DNA of 64,000 nucleotides from Octopus vulgaris (lineage: Eukaryota). The stretch covers positions 69,068,001-69,132,000 of the forward strand of contig OX597825.1 of assembly GCA_951406725.2 (NCBI GenBank), written 5' to 3'. The translations under genes and the position numbers were made by a program. The notes below the pieces were generated by a model that made no database searches, was not told where the DNA came from, and was given only the letters and a program-made list of their open reading frames with translations. Positions 1 through 64,000 of the stretch are shown piece after piece; the stretch's first letter is position 1; each line of letters opens with the position of its first letter.

Positions 1-335
1 CTCTCTTTTCTCATTCTCTTAAGTTATCTGATCCTCACGATCGATCCAACACATAATTCCCGAAGCATTAATACCATATGATAATCCTTATCTTCTTATC
101 TTCTTTTTTCATTATTTTCCCTAGTGCACATGGTTTTTTTCTCTTTGTGTCTTATTGTTCCAAGTGCACACGTACTCAATGTAAGAAATTGCTTATTTAT
201 TCCTTTGTGACCAATTCTATGATTCCGGCACGAAGCTGGAGTTGTATTAATGGTGTTTTCTCTTTAATTAACTTGTTCATTTTGGTCGCATATTCCCCTC
301 CAATGGTAAGGCGGGAAACCAAAAGAATCGTTAGC

Positions 336-746
336 TATCTATCTATCCGCTCAGTCGAAGTCGACTCTCGGTCACTCGTTGGATCAGTGTCCTCCAGTCA
401 GTTCTATCCTGGGCCGCTTCTTTCAGATTGGCTATGTCCATTCCGGTATCACCCTTGATGGTGTCAAGCCAGCGGGTTCTTGGTCGGCCTCTTCCTCTCT
501 TGCCACTGACCATTCCGAGCATGATGTCCTTCTCCAGGGATTTTCTCCGCACATTATGACCGAAATATGCCAATCTATGCTTGGTGATCCAAGCTTCCCC
601 TCCAAAGCCCAACCGTTCTCCTCACCGTGGTGCTGGGGGTGGCAACGGCATATGATAAATATTTTGGCTAAACGGCTCTGGCCTGGGGAAAGACCTGGCC
701 ACCTACCCCAGTATCCTGGCCAATATACTCTATGGATCAAAAGTGT
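336..746 (-). mobile_element. Short RTE-clade LINE insertion (3' end plus an apparently inverted 5' segment) inside a SINE
   Basis: Minus-strand ORF 343-612 reads RLAYFGHNVRRKSLEKDIMLGMVSGKRGRGRPRTRWLD...AAQDRTDWRTLI, a typical RTE/BovB C-terminus. A (GATA)n tail lies at 336-346. An exact 13-bp TSD, aagaatcgttagc, sits at 323-335 and 747-759. Confidence 0.9.
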
Positions 747-1112
747 AAGAATCGTTAGCGAAGAGGACTAAATGCTTAGCGGCATTGTTTCTGGCTCTTT
801 ATGCTCTGAGTTTAACTTCCATCCAGGTCGACATTGCCATTCATCTTTTCATGGTCAATTAAAAAGATACCAGTTGAGCAATGCGGTAGATGCAGTAGAC
901 TAGCTCTTTCCTACAACATTTCAAGCCCTGCGCCTATAGTAAAAAGATCAAAAAAAATTGTCTCTACTTATGTTAAGGAGGTGAGTTGCTGGAATCGTTA
1001 TCATGCCAGACAAAATGCTTCTAAACATTTCTCCAGTTTTATGTTTTAATTTAAAATTACTCTGAGGTCGACTTTGCCTTTCATTCTTTGGGTTACCGAA
1101 ATAAATAAGTAC

Positions 1113-1393
<281 letters not shown>

Positions 1394-1748
1394 CGTCTGT
1401 CTGTCTATATATCTACCTACCTGCCTGCCTGTCTGCCTGTCCGTCCGTCCGTCCGCCAGTCTGTCTGTCTTCCTGATGGTCGCCTCATCTTTGCAGATGA
1501 TAGCCGTCTCACATTCAACTTGATTGTTCTGATTTGCTGTCATCCTTGTATGTGCACGGATATGACGTTTTACGCCATAGATAGATCACCATGGGATTCC
1601 ATAGAAATCAAATAGTAGAGAGAGACATCCGTACAGCATCGGATTTAAGTGACAAAGGTTTGTACAACACTTTTACTACTCTCTCGGATGCCTTAGCAGC
1701 TTCTAGTGACAAGCAGTGCAAGATATCTAGTATTATTTTGACTGCAAG

Positions 1749-1918
1749 TAAGGCGGCGAGCTGGCAGAATCGTTAGCACGCCGGATGAAAAGTTTAGTAG
1801 TATTTCGTCCGTCTTTACGTTCTAAGTTCAATTTCTGCCGAGTCGACTTTACCTTTCATCTTACCGCAGTAAATAAAATAAGTACCAGTGAAACACTGGG
1901 GTCGATGTAATCGACGCC
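1749..1918 (+). mobile_element. tRNA-derived SINE with Nin/Deu-like central domain (family A)
   Basis: Head aaggcggcgagctggcagaatcgttagc, box-B-like gttcaa, and central cctttcatc...aataagtaccag. Many other copies occur, e.g. ~308-950, 6050-6255(-), 19390-19627(-), 33193-33412, 41538-41702(-), 44455-44635. Confidence 0.85.
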
Positions 1919-1928
1919 TACCCACCAC

Positions 1929-2015
1929 TTCGAGCAAAGCTCTTCTTCAGAAATAAGAAACAGAGGAAAGTCCAACAGAAAAGGAAAACGGAGGAAAAAA
2001 TCGCTAACAGTCCAC
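1929..2015 (-). mobile_element. Penelope-like pLTR fragment with a truncated minimal hammerhead
   Basis: Minus strand reads ctgaaga-a-gagc-ttt-gctc-gaa. The segment is homologous to 36703-36915. Confidence 0.55.
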
Positions 2016-2066
<51 letters not shown>

Positions 2067-2204
2067 TAAATAGATAGATGATAGATAGAGTGAGAGATAG
2101 ACAGACAGACAAATGGATAGAAAGAGAAATAGATAGATTACACGGGCTTAGAATGTAAGGACAATCACCGAAAGATAGAAATATCACAATGTATTACGTG
2201 TATT

Positions 2205-2300
<96 letters not shown>

Positions 2301-2315
2301 CCATGTACACACTTA

Positions 2316-2372
<57 letters not shown>

Positions 2373-2927
2373 GTATGTATGTTTATATACAATACGTATA
2401 TGTATGTATGTATTATATGACATGTCTGTTCTGCTGTTTCATTTATTTGAATTAAACAGATTTCTCCTCGGTCAGACACGCCCATTTCCATTTAATTATA
2501 ATCTGGATGCTTGACCAGAATCCCGTCTTTGTGACTGTACATCAAATGCTTTACTCAAACAAGTAGATTTCGTTATTTATCCTGGCACCGGTAAACTTCT
2601 AAATTCTAAAAGAAACTAAGCTTTAATACGGGCGTCCAGGAGAAATGTTTTTCGAAATTAAATATTGACATTTAACGGTATTATTTCAGTGACTATCACT
2701 CACGTGAAATTGTGAGTTCTATTAGCAACACATCTATAATTGCATCTGTGTTTTATCACCGTCTATAGATGAACTGGATGAAGGTTTCCGTTTAATTTAT
2801 TTACTGTGAACTGACACGTGTATGTAATTGATATTAAACAAAGAAGAAACGGCAAATAGACGGCGGGCGTGTTCCAAGCATGAGGTTTACTGGTCGACGC
2901 TGAGATTTAATGAATAATAGAATATAC

Positions 2928-2958
<31 letters not shown>

Positions 2959-3146
2959 ATATATGCGTATACATGTACGTGTGTATGGTGTGTGTGTTTG
3001 TGCGTGTGTGTGTGTGTGTTTCTATCGTCTCACAGACTAGATCGGAGACCAACAGTATATTGGAAAGCAGAAAAGTGCGAACGCCTCGAAAACAATATAT
3101 ACTGAGGTAAACAATGCGGTCGACGATACTCGTTTAACGAGTGCTC

Positions 3147-3147
<1 letters not shown>

Positions 3148-3198
<51 letters not shown>

Positions 3199-3246
3199 GT
3201 AATAGTAAGAGTAATAATAATAATAATAATAATAGTAATAGTAAGA

Positions 3247-3330
<84 letters not shown>

Positions 3331-3360
3331 GTAATAATAATAATAATAATAATAGTAAAA

Positions 3361-3420
<60 letters not shown>
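3148..3420. repeat. (AAT)n microsatellite
   Basis: Directly visible. Similar arrays occur at 3978-4105, 5650-6043, 6740-6915 and 57215-57563. Confidence 0.98.
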
Positions 3421-3423
<3 letters not shown>

Positions 3424-3977
3424 GCCCTGATGCAGTACCAGGCAGTGGCTCTCATGGCTTCTGATCTTAACTGATTGGAAGTGTTATCATGTACATTGTT
3501 TTGTCTTGGTATAAAAGATGGGCTACAGCAAATATTCTGCTCAATACCACAGATTTGCTTGTCAGTTGTTTGACTGTAACCAGTTGAGCATGTCCCTTAG
3601 TGTCTGACGATATGTGCATCTCTGATCACGAGCAGAAGTAGTGGGGGAGCATCATAGCCATGTGTTGAGAGGGATTCTTTGAGGTTTGAATAATTCACCT
3701 CTGGAAACATGGGTGGTTCTTTCAACATCCTTAAACAACCCTTATTCAGGGACCTTTTGAGCGGGATGGGCTACTCAACCTGAAGAAAATTCTAACTGGG
3801 CCTCACCTGCAAGGTCATGTGCTGTTTATCTTGATATGAGATCACCATGTCGCGCACATATGGTTGTGATGCATGTGCCTGGTGTACCCTTATCAGACGG
3901 GTAGTCATGATGGGTATATTGGGCTTCGTATATTTTACCCCAGTGTCACTTTGATGGCATGAACTGCTCTCTCACTC
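3421..3977. mobile_element. ~560-bp non-coding interspersed element embedded in (AAT)n
   Basis: Unique sequence flanked on both sides by (AAT)n. A partial, internally deleted copy lies in reverse at ~55880-56170, also next to (ATT)n. Confidence 0.75.
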
Positions 3978-3987
3978 AATAATAATA

Positions 3988-4044
<57 letters not shown>

Positions 4045-4062
4045 GTAATAATAATAATATTA

Positions 4063-4101
<39 letters not shown>

Positions 4102-4128
4102 TTACTATTATAAAAATATTTATTAGTA

Positions 4129-4925
4129 TTATTTCTTTATTGACCACAAAAGGTGTATACCAAGAAAAGCATTATGGACGGTACAGGACAAAGCATTGAA
4201 TGCGTGTATATTTGTGTATGCGTGTGTGTTGTGATGGTTTTGTGTGTAAGCAGATTTAACTTAAAAATAAACATTTTAATAACGTGTAATCCGCAACAGA
4301 GAGAAGTTCATGAAAAACCACAGTGCCCTGGATTTTGTGGCAGGTGCCTTTTCTCGGTTCTTTACCTCCGATTACAAGAATATGCTCAGGGCAGGCCCGT
4401 TTACTCGCAGCATCCTCGTCACTCTTATCCACCTTTCAACAAAATGGCTAGAGGCGACACTTCTCTCTCTCCCCTTATTGGCCAAATAAGAAAAGTATTT
4501 GTCTCCAGCCCCTTCAATATCGTCCACCATACAAACATTTTCGTCTTGACCACCAGGTATATAAAAACTGCCTGCTCTTCCGATTAAAGCAAGGCAGCTG
4601 AGCGATCTTCACGATGGATTCATTTGATAGCCGGAGCCGACCCACATGCGAGAGCAGGTTTTCGACATAAGCCCACTTGTCACACAGTGCTTGGGCACTG
4701 GAAGAGTGCATGCAGGACGGTTACGTCGTCCTGTGTGCACCTCGGACATGCTCGGCTGACAGCAATTCCGTCCCTGTAAAATTTATCGAGAAAAGGCAAA
4801 GCTCCCCGATAGCACTGCCAAGCCAGGGATTTCTGGTAGTTATCAATCAGTCTGGGGCTGAAATTTATCCGGAAGAGAGCAGTTAGCTGATTGTCTTCGA
4901 CAATCAAATTTTCCCCAAGATTGGC
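4129..4925 (-). mobile_element. Tx1/L1-clade LINE 3' fragment (zf-RVT region plus 3' UTR)
   Basis: ORF 4680-4907 reads AWQCYRGALP...ACPRCTQDDVTVLHALFQCP (C-terminal CCHC zinc knuckle) with a frameshifted continuation. The 3' end caccttttgtggtcaataaagaaat abuts an AAT array. Confidence 0.85.
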
Positions 4926-4979
4926 AGCGTACTTTCCCGCCGCTTATCCTCTAATAATAAAAACAATAATGATAATATG

Positions 4980-5290
4980 GAGCATAACAAGTCAGATAAA
5001 ACAATAATAAACAAGGAAGATTGAATTTACATACTTATCGACCCGTGGTGTACATTTGATTTGAGATTGTGAAGAGAGCTGATGAAAAGCTGAAAAAGTA
5101 CAACCCCTGTAATTTGAGACTGGGAGGATTTGGAGCACGAAATTTGTGAAGATTAAGCATGTAGTAATTAGTAGTGAGTGTTGATGATGAAATAGACTAA
5201 TGAATAAAAGAGATTGGAAAGGAGTGTCCTGTAGAGGTTTGCTTCTAAGTAACAGGAAATATCATTAGAAGTGTTTTGAATGCTTGACGA
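4980..5290 (+). pseudogene. Degenerate restriction-like endonuclease C-terminus of an R4/Dong/NeSL-type non-LTR element
   Basis: Frameshifted fragments translate to LIDPWCTFD, DEKLKKY, GRIWSTKFVKIKHVVI and TGNIIRSVL. Confidence 0.6.
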
Positions 5291-5823
5291 CTAATTGAAA
5301 TTAAGTGGATATTTAAGGTTACAGGTAGTAACAACATGCTACCTGCATAATTTCTATCAAAAATAAGATCAATCCAGCAACCACAAGAACAACAACAATA
5401 ATAATACTCCTTTACTCTTTTACTCTTTTACTTGTTTCAGTCATTTGACTGCGGCTATGCTGGAGCACCGCCTTTTAGTCGAGCAAATCGACCCCAAGAC
5501 TTATTTTTTGTAAGCCTAGTACTTATTCTATCAGTCTCTTTTGCCGAACCGCTAAGTTACGGGGACGTAAACACACAAGCATCGGTTGTCAGGTGATGTT
5601 GGGGGGACAAACACAGACACACACACACACACACATATATATATACATATATAATAATAATAATAATAATAATAACGATGATGATGATGATGATGATAAT
5701 AATGATGATAATAAAATAATAATAATAATAATAATAATAAAAATAATAATAATAAGAATAATGATAATAATAATGATATTAATGATAATAATAATAATAA
5801 TATTAATAATAATAATAATAATG

Positions 5824-5854
<31 letters not shown>

Positions 5855-5901
5855 TATTGATAATAATAATAATAATATTAATAATAATAATAATAATAAT
5901 G

Positions 5902-5935
<34 letters not shown>

Positions 5936-5988
5936 TATTAATAATAATAATAATGATATTAATAATAATAATAATGATGATGATGATG

Positions 5989-6044
<56 letters not shown>

Positions 6045-6576
6045 CCTTTCTTCTAAAGACACAAGGCCTGAAGTTTTTCGAGAGGGGGCTAGTCGATAAC
6101 ATCCACCTTAGTTTTTCCTCTGGCACTTATTTCACCTACGCCGAAAGGATGATAGGCAATGTCGACCTCGGCGAAATTCGTAATTAGAAGACTGACGCAA
6201 TGCTGCTGAACATTTTGCCCATCATGCTAACGATATTGCCAGCACGTCGCCTTTAATAGTACAAATATTAACAATAACGTGTCCACAGACTTTTTAATGG
6301 AAGACACAGTGTTTGTTTGCTACTTGCGAAATATTGATTTGTGGAGCTTATTGATGTCTTAGTATATATAACTAATAAAGCAGTAGGGCCTATTGCTCTG
6401 ACCACGTCTATACTTTCGATCAATAGATGGAGTCGATTACATCTTATAATTGACTGGTACAGTAGCAAATTATAAAATGCACCCCCATACATATAAATAC
6501 GTGTATAGTAACTTTTGTAAATATACACATAGACATATATGTACATCTATATGCATATATGTTTGCCTTACCCTCT

Positions 6577-6650
<74 letters not shown>

Positions 6651-6738
6651 TGGGGAGACAACCGAAAGAACGACGCACATAAAACATTTAGTAGGAGCTA
6701 CATATTTATAGCAGTCTGATTTGGCGGGGACTGAATCA

Positions 6739-6782
<44 letters not shown>

Positions 6783-6806
6783 TAATAACTGTAATAATAA
6801 TAATAA

Positions 6807-6882
<76 letters not shown>

Positions 6883-6915
6883 TGTAATAATAATGATAAT
6901 AGAATAATAATAATA

Positions 6916-7276
6916 ACAAGAGCGCTCAGAGAGCGCAAACCTCCGCCAAGGCTACACCAGCGACCTCTCAGTGATTAGCTGGAGAGTTGGTTTTTAAAAT
7001 GAGAATATCTGAAATAAACTCGACTACTCTCACAAACGAGAATGCTAAAAATGAACCCAGCTGCTCTTAAAAATTAAGTAAAAAAAAAAAAACGGAAAAA
7101 TAATCCAGAATCCTTGTCTGGTACCGGATTTATCCCCAAATCTAATCAGTTTGTGTAAGTCACGATGCTAGACATTCCCTAAAGTTTTATCGGAGTCCAT
7201 CCAGCGGTTCTTGAGATATCTTTTCCACGGTCAAACAAACAGTCAAACAATCAAACAAACACGACTGAAAACAATA
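6916..7276 (-). mobile_element. Helentron-associated (DINE/HINE-like) non-autonomous element
   Basis: Terminal acaagagcgctcagagagcgcaaacctccgccaagg hairpin/subTIR motif, aatccatccagcggttcttgagatat-like segment, and (caaa)n followed by gaaaacaata. Confidence 0.6.
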
Positions 7277-7308
7277 TACACACAAACACACACACACACA
7301 CACACACA

Positions 7309-7381
<73 letters not shown>

Positions 7382-7390
7382 TATAAAGCA

Positions 7391-8357
7391 AATAAACAAC
7401 AAGGATATCCAGGTATTAGTGCATTACGGCCGTTTCAAGCGGCTCCATTTAATCGATCAATGCAAGCATTACATCAATTTGAAATACACTACCTTCCTCG
7501 GATGCATAAGACCATATAAGTTTTCAACCTACAGGATACTACATAATTTTTTTAGCAAATTTTTCGTCAGAACCAAAGAATAAAAGAATTACATTCTTCT
7601 TGCTTTTATTGTAGCAGAATAAACTTAGGGCGAAAATACCCCAACTATAATTTGGAGTGGCAGAAGCGAATAACAATGGGAGTCAAGAGATGGTAATATA
7701 GCTACATTTATCCTTCTCCTTATCGCACTCTAAAGATCTAATGCAGCAAGTATTCTACATCCACTTAGAATTAAAACCACAGGAAATTGACAGTTAAGTT
7801 CTAGCTGTTGGCGATAAATTAATTATAGTCAGATACTCTTCCATATCCCTATTTTACTGTGACTATAAATTCGCCAGGACTACATAAAGGAACATGTCTC
7901 AGAAGATGCCAGTAAAATAATGGTATATGTTCAGGAAGAGGGAAGGTTAGGGTGACATAAACCATTTTATTATTATTATCAGTTAAAAGGGGCCTAAAAT
8001 AAAATAAAAAGAAGTCACTATAGGATCTAAATGGGCATTAAGGGTAGAGAGGAAGACGTATATTTAGATGTATAAATGTAAATTTAGCAAATTTAACAGT
8101 TGGGGTTTTTTCTTCCTAAGTTCGTTCTCCTACAATAAAAGCAACAAGTATGTAATTGTTTTATTCCCTAGTTCTGACAGAAAATTTGCTAAAAAAAATT
8201 ATAATGGAGTATCCTGCACGTTGAAAATGTATATGGTCTTATGCATCCGAGGAAGGTGGTATACTTGAAATTGATGTAATAATTGCTTTGATCGATTAAA
8301 TGGAGCCGCCTGAAACGGCCGTAATGCACTAATGCCTGGACTTACTTGTTGCTTATT
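7391..8357. mobile_element. Fold-back/MITE-like element with ~255-bp inverted arms
   Basis: 7391-7646 is the imperfect reverse complement of 8098-8357, e.g. ccttcctcggatgcataagaccatata / tatatggtcttatgcatccgaggaagg. Confidence 0.9.
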
Positions 8358-8455
8358 CACTTTACTTCGAGGTGTGCGGATAATACTGGATTGACTAGGT
8401 GCCTCAACTTAAGTACCTAATTCAACCGAATTTTAATAATTTCTGATACATACAT

Positions 8456-8541
<86 letters not shown>

Positions 8542-8565
8542 TCATATTTATATAATGTACTGATC

Positions 8566-8770
8566 CGAGGTGGTGCTGAAAAGTTCCTAGCTTTAAGGGT
8601 GTCGCGAAAGGCCTGGCTTTTTACAGGGCTTAGAATAAAACTGAAGGATTGCTGCGAAAAATGTGTGAATCTGAGAAGGGAATATGTTGAATAAAATCAT
8701 AATTAACTCATTCTCCCGTATTTTATTTTACCCAAAGCCAGAAACCTTTTATATGCATATATCCCTCGTG
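8566..8770 (+). mobile_element. mariner-derived MITE
   Basis: TIR gtgctgaaaagttcct...agccagaaacctttt. Internal sequence encodes the mariner C-terminus KCVNLRREYVE*. Further copies lie at 32422-32637 and 58497-58698. Confidence 0.75.
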
Positions 8771-8825
8771 TATATATATGCACATAGAAATACACACATG
8801 CACACATGAAAATATATACATATGA

Positions 8826-9209
8826 TGGAAGCACTCCGTCGGTTACGACGACGAGGGTTCTGGTTGATCCGAATCAACGGAACAGCCTGCTCGTGAAATT
8901 AACGTGTAAGTGGCTGAGCACTCCACAGACACGTGTACCCTTAACGTAGTTCTCGGGGATATTCAGCGTGACACAGAGAGTGACAAGGCCGGAACTTTGA
9001 AATACAGGTACAACAGAAACAGGAAGTAAGAGTGAGAGAAAGTTGTGGTGACAGAGTACAGCAGGGATCACCACCATCCCCTGCCGGAGCCTCGTGGAGC
9101 TTTAGGTGTTTTCGCTTAATAAACACTCACAACGCCCTGTCTGGGAATCGAAACCGCGATCCTATGACCGCGAGTCCGCTGCCCTAACCACTAGGCCATT
9201 GCGCCTCCA
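8826..9209 (-). mobile_element. tRNA-derived SINE family B, tail type a
   Basis: Head ggaggcgcaatggcctagtggttagggcagcggactcgcgg...ggtttcgattccc with A and B boxes. A plus-strand copy lies at 34465-34850. Confidence 0.9.
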
Positions 9210-9605
9210 TATACATATACAAATAGATAAATAGATAGCTAGATAGAAAAAGAGATAGAGTGAAAGGCAAAGAGAGAGATAAAGAGGAATATATGGGAGA
9301 TGCGTATAGCAGTTGCGTTTGCATATGTGAGTCGTTCCAAAAACGTAATTTTATTGAAATCGGTGGATAACCACTCATGCGAAATACCTCTCTTCTTGAT
9401 TCCTTCCTCATGAAATTTTCATCTTCTAGAACAAAAGCAAAATTATATATTAAGTTTTAATACGTAATGAAGTTCTGTAAATACAAGGTTAGCCTTTCTT
9501 AATTTCGTTTCAAATATTCTTTTGAAGTCAATGGCAAAACGCCAATTATTTTTAAAAATCTATCTTTTGAAAAAAATATATGCGCTTTCACATGTATAGG
9601 AAACC

Positions 9606-9636
<31 letters not shown>

Positions 9637-9782
9637 TGTATGTATGTATGTATGTATGTATGTATGTATGTATGTATGTATGTATGTATGTGTGTATGAC
9701 TATGCCTAAATGTATGCATGTTTATGCATGAATGTAACTGTGCGTGTATGCACAAACGCAAATGTGTATGCATGTATATATG

Positions 9783-9830
<48 letters not shown>

Positions 9831-9832
<2 letters not shown>

Positions 9833-9960
9833 AGGGTTGGACAAAATAATAGAAACACCTTAAAATTTCAAACAAATTTATTTTAATATGGGGTGGGACA
9901 GCCTTTGGCAGTAATCAAAGCTTGTATTCTATGAGGTGTAGACTCGTACAAAGTTTGAAA
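9831..9960 (-). mobile_element. Terminal fragment of the Tc1 family seen at 48256-49438
   Basis: ta|caagggttggacaaaataatagaaacacc...gactcgtacaaagtttgaa matches 48256-48385. Confidence 0.8.
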
Positions 9961-10399
9961 AATGCCGAACTAATCTTCAAAATGTTATATATATTTTACG
10001 TATATGATTTTAGCACTTTGAAGACTAGTTCAGCATTTTCTCATTTGCTGCCGACTGAAACTGCGGTTGCGCGGTGAATTTGTGTGTGTTTTGTGTGTGT
10101 GTGTGTGTGTGTGTGTGTCACACACGCACATACACACAAAGTCTCTCCCTTTCTCCTTATTCCTCACCCTCTTTTACTATCCTATATCTCTCTCCACCCC
10201 TACACGCTCAATAATAATATAAAAAGACACGCATCTCCTCAAAAAATTCAAATCTGAAGAATTCACTAGAGTAGATGCAAGCGCTAATATGTGATTTATA
10301 AAATACGTGACATATTAATAAAAATCTGTAAATGTACAACCATCAAGATTTTTGAGTACCTTTTTTCTAATATATAATACCTGTACATCACCTCCATCC

Positions 10400-10456
<57 letters not shown>

Positions 10457-10689
10457 ATGGATGTATATATATGTATGTGTGTATCAATTTATTATCAGAC
10501 AATACCTCATGAAAAGTATATTACACATACACAAACGCACGGACGCACACACGCGCACACAGACACACACGCACACAGATATATATTTATATGTGTGTGT
10601 GTTTGTGTGTTTGTGTGTGTTTATGTGCGTGTGACGACCAAGGCGCACATATGCCAAAGAAAACGTTTAGCTTGAAAAATGGCACGTAT

Positions 10690-11860
10690 AGAAATATTTA
10701 ATTCCCGAATAATTTCGTTTGACATTTACATTGACACGAGAAGCTATAAGTGGAATCAACAGTAGCATATTACCCGTATATATTAGAACCTACAAAAAAG
10801 CATGTAGATTTTTTTATATCCTAGAAATAGCAAGCAAATCTCTGTCAAAGTACACATTATTACAAATTCTTTTAGCGGTATTCGTACCGCCAATTAGATA
10901 GGCTCTTATATTGATTACAGTCGAATGAAAAGCGAACTGGAGCCTTTCATCCTCTTAGAACCAGCACATGTATTGTATTCTTCTTTGCTATTAATTTAGA
11001 CGTAAATACTCGTAGATACCACAATAAGACAACTAAAATCTATTCTACCTGAATAACAATTCCAATCAGCATCTCTACAATCGTAAAACTCTTGGTAGTA
11101 ACATTTGTAAGAGATTATCCAGCATATTCTTCGACAAAGAAGCATTCAGCTGTGATAGGCTTTATAGCAGTGTTTCATAAAAGAAGGCAGATCCATAGAA
11201 AAAAATAATTACAATAGATGCCAATGTATAAATCTGAATAACATTAATAGAAACGTAGGGCGAATGTTCAGTATAAATGAAGCATGCAACATAGCTAGAT
11301 ACTTGCTAACACTGACAAACAATCTCCATCAATTACAACCCACACATGTTGTCCAATGAAAGTAATGTAAAAGTCAGTTATAAATGCAAGGACAATGTTT
11401 CCACTTTTGTAGCTGGAAGTAATAGAAACAGTAACACTTGCAAGCGTAGCAAACACTTCCTATTGAATGTAGCTGAAAAACCGCCATATTCTGACAACAC
11501 AGCAAGTGCCTAACACATGCAACAACAAATCGAAGGTGTTACCGGGAACTTGTAATAACGAAATATATACTGTAGTGATAGTGAAGAGAATGTGTTGCTG
11601 GTACTTCTACTCCTTCAGATATAGAAATAAATGACATTCTACTTTCGGCAATATATCTGGAAAATCAAGGAAGAGTGATTCGACAGTATCGTAAAATTCT
11701 GATTTGTTTTTACCCAAACATTTTCCTTATGTCAACGGACAAAAAATGATGCGTGCCTTTGTTGGTTGAAAAGTATATGATTATACAGCCGTCTGAGATA
11801 CCGATGAAAAAATCTTAACTTGTTTTGAAATTCAGACGCGAAAATAAGCTCCTTCATATA
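10690..11860 (+). pseudogene. Decayed Penelope-like retroelement (RT end, linker, GIY-YIG region)
   Basis: Interrupted fragments NVKVSYKCKDNV (cf. KISYSCMPN), a Cys-containing linker remnant, PYVNGQK, LVEKYMI and FRRENK (cf. CRHENK). Confidence 0.6.
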
Positions 11861-12225
11861 CACCACACAGGAGAACATCTTACACGTACATGTGAATATC
11901 ATGTCATGTGACAATTGGCATAGGTCACAATTAAACAATGGTAAGCAAAAGAATATTCTGAGATACCTCCGGACGTATTGTTTGAATGTTATTCATTGCA
12001 GAGACCCTAAATAAACACACTTGTTTCCATATATGTGAAAATATATGAAATGTATGTGTATGTATCCATATTTATATCTATAACACACACAGACACACGC
12101 ACACACACACCAACACACACACAAACACACACACACACACACGTACACGCACACTCACATTCGTATATATATATATATATATACACATATAATGACGTAT
12201 ATATATGTGCGTATATATGTATGTA

Positions 12226-12278
<53 letters not shown>

Positions 12279-12464
12279 GTGCATATATATATATATATAT
12301 ATGTATTTATGTATAAATGTGTGTATATGTATGTTCATATAAATATGTATATCTATCTATATCTGCATATGTATCTATTTCTCTCTGTCCCTCACACATA
12401 TGCATATATATATACATATATATTGATACATATGTATATATGCGTGTATATATATATGAGTATG

Positions 12465-12516
<52 letters not shown>

Positions 12517-14095
12517 TACTCTTGTAAGTACCAATGTGTGTGTGTGTGTATGTGCACGATTGTGTGCATGTGTGTGTGTGTTTGGCGGGTGAATGCGTGC
12601 GTCGGTGTCTTCTCTGTGTTTACAAGCCTCTGTATGCTTCGACGCATTCGCATTCACACACACACACTCACACATTCACACACACATGCACACACAGACA
12701 CACACACACATATATATATATGCATGTATATATTTTCTGTGTGTCGGTCTGTCTACACATTTTAGCGTATCAGGTATATGTGTTCTAGTTTTAATTACAT
12801 CTCGTTCTTAATCACTCAAACACTTGTAGTAATTACACTTATTATGGCGATCAGTTAAATGAGAAACTGTTCTGACGAGAAATAGTTTGAAATAAAACTG
12901 ATAGCAGTAAGATTTGTTAATTAGGAAGAAGCCCACATATATAATTTGATTGATGGCCTATAGCTATTTAGATCTTGCTTCATCATTTTTTGAAATTTAG
13001 GTTGCACTGAAATTAGGTTGATTAAAAGATGAAAGCAATGATGCGACCGACGTGGAAATATTGAAGAAATGCTGGGCTTGCCTTTGCATAATTGATCTAA
13101 ATATAGTAATTAAAAGATAGACTGGAAAGTGCAAACAAAATGGTAAAAAGAAAGAGAAGGGTGTGATAAGAAAAATAAAAAATATTCTGCTACTTATATT
13201 AAGTAATACGAAAAAAATATAAATAATGTCTTGACTTGTGTGATGTGGCAAAAATTCTTCAAAGGAAATAAAAGAATCTATATTTATTGAAAACAATAAC
13301 AATTTGGAACGAATCTGTCTATTTAACTATCTTTAATTGATATTAAAAATCTTTGCTGAGGATAGCAGTAAAGTATACAAACAGTGGATTCTCATTAGAA
13401 AGCTATTGAGAAATTCGATAGAATATTGGGTTATTGTAGAAGTCTATGGTAGAGTCAGTAGTATGCTGGATTGTTATTAGAAGCAAAGGGGTGAGTCTTA
13501 TCTGTCCCAGCGTGACCGCAGTCCACTAACTGAAATAAGTAATAGAACAAAAGAATTAAAGTCGTGTCAAATCAGTCTCCAAACAGCGTTTAAAGAGACT
13601 CGTTCTGCTGACCGACGGAGCATTGTCATTATTAGAGAGACTGAAAAACTATCGCTTTATGTGACGCTGTGTTCATTGTCTCGCACAGTTAATAACTCTA
13701 TAGAAGTGTATCGCCGTCTGAAAATCACTGTCTTCCACTAACAAAACTATATATTCTGATCAGCTGTCATTCTGTAGTGATTTACACAAGAGAGAAGAAT
13801 AAAGTGGATATCGTTTCATATTTGAGACACAAGTGTTACGAACTTAGAAAATATCTTTATCATTTATCTTTTACACGGTTCAGTCATTTGACTGCGGCTA
13901 TGCTGGGGCACCACCTTGAAGGATTTTAGTCGAAACAATCCACCCAAAGACTTATAATTTTTTAAAGTCTATTACTTATCCTATCGATCTTATTTGACGA
14001 ACCGCTACGTTACGGGGGCATAAACATGCCACCACCGGTTGTCAAGCGGTGGTGGCGACAAACAGAAACAGACAGACAGATAGACACACACACAC

Positions 14096-14180
<85 letters not shown>

Positions 14181-14287
14181 CATATATATATCCTACATGT
14201 ATATATCCTACCTACATATAGCAACAACAGCAACAGCAATAGCAGCAAGAACAACATACACACATGTCAATCGAAATCCATCAATAG

Positions 14288-14675
14288 GTTACAAGGGAAG
14301 GCGCAGTGTCAGAATAAGGATACCAAGAGTGCCACCAGAAATCAAGACATGGTGGTTGATTGCAGCTGTTCTGGCTTCAACCGAGGACAACCCTACGCTG
14401 CGATTTATAGGAAAGACAGATAAGTTAAACTGGCGGGGGTTCGGTGTCGAAATGTGGCTGGTTGTCACATTTGAAGACATAGATTTCGGGGATCGAGTGG
14501 GCATTGCACCTCATTTTATACTCTGTTCATATTACCATTCGTTTCTTTTAATTTTTTCTATTCATATTTCATCTTCTGTTGTATTTTAAGTTCCCTGAAT
14601 TTGTCTTTGTATATGTTTGTCTTGTAATTGGATTATTTTGTATTTAGCCCCTTGTGGGTAATAAAATAAATAAAT
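14288..14675 (+). mobile_element. Internally deleted Tx1-like LINE (probable ORF1 piece joined to 3' UTR)
   Basis: GYKGRRSVRIRIPRVPPEIKTWWLIAAV...NWRGFGVE is followed within ~200 bp by the 3' end tttagccccttgtgggtaataaaataaataaat. Confidence 0.55.
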
Positions 14676-15062
14676 CCATGAATAGGTTAGTTATCTGGTG
14701 ATGAATTTAAAACCAGGTATTTGGAGCATTTAAGTTACCGGAAGCACCCAGAGATTGTGTAAGAATGTATAAATATATACATTAATTGTTTATTATTTTC
14801 GTATATGTAACTTGGTTGATCTTGAGGAATATATATGCATAGATACATGCATACATGAATAGGTATACATCGATGTCTGTCGCGCCGAAACAAGAGATCT
14901 GATGCGAGTTGTCTCATTCGGCTGTGAATTGCCTTCGGGTGTTTTAACACCATGGGCATTGAGAATATATTCTCTTACGCCTAAATAAAGGCAGCCGCCC
15001 GACCAACTAACAACACACAGACACCTCGTGTACGAATGTTTGATTATATATATATATATATA

Positions 15063-15248
15063 TATCTGTAAATGTAATATGTGACAATTATTCGGTAGCC
15101 ATGATAAAACTCCGAGTTTCAGATGTCGGGGTAGAAATTCAGACGGCCATCGGAAAATTGCTGATGGCCTGGATTTCCACCCCGACATCTGAAACTCGGA
15201 GTTTTATCATGGCTACCGAATAATTGTCTCATATTACATTTACAGATA
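15063..15248. repeat. 186-bp near-perfect palindrome
   Basis: Outer ~67-bp arms are near-perfectly complementary (tatctgtaaatgtaatatg...gtttcagatgtcggggt / accccgacatctgaaac...catattacatttacagata), with an inner ggccatc/gatggcc stem. Confidence 0.95.
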
Positions 15249-15310
15249 AATTCCTCTACTTACATAATATCAAAGTCTCTTCCTTTCTTTTGTTGTGTTA
15301 CCATTTCTAT

Positions 15311-15371
<61 letters not shown>

Positions 15372-16894
15372 TATATATATAAATAAAATATATATATATA
15401 TATAAATATACACACATATATATATACACATGTGTGTGTGTCTGTATGTATGTGTATATGTACATATTTATATATACTTTCTTATTGAAGCATGCGAATA
15501 TCATGCTTCCTACTTGTTCGAACTTTCTTGAAAAGGAGAGGGGAACACCAGAGTAACCACATCAATGGTAGGAAAAATAATACTCTAATACCGGAAGTAG
15601 AACGCATATATATATATTATATATATATGTATATATATATACATATATATGATGTATGAATAAATGTATGCAGGTATATACATATATATATATATATATA
15701 TATCTATATATATATACATATATACATACATACACACACATATATATATATAATATGTGTGTGTGTGTGTGTATGTATCTGTGTATACACCTGTGCATAT
15801 TAATATGTGAATGCGTGCGTAAATATGTATTTTAATAGGATTGTCGCGCTGCTTCAAACAATACACCTCATTCAATTTATCTTCTGTCATGTTTTACAAA
15901 AACATTTGATCTCTCCATTTGTAAAGCATCACACTTTGAAAGGAACCTGTGAGACATCAATATAATATACATATACTGTCTACTTTATTGACAGACTGAT
16001 TTCATTTAAGTTTCATTACAGAACACCAGCGCCAGTTAAATCTACCGCAGATTCTCTGTCTAAATATAATATATTAACCAAACCTTTTTACTATTATCGA
16101 TCTAAACCTGGTAGAATTCAAGTAGTTTGTTAATAATATATCATCGTCTAATGTATTTCAATGAACATACATCAAAGGTCTTGTATTTTGAAACGCCTCT
16201 TCGCTCTATCTGTTCTACATTGTCAAGATGTAATTCAGAAATCTCGATTAAAGTTATCCGTTTGATGGTCAGCGAAAACCGTGTATATTATAGGTCGATG
16301 GCTTTCATTGGTTTATGATTTCAACGTCAGCTATTTATGTACACAAACACTGCATACGTAAGGGAGGGGGATGAGACAGTGTTCAAATAACGGAACGCAG
16401 ACAAGAACACAAAGCAGAAAAATAAATATTAAAAAAAAAGGCTTTCTGAAGCGATGCAAATATGTTTATGAGTCAACGAATATGGACACTTTTGTATAGG
16501 ATTCTCACTCATAATTCACACATATCTAAGTGGGTCAAAGTGTGAAGTATGACCCGCTGAGAACGGCAACCAGATTTCTTCCCTCAACTCATATCACATC
16601 CAACGAATTTAAATAAAGAAGGGTCACATTAGGAAACGTAGATCCTGATACACAAGCAGTCAGGATTATTACAGTTTGAACACGTTTACATACGTTGTTG
16701 AGAGCGGTTAGTTTCTTGATCGAATAAATAAATCTTTGCATTTCACAGGACGAGTAAACCACGTACACACGGACATACACATATACATATGTACGTACAC
16801 ACGCACACACATACACACAAACGCGAACACATATAGTGGATTTCTATCCTTCCTTGATGAGGATTCATTTGTTTGATCAAATGAATTACCCACT

Positions 16895-17675
16895 CCTATT
16901 TCCTATTTCTTTACTACCCACAAGGGGCTAAACATAGAGGGGACAAACAAGGACATACAAAGGTGTTAAGTCGATTACATCGACCCCAGTGCGTAACTGG
17001 TACTTAATTCATCGACCTCGAAAGATTGAAAGACAAAGTCTACCTCGGTGGAATTTGAACTCAGAACGTAGCATCAGACGAAATACCTATTTCTTTACTA
17101 CCCACAAGGGGCTAAATACAGAAAGGGACACAGAAAACAAGGAGAGAAACCTAATTCGGGGACGATAAATTAAGTACCAGTTACGCAATGGGGTCGATGC
17201 AATCGGCTTAATCCCTTTGTCTGTCTTTGTTTGTCCCCTCTATGTTTATCCCCTTGTGGGCAATAAAGAAATAAGAATCATTAGCATGCCAGGTGAAATG
17301 CTTAACGGTATTTCGTCTGCCGTTACGTCCTGAGTTCAAATTCCGCCGAGGTTGACTTTGCCTTTCATCCTTTCGGGGTCGATTAAATAAGTACCAGTTA
17401 CGCACTGGGGTCGATATAATCGACTTAATCCCTTTGTCTGTCCTTGTTTGTTCTCTCTGTCTTTAGCCCCTTGTGGGTAGTAAAGAAATAGGTATTTCGT
17501 CTGCCGTTACATTCTGAGTTCAAATTCTGCCGAGGTCAACTTTGCCTTTCATCCTTTCGGGGTCGATTAAATAAGTACCAGTTACGCACTGGGGTCGATG
17601 AAATCGACTTAATCTCTTTGTCTGTCCTTGTTTGTCCCCTTCATGTTTAGCCTCCTGTGGGTAATAAAGAAATAT
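16895..17675. mobile_element. Cluster of multimeric family-A SINE units, minus then plus
   Basis: Repeated units are joined at aaagaaata|ggtatttcgtc and aaagaaata|agaatcattagc. Confidence 0.85.
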
Positions 17676-18217
17676 ATATGTATGTATTAAAAATAAAAAT
17701 AAAAACGAGAATTAGTCACAAGTAGTGAAGATATTGTTTATTTATATTCTATAATATCTATTTAAACACTTTAACTCCAATTTATCATTGTCGATCCATT
17801 CAAATGTTTAAGAAATATTTTATTCTGCTCAATACAATCCATTGCTTAGTAAATTCCACCAGACTCACACTCACTACCCACAAACCACGTTTTAAGCCCA
17901 CGTATTTAACAAATTCTGGAGAACTTGTAATATGAAGAAAACTGAACACGCTATATGCATCAAAATCTCTGTCAACTTTTCCGTACATCACATACATACA
18001 CACATAGCCGAAGTTCGATGACTTAAACCATTACGATAATAATTTCCATTAATAAAATACAATTATATGTGTGTATGAGTGTATGTATTTTCACGTGTTT
18101 ATGTGTTGTGTGGTTTTGCATGCTTCTATGTTTGTATACGTGATGTGTGTGTATATCCATCTATTTATATAAATGCATATGTGTCTGTCTATATTTACAT
18201 GTATATATACGTTTATG

Positions 18218-18265
<48 letters not shown>

Positions 18266-18395
18266 TCTAAAGACATAAAGACAGAGAAATAGGAAGAGCA
18301 AAAGTGAGCCATTGTGAGGAAGGGACGAAAAGATATCAAAAGACAAGGAGAGAGAAAGAGACGGAGAGGAAGAGAGGAGAGTGAGAAAGTGTGTG

Positions 18396-18428
<33 letters not shown>

Positions 18429-19982
18429 ATGTGTGTGTGTGTGTGAGAGGGAGTGGGAGTGAAAGTGGGTTAAAAGAAATGATGGTCCGGGAGAGAAACG
18501 CATTGAATTTTATTATTCCGCTTTTGAATTTCCATCGTATCTTCACTCTGCTTCACTTGCTCAATACTCGGTCGCCTGATAATCCACATCTATTCATAGA
18601 CATCATCCAGTATGCTCAAGTGATTATGACCGCTCTCCAATGTAAGAAATTCCTTTGTTATACAGATACGATACAACCTATGCTACATTTATTCGGAATG
18701 ATCAAGACTTCGCTTTCAAACTATGCAAATTCATTGGACCGTGTAAATATTTAACGATTTCGATATATCACTTTTTTCTTTTCCTTTATTTTTTTCTTTT
18801 ACATACATATCAATTTATTACGTACCATTTCTCTGTCAATTTTTTTATCACGCCACAAAAAGGTTCGCCGCTTCGTTGCAGTCACTCTAGAGAATATCTA
18901 GACACATTAAAAAAGTCGGTTATATAAGACGTAGTTTATCATTTTGTTAATTGCTGCATCACATTAGCAGCTGATCTGACCTGACCAACGCGGTAATGTG
19001 GTTGGGGTAGCAGATTTAAGATCGAAGGTTCGATATGTTTAGACCAATTGACAAGACAAGACAATTGACAAACAAACCTTCATCTGATCCGTAGTAGGTA
19101 GTTTGATCCTATGAGAAGGAGGTCATAATTCCTGGGGTTACTGTAATGCTTATGATCGTATCTCTTGCTTTGCGTGGCAAAATCTACTTCAGTTAGAAAA
19201 GGTTGGTGAGACTGACATACAATACAAACACACTTACACTTAGAGAAACAGAAAGGCAGACAGCCACAAACATACACACACACATACACATACTGGCACT
19301 TCGTCGGTTACGACGACGAGGGCTCCAATTGATCCAATCAATGGAACAGCCTGCTCGTGAAATTAACGCGCAAGTGGCTGAGCACTCCATACCTATTTCT
19401 TTACTACCTACTGGGGGCTAAACACAGAGAGGACAAACAAGGACAGACAAACAGATTAAGTCGATTATATCGACCCCAGTGCGTAACTGGTACTTAATTT
19501 ATCGACCCCGAAAGGATGAACGGCAAAGTCGACCTCGGCGGAATTTGAACTCTGAACGTAACGGCAGCCGAAATATGGCTACGCATTTCGCCTGGCGTGC
19601 TAACGTTTCTGCCAGCTCGCCGCCTTACAGACACTCATACCCTTAACGTAATTCTCAGGGAGACTCATCGTGACCCCAGAATGTGACAAGGCTGGCCTTA
19701 AACTAATGAGTAAGCAAAATAACGAGTCAGAGTAATGCCTGACTCCACAGTCTTATCTGTGACGATCTTTTGCAAAGTTTGGCCTTTTTGAAATACAGGT
19801 GTTATTCATTTTTGCCAACTGAGTGGACTGGAGCAACGTGAAATAAAGTATCTTGCACGAGGACAGCACGCGCCGCCGGGAAAAAGAGAAGCAACGGAGT
19901 GAGAGAGAAGGCTGAATGTAGGTGTTAACCACATAGTCATGCCTACACCTATTGCCATACATCCACACACGCGCCTATATAC

Positions 19983-20041
<59 letters not shown>

Positions 20042-20105
20042 TATATATATATATATGCATATATATATATATATGTGCATATATATATATATGCATATAT
20101 ATATA

Positions 20106-20417
20106 TTCAATTCAATTCAATTCAATTTTTATTGGCTCAAAAAGCAAAAGCAAGGCCATGTAGGGGGACAAGGAGTTATGTACAGAGAGGGTGGTCATAC
20201 AAGGAGTTCAGGCCATTTCTGGTCAAGAGAGACTTTGAACCGAACGGTCGTCGGCATCTTCACTATCTCGTCCGGCAGCTTATTGCACGGATCCGCAACC
20301 CGGACGGAGAAAGCCCCTCTCCTTCGATTGAAATGAAATCGTCGTAGATAGAGCTTTTCAGAGTGACCCCGCAGCCCAAGCTCTGGAGCGGGAGTGAAGA
20401 ACAGCTCTTTCGAGAGC
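20106..20417 (-). mobile_element. CR1-clade LINE 3' end
   Basis: Minus strand reads [60 protein letters not shown]. It ends in aataaa and an (AATTG)n tail. Confidence 0.9.
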
Positions 20418-20420
20418 TGT

Positions 20421-20462
<42 letters not shown>

Positions 20463-21394
20463 GGACGGGCTTCCTTCAGTTTCCGTCTACCATGTCCACT
20501 CACAAGGCTTTGGTCGGCCCGAGGTTATAATAGAAGACATTTGCCCAAGGTGCCCAGCAGTGTGACTGAAACCGGAACCATATGTTTGTGAAGCAAGCTT
20601 CTTGCCATACAGCCACGCACACGCCTATATACATATATATGCGCACGTGTGTGTGTTCACGTGGTTTTTATGTTCTTGTTCGTCCCACGCTACTGGTTGA
20701 CAACTGGTATTCGTGATATAGAAACGAAAAGAAACTTATTAAAAAGACAGCATTCTTGATGGTACCCTAAATACATTAACCATGGCAACCACGTGGTTTC
20801 GGGTGCAGTCCTACTGCGCGACACTTTGGGTAAATGTTTTCTACTACACCATAAGAGTAACCAGCGCCTTTTGTGCCTTACGTGTGAAGTTTGCTGACGG
20901 AAAATATGTAGAATCACGTCGTATATATGTGTGTGTATACGTATGCATAAATTTATATACGCGTGTGTATGTGCGTGTGTTTTTGTTTTTGCGCGAGCGT
21001 AGTGTGTGTAATAACTGAATAGATTAGAATTTAATTATTCATTTTGCGTGAATAATACATAATAAATTCCTTGGGTGCAATATTGAGAATAGTTGAGGAA
21101 TATTCATAAAGAGGAGTTATTTCTTTATGTCTTTATATTAAAATGGTATAAAAATACTTTGTTACAAATGAATATTGATTGCGTAACTATAAATAAAGGT
21201 TATTTGTTTAAGCAGATGTCAGAATCTATTATCATTCTCCCTGAAATTTACAGATAAACAAAAGATGAAGATAGGTGTATGAACAACATGTAGGTGTATT
21301 TGTTTGACGCTCGGGAAAGTGAGAAAGTCTTTTAAGTTTCGAGCCTACGCTCTTTAACAAGAAAGGAATAAGAGAAAATAAATAGAGAAAATCT

Positions 21395-21825
21395 TTTCTT
21401 CTCTAAGCACAAGGTCTGAAAATTTGAGGAAGGGGGCCAGTAGATTAGATCAACCCCAGTATGTAACTGATACTTAATTTATCGACCCCAAAAGGATGAA
21501 AAGCAAAGTCTACCTCAGCGGAATTTGAACTCAGAACGTAAAGTCAGACGAAATACCGCTAAGCACTTCGCACGGCATGCTAACGTTTCTTATTTCTTTA
21601 CTGCCCACAAGGGGCTACACAAAGAGGGGACAAACAAGGACAGACAAACGGATTAAATCGATGATATCGACCCCAGTGCGTAACTGGTACTTATTTAATC
21701 GACCCCGGAAGGATGAAAAGCAAAGTTGATCTCAGCGGAATCTGAACTGAGAACGTAAAGACAGACGAAATACCGCTAAGCACTTCGCTCGGTGTGCTAC
21801 CGTTTCTGCCAGTTCACCGCCTTAA
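21395..21825 (-). mobile_element. Nested/dimeric family-A SINE
   Basis: A long-tail unit is joined to a short-tail unit at aaagaaata|agaaacgttagc. Confidence 0.85.
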
Positions 21826-22607
21826 ACAGAGAGAGAATATAAAGAAACTAGTGGATTTAGGAGTCAAGCATATTAGCTGTTTGGAAAAAAACAAAGATTT
21901 GATAGGAGAGGTAGAAAGAAGGGGCGATAATAAAGTATTGGTGATCCGAAAACGACGTGCGCGTGCGTATGTGTGTATGTGAGAATGTGTAAGTGTGTGG
22001 ATGTGTGCCTGTATAGGTCTGTGCGTCTGATAATGATTATCACAATTTCATAGATGATTATCGTCTCCTTGCAGTTCGTCGTTGGTGATAACGTTTCTGT
22101 CATTCCATCCAACAACTCTCAGACAACTATTCCCGCTGTACATATACATAGTCAACTGGTTAGGTCTTTACTTGTTGACACACTTTCATCGTCAAAGGAC
22201 TTACAGTAGATGGAATAACAAATGTGGTGGCCATAAAGAAATATCTGTACGTCACTGGATTGTAGTGAAAAACGCTCATGCAATACAAATACTTTTATTC
22301 GTATGATTAGTATCTAGTGGCAGGTCGAACCAAGATTACCAGTAAATATATATGGAAATAAAAACCTTCAAAAGTAACAAATATTCATACAGCACAAGGA
22401 GAGAAGACAAATAGACAAAATAAAACTAGTAAAAAATTACTGGATAATTCCAGATCGCGGATTTCTGATTTTGCATTTAGAAATGCTTTGCCTCATCATC
22501 TTTTTGTCTTCTCTCCTTCTGCTGTGTGCACATTAAATGTGGTTCTAGAGTCAGATTTTGGCTGCTATTTTCAGCATGGCGGTATCTCGTAGATACCCTA
22601 AATTATA

Positions 22608-22650
<43 letters not shown>

Positions 22651-22875
22651 TACACACACACACACACGTATACATATGTATGTTTATGTATGAATGTGCA
22701 TGTGTGTATATAGCAACCGGTCAGTACACATAAATTGATATGCTTACGCTTAACATGCACTTCAATAAGTCTATATTCTGTAATGTCGGAGGGTAATTGA
22801 GAAATTATATATATATATATGAGATATATATGTATAAATGAATATATTATGATATATATTTATATATATATATTA

Positions 22876-22921
<46 letters not shown>

Positions 22922-24691
22922 CTATTTTATGATATATATGTATATGTAATGTATAAAGAGATAGATATAGATAGACAGATATGCGCCTGTATACATGTGT
23001 TCACGCATTAATTGCGCAGCCAAGGTAATAATACTTTCATATCTAATTATATAACATACAAGGAAAACCAAGAATATATTGCACAATTTCAACTTAGGCT
23101 GCATTGTGGTTAAAGTGGCTGAAATATTAGACGCTGACATTCCTGTAATGTTACGCTAACATAATCAATCTTTACATGTAGTTACTGTCCTCTCTTAATG
23201 CGTTTGGCAACGCTGTATGCTGGTTAGTTCTAATATACTAATCAAAGCATAAATGGCACCCTGTATATTGAGAGTAAGAGACAATTTCACAATGTTCCAT
23301 TTTCGTTTTGCGAAATGCGGATTTCTAGTCAGACTAAATATAGTTTTCTGCTAGTATGTTGATATACACTAACTATGTATCTGTCTAAACCTATAAATAC
23401 ATATACAAACAAACATTCGTACATACATACACACACATAGTCACACACAGAGAAACACACGAACATATAAAATATATATATATATATATTGTTTTCTTCT
23501 ATTCATTTCCACGTTTCAGTCATTTGACTGCGGCCATACTGGAGCATCACTTTAAAGGGTTTTAGTCGTAGAAATCGACCTCGGGACTTATTCTTTGTTT
23601 TGTAAGCTTAGTACTTATTTTATCCGCCTCATTTGTTGAACGTTACGGAGACATAAACACATCACTATCGTTGTGGGGGACAAAATCAGACACAAAGTCA
23701 CACACACCCATATGCATATATATATATATATATATATACATGTATTAGCATATGAAGTTTATGATTAAATTATAGAGTGAATTTCTACAAAGTTAATCAT
23801 ATCTGTCATAAAATGGAGGAGATAAGATATCAAAAAGTTGTAAGAAGAGTATTCATGCATACGATCATTTCGTACATAGATATAAATTCATTTTCAGAAT
23901 TTGCAAATATCAAAGTACTCATCAGAGCAGAAAGGATAAGAACTTAAAAGAAAGAACAGAGAAGTTGGCCCTATGAGTTTCATGTCTATTTGTTCCTATC
24001 CCTGTATAATAGTGATGGGAGTCATGTTAATTATTTAACCACAACTAATGGATGAACGGTTAGCGGATGATATACATATAGAAATATCGATAACTTTCTC
24101 TCTATAGATTATTATAGATTAGCTAATTATAACTCCATATATGAAGAGTAGGGCGAGAAAACGGTACCGAGTGTAAAGTAAATCTAACTGTTGAAAACAA
24201 TACTTGGTATGTTTTTTAAAAAAGCAATCATAAGATGAAAAAAGTTTAGCATAAAGAAATTAGGTTTGTGAAGCTTATAACAGAAAGTTAATGTAGACGG
24301 TGATCAAAAATAGGGGAAGAAGAAGGAATTTGAAAGAATGAAGTAGAAGAATATTAAGGACTTGTTTACTCAAAAGCAGTATTTACGGCAACAGGAAATA
24401 ATAATAAAGGAGAAACCGGGGAAAAATAGTAATAGGATTGCAGTCATGAAGATTAACGTTGTATTATACGTACGAAGGCTACTTTTAAGAAAAGTAAGAA
24501 AAAGCAATTTAGGAGATGCAATAAGAAAAATATAGAAGCGATAAATTAGAGAGGGTGAAAAGAAAACGAAATTAGACTTCTGTAGGGGAGATAAATAAGA
24601 AGTAGGGATCCAAAAGTGAAAAACATTCTGAAAACACATCAATTCATCAAATTCAAAGAGAAACGCAAATCGCTGAAACGACTTCTGACAA

Positions 24692-25129
24692 ATGCGAAGC
24701 TTTACACAACAACTGCGAAACCAATGGTTAAAAAAATGTGGACGCCCAAACTTTAGAACAAACCCCAACCTATTGGAAGGCTCGCAAATCCTATTCAAAC
24801 AAGAACAGAAGTTCACAATTAAAATCAACTTCACTTGTGCTTCACAGAATCTAATTTATGTTATAATTTGTTCAGGTTATGGACAAAACTATATAGGGCA
24901 GACAAGTATGGCCTTAAGACAGAGAACCTCAACACATAAGGAACAAATACATTTCTCACAGTACAGTCAAATATATTTGAGTGAACACATAGAGGGATGT
25001 GCAGGTAATAACCAACCAAATTTCACAGTTATCTCAATCTACCAGTTCACAGAAAGAATCTCTGTACAAGAATGCTTAGATAAAGAGTGTATATTTATCG
25101 AAAAATACAGAACATGCCTGAATATGTAA
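24692..25129 (+). pseudogene. GIY-YIG endonuclease domain of a Penelope-like element (5'-truncated)
   Basis: ORF reads KCGRPN...NFTCASQNLIYVIICSGYGQNYIGQTSMALRQRTSTHKEQI...LSEHI...KECIFIEKY..LN. Confidence 0.85.
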
Positions 25130-25243
25130 ACTGTGTGTATTTTACTTCTTTCATTATATATAAATATAAGTCTTGCATATATATATGTGTGTATATATAT
25201 ATGCATAGATAAGCATATATAGATACAGTATATGCATATATAC

Positions 25244-25285
<42 letters not shown>

Positions 25286-25502
25286 ATATATATATAGGCG
25301 CAGGAGTTGTTACATGGTAAGAAGCTTACTTACCAACCGCATGGTTCCGAGTTCAGTTCCACAGCATAGCACCTTGGGCAAGTGTCTTCTATTGCGAGTC
25401 AATTAGGTAATCGGAAATTGAAAGAATCCTTTCGTATTAATATATATATACATATATGTATGTGTTTGTGTATATATATATATATATATAGGTATGTGTT
25501 TG

Positions 25503-25533
<31 letters not shown>

Positions 25534-25725
25534 TTGTGTATGTATATATATAAACATGCACGCATGGTAACGAGTCTGTCTGTGTATTTGTATGCATCTT
25601 GGTATTTGCCTGAAATAAAATATAATTTAGGAAATTGTGCATAATAAGCATTGTATGAGATGGATCCGTACGGTGTAATTTAATATTAATGATTGCATAT
25701 ATATATATATATATATACATATACA

Positions 25726-25788
<63 letters not shown>

Positions 25789-26394
25789 TGCATACAGAAA
25801 TCTATATGGACGCATAAATACATAAATATGTACACCAATAGATATTTAAATACACACACGTCATATATGTGTGTATTGTATTTAGCAGAAATTTCATTGC
25901 ATTTTCTCAACACCTTTAACTCAAGTAGCGGATGACATCTTTTGTTTTACACGCACGCATGCGCACACACACACATACACACACATAACACAAACACAAA
26001 CATACACACACACACACACGTATATTTACGATGTAATAAACGTAAAATTCGCCTCGTGTGATCAACGTTATAACACAAGCTATAAAGACATTTTATATTA
26101 TCTGAAAGAAGTTGGATTTATGTTCTCATATCTATGAAGTAAAATTGAAGTTCTTTTCTCTCTTAAAGAATGAAGAAAATAAGAAGAAAGATACATGTAT
26201 TCTTTTATTCTTTTGTTTTTTTTTACTCGTTTCAGGCATTCTGTTGCGATCATGTTGGAGCACCACCGTGATTTCTTTTACTTTTACATATCTCTTTCGG
26301 TGTTCATATCATCACACTTGCATGTGTTATTTTTTTACCTTGTTTTTTTTTTGCCCATTTGGTAAATGTATGTATATGATGCAAAAACAAATAC

Positions 26395-26682
26395 TGGGTT
26401 TTAAGGGCCTACAGCTGTTTAACTGTCTGCTGAAGCATCTGAGGAGTTTCCATGGAGTGGATGTAGACGTTTTCCAACGTGAACTTGACCTTTGTCTCGC
26501 CGAGATCCCGGATGAACAAATATCTAAGCAAGAAACTCAAACGAGGGCAGTAGCATCGAACTCCATCCTTCACCAGAAGCCGCTCCGACAAAGGTGGAAA
26601 GTGGAAAGTGGAAAGATGATTACAATGGCGGTGCTACAGCATGGCCACAGTGATTGGACTGAAACATATAAGAGAATGAGAG
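26395..26682 (+). mobile_element. CR1/L2-group LINE 3' end
   Basis: GFKGLQLFNCLLKHLRSFHGVDVDVFQRELDLCLAEIPDE...ASNSILHQ, then 3' UTR ggcggtgctacagcatggccacag...gactgaaac and a (gagaat) tail. Flanked by aatac on both sides. Confidence 0.8.
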
Positions 26683-27350
26683 AATACAAAGGCTAAGTAA
26701 ATAAAACAACCACAAAGTGTGCTATACATTTGCTCATGGATCGGTAGAGAGAAGAAAAAATTATCTGTTACGTTTCGAGAATTCACTCTTTTTCTTGAAA
26801 GAAAGAATAATGCTTGAATGAAGTCCTTATGAACCAGAAAAGCATCTCTGTTCATGTCAGGAATTTGGCAGATAAAGCAAAACCATTGAAAGTATGGTAA
26901 AAAATAAAACAAAGTTCCGTTATCGTGTTAAGTATTAATTAATACTATATCAACACAGATTAATGAAACATATGTTGTTGTTGTTGTTGTTGTTGGCATC
27001 CTTTTTGTCACGGGAGACAATGGAGTTGCGCATAAAATAATCTAGTCCGGCTTTTACATTTCATGTCCTAATACATCTCATACTATTTGGTAAATGTATG
27101 TATATTATGCAAAAAAAAAAAAAATACAATACAAGGCTAAGTAAATAAAACAAAGCTGCGCAATGAAACAAGTGTGATCATGATTTTGATTTTTTGATTT
27201 TGATTTTCCCAGTTTCAGCTCATGAGCTGTGGCCATGCTGGGGCACCGCCATTTATGATTGCAAACTTTTTCTACATATATTCAATTCCATGTTAATATT
27301 ATTCTCCCTGACACGTCAGCCTTCAGTTACATGTTAATATTATTACTTAC

Positions 27351-28940
27351 CAAGGCGGTGAGCTGGCAGAAACGTTAACACGCCGGGCGAAATGCGTAGC
27401 CCTATTTCGTCTGCCGTTACGTTCTGAGTTCAAATTCCGCCGAGGTCGACTCTTCCTTTCATCCTTTCGGGGTCGATAAATTACGTACCAGTTACGCACT
27501 GGGGTCGATGTAATCGACTTAATCCGTTTGTCTATCCTTGTTTGCCCTCTCTGTGTTTAGCCCCTTGTGGGTAGTAAAGAAATAGGTATTTCGTTTGCCG
27601 TTACGTTCTGAGTTCAAATTCCGCTGAGGTCGACTCTTCCTTTCATCCTTTCGGGGTCGATAAATTACGTACCAGTTACGCACTGGGGTCGATGTAATCG
27701 ACTTAATCCGTTTGTCTATCCTTGTTTGCCCTCTCTGTGTTTAGCCCCTTGTGGGTAGTAAAGAAATAGGTATTTCGTTTGCCGTTACGTTCTGAGTTCA
27801 AATTCCGCTGAGGTCGACTCTTCCTTTCATCCTTTCGGGGTCGATAAATTACGTACCAGTTACGCACTGGGGTCGATGTAATCGACTTAATCCGTTTGTC
27901 TATCCTTGTTTGCCCTCTCTGTGTTTAGCCCCTTGTGGGTAGTAAAGAAATAGGTATTTCTGAGTTCAAATTCCGCCGAGATCGACTTTGCCTTTCATCC
28001 TTTCGGGGTCGATTAAATAAGTACAAGGTACACACTGGGGTCGATATAATCGACTTAAACCGTTTGTCTGTCCTTGTTTGGCACCTCTGTGTGTAGCCCC
28101 TTGTGGGCAGTAAAGAAATAAGAAACGTTAGCACGCCACCCTCTATGTCTAGCCCCCCTGTGGGCAATAAAGAAATAACTATAATGACTTACCAGGGCGG
28201 CGAGCTGGCAGAACCGTTAGCACACCGGGCAAAGTGCTTAGCGGTATTTGTCTGTCCCTACGTTCTGAGTTCAAATTCCGCCGATGTCGACTTTGTCTTT
28301 CATCCTTTCGGCGTCCATAAATTAAGTACTATTTGCGTACTAGGGTCAATCTAATCGACTGCCCCTCCCCCACCCCCAAAAAATTTCGGGCCTTTTGCCT
28401 TGAGTAGAGAAGAATATCGTGACTTACCAGGGCAGCGAACTGGCAAACTCGTTAGCACATCGGGCAAAATGCTTAACAGTATTTCGTCTGCCCTTACGTT
28501 CTTAGTTCAAATTCCGCCGAGGTCGACTTTGCCATTCATCCTTTCGGGATCGATTAAATAAATACCAGTTACGCACTGGAGTCAATGTAATCAACTTAAT
28601 CCCTTTGTATGTCTTTGTGTGTCCGCTCTATGTTTAACCTCCCTGTAGGCAATAACGAAATATCATGACTCGTCCCCTGAAATTACTGGCCTTCTGCCAA
28701 AATTTGCCACAATATAATAATATCTTACGCTTAAGGCAGCGGGCTGCCAGAATCGTTAGCACACTGGGTCTAAAGTTTAGCGGCATTTCGTCCATCTTCA
28801 TGTTCTGAGTTCCACCGAGGTCGACTTTGCCTTTTCTCCTTTAGGGGTCGATAAAATAAGTACCAGTTGAGTGCTGGGATCGAGGCCATCGACTTCTCCC
28901 TACCTCGAAATTGCTGGCCTTGTGCCAAAATTCGAAACCA
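27351..28940 (+). repeat. Tandem array of family-A SINE units, including near-identical 184-bp repeats
   Basis: The junction aaagaaata|ggtatttc recurs at 27585, 27769 and 27953 (period 184). Further SINE heads occur at ~28195, ~28430 and ~28733. Confidence 0.92.
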
Positions 28941-28999
28941 CATTATATCTTGATTCCCTCTAATGGTGTATACGATTTCTCACGGTGCATTACTAATAG

Positions 29000-31330
29000 G
29001 CCGTCATGTAAAAATTAATGTTGGAAAGTCGCCAGGCTTTGTCGAATCTAGTCTTGGCATCAATTTCTGCTTTTTCATGTCTACAAAAATTCCTATTCTG
29101 GTATGGAAAAAAAAATCAACAAATTCAATATTTTGTCCTCCAAAACTGATGGGTTTTGATTGACTTTAGCGTACAAGGCGTCTTTCTTTTGGCAATTGGT
29201 ATGGAAACCGAGACGGAGTCGGAAGTCAATGTCCTAGAGGCTTGTTACCTTCTTTTGAATATTAGGGATAACAATGAGCAGAACGATATCGTCTACTGAG
29301 TCTCCTGCTGATTCCAAAGATCGACTTCTTCCTGGACCGTGTTGTAATAAACGCGACCACTATCAAGAAGGAAAATGGTGACATTAACTAAGTTAATACC
29401 GAAAGATATTGTAGTAAACTGCAGTTGTATTTATGCTGGCTTGAAAAACTAGATGCATACTAAAAAAAGGTCTGAAAACCATTTAAATATTACATTCTGA
29501 ATGTAAACAAGCTTATAAAGATTCAAACAATCAAAACCGAATAGAAATGAAATGAAATTTTACTTACAACTGGAGTTGGATAATGTAGATCATAGTGAAA
29601 TATAATCAGATGTTACAGAGAAAATACATTTTCTTTTCTTTGTGTAAGAAGTTTAACGGTAAAAGCCGGTGAATTGAAAGATCAGATCACTAATGCTTCT
29701 GACCCTATCTATCTTAATGTAAGTCGCTATCGCAATATTATTTGGTTCACACAACTCGTGCCTTTAAATATTCAATCTAACTCTTCTAGATTTGGTAAAT
29801 ACGCATTACCACATCAATCTCCGGTACAGAAACACAATCTAACACGGAAAAAAATCCCATTAAACTGTGACACCTTTACGAACACTTAATATCATGTAAT
29901 CCAACTAAATTAACCGAAGCTACTACGTATGCGGAAATACAAATGAAATGTCAGGCATGCAATACTGAAGTGATTATCTACGCGAGAGAAATCACGTTCA
30001 CCAGAACTAAATCTAACGAAAACATATTGTGCTTAAAGAGAATGTACGTATGGTAGAAGACAGCTTTAAATATGTATTTCAACCATACTTATTCTTTCAC
30101 TAATATAAGCACATTACTTCAAAACAACATGCTACTCAAGAAATCCATACCAAACAATATGGTACAAAATTGCGGGATGCTTAGCTAAAAAACAACTTCA
30201 TATTTTAGACATGGTATATTCAGCAAATGTTTTATTATCGGAAGCTATCAAACATCACCTAACACCGTCCTCAGTACAGTATACGCCATTTCTCCATATA
30301 TAATGCAGTAACTGTCATTTAAAACCGGTTTCCTACGGCGGTTTTCTGTTATTTCTACCTTAAGCTTTCTCTTAGGTTATATTATTTATTTAGGCTTTTC
30401 TCTTGAAGCTAGGGAGAATATAATGATTTATCGTCACTTATACTAAAGTGTTATCATTGTATCTTTAACCCTAACTGCAGTTGTAACGTCATATAGACAT
30501 ATACGCATGGAACGCTACATCAACGACCATGTATGTTGAATATTTCAATCGTGTCCTTTAAACCGCTATAAGAAACATAAAACAAAGATTACAGAAATGC
30601 ATATTTATCTATGCTCAGTTGAAAAAACAAACGTGAAGAGAAACATTTTCTTTTTAATTATTTTATTTATATAAATATAACATTTTATATTTATTTACAA
30701 GAAGAAAGATAACTTAGTCGTGAAGAAAAACGACTTTAAATTCCTTAGCTAATTTCTTTTTCTATCTAATACGTTAACCAACAAATCAAAATAGATTTGT
30801 GATTAACGTAGACATGGCATAAAAATTTACCGATGTCTCCAAAAGAGTGAGTGTCGTGGAGTTGAATGACTACCGAACGAACACTGAAATATCTTCCAAA
30901 ATCCAGGGTTTTTATAACTGCTCACTTAACTCAAAAAGAATCGAAATTCATGACAGATATTCTTTACGAAACTTCTAGAATCTTTATATGAGCAGTTATA
31001 TTAACCAATGGAAAAAACGAAAATGATATTTCTTCGGCAAAGATATTACGTCATATTGCCAATTCGCGCCACATTTCAAAATGGCTAAAATAGCTATTGC
31101 TACACCGGCAATATCTGTTGATAACTCCCCATATCATATGACAACACCCGCAAAATTTCAACTTTTCTTATTGTTGCTCCAGGAAAAAATATTGATGAGA
31201 AATGGCACGCCCGTGGACTGCTGGAGCAGATTATACTAATCAGTTCAGTGACTTTTTGCTGTCTGTCCGTGTGCGTAGAAACAGCATTGTCGATAATGCT
31301 GGAGCTGTATTTAGCACTTTAATTTCTGTA
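29000..31330 (-). pseudogene. Highly decayed hAT (Charlie/Buster-like) transposase sequence
   Basis: Ordered minus-strand remnants: DNAVS (cf. LSDNTVSRRI), ELSTDIAGVA (cf. DESTDVAGLA), QLLHYME..GR (cf. LLYHTEVRWLSRG), then PNIQK and TLKSIKTH (hAT dimerisation-like). Many stops and frameshifts. Confidence 0.5.
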
Positions 31331-31458
31331 GGTAAGCTTTGAATGGCCTTGTCCTCAACGTGATCTTCATGATTTTGTATATATTTTGATAGCCCCACTC
31401 ACTAAATTCAGTTTTGCGACAAAATTTATCCGAATGATTTACATAGGTTTATATAATA

Positions 31459-31526
<68 letters not shown>

Positions 31527-31798
31527 GAAAATATACGAAATAAAAAACGTATATTTCGTATATTTTCATTTGTTTTGCTTATTTTTACACTTTGTTTTTT
31601 TTGCTGAATTTTTTCCTGAGAACGCATTCTTCGTGGAAAATGGCGAATTTAACGTCTATATCTAACATAAAGGCTGTCCACTTTTAGTGGTCAGTCCTCT
31701 AAATTTTGTATGTAAAAAAAAATTTTATCTTCGGATTAAAAAAAAATATGCTAGACCACTGGTTTTAATTGATAAATATCAATTTCTACCCTTATTTA

Positions 31799-31870
<72 letters not shown>

Positions 31871-32421
31871 TGCAGTTGGAATTTTAGAAGCAAACATTGC
31901 AAATTTGAAACGAGTACCTGGATGAAACGCGTTCTCGCACCAATGATTTTATGCAATGTCAGGTTACAGAGTCCTCGTGCACCTTTAGGAGGAAACCCTT
32001 TTAACACCAATAAAACTATGGTTGCGGGTTGATATCCTCACTGCTGTATGGTACAAGTGCTCGTCCAATGTGGCTCACCTGCTAAAAGTAATGGTTATGA
32101 AGTTGGTGAGGTTTTTAGAAAATTCATTTTAGTTATGTCCTTCTATGTAATGAGGTTTAACTGGCATTTCAGCCGTCAAGGATCTGTACAATATGTAAAT
32201 GTGTGAGGGGATCGATATATTTGACTATAATTTCCTCCAAGTGTATGGCTTTGCTCCAAAGTTAGAAAATCGATATGACAACTTTCGTATTTTGATCAGA
32301 AATGATAATGGCGTGGTTTGTGATTCAATCTACAAATTATGCTTATGGACAATTATGGCTTTTGTATATTGATTTGTTACATGACAAATCAATATACATT
32401 CTATAATTCATTTATGAAATA

Positions 32422-32637
32422 GAAGGGAGTGCTGAAAATTTCCTGGCTTTAAGGGCATCACCAAAGGCCTTGTTGGAGGCCCAAAATTCCGAATTCTTTT
32501 ACAGAACTTCGAAAAACTGAAGGACCGCTGCAATGTGTGTGAATCTGAGAGGGGAATATGTTGAATAAAATCATAGTTAACTGATCCTCCTGTATTTTCT
32601 CTTAGCCAACACAGGAACTTTTCAGCATCCCCTTGTA
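32422..32637 (+). mobile_element. mariner-derived MITE
   Basis: TIR gtgctgaaaatttcctg / caggaacttttcagcat, with internal CVNLRGEYVE*. Confidence 0.8.
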
Positions 32638-33426
32638 TTACAGAATATATACTTGATATCTTCAAGTCAAACTTGACCGAAGAAACCTTGGAGTAAAAGC
32701 TGTCCAGCTATTACTATCCTGCCTTTCTTTTATATACGAACACTGTAGATAGGTTCTTTTTACTTGAAGTGACACTTAGGGAGTGATATTATAGAGGTTT
32801 GGCAACAATTTCAAGCATACTGACCGAATCACTTTTAAAGGTCGATCGTTGAGTAACAGCAAACTATAGTTTTAGTACAACCATGTATGAAAGTTTGTTT
32901 CAATTTCTGGACGCTACTAATATCTTATCTATCTTAATTTACGTTTCAGTTGCATACTATGGAGTGGAATAAATAATAACGACGAGAATATTAGACAATA
33001 TTTTGGGAAGAGATAGAAAAGTCGAATCATTACAGAACATTATTGTTAGCTGATATTAATTTTTTCAAACATTGAAAGATTAAATTTAAAGAAAATTGGT
33101 CTACGTAAGATTTGAACCAAGTACATGTAGGGAAATATGCCAAGCTGTCTCTACGTATATATACATCTGCATGCATATATATATGTGTATATAAGGCGGC
33201 GAGCTGGTAGAAACGTTAGCACGGCGGGTGAAATTCGTCTGTCGTTACGTTCAGAGTTCAAATTCCGCCGAAGTCGACTTTGCCTTTCATCCTTTCGGGG
33301 TCGATAAATTAAGTACCAGTTGCGCACTGGGGTCGATGTAGTCGAGTTAATCCCTTTGTCTGTCCTTGTTTGTCCCCTCTGTGTTTAGCCCCTTGTGGGT
33401 AGTAAAGAAATATATATATATATGTG

Positions 33427-33565
<139 letters not shown>

Positions 33566-34274
33566 CACACATACATACACACAAGGGCGAACACACAGGT
33601 ACACACACATACACACACACACACACACACATATATATATCTATATCTGTATATAAACGAGCCAAAGACACAGCTTCCGTGTAGACATTTTACATGCTAG
33701 AAAGGGCAGCAAAAACCTCTTCCACATCACTGCTAGGTGTTGTTTATAAAACGAAACGAAATACATTAACTAATCTTGTTGCTTGTTGCACGAAACACAA
33801 ATAGAAAACAAAAATCAATGCTCATATCTGGAGTGCCTTTGATTGTAGCTCTTGTTGCCCGTGGCTAACTAGTGCTTAACAATGACACCAACTGTAACAA
33901 CATCAGTAGCAGCAACAATAACCACAATGCTAACATCATGTACAAATTGCGTCGAACACTCTCTAAAATTCATGTCGAAATCACCAACTAATAATACAGA
34001 GCGACAGATCAAAGACGAAGGTTAAGTAACAGAGCACAAGAAATCCTGTGTTCTTAGAGAGATGTCAACGTTGATGATAAACCAGGCAGAAAACGTTACA
34101 TAACCACTCGTTGAAAATCGTTTGCAAACATTCGGGAAGAATATTGAGGTGACACGTTGACAATAATGAATGATTAGGTTGTTTGCTAAAATCATATATA
34201 AAGCGAATTCATATTAAATGCACGCACACACATGCAAAGATGGTATACACACATACAAATACATATATATGGGT

Positions 34275-34332
<58 letters not shown>

Positions 34333-34405
34333 GTATATATATATATATAAATATATACACACGCATATATACATATATATACAGGCATACATACATATAT
34401 ATATG

Positions 34406-34464
<59 letters not shown>

Positions 34465-34850
34465 TGGAGGCGCAATGGCCCAGTAGCTAGGGCAGCGGAC
34501 TCGCGTTCGTAGGATCACGGTTTCGATTCCCAGACCGGGGCGTTGTGAGTGTTTATTGAGCGAAAACACCTAAAGCACCACGAAGCTCCGGCAGAGGGTG
34601 GGGGTGGCGAACCCTGCTCTACCACAACTTTCTCTCACTCTATCTTCCTGTTTCTGTTGTACCAGTATTTTAAAGGGGCCAGCCTTGTCACACTCTGTGT
34701 GACGCTGAATCTCCCCCGAGAACTACGTTAAGGGTACACGTGTCTGTGGAGTGCTCGGCCACTTGCACGTTAATTTCACGAACAGGCTGTACCGTTGATC
34801 GGATCAAGTGGAACCTTCGTCTTCGTAACCGATGGAGTGCCAACAACAAC
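34465..34850 (+). mobile_element. SINE family B, tail type a
   Basis: tRNA-like head; tail ...gtaaccgatggagtgc(caa)n. Confidence 0.9.
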
Positions 34851-34860
34851 ACACACACAC

Positions 34861-34965
<105 letters not shown>

Positions 34966-35226
34966 TATATATATATAAATGAATGTAGATGCGTGTTGGT
35001 AATGATAGCGGATTAAACAACTCAATTCTCAGGTGGCAGAATTCTAGTCCAATCCCTGCAATTGTTGTCAAACGGTTTCTCTGTGATCAGTGTGGAATAT
35101 CTCTATATTCATGTTTGGAGCAACGAGTCTCGAAGCACATATAGCTATAAATAACAACATGTAAATATTGTGTGTAAAACTGTTTCTATAAAAAAAAACA
35201 AACGCTGCACGAGTTTATATACATGA

Positions 35227-35275
<49 letters not shown>

Positions 35276-35282
<7 letters not shown>

Positions 35283-35562
35283 ATCACGTGACCGACCAGA
35301 CCATCAGATGTTGTTACACATCACTGGTCACAATGCGTTCGCATTGTTTTAGCCTTCGAATGACCCACCCCGCTGGCTAAGCGAGTAGGCCAACAGAAGA
35401 AAGAGTGGTGAAAGAGTACAGCAGGGATCAACCCCCCTGCCGGGCGTCGTGGAGCTTTTAGGTGTTTTCGCTCAATAAACACTCACAACGCCCGGTCTGG
35501 GAATCGAAACCGCGATCCTGCGACTGCGAGTCCGCTGCCCTAACCACTGGGCCATTGCGCCT

Positions 35563-35564
<2 letters not shown>
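35276..35564 (-). mobile_element. SINE family B, tail type b
   Basis: Same head as 8826-9209, but the tail is ttcgaaggctaaaacaatgcgaacgcattgtgacc...ggtcggtcacgtga. A plus-strand copy lies at 61336-61632. Confidence 0.9.
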
Positions 35565-35637
<73 letters not shown>

Positions 35638-36090
35638 AATATATGTACATATGTAGTTTTTACATACACACACATGCAAACACACTCACATATGTGCATT
35701 TATACAATATCAAACACACATACACCAGGTAAATGTTTTGTAGTGTATGTGTGTTCGATATTGTTTATAACCCTTGGGTTACTGCTCATTCAGATTTGAA
35801 TATGAGTGTATGAAGGCGCATGGCTCGCTGGTTATAGCGTCGAGCTTAAGATCATGAGGTTGTGAGTTTGAATAGTTTATAACGTAAAATATTATAGTAT
35901 AGGTAGTGAAAAGTTATTTTTCTTTATATAGTATTGAATTTAATAATAATAATAAGTACCTTGTTTTGTTTTATCAATGAGTGAAATATTAGTTCTAGAC
36001 ATAAATTTATTTACTTACATAATAAGTTTAAATTATTTGTGAGTATATTATTGAAATAATATACAAAATACTATTATTGTTATTATTGTT

Positions 36091-36331
36091 GACCTGAGGA
36101 GTGACTATACTTTAAAATTCATTTGTTTTTGGATTAAATTTAAATTTAATTGTAATTCGAATTGAAGTTATAGCCACAAAACGCACGTAGTCTTTTTATT
36201 ATATAATGTTTATTAATTATTATGTAGTTCTTGTGATCTAGATATATGTTTGATAATATATTTTATTTTTCCTATATGATATGGTTTATATCTATCATTG
36301 TTTGAATTACATAATAGTGTTTTTTCTGTAA

Positions 36332-36381
<50 letters not shown>

Positions 36382-36445
36382 GAAATTTGATTTTATTACT
36401 AAATTCAATTTTTCCTGTGAGTTTGGAGTTATACTCCCTAATATA
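36091..36445 (+). mobile_element. AT-rich Penelope-like pLTR with a degenerate minimal hammerhead
   Basis: gac-ctgagga-gtgactata...tatagccac-aaaa-cgcacg-ta-gtc (G12 mutated). The 3' end ...gtttggagttatactccctaatat is shared with 41113-41410(-). Confidence 0.6.
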
Positions 36446-36702
36446 TATATATCTTTCATTCTTTTATTCTTTTATTTCAGTCATTTGACTGTGGCCATGC
36501 CGGAGTACCGCCTGTAGACGAACAAACCTACCCCAGGATTTATTCTTTCTAAGCCTAGTAGTTATTCTATCGGTCTCTGTCGCCGAACTGCTACATTACG
36601 GGACGGGTACACACCAACATCATTTGTCAAGTGATGGTGGGGGGACAAACGCAGACACACAAACACATACTCATACACACACACACACATGTATGTATAT
36701 AT

Positions 36703-36915
36703 AAAGTTAATCCAAACATGAAAACACAAAGACAAAGCACAACAACGCGAGGACGTGGAACAAATATAGTATTATTGGACGCTCAGGAAGGAAGGGAAGA
36801 AGGAGGGTTTAACGTTCCGAGCGGAGCTCTTCGTCGGAAACATAGGAGAAGGAAAGATCCCGAGAAGGGAAGACAGAGGAAAAAAATCGCCAACGGTACA
36901 CACGCGGTCACATTT
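36703..36915 (-). mobile_element. Penelope-like pLTR fragment inserted in the internal microsatellite of a family-C SINE (36460-37113)
   Basis: Minus strand ccgacga-a-gagc-tcc-gctc-ggaacgtt is a mutated minimal hammerhead. Related copies lie near 1929-2015 and 21260-21390. Confidence 0.6.
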
Positions 36916-37124
36916 TGTATGTATATATGTATATATATATATATATACGACGGGCTTCTTTCAGCTTCCGTCTACCAAGTCCACTCACAAGGCTTTTGTC
37001 GGCCCGAGGCTATATAGTAGAAACACTTGCCCCAGGTGCCACACAGTGGGACTGAATCCAGAACCATGTGGTTGGTAAGCAAGCTACGTACCACGCAGCC
37101 GCTCCTGCGCCTATAAACTACACC

Positions 37125-37192
<68 letters not shown>

Positions 37193-37736
37193 AACACACA
37201 CATATATATACACACAATTATATAAGACCGTATATAATTGTATAATATACGCATTGCAGTCTCATTCAGGAGTTAGAACCATACTCATCTATTTTCAGAA
37301 CAATCGCAATAAATTCTCACATTAATGTCAACAAAGATATTTTTTCTTTTATTTTTCGTTTTGATTTATCCCATTGAGGTTCTCCTTCAATAATGATGTC
37401 AACATTTTACGTATTTTTTTTTTTTTGCAGTTGCTCTACTTAGTTTAAGAATTTGGTTCTACCATGGATAAATAAATATTCTCACAGTCACACCTAACAA
37501 AGCTAGGTAATAAACAGTGATTGGTTTTATAACAAGGATTTACGACATAGGTAGAGAGAAGTATAGTAAGCCATGCTTTGCTTCACGGATTTATTGCATT
37601 TTCTGGCATCGGTAATGCTTAGGTATTTATTACGAGTATGGTAATACGCAACGAATACGGATACAGAACCCGTTTTTATCCTTTTCTCTGTGTGCGTGTG
37701 AGTGTGTGTGTGTGAGTGTGTGTGTGTGTTGTGTGT

Positions 37737-37987
<251 letters not shown>

Positions 37988-38109
37988 TGTATATATACAC
38001 ATATATATTATATACGCATACATATGTATATATAGTTATAGATATTTACATATATATATAAATATATATATACATACATGCATATACATACATATATGTA
38101 TGTAGATAC

Positions 38110-38142
<33 letters not shown>

Positions 38143-38144
38143 CG

Positions 38145-38210
<66 letters not shown>

Positions 38211-38899
38211 GGTACATGTATGTGTGTAAATGCATAAAAGCGTGTGCGCTTGTGTTTGTGTGTGTTTGTGTGTGTGTAAGCGTGTGTTTGTACGTGCATG
38301 TGCATGTGCGTGCGTGTGTATGCGTGTGTGTGATTGTTCTCCACAAAACTTTTGGGAGCTCGGGAAGTCACATTATGAACAGAGAAAAGGAATGGTGCGA
38401 TGAAAATTAAAACGAAGGCGGGAATTAGGAAAAAAAAACCCAACAACAAACGGAACGTACATTGCAAGAAGTGTGTCCCAAATGACAAAGTTAAATGATT
38501 AAAGTTGGCGGAAAGTTCTACAATTTGTGAATTGATGAAATGAAATTATGTGCTTTTCCAGAAAGAATATTGCATACATTGGTTTACTGGTCAAATAAAT
38601 ACCTATTAAACAGAGATGTAATAGCCACTAGAGGATTAAGCATTAAGATATATAATTGCATATGTGTACAGCGGTACATACACTTGCAAATAATCACCTA
38701 CACGCACACACAAATACGTATACATATACATACATACATATACATATGTGTGTGTGTGTGTGTGATGTGTGTGCGTGTGTGTGTGTGGGTGTGTGCATAT
38801 GTCTGTGTAGATATGCGTTTAGATGTATTTATAACGCCCACACACAAATGTGTATATGTATGAGTGCATATACAGATGTATGTTGATATATGAATGTAC

Positions 38900-38937
<38 letters not shown>

Positions 38938-38954
38938 TTACGTATATATATATT

Positions 38955-39023
<69 letters not shown>

Positions 39024-39028
39024 TTATG

Positions 39029-39059
<31 letters not shown>

Positions 39060-39248
39060 TTGTATGTGTGTATGTGTGTACACACGTATGTGTATATGTT
39101 TGTATATATGCACGCATGCATGTATGTATTCACGTATGAATGAATTTAAGTATACGCCTAGAGAAATGAAACTGCGGTTGAATTCCATTCTTAAGAAGAC
39201 AATGAAAACCGAATGGTCATTATATATCTATATATGCATACATGTGTG

Positions 39249-39317
<69 letters not shown>

Positions 39318-39443
39318 AATATAATATATATATATATATATACATATGTGTGTATATATATATATAAATATATATATAGGGATGCACATGTGTATGTATA
39401 TGTAAGCATATATATTTATATGTATGTATATATGGATATATAT

Positions 39444-39505
<62 letters not shown>

Positions 39506-39560
39506 ATATATATATGTATGTATCTATCTATATATAAGTATATACACATTTATATATGCG

Positions 39561-39593
<33 letters not shown>

Positions 39594-40937
39594 TTATTTG
39601 GACAGGTAAGTATTAATACAGAGAGTGTAAGCGTGTGTGTGAGAGAGAGAGAAAGAAAGAGGGAGAGAGACACAGAGAAACGGAGTGGGGGTGGCAAGAA
39701 TAGTTAGAGATTGCGAAAGAGAAAAGAACGCGGTAGATATTTAAGCATCAAGGGACAATTGTGTGATGAAGTGAGATATGGACATTAAGAAGAACTAAAA
39801 AGAGAAAATGAACTATTATTCCCATTGGGCTTCTCTCTCTTAATAAGCCCATGTGATCGAAAATACTCTGTAGACAGTGTCTGCATCTTGTTAAAACCAC
39901 GAGATATCTGGCTTTGTTCAATACTCAGATTCTTTAGCATTTCAGCAACAAGTCAGATGTATTTCGTTCATTATTTTTCCTTTTTTTTTCTTTCGGTATA
40001 GGTGTATGTGTGTGTGTTTGTAGTTCTTTATTTATTGGTGATTTCTCATAGAATTCCATTTATTCAAAAGAACATCACTTTTCTCAATAAAGAACCAATA
40101 CGATGACATCTGCCAATTTCTTATAAATTCTTTCTTTTGCAACGATAGTTCTAATCAGATAATTCTTTGAAAAAAAAAAAAGTCTTGTTTGACGAAAGCT
40201 CTCGGTATCAAATGCTAGTGTCTGTGAGTGTATGTGTTTGTGTGCGTGTGTGTGCGTATTTGTATGTGTAAGTATGTATCAGTGTAAATGCATACATTTG
40301 CATGAGTGTATGCAAGTGTATGCATTAATATGCATGCGTGTGAAAATGTTTGTGTGAAAAAAAGTGTGTGTGTATAAATGAGTATGTGCGTATATTTGCA
40401 TAAATGCCAAAAAAGTATCAAAACAAAAAATCCCCAACAACTGATGACTAACTAATGATTATCTAGAACAAAAACATGTGTGATTTGAGGCATTTGTTGT
40501 TGCTATTTCTAGCATGCGGTCTCACAACGTGGAGTTCTACTCCTCCTTGTACGCTGGCATTATGTTTATATTAACTATATAGGTGTAAAGGTCGTGTCAC
40601 TCCGAGTGTATCTGGTACTGTATCTTTCAGTATAATATATAAATATAAACTGTCAGTGATCTTAAAATATAAATTTTTCTGTGGTTTTGTTGAATTATGT
40701 GTTGTTCTTTTGACTATACAAATCAAAGTATTTGAAACTATGCTGGACGCCCCCTACATGCGCATGATTATTTATTTTTGATATATATATATAAGAGATA
40801 ATGGTGTCATTGAGACCCAAAGGTGTCAGGTAATGCTGAATAAGTGCTATAGACAGACCATAGTTAAGTTCCAGATTCGGTAATATTGCGAATAAAGGGT
40901 TCAACGTTGGTCCTATGTCAGCGTGTGCATATACGCA

Positions 40938-41045
40938 TTTTTTACGTAATGAGATAAAAAACCAAGGCTGATATTAGGGCATTTATATCTATAAATGTTC
41001 TAATATCTATACAGCCTTTTTTTTTATCTCATTACGCAAAAAATT
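40938..41045. repeat. Small hairpin/MITE-like inverted repeat
   Basis: atttttacgtaatgagataaaaaa..aggctg-atattagggcatttata / tataaatgttctaatat..cagcct..ttttttatctcattacgcaaaaaat. Confidence 0.8.
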
Positions 41046-41104
<59 letters not shown>

Positions 41105-41112
41105 TAATAATA

Positions 41113-41410
41113 AAATATTAGGGAATAAATCCAAACTTACAGCGAAAAATCAGATTTAGGATTAAATCCAATTTTATAGTATAAATATATTATATTATAT
41201 TATATTAAATTAGAGATAAAACCACTATTAGGCAAATCAAACAATGAAAAACATAAGCCAATACATAAAATTAATTAATTTATATTATTTTAAATATATA
41301 TCAAAAGTATTAAAAGTTTAATAAAAGATAAAGAGTAAAACACTACGATCGTTTCATGGCTGTACAGTTCGTAATAAATCGAGTTATGGTTACAGTCAAT
41401 CTTCAGGTTA
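41113..41410 (-). mobile_element. Penelope-like pLTR with an intact-core minimal type I hammerhead (41341-41410)
   Basis: Minus strand reads ac-CTGAAGA-ttgactgta...tacagccat-GAAA-c-gatc-g-TA-gt, with palindromic stem III acgatcgt. Confidence 0.7.
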
Positions 41411-41414
41411 ATTG

Positions 41415-41477
<63 letters not shown>

Positions 41478-42620
41478 GGATGATGTCCTCTCCTGTATGT
41501 ATTTCAAAATGGAGCTCATCAAAGAAGCATTATATTGTTATTTCGTTACTGCCCACAAGGAGCTACACACAGAGGGAACAAACAAATGGATTAAGTCTAT
41601 TATATCGACCCCAGTGCATAACTGGTACTTATTTTAATCGACCCCGAAAGGATGAAAGGCAAAGTCGACCCCGGCGGAATTTGAACTCAGAACGTAGCGG
41701 CAGTTGTCAGATAAATTTCTTTGTTTCTTCTTGGCTCCCCATCGTCACATCTGAAATGAAGTAACATTTATTCAAATTTTTAAAGCGATAAAAGAAAGTT
41801 GTAAAGAAAGAATAGAACTAAAAAAAACACCTAAAGCACTAGAGTAAGATTTAAATGATTTTGATTATTTTATTTTTTAAACCCCACAAAATGCAGTTTA
41901 TAAGAAATTATATATGATGGTTTGTATTTCAATATCTTAAGGTTAGCTCCGCTGAGGCAGACTTTGGCTTTTATCCTTTCGTGGTCGATAAATTAAGTAC
42001 TAGTACTATACTGAAGTCGAATTAATCCACTGGCCCTCCTCCCCCAAAATTTTTTGCCTTGTGCCTAGTGTAGAAAAGAATATATTAAGCTTAGCAAGAC
42101 GGTGAGCTGCCAGGAAAGGTAACACTCCGGGTAAAATGCTAAGCGGTATTTCGTTCGTCTTCAGGTTCTTGACTCATATTCCGCAGTGGCCGACCTCACC
42201 TTTCATCGTTTCGGGGTCAATAAAATAAGTATCACTTGAAAACTGAGGTGGATGTAATCGATTAACCCCCTCCCCCGAAGTTGCTGGCTTTGTGCCAAAA
42301 TTTCAAATCAATATTTTAAGGTTAGCTGTCAGAATCATTAGCTCGCAGTACAAGATGCTTAGCGGCGTTTTGTCTTTACATTTGGAGTTCAAATTCCGCC
42401 GAGGCTTAATTTGCCTTTCATCCTTCAGGGTCAATAAAACGAGTAGCAGTTGAGGATTTTGGTTAATGTAATTAACTATCTTCATCCACTGAATTTGCTG
42501 GTCTTGTGCCAAAATTTGAAGTCAATATTTTAAGCCCAGGGACACATCTTCATGAAAGCCATCAAGAAATGCTGTTAAGCTGACTTCAGTGCTATGTAGA
42601 GTCTGATCATACGACTATAC

Positions 42621-43028
42621 CTCTTTTTACTCTTTTACTTGTTTCAGTCATTTGACTGCGGCCATGCTGGAGCACCGCCTTTAATCGAGCAACTCGACCC
42701 CGGGTCTTATAAGCCCAGTACTTATTCTATCGGTCTCTTTTGCCGAACTGCTAAGTGACGGGGACATAAACACACCAGCATCGGTTGTCAAGCGATGGTG
42801 GGAGGACAAACACAGACACACAAACAAACACACATACATATATATATATATATATACATATATACGACAGGCTTCTTTCAGTTTCCGTCTACCAAATCCA
42901 CTCACAAGGCATTGGTCAGCCCGGTGCTATAGCAGAAGACACTTGCCCAAGATGCCACGCAGTAGGACTGAACCCGGAACCATGTGGTTGGTTAGCAAGC
43001 TACTTACCACACAGCCACTCCCGCGCCT
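42621..43028 (-). mobile_element. tRNA-derived SINE family C (internal TA/TG microsatellite, CR1-group-like tail), full length
   Basis: Head aggcgcgggagtggctgtgtggtaag...gggttcagtcc; tail ggcggtgctccagcatggccgcagtcaaatgactgaaacaagtaaaagagtaaaagag. Other copies or parts lie at ~5407-5630, 13865-14075, 20460-20627, 23505-23700, 36460-37113, 45888-46320, 50105-50320, 50640-51037 and 62168-62320. Confidence 0.9.
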
Positions 43029-43422
43029 CTCAATATTACATGAAATTACCTCTCAATATTACATGAAAAAAAAAAGAGTGTCCTAGCCTTAAAACACTGA
43101 AAAACAAGGTAAAAGTACAAATTATCGACTTCATTTCATATTTCTCATTTATTTCACTTTGTAATAATTTATGCATTATGAAAGCCATACTACTCTACTT
43201 TCATAAAAACAAATATTTTTCATGTTAATTGAATTGACATTTGAAATGATTAATAGAAATAGTATAGACGAACTGAACTGGATAGCACTATGCTAGGACA
43301 AAGGGGCATGGGCTAAACCGGCCTGATCTCCGTGATAATATATACATTAATCAGATAACAGATTACATATTTTATAAGATAAAACTTACTTGGAAAAGGA
43401 TGCGTGGCGCTCGATCATATAA

Positions 43423-43815
43423 TCTTTATATATAAAAGAGAGGTTGTGTGTTTGTCTCCTACGATTTAGATTCCTAACTACTCCCACATTTTGCGGTGCA
43501 GTTTAACCAAAACCGGGTATCTTATAGTCGTGATTCATATCGAGCCCTTCTGGGTATTAGCGCGCGTCTACGATGAGTCTACGATTTAAAAAAAAATTTA
43601 CCATCAATTTTCCCCATTTTTAATGCATTTTTTGGCATATATAAGGGAAGTAACTCTCTAAAAATTTATTATTAAATCTCAGAACGTAAAAAGCTACAGT
43701 AACACCCCCCTTTGTGGCTAGCCATACTGAGATGGCTATTATACTTTACATCTCTAAAAATGCTTATATAGTTATTTCCCTTACAAACCCGAGCAACGCC
43801 GGGCGATACTGCTAG
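43423..43815 (+). mobile_element. Non-autonomous Helitron
   Basis: A|TC 5' end, subterminal hairpin cccgagcaacgccggg, CTAG|T 3' end and no TSD. A second copy lies at 54110-54432. Confidence 0.9.
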
Positions 43816-44043
43816 TAATATATAAATAAATGCTTATATACATACATATATGTCCATACCTACATATGTATGTAAATATATATATGCATATATGGGTATA
43901 GGACATAAAAAAAAACGTTGAACACAATGAGAAACGAAAACAAAAACATAAAAGGTGGTGTAGACAACAAACATGTATTACACTAATACATCTGTTTGTT
44001 GTCTTACACCACCTGTCTTCGTTTTTTTGTGAATTTTCTCCAT

Positions 44044-44078
<35 letters not shown>

Positions 44079-44110
44079 CATGCATGTATGTATGTCTGTA
44101 TGTGAGCATT

Positions 44111-44147
<37 letters not shown>

Positions 44148-44887
44148 GTATATATATTTATCTTTCTATATATGTGTGTTTATCTGTGTGTGTATTACTT
44201 GTATATCTATGTACCTGTAAAGGTATATATCCACATTTGTTCACGCACACGCACACTGACGCAAACATTCACACGTATATAAGATTGTGCCGTAAATCTT
44301 TCAGAGCAGTCAAGGTGCCCTGGATCAAAAGTTTGAAAAATTGCGGTGCTAGAGTATACATACACAAATACACGTATATGCATTTGTCTGTATATATATG
44401 TGTGTGTTTGTGTATGTGTTTGTATATGCTATATTTGTTGTGCATTTAGTACATTGTGGAAAATGCTTAACAGTAGTTCATCCGTCTTAACGTTCTGAGT
44501 TGAAATGCCGTCGGGGTAGACTTTGCTTTCCATCCTTTCGCGGTCGATAAGATAAGTACCAGTTTGATCACCGAGGATCGGTCTAATCGACTCAGCCCCT
44601 TCTCCGATTGTGTCAAATTTGGAAACAAATATTTGTTGTGCAACAGTATTGACCCATTTTCACAGTGAAAAGAATGCCCTTATTTGCAATTTAAATCGGT
44701 GTTTCTAATAATGGTTTGTTGTTTCATGAAGTGCCTTACCTGCAATTCGCACCCTAATGTGGATCACTACTCATAAAGTTCTTGAGTGGGGCTGATATAT
44801 CTTCTGGACTAATCCCCTTACTCGTTATCATTCAGTCGTAATAATGCCTGTTTCTAACTGGATATTTTATCCTTATTTTTTTATATA

Positions 44888-45188
44888 TGCGTCCTTTTCA
44901 AGCCTTGCCAGGCTCATGGGCCCGGTTTCTATGGCGTATGTGTCCCCCCCTCCAGCTGGACGGGACGCCAGTCCATCGCAGCGTTACTCAATAAACAGGA
45001 AGAAAGAGTGAGAGAAAGTTGGGGCGAAAGAGTACAACAGGAGTCGCCACCCACCCTCCTGCCTGAGCCTCGTGGAGCTTTTAGGTGTTTTTCGCTCAAT
45101 AAACACACACAATGCCCGGTCTGGGAATCGAAACCGCTATCCTCCGTCCGCGAGTCCGCTGCCTTGACCACTTGGCCATTGCGCCTCC
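44888..45188 (-). mobile_element. SINE family B head with V-domain-like 3' half (tail type c)
   Basis: Same tRNA head as family B, followed by ctgcgatggactggcgtcccgtccag...gaaaccgggcccatgagcc. Confidence 0.85.
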
Positions 45189-45813
45189 ACATTTTATCCT
45201 TTTTTTGATATATTAAATTTGTGAACTGTAATTTAACTACTGCTTAACTGTGTTAAGTTGATAGTATCTGTTAATCATTAACCACAGAGATTTACTATTT
45301 TATATATAACCAACTGTCTTGATCATCAATCAATAATCAGGACAACCTATACGAATAATTGGACAGCGGCAAAATACTTTGTGAGTCAAAATGGTGCTCC
45401 TAAATCACGTCTCGTATATGAATCATTACCAAAATAGACGTCACATGACGGCACTTAAGCCCATGACAGTTCATGCTTGTGAATTAAATATATTTCTTTT
45501 AATTTCGTAGTCCTTTTCAGAAAAGTAAAATGAAGACAAAAAAATACACGAAAAAATATCATTACTAAAAATTTAAATAAAACGTATGTTCTCTTGTTTT
45601 TTTTTCTGTTTTTTTTCTTCTTTTTTTTTATGAGGTCAGTTCGAAAGTAACACTTCAGTTTAAAGTTGGCATTAAAATATTATTTATTGCCCAATCGCTA
45701 TCTCATTATTTCTTGTGACCTATATTCTCTAGTGGTTTACAGATACTGCTACTAAAGGGAAGAGAATCGCTTCGGGCTTTTAAAATGGCGAGGAATTTGT
45801 ATATATACATATA

Positions 45814-45885
45814 CAGTAATCCCTCGACTATCGTGACTGTTATGTTCCAAAACACCCGCCATAGGTGAAAATCTAGGAAGTACTG
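45814..45885 (+). mobile_element. pogo/Tigger-like MITE left end
   Basis: ta|cagtaatccctcgactatcg...gttcca...cccgccataggtgaaaatc. No matching right end was found. Confidence 0.5.
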
Positions 45886-45887
45886 AA

Positions 45888-46086
45888 CTCTTTTACTCTT
45901 TTACTTGTTTCAGTAATTTGACTGCGGCCATGCTAGAGCACCGCCTTTATTCGAGCAAATCGACTCCAGGACTTATTCTTTGGAAGCCTAGTACTTATTC
46001 TATCGGTCTCTTTTGCCGAACCGCTAAGTTGTGGGGACGTAAACACACCAGCATCGGTTATCAAGCGATGTTGGGGGAACACACAC

Positions 46087-46147
<61 letters not shown>

Positions 46148-46320
46148 CATATATACGACGAGCTTCTTTCACTTTTCTTCGACCAAATCCACTCACAAGA
46201 ATTTGGTCGGCCCGAGGCTATAGTAGAAGGCACTAGCCCAAGGTGCCACGCAGTGAGAATGAACCCGGAACCATGTGGTTCGTAAGCAAGCTACTTACCA
46301 CACAGCCACTCCTGCGCCTA
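45888..46320 (-). mobile_element. SINE family C, full length
   Basis: Near-identical to 42621-43028. Confidence 0.9.
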
Positions 46321-46326
46321 TACTGT

Positions 46327-46787
46327 GAAAGTGTGCCTAAAGCCAGCTGGAGACGATGATCTCCTGGGGCTAAAGGCTACAGTAACACCCACCCTTAGTG
46401 GTTAGCCATATTGAGATGGCTAGTATACTTTATGTTGTCGAGCGGTTACTGTTTACATCTCGTTCAGAGATTTATTATTGCTTGCAGACAGTTTTTCGAA
46501 ATCAGTGACGGAAGTTACTAGAAAAACCCATAAGTATTTGCAAACAGGTCTTCCTTTCATCGTAAACCGGTGATTACCGTACGTTGACAAGAGGCAAATT
46601 TCCTCGAAACTGCAGTTCGTGCGTATCGCTTAGGTTTACGAGAGAGGGATGACCTCCCTTTGCAAATACCATAAGGGCACAGAAAGTGTGCCTAAAGCCA
46701 GCTGGAGACGATGATCTCCTGGGGCTAAAAGCTACAGTAACACCCACCCTTAGTGGTTAGCCATATTGAGATGGCTAGTATACTTTA
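46327..46787 (+). mobile_element. Candidate retrozyme-like element: 355-bp unit with 106-bp terminal direct repeats
   Basis: 46327-46432 matches 46682-46787 with 1 mismatch. The interior is rich in hairpins and contains a hammerhead. No ORF is present in the track. Confidence 0.7.
46578..46623 (+). ncRNA. Type I hammerhead ribozyme, U3-A8 core variant
   Basis: Stem I cgtacg/cgtgcg; core TTGACAA (46584-90); stem II gagg-caaattt-cctc; GAAA (46606-09); stem III ac-tgca-gt within the palindrome aactgcagtt; GUU triplet with predicted cleavage at 46617/46618. Confidence 0.8.
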
Positions 46788-48191
46788 CGGTTTGAAGGAA
46801 GTTAAACGGTTATATAGTTCTTTCATAATGGAGCTTTCCTTTATCCCATCGTAAAACGCAGAGCTGCATTTTTTCATATATAAGATTGGTTTCTCACAGG
46901 TTTCAGAGTTAAAGTATTCAAGCGATCATCTCTTCCACTTTATACTTTTGTTGTCGAATAGCCAAGAATGAAACGTAATGTCAAATCTATTAGGATTTCA
47001 CTTAAGAACGGAGGCGTTAAGCAAATACTAAGTTATTCGTTTCTCTTCATTCGAGCCCCAGCAATTTGCCTTCTTCATGGAGAACCCCCAAAGATTTTAT
47101 ACACTCCACAATTATCACACAAATATTGTTGAGTATCAAAGTACCATGTCTGATTATCTTCGATATTTTAATAATTCTATAATATTGAACTGATTAGCTT
47201 GATTGTAGAAAGTGGTGCTTAAAGCAAGATACAGAGATTTATGGTTGCTCTTGTTGATTGAATGTAATTCATATTAAATAACTGAAGAACAGTACGGAGG
47301 TTTTGAAAGCAAAATATTTTGAAATTGTTTATTTCGCTCGTACAACCGAATTCCATACTTTGAGCTTCGAAATTTTAAAGGCTATTGTGTAAAGGGTAAT
47401 AAGGAAATTTTTCGTCGATTGCATTTCCCTACAAATAAGACAAACATATCTATTTTTGGTATGAAACCATAGATTTCAGAGGGAACAGGGTTAGGAGTTT
47501 AAATTTACACCGATACCTGGTTATTCCTTTATTTTACCGATCATAAAAGACTGAAAAACAAACGTGGCTTTCTCTGGACTGTACCTAAACACCGCAAATC
47601 ATTTCTGTTCAATATTCTAACGATTGATCCAGATAATATTTTTAATCAAAATTATTCCTTAGAATTAAACTATGAGTAATGTTACTTAGTCAACCGTTTA
47701 GATAGTCACACCTGTCAATGTATAATCACTCAGTATCTTTATATACATTAGTCATCTACATCTTGGGCGGAACTGTTAAGTAAATAAATAACTGATGAGG
47801 TCTAAAACTACCGCAAAGTGGATATAGTTATCTCAGTAAAGCGTACCTGTTGAACAACATGTTTCTTTGTTTTAGATTTGGGAATTGACACCATAGCATT
47901 TCTTATTCAGAATTTAACATTACGTTAAATAAGAAACTTATTTTCCCTCAGGAAACTAGTGCAGACTACAACCGCCTCTACTTAACTATACAAAGACAAG
48001 AACCGACTAACTCAAGCGAATTGAAAAACGGTTATTATATCATGGCAATCAGCACACAGAAAATGAAGACAACTGTGATATTTCTTCTCCTACGTGATTT
48101 GTTTATAGGAAAATAACTGGTGTCATGTAACTAATTGTAGATCAGATTTATTGCTTATTTTGGTTTAGTGTCCAAAAATAACGACCTATCT

Positions 48192-48236
<45 letters not shown>

Positions 48237-48255
48237 GCACATGTGCATATACATA

Positions 48256-49438
48256 CAGGGGTTGGACAAAATAATGGGAACAACTTAAAAATTCAAATAA
48301 ATTCATTTTAATATGGGTTAGGTCCGACTATGGCACTAATTACAGCTTGAATTCTACGAGGTATGGACTCGTAAAAAGTTTGAATTTTTGTCCATTCTTC
48401 AACTAAAACAGCCTCCGGTTCTTGTAGTGATGATGGTGGAGGATATCGACTCCTTACTTGTTTTTCTAAAATGCATAAAAAATGTTCAATAATATTGAGA
48501 TCTGGGGACTGTGGTAGCCAAATAAAATGTTTAACTTCATTAAAATATTCCTCGTGCCATTCAGTAACAACTTTAGCTGTGTGAATTGGTGCATTATCAT
48601 CCTGAAAGATTGTGTTTCCTTCTGGAAACAGTTCTGCAACCATAGGAGGAATTTGATCATATAAAATGCTTAAGTAGTCTTGACTATTAATTCTGCCATG
48701 AAAGGAAACCATAGCCCCGCAAATCATCACAGATCATCCTTCGTGTTTAACAGTTGGAAGAAGGCAGTCGTCTGGATAAAATGCTTCTTTTGGCTATCTG
48801 CATGCATATACTCAAAAATAAGGTAAAGGTTGACTGACTCGTCCGAGAAAATAACATTTTTCCATTGTTATAGGGACCTATTCTATAGGTTTTTACTCCA
48901 CTGTAAATGCTTTGCAAAGTTTGTTTTTCAAAATAGTGGTTTTCTGATCGTAGACCCCGTGAAATCCGGCTTTCTGTAGCTCCCGGCAAACAGTTTTTAT
49001 GGAAACTGGGTTCTCGAGGTGGTCATTAAGCTCTACAGTAATTGTGAGTACTGTACGTTTGTGATTTTTTCTAACAATTCGCGTAAGAATCCGACGGTCC
49101 CTATTAGAAAGTTTTGGTTTCTTGCAGAGTTTTGTTTCGACGACGAAGTTTTTACCTCTTTCTCAAAGGCTGTCATTACTTTCGAAACAGTGCTTCTTGA
49201 TACACCAAACATTTCGGCTGTTTTCGTTACGCTAGCGCCTGTCATACGAGCAGATAGATTTATCATTTTAATGAATTTTAATTACCTTTTTTTGATGATA
49301 TCTGAAAAGAAACAGAAATTTTAGCAAAACATAATAAATCACAAAAATAAAAATAACCAAGCTTTTGACAGTTTTGTAGATATTTCAAAATTATGATGCT
49401 ATGACACTGGGTATTTCCATTATTTTGTCCAACCCCTG
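48256..49438 (-). mobile_element. Tc1 DNA transposon, both ends intact, transposase disrupted
   Basis: TIRs caggggttggacaaaataatgg / ccattattttgtccaacccctg flanked by TA. HTH ARMTGASVTKTAEMFGVSRSTVSKVM and catalytic IFQDDNAPIHTA...PQSPDLNIIEH (DD34E-type) lie in different frames. Confidence 0.95.
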
Positions 49439-49983
49439 TATATATATATAAAATATAATTATAACAAAGGGCGCTGAAGGGACAGCGCCTGTACGCTAGA
49501 GTCGACGTCAAACGTTTAACACAAGGATGTATGCGAGGAAATTAGTGTTATTCACGACTACCAGTTGCTTTAAGAACTTTCTTTCGTGGAACTGAATGCC
49601 TGCAACAAGCACACTGTATATTTGGCAAAATGAAGATAGGGATATGTTTACCGATATTACAAAGTTATATCGACCCAATTTCTTATTTTTTAAGAACCTG
49701 GTTCTTATTTCCTTTCTTTTGCTGATCTGCGAGATTACAGAGACATAAACAAAACAACACCGCTTGACAAGCGACGCTAGATGTCAGACGCAAACACAAA
49801 GAGACACAAACACACATATACAAGACGGACATCCTCACAATTTCCGTCAATCAATTTTTACTCACAATTTTTTTGTGTGCAAAGGGCTATGATCAATGAC
49901 ACATTCCCCAACGTGCCACACACTGCGACTGAACCTGGAACGACTTGGTAGCAATGTGAGTGAGTCCCTTTACGCAGCCATGC

Positions 49984-50062
<79 letters not shown>

Positions 50063-50324
50063 CATATATATACATGCATACACACATACATACATATATA
50101 TATATTTTTATGTTTCAGTCATTTTGACTGCGGTCGTGCTGAGGCACCGCCTTGAAGTGTTTTAATCAAATATATCGACCACAGGACTTATTATTTTTTG
50201 AAGCCTAGTACTTATTTTGTCGTTCTCTTTTGCTGAACCATTAAGTTACAGAGACATAAACATGCCACCGTCGGTTGTCAAGCGGTGATTGGGGAGAATC
50301 ACAAACACAGAGGCACATATCGAG

Positions 50325-50565
50325 AGGAGGTACGTGACCTAGTGGTTAGGGTGTTGGACTCATGATCGTAAGATTGTGGTTTCGATCCTGGACCGGGCAC
50401 CACTTTGTTTTCTTGTGCAAAACACTTCATTTCATGTTGCTCTAGTCCACTCAGCTGGGATTAAAATGAGTTATCCTGCGACGGACTGGCGTCCTGTTCA
50501 GGTGGGGAATATCTACGCCATGGAAACCAGCCCTATGAGTCTATATGACTCAGGAAGGAACATTA
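50325..50565 (+). mobile_element. SINE with head D, CORE-like segment and V-like tail c, inserted in a family-C SINE
   Basis: ggtacgtgacctagtggttaggg...ctcatgatcgtaag...gttgctctagtccactcagctgg...cctgcgacggactggcgtcc. Confidence 0.75.
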
Positions 50566-50569
50566 CTTA

Positions 50570-50640
<71 letters not shown>

Positions 50641-53297
50641 ACCATTTACTTGTCTCAGTCATGAAACTGCGGTCATGCTAAGGCACCTCCTTCAAAAATT
50701 TTAATGAAACGAATCAAATCCAGTAATTATTATTTTGCAGTCTGGTACTTATTCTATCATGATCTTTTGACGAACCGCTAAGTCCCAGGGACATAAACAT
50801 ACTAACATTGATTTTAAAGTGGTAGTGGGGGAGTAACACAGATACAAAGACACACATACACATAGACATACACATATATGCATAGATATATGCGATGGGA
50901 ATCTTTCAGTTTCCGTCTACCGAATCTACTCGTAAGATTTTGGTCGATCCGAAGCTATAGACCCTAAGTGCCATGCAGTGGAACTGAACCCGGAACCATG
51001 CGTTTAGGAAGTAGACTTCTTATCACACACCCACACTGTTCTTTAAAATATGCTACCACAACATTTTTGTTAACGAAATAGAATAACGCGCAGAAATTTA
51101 AATGTATTTGACGGGGACCGAAGGCCAATTCAAATATTCAATAGTTTTTGCAGTAAAAATGTCAGACGTCTCGCTAAACAGACGGAGAGACAATTTACCT
51201 CCGTTTTAAAACAAAACAGCCCGCCAGACGTACAAATGAAATTTTTCGCTTTTAGATAATATCAAAGAAACGCAAAAGCGTCAGTTTAATACAACTATCT
51301 TTCTTTGAATAGGCTCTAATTTCTCTTTAATAAGATGGAGTATCTGGTTATTCTATAAGCACTGCGTCAATAAAATTGCAATATTAAAACTGCCAGCTAA
51401 TCATACATTCTAGACGAGATGGACATGAAAAATAATGGACTAATCTGATTGGCTAGAAGTTTTCTGCTATTGAATAGTTAGCCTTAGGGTTGCCAAGAGA
51501 CCTCCCACCCTAAAAAGACCAAAAAGCCCCCAAAACATTTATAATTCTATACATTATTCATTTTAGAGAGGAATAGTTAATTATTGAAGCTGAATATCTA
51601 AATGTTTCATGATATCTTAATCAATAAAATAATTAAAATAAAGTTATATCAAACCACATTTTAATTTTCTCAAAATGCGATAATTCGATAATTTCATTGA
51701 TACTAATAACTTCATATTACATTACGTACATATATACATACAAACAAATACATACACACACACACACACATACACACATATATATATACACATATATATA
51801 GCGACTTCAGAGTGACAGACATAAGTTAGTTTAAGGTTTGTGCATGTTCTTAATAGTTAATCAATAAAAGACGTTCTCTGTTTGTGGCTACCTAGCGTCA
51901 TCGACCGTAAATACACAAATCGTACATTTTCCCACCCGCGATGGATGGATGAAGGATGTGTTGAAACGACCATTGTGAGAGATAAACTTTTCTCCGTGTA
52001 ATCTATTTTCCGTCTCTATCTTTATACACATATATATATATATATATATAATATATATAATATATGCATACATACATATATCTACATACCTACATATATA
52101 TGTATATATCAAAAGACACGTTGAACATCAAAAGACGGTGGAACACAACGAGAAACGAAAACATAAAAGCAAAAACAGAGAAACGAGACATGCAACATAA
52201 AGAATATTCCCCTTCTTCAGTTGTCCCTGTTTCATCTACTCCGCGTTACGAAAGCAAGGACAATACGCGACTTCGTTGAAACAGTCCTTCCCGCAAAGCA
52301 AATTAAATAAAATTTGGAATTTTTTGCGGAAAGTGAAAGTGGTAACAAGAATAGGACAGTGGGAACAAAACAGTAAAACAAACGGTGAGCCAAGACGATA
52401 TAAAAATTATTATGAACGTTAGGAAGTCGAGCTCAGGAAGGAGACAGTATAAGGACATTTTTTCTTTACGAAGGTAGTGGGCAGAAAGATAGATTCACTT
52501 TCGTCACGTGTCAGCGACGAGAGAGTACATGTATATATCTGAATATATATGAAGCAAAATACATGTTGTGGTTATATTTTTCAAAGTTTTCATTAAAACA
52601 GATAAGCTAAATTCTAGCATGATAACTTGAAAACTAAGACACGTACATCAAAATATAAGCAACCATACACAACTGATTCAAAGAACTTTTCACGTAACGA
52701 ATTTCTCTTTTGTTGAATATACAATTTTGTCAGAAATCTTACCTAAAATTTCGTTCACATTTGGTACCAACAGTCCGAGCACGTACTTAGGTTTAATCAC
52801 ATAGCACACAGTAATCATTGCTTGGGGTTACCCGTAAAGCGAGGTTATATCTGGTTTTATGAAACGTATCTGAATTATAACTGGCTGTGAAACCTCTAAA
52901 ATAGTGTAGGACTGAATCATAAGCAGTTAAATTATATTGAATACATACCTAGAAACAGATATACATGCATAACTACATACATAAAAATACATACAAAGAT
53001 ACATCCATCCATACATATATGTGTATCTATGTATATATGCATGTATCTATGTATGTGTATGTGTGTGTGTGTGTGCGTGCTTGTGTGTATGTGACTGTGT
53101 GTGTGCGTGTGTAATCCCATAACGCGTGTGTTTAAAGAACTGTAAGCAGTAAAAGCGCTTACGCAATACAGAAACTATCTTTCAAACGGTGTTATTCTGA
53201 TTTTTGAAGTTTTTTTTTATATAGTTTATAATTTTTAAGCTAAGAAAATCTATCTTCTGATATATGTATGTATGTATGTATACACATATCAGGTTGC

Positions 53298-53404
<107 letters not shown>

Positions 53405-54109
53405 CATACATACATAGGAACTTGTATGTGTGTTAATGTACGTTAGTATACTTGTGATTATAAATGTATACATACATGAACACTTATACACATACATAAA
53501 AATATCTTTCCTTGGTTTTAGTATAAATTTACGGTCAGTTGTTTTGGTGAATTTAAAATTTACTGCCAATAAACGAGTTATTCTCGAAAGACTTGTAAAT
53601 ATAGATTTCGTGAACATTGTTAAAAATACACATGCCTATAAACACTCGCTTGTTTATGTATAATATATATATATATTTATATGTGTGTGTATGTATACAT
53701 ATGTCTATGTATACGTGTGTGTATGCAGCTGTGAATACAAAGACTTACTCATTCTCTCTCTCTTTCTCTTGCTCTCTCACCAACACACGTGTATATACAT
53801 ACATGTCAATGCACAAGGATGTACACATGCATTTATATGATTTTTTTCATTCCTTATGACATCTCTGATTTTTCTTTATACATTGCTATTTAAATTGTCA
53901 ATATCACTTCGAATTAGTGTCTCGGTTAATTTGATTTCTTCATTTTGTTCAAGACAAGAAGTACGTCATACAATAACAAAATTTTACATATTATTTTACT
54001 AGTTTGCTGTTTACTTTCATTCACTGTAATAAGACTGTTTCTTGGGCAATGCATTGTCTGTTATCGTCGAATATATTGAGCAGGGTTTCATTGCATCTAG
54101 TACAGCATA

Positions 54110-54432
54110 TCTTTATATATAAAAGTGAAGTTGTGTGTCTGTCTCCTACAATTTAGATTCCTAAATACTCCCAGATTTTGCGGTGCAGTGTAACCAAAAG
54201 CGGGTATCTTATAGTCGTGATTTTTTCCCATTTTTAATGCATTTTGTTTGCTATTATATAAGGTAAGTAACTCTCTAAAAATGTATTATTAAATCTCAGA
54301 ACGTAAAAAGCTACAGTAACACCCGCCTTTGTGGTTAGCCATATTGAGATGGCTATTATACTTTACATCTCTAAAAATGCTTATATAGTTATTTCCCTTA
54401 CAAACCCGAGCAACGCCGGGCGATACTGCTAG
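54110..54432 (+). mobile_element. Non-autonomous Helitron (internally deleted copy)
   Basis: A|TC...cccgagcaacgccgggcgatactgCTAG|T; matches 43423-43815. Confidence 0.9.
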
Positions 54433-54753
54433 TTTTATATAAGTAGATGTGAGAATGTATGGCGATATATAGCTTTCATCTTTTATTTTCACTTATTGCA
54501 TCAATTTAGTTTCACTTATTGCATCAATTTGAAAGGTGAAGTCAAACAAAGGTGAAGTCAAACAAATTGTCTTTAGTATTTACTTTTTTAAAGTTTGGTA
54601 CTTACGCTAATGGTCTGTCTTGCCGACACCCTCAAGTTATTGGGACGTAAACAAACCAACACTAGCTATCAAACGCAAGGGTAACACACACACACGCGTA
54701 TATAAAACGGATTTTAACTGTTTTCTGATTTTAAAACGGTTACGCGTTCAAAA

Positions 54754-55030
54754 CTATAATTTTCTATGTTGACATAGCCTCCAGTGTGTATAGGTTCCAA
54801 CTCTATCGTGTCTGTATATATATCCCTCCTCGAAGCCAAAGACAATATGATTTATTGTTTCTTCTCTATTACCACATATTGTGCAGTTGTATTTCTTTTC
54901 ATTATGTGTTTTTTGGTGATTTCTGGTGGGAAAGCTTTGATGTTGTGCTGCAATTAAAAATTCTCCAGTCTGCTTTGAGTCCCTAAACTTCTCAGCCATT
55001 GTTGGGATTTTGCTTTGTCAATTTATTTTC
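54754..55030 (-). pseudogene. R4/Dong-like non-LTR fragment (CCHC region)
   Basis: FLIAAQHQSFPTRN...CTICGNREETINHIVFG..YIYRHDRVGTYTHWRLC. Confidence 0.8.
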
Positions 55031-55242
55031 TGTTTAGCTTTTCTTCTTCTTCTTCTTCTTCTTCTTCTTCTTCTTCTTCTTCTTCTTCTTCTTCTTCTTC
55101 TTCTTCTTCTTCTTCAACTTCTTGCTATTAGTATTGTTATTATTGTTATTATTACCATTAGTATTATTATTATTATTTTGTTGTTGTTGATGATGAAATT
55201 GTAGTTGTTTTTCTCAAGGCGGCGAGCTGGAAGAACCGTTAT

Positions 55243-55880
55243 CTGCATTATAAAGTCATCAGCATTAATAGACAGAGGGTCAAATACATTGTCAATATTT
55301 CCTTCAGCTACCACGGGAGGTTGTCCTGGTAACTTTGCCAAATGCTCGTTCCACAAAGGCTTCCAGCTCATATCTTATCATGATCAGTTTTCCTTTTCCA
55401 GTTATTTCATTGATAACACTCCACGCAAGTTTAGCTTTTTGATTCAAATGGGTGTTATGTAGGAGTACCACCTTCTCCTTTATGTAGCTTTCTTGCTCTT
55501 TACAATAAGCATCATCCAAATTGCTTTTCGCTCTGGACTATACCATAAGGGAAGCAATTGATAATGAACAAGATCTCGGCTTTACATTGACACAAAAGAG
55601 AAATAAGCGAAGCCTACCAACTGTTATATGAGAGACAGATCTTGCTGATGATATAGCTCTTATATCAAATACCATCGAATAAGCTCAATGACATCTCCAT
55701 ACATTTGAATTTTCTGCCAGGAAAATTGGTCTACACATAATTGTTTTTAAGACAGAGTACAAGATTTCCAAGAAGATGGAAATCTTATTTCACTGGATTA
55801 CAGAATACGAAATTCGAGTCGATGCTTTTCTAAATATGGCAGCTGGATAAGTTCATAAAAATAAAAGACATTGACATGTT
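55243..55880. pseudogene. RTE/RTEX-like LINE relic in two opposed pieces
   Basis: Plus strand from ~55533 reads LDYTIREAIDNEQDLGFTL...TDLADDIALISNTIE*AQ..ARKIGLHI (RT motif). Minus strand 55243-55530 reads AWSVINEITG...WNEHLAKLPGQPP (tether region). Confidence 0.75.
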
Positions 55881-56170
55881 CGTGACATAGCAATCTCATA
55901 TCAAGATAAACAGCACACGACCTTGCAGGTTGGGTTCAGTGAGAATATTCTCCAATGGTCCCTGAATAAGTGTAGTTTAAGGATGTTGAACAAAACACCC
56001 ATGTTTCCAGAAGTGAATTATTCAAACCCCAAAGAATTCTTCTCAACGCACGGCTATGATGATCTCCCGCTGCTTCTGCTCGTGATCAGAGATGCACATA
56101 TCGTCAGCTTCTAACGTCAAGCAACTAACAAGCACATCTGTGATATTGAACACAATATTTTCTGTAGCTC

Positions 56171-56221
<51 letters not shown>

Positions 56222-56243
56222 CATTATTATTATTATTATTATT

Positions 56244-56636
56244 CAGGCGGTGAGCTGGTAGAAACGTTAGCACGCCGGACGAAATGCTTAGTGGTATTTC
56301 GTCTGCGGTTACATACTGAGTTCAAATTCCGCCGAGGTCGACTTTGCCTTTCAACCTTTCGGGGTCGATTAAATAAGTACCAGTTACGCACTGGGGTCAA
56401 TATAATAGACTTAATCTGTTTGTCTGTTCTCGTTTGCCCTCTTTGTGTCTAGCCCCTTGTGGGTAGTAATGGAATAGGTATTTCACCCGTCGCTATGTTC
56501 TGAGTTCAAATTCCGCCGAGGTCGACTTTACATTGCATCCCCTCGGGGTCGATAATTTACGTATCAGTTGTGTACTGGGGTCAGATCAATCGTCTCATCC
56601 CCTCCTCCAAAATTACTGCTCTAGTGGCAAAATTTG

Positions 56637-56637
<1 letters not shown>
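56244..56637 (+). mobile_element. Dimeric family-A SINE
   Basis: A long-tail unit is joined to a second unit at gaata|ggtatttc. Confidence 0.85.
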
Positions 56638-56696
<59 letters not shown>

Positions 56697-57215
56697 TATA
56701 ATGTGCTATACAATGCGACATTTTTTATGATTAAAGCAAGTGTTCTCCACCACATAAGCAACACAATCGTTCTTATGAATATTTGTTAAATGTTTATCGA
56801 TTCAAACCATATAAAACCGATCTTCCATTATTTATTTTTATCACCAAATGGGGAAAACTGAATAGAATTGAAGTATCATTTTAAAGCGTTTTCTAAAAGT
56901 AACGCTATTGTATTAGTTTTAACACTGAATATTGAATATGCTGCAATTGGCGCACTTCTTGTATGTAAACAATTTTATTGCAAAAATTTTATTGAAAAGC
57001 TGTTGAAAATCAATGCTCGAATCGAACGTTACGTATGTCAGCTCAAATATATGTATGAGTTAATAAAAAGAATTTATAATGTAACTTGTAGTAAAACAAA
57101 CAATTCCAACATTAAATGGATGTTTTCATTTGGCTTTGAATTTTTTTCGAAGTATCGGAAATGCAGGTGCATTTTGTAAATTCGTTTGTTGTTGTTATTG
57201 TTGTTGTTGTCGTTC

Positions 57216-57256
<41 letters not shown>

Positions 57257-57319
57257 CATTATTATTATTATTATTATTATTATTTATTATTATTATTATT
57301 GTTATTATTATTATTATTA

Positions 57320-57366
<47 letters not shown>

Positions 57367-57500
57367 TTTATTTTTTTGTTGAAAACTCACAGCTTATTTT
57401 ACTGGGTATGGCAGAAAGTGTGAGCTGTGCACAGCCAGCAGACTAAGGTGATACTTATTTATTTATTTATTATTATTATTATTACTATTATTATTATTAC

Positions 57501-57563
<63 letters not shown>

Positions 57564-57589
57564 CGCCTAGCTGGAGGTGTGGTTTTGGA

Positions 57590-58455
57590 CTGCTGTAAGT
57601 TTCTGTTTAATTCACATGTTTTAAAAGGTTCTATACCGTATTTTGCTGGTTAAATGGTTTTGCAAACATCACTCCCTTCTGGGGGCGGGGGTGACGTTTA
57701 TTAAGCAAAGCCCCATTTTGGAGGTGATAGAAAGCTTTTTGTTTTAAAATTTGTTCGAAAATTTGCTTCGAAGAAAGTAAACATTGAAGACGGCGACGAA
57801 AAGCGGGAGTTAGGAAGGAAGGTAGTACGGCAATTTGCACGTGGACTTCCTTGTCCTCCCCTACACGATTGGCAGTAGACAGCAGGAAGAAAGAAAGAAG
57901 AGGACGTGAAGAGCCACACAAAGAAGAAAGAGGATGAAAAGCAGAAAGAAAGCGAGAGGAAGGAAGGAAGGAAGGAATAAAGTCTCCCTCATTACATGGA
58001 AGTCGTAGTAGCACGCAAAGCAATACTGAAAGCAATACTGAAAGCAATGGGGTTTAGCGGTGGGTGAAAAAAAACCTTTGCAAATAACACGGCAGATAAG
58101 TTATTGGTTAACATCTCACTGGAGAACAAAACAGAAAAACTAAACAAGGCAGCAAAATATATGAAAATCAATGGAATGAGGGTAGAATTGACGCCGCCAA
58201 TCGACGTGCTGAAAGCAACAGCCGAACGGACAGTTGTCTACAAGTGCGTGAATACAAAGACAAGAAAACTTTAAAATGCTACACGCGACAAGGTGGAAAA
58301 GGCATTGAAAGTCATATTGAAGGATATCCGCCACATTGCGAGAGCGAGGCATACGGAACAGTAGAGGTCCTTTTTAAGACAGAGGAGCAGGCGATACAGA
58401 ACTTGGTGACCACGCGTCGCACCGAGGAAATCGCCTTCTTCCCAGCATATCGTAC
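57590..58455 (+). mobile_element. Probable 5' end and ORF1 start of a Tx1/L1-like LINE, frameshifted
   Basis: Purine-rich leader followed by MKINGMRVELTPPIDVLKATAERTVVYK and YGTVEVLFKTEEQA...FFPAY (RRM-like ORF1). Confidence 0.5.
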
Positions 58456-58496
58456 ATTTCACCCCTGTTAAATTTCTTATATCTCATTCAAACTAA

Positions 58497-58698
58497 GAGC
58501 ATGTGCTGAAAAGTTCCTGCCTTTAATGTTATCATGAAATGCCTTGTTGTAGGTTCCGAGTTCTTTATCAGAGCTTAGAAAAACTGAAGGATCGCTGCAA
58601 TAAGTGTGTGAATCTGAGAGGGGAATATGTTGAATAGAATCACAATTAATTGAACCTTCCGTATTTTACACATAGCCAGGAACTTTTCAGCACCCCCA
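58497..58698 (+). mobile_element. mariner-derived MITE
   Basis: gtgctgaaaagttcctg / caggaacttttcagcac, with KCVNLRGEYVE*. Confidence 0.8.
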
Positions 58699-59392
58699 CC
58701 TTAATCTATGGTACTAATACATAAAACTTCTTACGCCCTTTCTGTTATATGTTACCTCTGCCTAGTGTCAACACGATTGAATAAAAACCGAATGCAAGAG
58801 TAGATTACTTCCCTTTGCAAGCGTAACATTCGAACGTGAATGTACGTTTCACTCTTGTTAAATTTAATTTTTCTCTTTCAAACTTTTCCCTAAACATTTG
58901 TGTATTTCTACGAACATAGGATTTTACCCGAAACCTTATTTCTTTTCCTCATCTATTCATCTTTACGAAACGCAATTATTTATTCGACGTTGCCTATATA
59001 TTTTATATGCAATAGCCATACATTAATGCGATTTGGGAATTACATTTTTGACGTGCTTGTTCACGTAGCCAAAAATCTAAGATGTGCACTGGATGATATA
59101 TATCACGAAAATATTCAAGTTAAAAGAGAAAAATACATAAATAAAGAAAAGTCCGTAAATAGAAATGACCGAAACAAACCACAGTAATATAGCAGAATTA
59201 AAGAAGGAATTAGAAAAAAAAAACAGGCTTGCTGAAAATGGAATAAATTTCTTATGACGAGAAGCAGCAGTTGAACAAATGTACATCCTGTATAATTTCG
59301 CCGAAAACACTCTCGCTTCATTGCACCAAATAACACTGTGATAAGTACACCGAAGTGAGATATCATTATCTCAGATATGTTTAAAACCTACT

Positions 59393-59488
<96 letters not shown>

Positions 59489-59900
59489 TTGATATAAGAG
59501 AAATGAAGCAAATTATCGCTGTAAATTCTATACAAAAAATCCCCAAAAGGGACAAGCGAATATCATTAGGATTCATGGTAATGTATTTTCATATATTTTG
59601 TAGTATGTTGTCAGTGTTTTTTTTTCCCATTCGAATATCATTGCTGACACTCGTAAATATATAACAGTAAGAGTAAATAAAACTGCTGTTAAAGTATTAA
59701 CGTGTCAACGTGTATGACATTTAAACAAGATTATATAGACAGAGAAATAGAAACTCACAACGGTTAGAAATTATGAATATTTATTATATATAACATAGAT
59801 ATGTGTACGCACACTCACACACATGAACGTACACAAACACACACATAGGTATAAATTCAGGTTTCGAGCATTCATTTGCTCAAACCCATACATACATACA

Positions 59901-60025
<125 letters not shown>

Positions 60026-60107
60026 TTCTTACACATATTTGTATGCATACGTGTATGTTTGTTGTGAGTGTATGTGTTTATGCATGTGTACTTGTATTTT
60101 ATTAAAG

Positions 60108-60425
60108 ACTCCGCCGGTTACGACGACGAGGGTCCCAGCTGATACGATCAACGGAACAGCTTGCTCGTGAAATTAACGTGCAAATGGCTGAGCATTCCAC
60201 AGACACGTGTACCCTTAACGTAGTTCTCGGGGATAATCAGCGTGACACAGAGAGTGACAAGGCTGACCCTTTGAAATACAAGTACAACTCATTTTTGCCA
60301 GCTGAGTGGACTGGAGCAACGTGAAATAAAGTGTCTTGCTCAGGACACAACGCGTCGCCGGGAATCGAACTCACAACCTTACGATCATGAGCCGAATGCC
60401 CTAACCACTAAGCCACGCGCCCTCA
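60108..60425 (-). mobile_element. SINE with head D, CORE-like segment and tail type a
   Basis: Head gcgcgtggcttagtggttagggcattcggctcatgatcgtaagg...gttcgattcc. The 3' half is shared with 8826-9010. An interrupted copy lies at 19295-19880. Confidence 0.85.
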
Positions 60426-61212
60426 CTGTATTTTATTACATACTTATACAATTATCATATGTTCACACATATTTATGCACGCGCGTGCGTGTATACATAC
60501 ATATACATATATGTATATAAGTGTGTGTTGCATATGAAAATATAAATTTAAACTTTCTTCCTCTTTACTTTTTCTCGCCCCCCTCTCTCTCACATTTCTT
60601 GGCCCTCTCTTTCTTTAACTCCCACTTTTCCTTCTCGTTTATCGCACCTGTACCTTTCCGTCTTTGATTTTTTTTCTAATACTTCAGTCCCGCTGCCCCT
60701 ACGCATCTCTCTTTCTTCCACGTGACCGGTGTCCGGCCAGCCATGATCTTTCTTTCATGACCTGACTGCTGACCTCAAAACTTCTTATATCCGTCTACTA
60801 TGTTCCTGCCTTTAGGCTTTCACTTCATACACGCCAGCTCAGTTTGATTCGTTCTCAGACGAAAGACACATGTTGTCATATTCTTGTTGTATTTGTAATT
60901 GTGCATCATGTTCTCCTTTTCTTTTCTTTGTTGCCTTACACATTCGTTAGCTTTCTAACGAAAAATCTAATGCGCTTAGCTTAGACTTTTTTGGGGGACA
61001 ACTAGATCCAAATGTCACAAGTGTAAATGCCCGAAACGGTAATGACATCTGGTAACTTGACTGAAGAAAGAAGGCCACGAATAACCTGTCCTTCTTTTCC
61101 CCTGTTCCTCTAATTGTTGTTTCTCCTGTCCACCTTTGTATCGTCTATTTGTCTAAATGCTTTATTGTCCTCTATTGCGTTTTTTGCTCCATTTTCTAAT
61201 ATATATACATAT

Positions 61213-61261
<49 letters not shown>

Positions 61262-61290
61262 TGTATATATCCACACACACACGCATAAAC

Positions 61291-61330
<40 letters not shown>

Positions 61331-61335
61331 TGTGT

Positions 61336-61632
61336 GGAGGCGCAATGGCCTAGTGGTTAGGGCAGCGGACTCGCGGTCGTAGGATCGCGGTTTCGATTCC
61401 CAGACCGGGCCTTGTGAGTGTTTATTGAGCGAAAACACCTAAAAAGCTCCACGAAGCTCCGGCAGGGGGTGGTGATCCCTGCTGTACTCTTTCACCACTC
61501 TTTCTCCCACTCTTTCTTCTGTTGGCCTGCTCGCTTAGCCAGCGGGGTGGCGTCATTCGAAGGCTAAAACAATGCGAACGCATTGTGACCAGCGATGTCT
61601 AACTACATCTGATGGACTGGTCGGTCACGTGA
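61336..61632 (+). mobile_element. SINE family B, tail type b
   Basis: Matches 35276-35564. Confidence 0.9.
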
Positions 61633-62771
61633 TGGTAATGGTGATACATTGTAAGCATATAAGCATCTGTTCCTTGTACCGATGCACTTGAATGCATCGA
61701 CTTTCCGCCCCTACTACTATCACTAGCTTCATTTATAACCCCTAACCCTGAAATCTATTTTCTCCTCCCACTATTCTCTATCTAAATCCAACTCCTGTTT
61801 ATACACTTAATTCTCCACAAAATCATTCCAACTTTAATCTCCTTTCTGTCAACAGCTCAAATGTAAACTTCCTCCTTGAAGACGGAGGGTGGTATTATCC
61901 AATGATGAAATCAATAAACTCTCATTATTTTGGACCAACAAGCCCCAAGAAACAGCTGCTGGATTCGTAAAACTCTTATTCAACCCCTTTAATTCCTGTT
62001 ATCATTTCTATTCTGTGTAAGTCGGACCTTTTTATATGCACATTATTTGTATTAAATGTATTGAATATTTTTGAATATCGAATAGCCTAACTTGCTTGTC
62101 CTTACCCTCTCTCTCCCCTCTCTTTCTCTCTATATATAAACATATAAATATATATACACGCATACACACGATGGGCTTCTTTCAGTTTCCGTCTACAAAA
62201 TCCACTCTAAAGGCAGTGGTCGGTCTGGGTCTATAGTGAAAGAAATCATACACCATGTGTCACGCAGTCGCATTAAATCCGGTTGTGGTTGCGAAGCTAA
62301 CCTCTTACCATTCAGCCACAACATGATAAATATGAAGACGGCCTTAATTTTTCTGTAAAGAATCGTAACCAAAGTCAGTTCATAACTTATCTGAAATCTT
62401 TCATCTTTGCTTAAATACGTTAGAATTGCATAACATTCCGGCTATCTGAGAATCACTCAGGAGCTCGTCACATCAAACAAAAGCAGCGTCGTATTAGAAC
62501 GCGTCAACAATGTACATAACTCGTATATGTTAAATATTCAATGAAAATAAACTTCCTGATGTCGTCGGATATGAAAGACCGTATGACTTCAGCTCTGTAT
62601 TAAAAATCTTCAATAATAAATTGTGCTTACCAATTAAATGAGACAAGTTAAGAACAATGAGATGTGTCGGAGATCATTGAACGTGTAAGTGTGTGCAGAG
62701 GTTATATTCATTAAAGATATTGACTGAGAACAAAAGACCTAAATTACCTAAGACTGCCTAAATTTAAACAT

Positions 62772-62824
<53 letters not shown>

Positions 62825-63084
62825 TATATATTTGTATGTATATATATATATATTTGCATGTATATATATATATGTTTACAAATATGTATATATATATATA
62901 TATATATTAAATATGTATATATTATATATATATATACATATGTAATATGTATATAGTATAATATATTATATATATAATATCTATATATACATACACACGT
63001 ATATATATATCAAAATAAATATATATAAATATATATAAGATATATATGCATATATATATATATATATATATGATATATATAATG

Positions 63085-63128
<44 letters not shown>

Positions 63129-63141
63129 GTATATACATACA

Positions 63142-63175
<34 letters not shown>

Positions 63176-63542
63176 ATGACTGCTTTTACTTTCAGTTGTG
63201 GTGAGCTATGTACTGAGACAACGAAAAGGCTGCAAAGCGCATCATATATGAATATTAAACAAAAATAATGTAGATGTTGCCCAAACATAAAGGTTTACCA
63301 ATTAGAGCCATACCTAATAGATTATTGAAACAGCCACTAAATCACGAGATTTTCTACTAGTCACCTAAGGGTTGTTATACTTTGTACTGTAAACATTGAA
63401 AAGCTAGCTTATAAGAGACGGTAATGTGACGAGAAAATGACAATGTTATTCAGTGAATAACACATATATAATCTGGAAAGTAATTGATAAAATAACTGAA
63501 ATATTTTGCTCTTATTTGAATGACGCTGTCGATCATAGAGAT

Positions 63543-63742
63543 GAGAAGAAGAAGGAGGAGGAGAAGAAGATGATTGACTAGTAGTAGTAATAGAAGAAGA
63601 AGAAGAAGGAGGAGGAAAAGAAGATGATGGAGTAGTAGTAGTAATAGAAGAAGAAGAAGAATAAGAAGTAGTAGTAAAGAAGAAGAAGAAGTAGTAGTAG
63701 TAGTAGTAGTAGTAATAGAAGAAGAAGTAGTAGTAGTAGTAA

Positions 63743-63786
<44 letters not shown>

Positions 63787-64000
63787 ATAGAAGAAGAAGA
63801 AGTAGTAATAGTAATAGAAGAAGAAGAAGAAGAATAAGTAGTAGTATTAGTAGTAATAGAAGAAGAAGGAGAAGAAGAAGTAGATGTAGTAGTAATAGAA
63901 GAAGGAGAGGAAGAAGAAGAAGTAGTAGTAATAGAAGAAGAAGGAGAAGAAGAAGTAGCTGTAGTAGTAATAGAAGAAGGAGTGGAAGAAGAAGTAGTAG
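63543..64000. repeat. Compound (GAA)n/(GTA)n satellite with higher-order blocks
   Basis: Alternating gaa and gta runs joined by gtaatagaa. Confidence 0.95.

Follow-up and report, generated by a model that had tools for sequence, protein, structure and literature searches.

A stretch of 64,000 nucleotides of the Octopus vulgaris genome (contig OX597825.1, positions 69,068,001 to 69,132,000 of the forward strand; hereafter the window) contains a structured sequence that repeats itself after 355 nucleotides. The question raised by this locus is what kind of element it represents and which machinery inserted it. An earlier note, made from the letters of the window, had proposed a greater-than-unit cDNA of a retrozyme or viroid-like circular RNA. 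Self-comparison confirms the direct repeat on which that proposal was built: 46327-46432 and 46682-46787 are 106 nt long and 99% identical, with one mismatch and a spacing of 355. The stretch 46327-46787 had also been described as having no open reading frame, and the longest one that we find there encodes 57 amino acids. We number the unit from u1 = 46327, counting round its 355 nucleotides. One unit (u1-u355) occupies 46327..46681 of the + strand and starts at a chance 5' truncation point rather than at a natural unit start. The second round (u1-u106; 46682..46787, +) stops at the 'short' fixed 3' end of the family to which this copy belongs, which we call family A, and we infer that this end, u106 in the window copy, is a start site of reverse transcription. 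The first round also contains an internal copy of a 'tail' of about 50 nt (u107-u157; 46433..46483, +), whose 3' edge is the second fixed end of family A. The repeat itself places the 3' limit at 46787, as had been noted, but the insertion probably ends at 46789 because the two bases after 46787 agree with the family majority. The whole insertion (46327..46789, +) is a 5'-truncated 1.3-mer of family A in direct orientation, with neither an inverted arm nor a clear target duplication.

Directly upstream of the copy lies a high-copy SINE-like element (46160..46322, +, start approximate), which is covered by thousands of variant contigs from sequencing runs and which we take to be an octopus tRNA-derived SINE. 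The copy landed at the TA-type 3' end of this element. The unit is non-coding, has no LTR and has a GC content of 0.44, and thus lies within the limits used for non-LTR retrozymes (150-450 bp, GC < 50%).

By inspection and covariation, we placed a predicted type I hammerhead ribozyme at 46578..46623 of the + strand. Its predicted parts are stem I (46578-83/46618-23, u252-257/u292-297), the core UUGACAA with a U3-A8 variant (46584-90, u258-264), stem II (46591-605, u265-279), the GAAA (46606-09) and a 2-bp stem III with a palindromic UGCA loop (46609-16). The ribozyme would cut after 46617 (u291, +), in agreement with the site 46617/46618 put forward earlier. All core positions are in place, and G5, A6, A9, GAAA and U16.1 are conserved at 97-100%. 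Among 93 copies, the 3-8 tertiary pair is kept in 90, as U3-A8 in 60 and as C3-G8 in 30, with the remaining 3 mixed; the cleavage triplet is GUC in 87 and loop 3 is UGCA in 81. U3-A8 is a known natural hammerhead variant in the Penelope-like elements (PLEs) of Schistosoma (PMC4209133). U4C is found in at least 23 of the 93 copies, and one subfamily has the core CCGAAGA and a stem II closed by a C-A mismatch; judging from the sequence, U4C and this closure may reduce ribozyme activity in that subfamily. Rfam hammerhead models matched neither the window stretch (E-values up to 5) nor any of five loci (E-values up to 0.5); the only Rfam rows obtained were microsatellite-driven miRNA matches. The window copy has a single ribozyme whose triplet is GUU; this change from GUC, as well as a change in loop 2, is private to it when compared with the 93 copies. 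Since the release of a unit needs two cuts, the window copy is probably inert, a dead end that is unable to release a unit-length monomer.

The strongest folding is found on the + strand. The + strand fold of the window copy reaches -163.9 kcal/mol (z -7.21, with none of 100 shuffles as good) and the - strand fold -147.6 (z -4.56). When the unit is folded as a circle, the + strand gives -119.6 (z -8.1, 40 shuffles) with G-U in 14 of 116 pairs, and the - strand gives -102.6 (z -4.5) with G-U in 8 of 110 pairs. The + circle has 65% of its bases paired, which makes the previous description of a unit folding almost throughout slightly overstated. Likewise, the seven arm pairs named at that time are all present in the sequence, but some of them are mutually exclusive alternatives. 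The helix of 135 nt capped by the hammerhead is recovered as a predicted rod of 136 nt (46534..46669, +), which extends hammerhead stem I and would hold both ends of the cleaved monomer close to each other. A predicted 8-bp helix (u53-60/u119-126; 46379..46452, +) encloses the short 3' end site and shows compensatory change in family B, described below, with 96% of cells paired and two pairs changed on both sides. Overall, 19 of 105 proposed pairs have changes on both sides, compared with 10.0 +/- 2.1 in shuffles (0 of 500); this count, from 20 related monomers (15 of family A and 5 of family B) and a structure taken from the window copy, represents few independent events and is not a p-value. 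RNAalifold alone missed most of the rod, and hand-set structures were counted instead. Together, the covariation of these pairs and that of the 3-8 core support the selection on RNA structure that the earlier note had suspected. In addition, u2-12 (46328-46338) can pair with either 46423-46431 or 46675-46681, in mutually exclusive helices that are both kept in family B. One of the u2-12 helices closes right at the short end site, and the RNA may thus switch structure close to the start site.

To place the window copy in its family, we searched the 2.8-Gb genome (227 contigs). The 461-mer returned 2833 first-look candidates and the hammerhead part alone 1250; these are not copy numbers, and the former count is inflated by a 61-nt fragment that is borne by a Helitron. 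This fragment, u46-106 with a short inverted tail remnant, lies in the window at 43689..43748 (+) inside a Helitron-like non-autonomous element, and a sequence match reveals a second copy at 54306..54365 (+). The host element (43440-43817 and 54110-54433), which we assume to be Helitron-like from its 3' hairpin followed by CTAGT, carries an old mini-insertion, composed of an inverted tail stub and u46-106, and has multiplied it; the same mini-insertion occurs in loci L061 and L231. Elsewhere in the window, a frame at 48308-48733 (-) has the look of a transposase remnant, presumably of the Tc1/mariner type. The best copies of family A are 92-97% identical. Runs labelled with three organisms contain at least 70% of the sampled words, and family A may therefore occur across related species.

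In family A, we analyzed 79 distinct loci with 120 outer 3' ends, of which 70 fall at u100-113 (short), 42 at u149-166 (tail) and 8 elsewhere; all were the loci that best matched some part of the window copy, a selection that enriches short ends. Thus 112 of the 120 ends lie at two fixed sites about 50 nt apart. A head-to-head inverted arm is present in 41 of the 79 loci, and these comprise 31 with one short and one tail end, 3 with two short ends, 7 with one irregular end and none with two tail ends. Flanks were compared in 53 loci. They share at least 8 nt in 23 of 31 inverted insertions, with a median of 12 and some of them being TA runs, compared with 9.5% of mismatched flank pairs; in non-inverted copies, a duplication of at least 8 nt occurs in 8 of 22, with a median of 5. 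The 5' ends vary, with 5' truncation, partial tandems and cDNAs of 0.4 to 2.3 units. A cluster of 5' ends at u204-209 was set aside, since a variable stretch that breaks the alignment accounts for at least part of it (flank of L223). The circularly permuted ends expected by the earlier note are therefore found on the 5' side only, the 3' ends being fixed at two sites and accompanied by inverted arms and target duplications. This anatomy contradicts an origin of the sequence as an internal part of a MITE or Helitron. It matches the insertion pattern of PLEs, which consists of a partial tandem, an inverted truncated arm and a tail on one end (PMC8557442, PMC3846280). In the anole, the protein of the PLE makes nicks on both sides of AT-rich duplexes, and its reverse transcription begins at two internal sites that define the tail (PMC11167929). 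Fixed ends, inverted arms and target duplications therefore point to Penelope-like enzymes, which the earlier note had not named.

To define the RNA from which the copies were made, we took loci that had been selected through their 3' part and followed 33 segments of more than 100 nt toward the predicted cleavage site. Twenty cross it, 12 stop earlier and only one stops within 3 nt. A linear cleaved monomer is therefore rejected as the main template, with 1 of 33 5' ends at the predicted cut site, and the 20 that cross it imply a circle or an uncleaved tandem. This agrees with the proposal of a greater-than-unit cDNA. Head-to-tail multimers, also anticipated, are present in the family as a 10-mer array and six dimers with two ribozymes, compared with the single ribozyme of the window copy. 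All six direct dimers have the same subfamily in both rounds, as both the circle and the linear tandem predict. The 10-unit array has PLE-type ends and lies inside a 12-bp duplication; we do not take it as proof of rolling-circle copying because its monomers share variants as a mosaic, which indicates that it was reshaped at the DNA level after insertion.

Between the two templates, we consider a circular RNA the probable one. Internal priming would shorten linear tandems at each round, the catalytic core persists in three families that have diverged, and comparable repeats in mussel occur mostly as circles (PMC7229834). On the other side, the anole PLE used mainly uncleaved RNA in vitro and inserted ribozyme mutants normally (PMC11167929), and in Xenopus one of nine predicted retrozyme dimers cleaved (10.64898/2026.07.22.740005). 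Contigs of four runs that we guessed to be RNA match the unit only as short pieces, and we count them neither for nor against a circle. The contigs from runs X1 and X7 show A>G differences at 46372, 46374, 46384, 46385 and 46404, positions at which G occurs in 0-1 of about 117-123 genomic copies; these sites could reflect A-to-I editing of the + strand.

The subfamily variants also allow the two arms of an insertion to be compared. Arms overlap in 35 pairs; we kept the 20 pairs with 19 or more diagnostic sites in common and dropped the other 15 as uninformative. The arms are concordant in 15 of the 20 (3-23% mismatch) and discordant in 5 (30-41%), the latter resembling unrelated loci, which differ on average at 30% of the diagnostic sites. 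Three of the discordant loci have short/tail ends, with a clean duplication in L013 and weaker ones in L028 and L044; L031 and L043 are complex. These mixed-subfamily arms suggest that two RNA templates may be used in one insertion event, and they are most simply read as the result of independent priming by each nick, at times on another RNA molecule. Later gene conversion is a possible alternative source of discordant arms. Published work has proposed self-priming on one template for inverted junctions (PMC3846280), and among the titles listed in a literature search on twin priming in Penelope, none addressed the question.

Family A has at least two sister families. In family B (2813 candidates), identity to A is 71-80% and the periods are 335-358; 19 of 21 motif matches show CUGAUGA, the canonical core, together with a palindromic UCGA loop. 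Family C (2734 candidates) has a 360-362-nt period, a U3-A8 core and a CAUG loop, and aligns with A from end to end with a score of 99.5, compared with a mean of -4 and a best of 33.5 in 100 shuffles. Unit lengths across the three families are about 350-362 nt. Families B and C keep the unit size, the hammerhead, a palindromic loop 3 and both fixed end sites at equivalent places. All three families diverge by about 27% or more, yet the catalytic core, the cut site and the palindromic loop 3 are maintained. Two further loci showed partial resemblance. L150:728-882 is distantly related to the unit (nhmmer E 1.5e-10) and may belong to a fourth family, one whose ribozyme region is altered. At L043:1463-1826, one arm is 83% identical to family A with family-B-like letters and would represent an intermediate subfamily or a chimera.

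If PLE enzymes moved these units, a partner might be recognizable in the same genome. We scored 150 of 6136 PLE candidates and compared 92 PLE loci, which sample part of the PLE families of the genome. Two families are young: the first has many 781-aa frames, and the second shows about 100% identity among its 40 best copies. Both combine RT and GIY-YIG with a CX4CXXC linker, a Neptune-type feature (PMC8557442), and both have minimal hammerheads. The tails of these two active families measure about 35 nt (in 12 of 30 and 2 of 9 loci), compared with about 50 in family A. Neither blastn nor nhmmer detected a PLE homologous to the unit in the 92 loci, apart from separate retrozyme insertions. One such insertion is the 75% match lying 600 bp behind the PLE of L118, which we rejected as a partner since 29 other copies of that PLE end before the match; the match is a family B insertion and not the pLTR of the PLE. 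The matches in L098, L144 and L150 were likewise separate retrozyme insertions. Family C and the 781-aa PLE family have in common the U3-A8 core UUGAUAA, the CAUG loop and a GAAACAUG stem III, a likeness that we treat as a lead only. The second PLE family shows signs of a recent burst (G000 C1:27841329-27850571 and L123-L152), with a tandem period of 4271, a CCGAAGA minimal hammerhead and (TA)n targets. The window itself contains a decayed PLE fragment (24689-25129, +) with a GIY-YIG-like frame resembling the 781-aa family, and no unit match was found near it.

Taken as a whole, it is very likely that this high-copy, hammerhead-bearing 355-nt repeat is a retrozyme-type parasite of PLEs. Our main reading, to which we assign a probability of roughly 0.6, is that of a non-LTR retrozyme that PLE enzymes copy and insert in trans, with circular RNA as the likely template. 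It retains from the earlier interpretation the non-LTR retrozyme-type unit with a type I hammerhead and the multimers, and abandons the free permutation of ends. The cycle would begin with + strand transcription of a dimer or a longer source copy. Paired hammerheads, probably dimers formed through the palindromic loop 3, would then cut at GUC, and a host ligase would close the resulting 355-nt monomer; this step draws on the conservation of the core and on the retrozymes of mussel and axolotl (PMC7229834). A PLE protein would place one nick in each strand of AT-rich DNA, with about 12 bp between them, and reverse transcription would start within the RNA at u106-110 or u150-160. Here the end positions and the duplications are observed, and the enzyme is proposed from PMC11167929. 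Copying that passes the ligation site would yield the observed cDNAs of 0.4 to 2.3 units with variable 5' ends. Priming at both nicks would produce an inverted insertion in which one arm is short and the other tailed, the two sometimes coming from different RNA molecules; this anatomy is seen in the loci, and its cause is what we propose.

The same products may have arisen from a non-autonomous PLE parasite that is copied from uncleaved linear tandems, with occasional template jumps that rebuild dimers and a hammerhead that acts late or elsewhere. This possibility predicts the same read-through of the cut site and the same agreement of successive rounds in subfamily, dimers and longer sources are present in the genome, and the anole PLE preferred unprocessed RNA in vitro (PMC11167929). 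However, because the 3' start site is internal, linear tandems lose length at each generation and multimers must somehow be rebuilt. The maintenance of core, cut site and palindromic loop 3 in three families also argues against it, as does the finding that equivalent mollusc repeats are mostly circular in vivo (PMC7229834). We therefore regard it as rather unlikely, though it is the most credible of the alternatives. Far less probable is that the copies are 5'-truncated 3' ends, composed of pLTR and tail, of an unsampled autonomous PLE. Their end anatomy is the same as that of PLE stumps, the PLE families were sampled in part (150 of 6136 candidates), and family C resembles one active PLE in core and stem III as described above. 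Nevertheless, 5' extensions enter another round of the unit and never an ORF, the hammerhead recurs within about 100 nt past the tail, which closes the unit on itself, and no PLE-like frame longer than 220 aa stands out in 80 family B and C loci.

The remaining explanations dispense with PLEs as the driving force. An endogenized viroid-like circle that replicates from RNA to RNA and was inserted incidentally would fit the size, the strong fold, the ribozyme and the scarce sequence tie to the sampled PLEs. Against it, a hammerhead was noticed, by inspection, on one strand only, the insertions are numerous and stereotyped PLE products, and the GC content of 44% and the branched fold are like those of animal retrozymes. 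The RNA-to-RNA replication implied by the term 'viroid-like' is without support here, and we consider this origin very improbable. Even less credit is due to a satellite, MITE or Helitron fragment propagated as DNA, with structure arising by chance. The 61-nt piece in the Helitron-like element and the array reshuffled at the DNA level are what such an origin would produce, but the dispersed copies already contradict it, with 5' truncations that vary, 3' ends that are fixed, inverted arms and duplications of 12 bp, and so does the covarying 3-8 tertiary pair.

Metazoan non-LTR retrozymes, their circles and the hypothesis of PLE mobilization have been published (Cervera and de la Pena 2020, PMC7229834), and the octopus unit closely resembles those elements, especially the 350-390-nt repeats of Mytilus galloprovincialis. 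The features in common are a non-coding unit of 150-450 bp with GC < 50%, a canonical type I hammerhead whose stem III has 2 bp and a tetraloop, copies that are dispersed as well as in tandem, target duplications of more than 4 bp and coexisting PLEs. The octopus families differ from the retrozymes described there in that U3-A8 is the majority core of family A, and in that the insertion ends could be located at two fixed sites of the PLE type, accompanied by inverted arms. Cleavage and circles were demonstrated in that work (PMC7229834) and are predicted for the octopus family, and the comparison with the mussel repeats covers unit, ribozyme and insertion features. More recently, animal retrozymes were proposed to be non-autonomous PLE sequences (Li, Clavereau, Pollet, bioRxiv 10.64898/2026.07.22.740005), with a link based on co-occurrence and pLTR homology in 35 species, none of them a mollusc. 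We arrive at the same dependence on PLEs from insertion anatomy, with no pLTR homologue found.

The octopus unit also shares several traits with EN+ PLEs such as Penelope/Poseidon and Neptune (PMC8557442, PMC3846280, PMC11167929), namely partial tandems, an inverted 5'-truncated arm, a tail on one end, duplications of 8-12 bp, AT-rich and (TA)n targets, and a hammerhead upstream of two start sites. Unlike them, it has no ORF, its tail is about 50 nt long (about 59 in family C) instead of 30-40, and its hammerhead is a full canonical one on a long rod rather than minimal. MRC1 of Chlamys (PMC8557442) is comparable as a non-coding, pLTR-forming, head-to-tail PLE parasite; elements of that type resemble their autonomous partner at the 3' end and mostly lack a hammerhead in the account given there, and in this the octopus family differs. 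Among the titles listed in literature searches, we found no report of a cephalopod retrozyme. The word 'ribozyme' has no occurrence in the main text of the Octopus vulgaris repeat paper (PMC13282606). Family A may already have a database name.

The octopus family is thus likely a newly found retrozyme of a published class, with unusually clear insertion evidence, and probably extends this class to a cephalopod. The mobilizer of animal retrozymes was a hypothesis in 2020 (PMC7229834) and gained support from co-occurrence and homology in 2026 (10.64898/2026.07.22.740005). The marks of PLE insertion on a purely non-coding unit provide independent and more direct support for PLE mobilization. Since the unit is short and its subfamilies are marked, each insertion records the template of each arm. 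Subfamily markers therefore make it possible to test whether the circle serves as template and whether the inverted arm of Penelope derives from a second RNA molecule. As a tentative view, which we hold to be less probable than not, the octopus may host an old and still-spreading radiation of circular RNAs, with at least three families and thousands of copies, that has lost its resemblance to PLEs and is recognized by shape alone. The PLE would then be a two-armed machine, in which the arms prime on separate RNA molecules and use different start sites. If true, such two-armed priming would explain the long-unexplained inverted-plus-tail structure of Penelope insertions.
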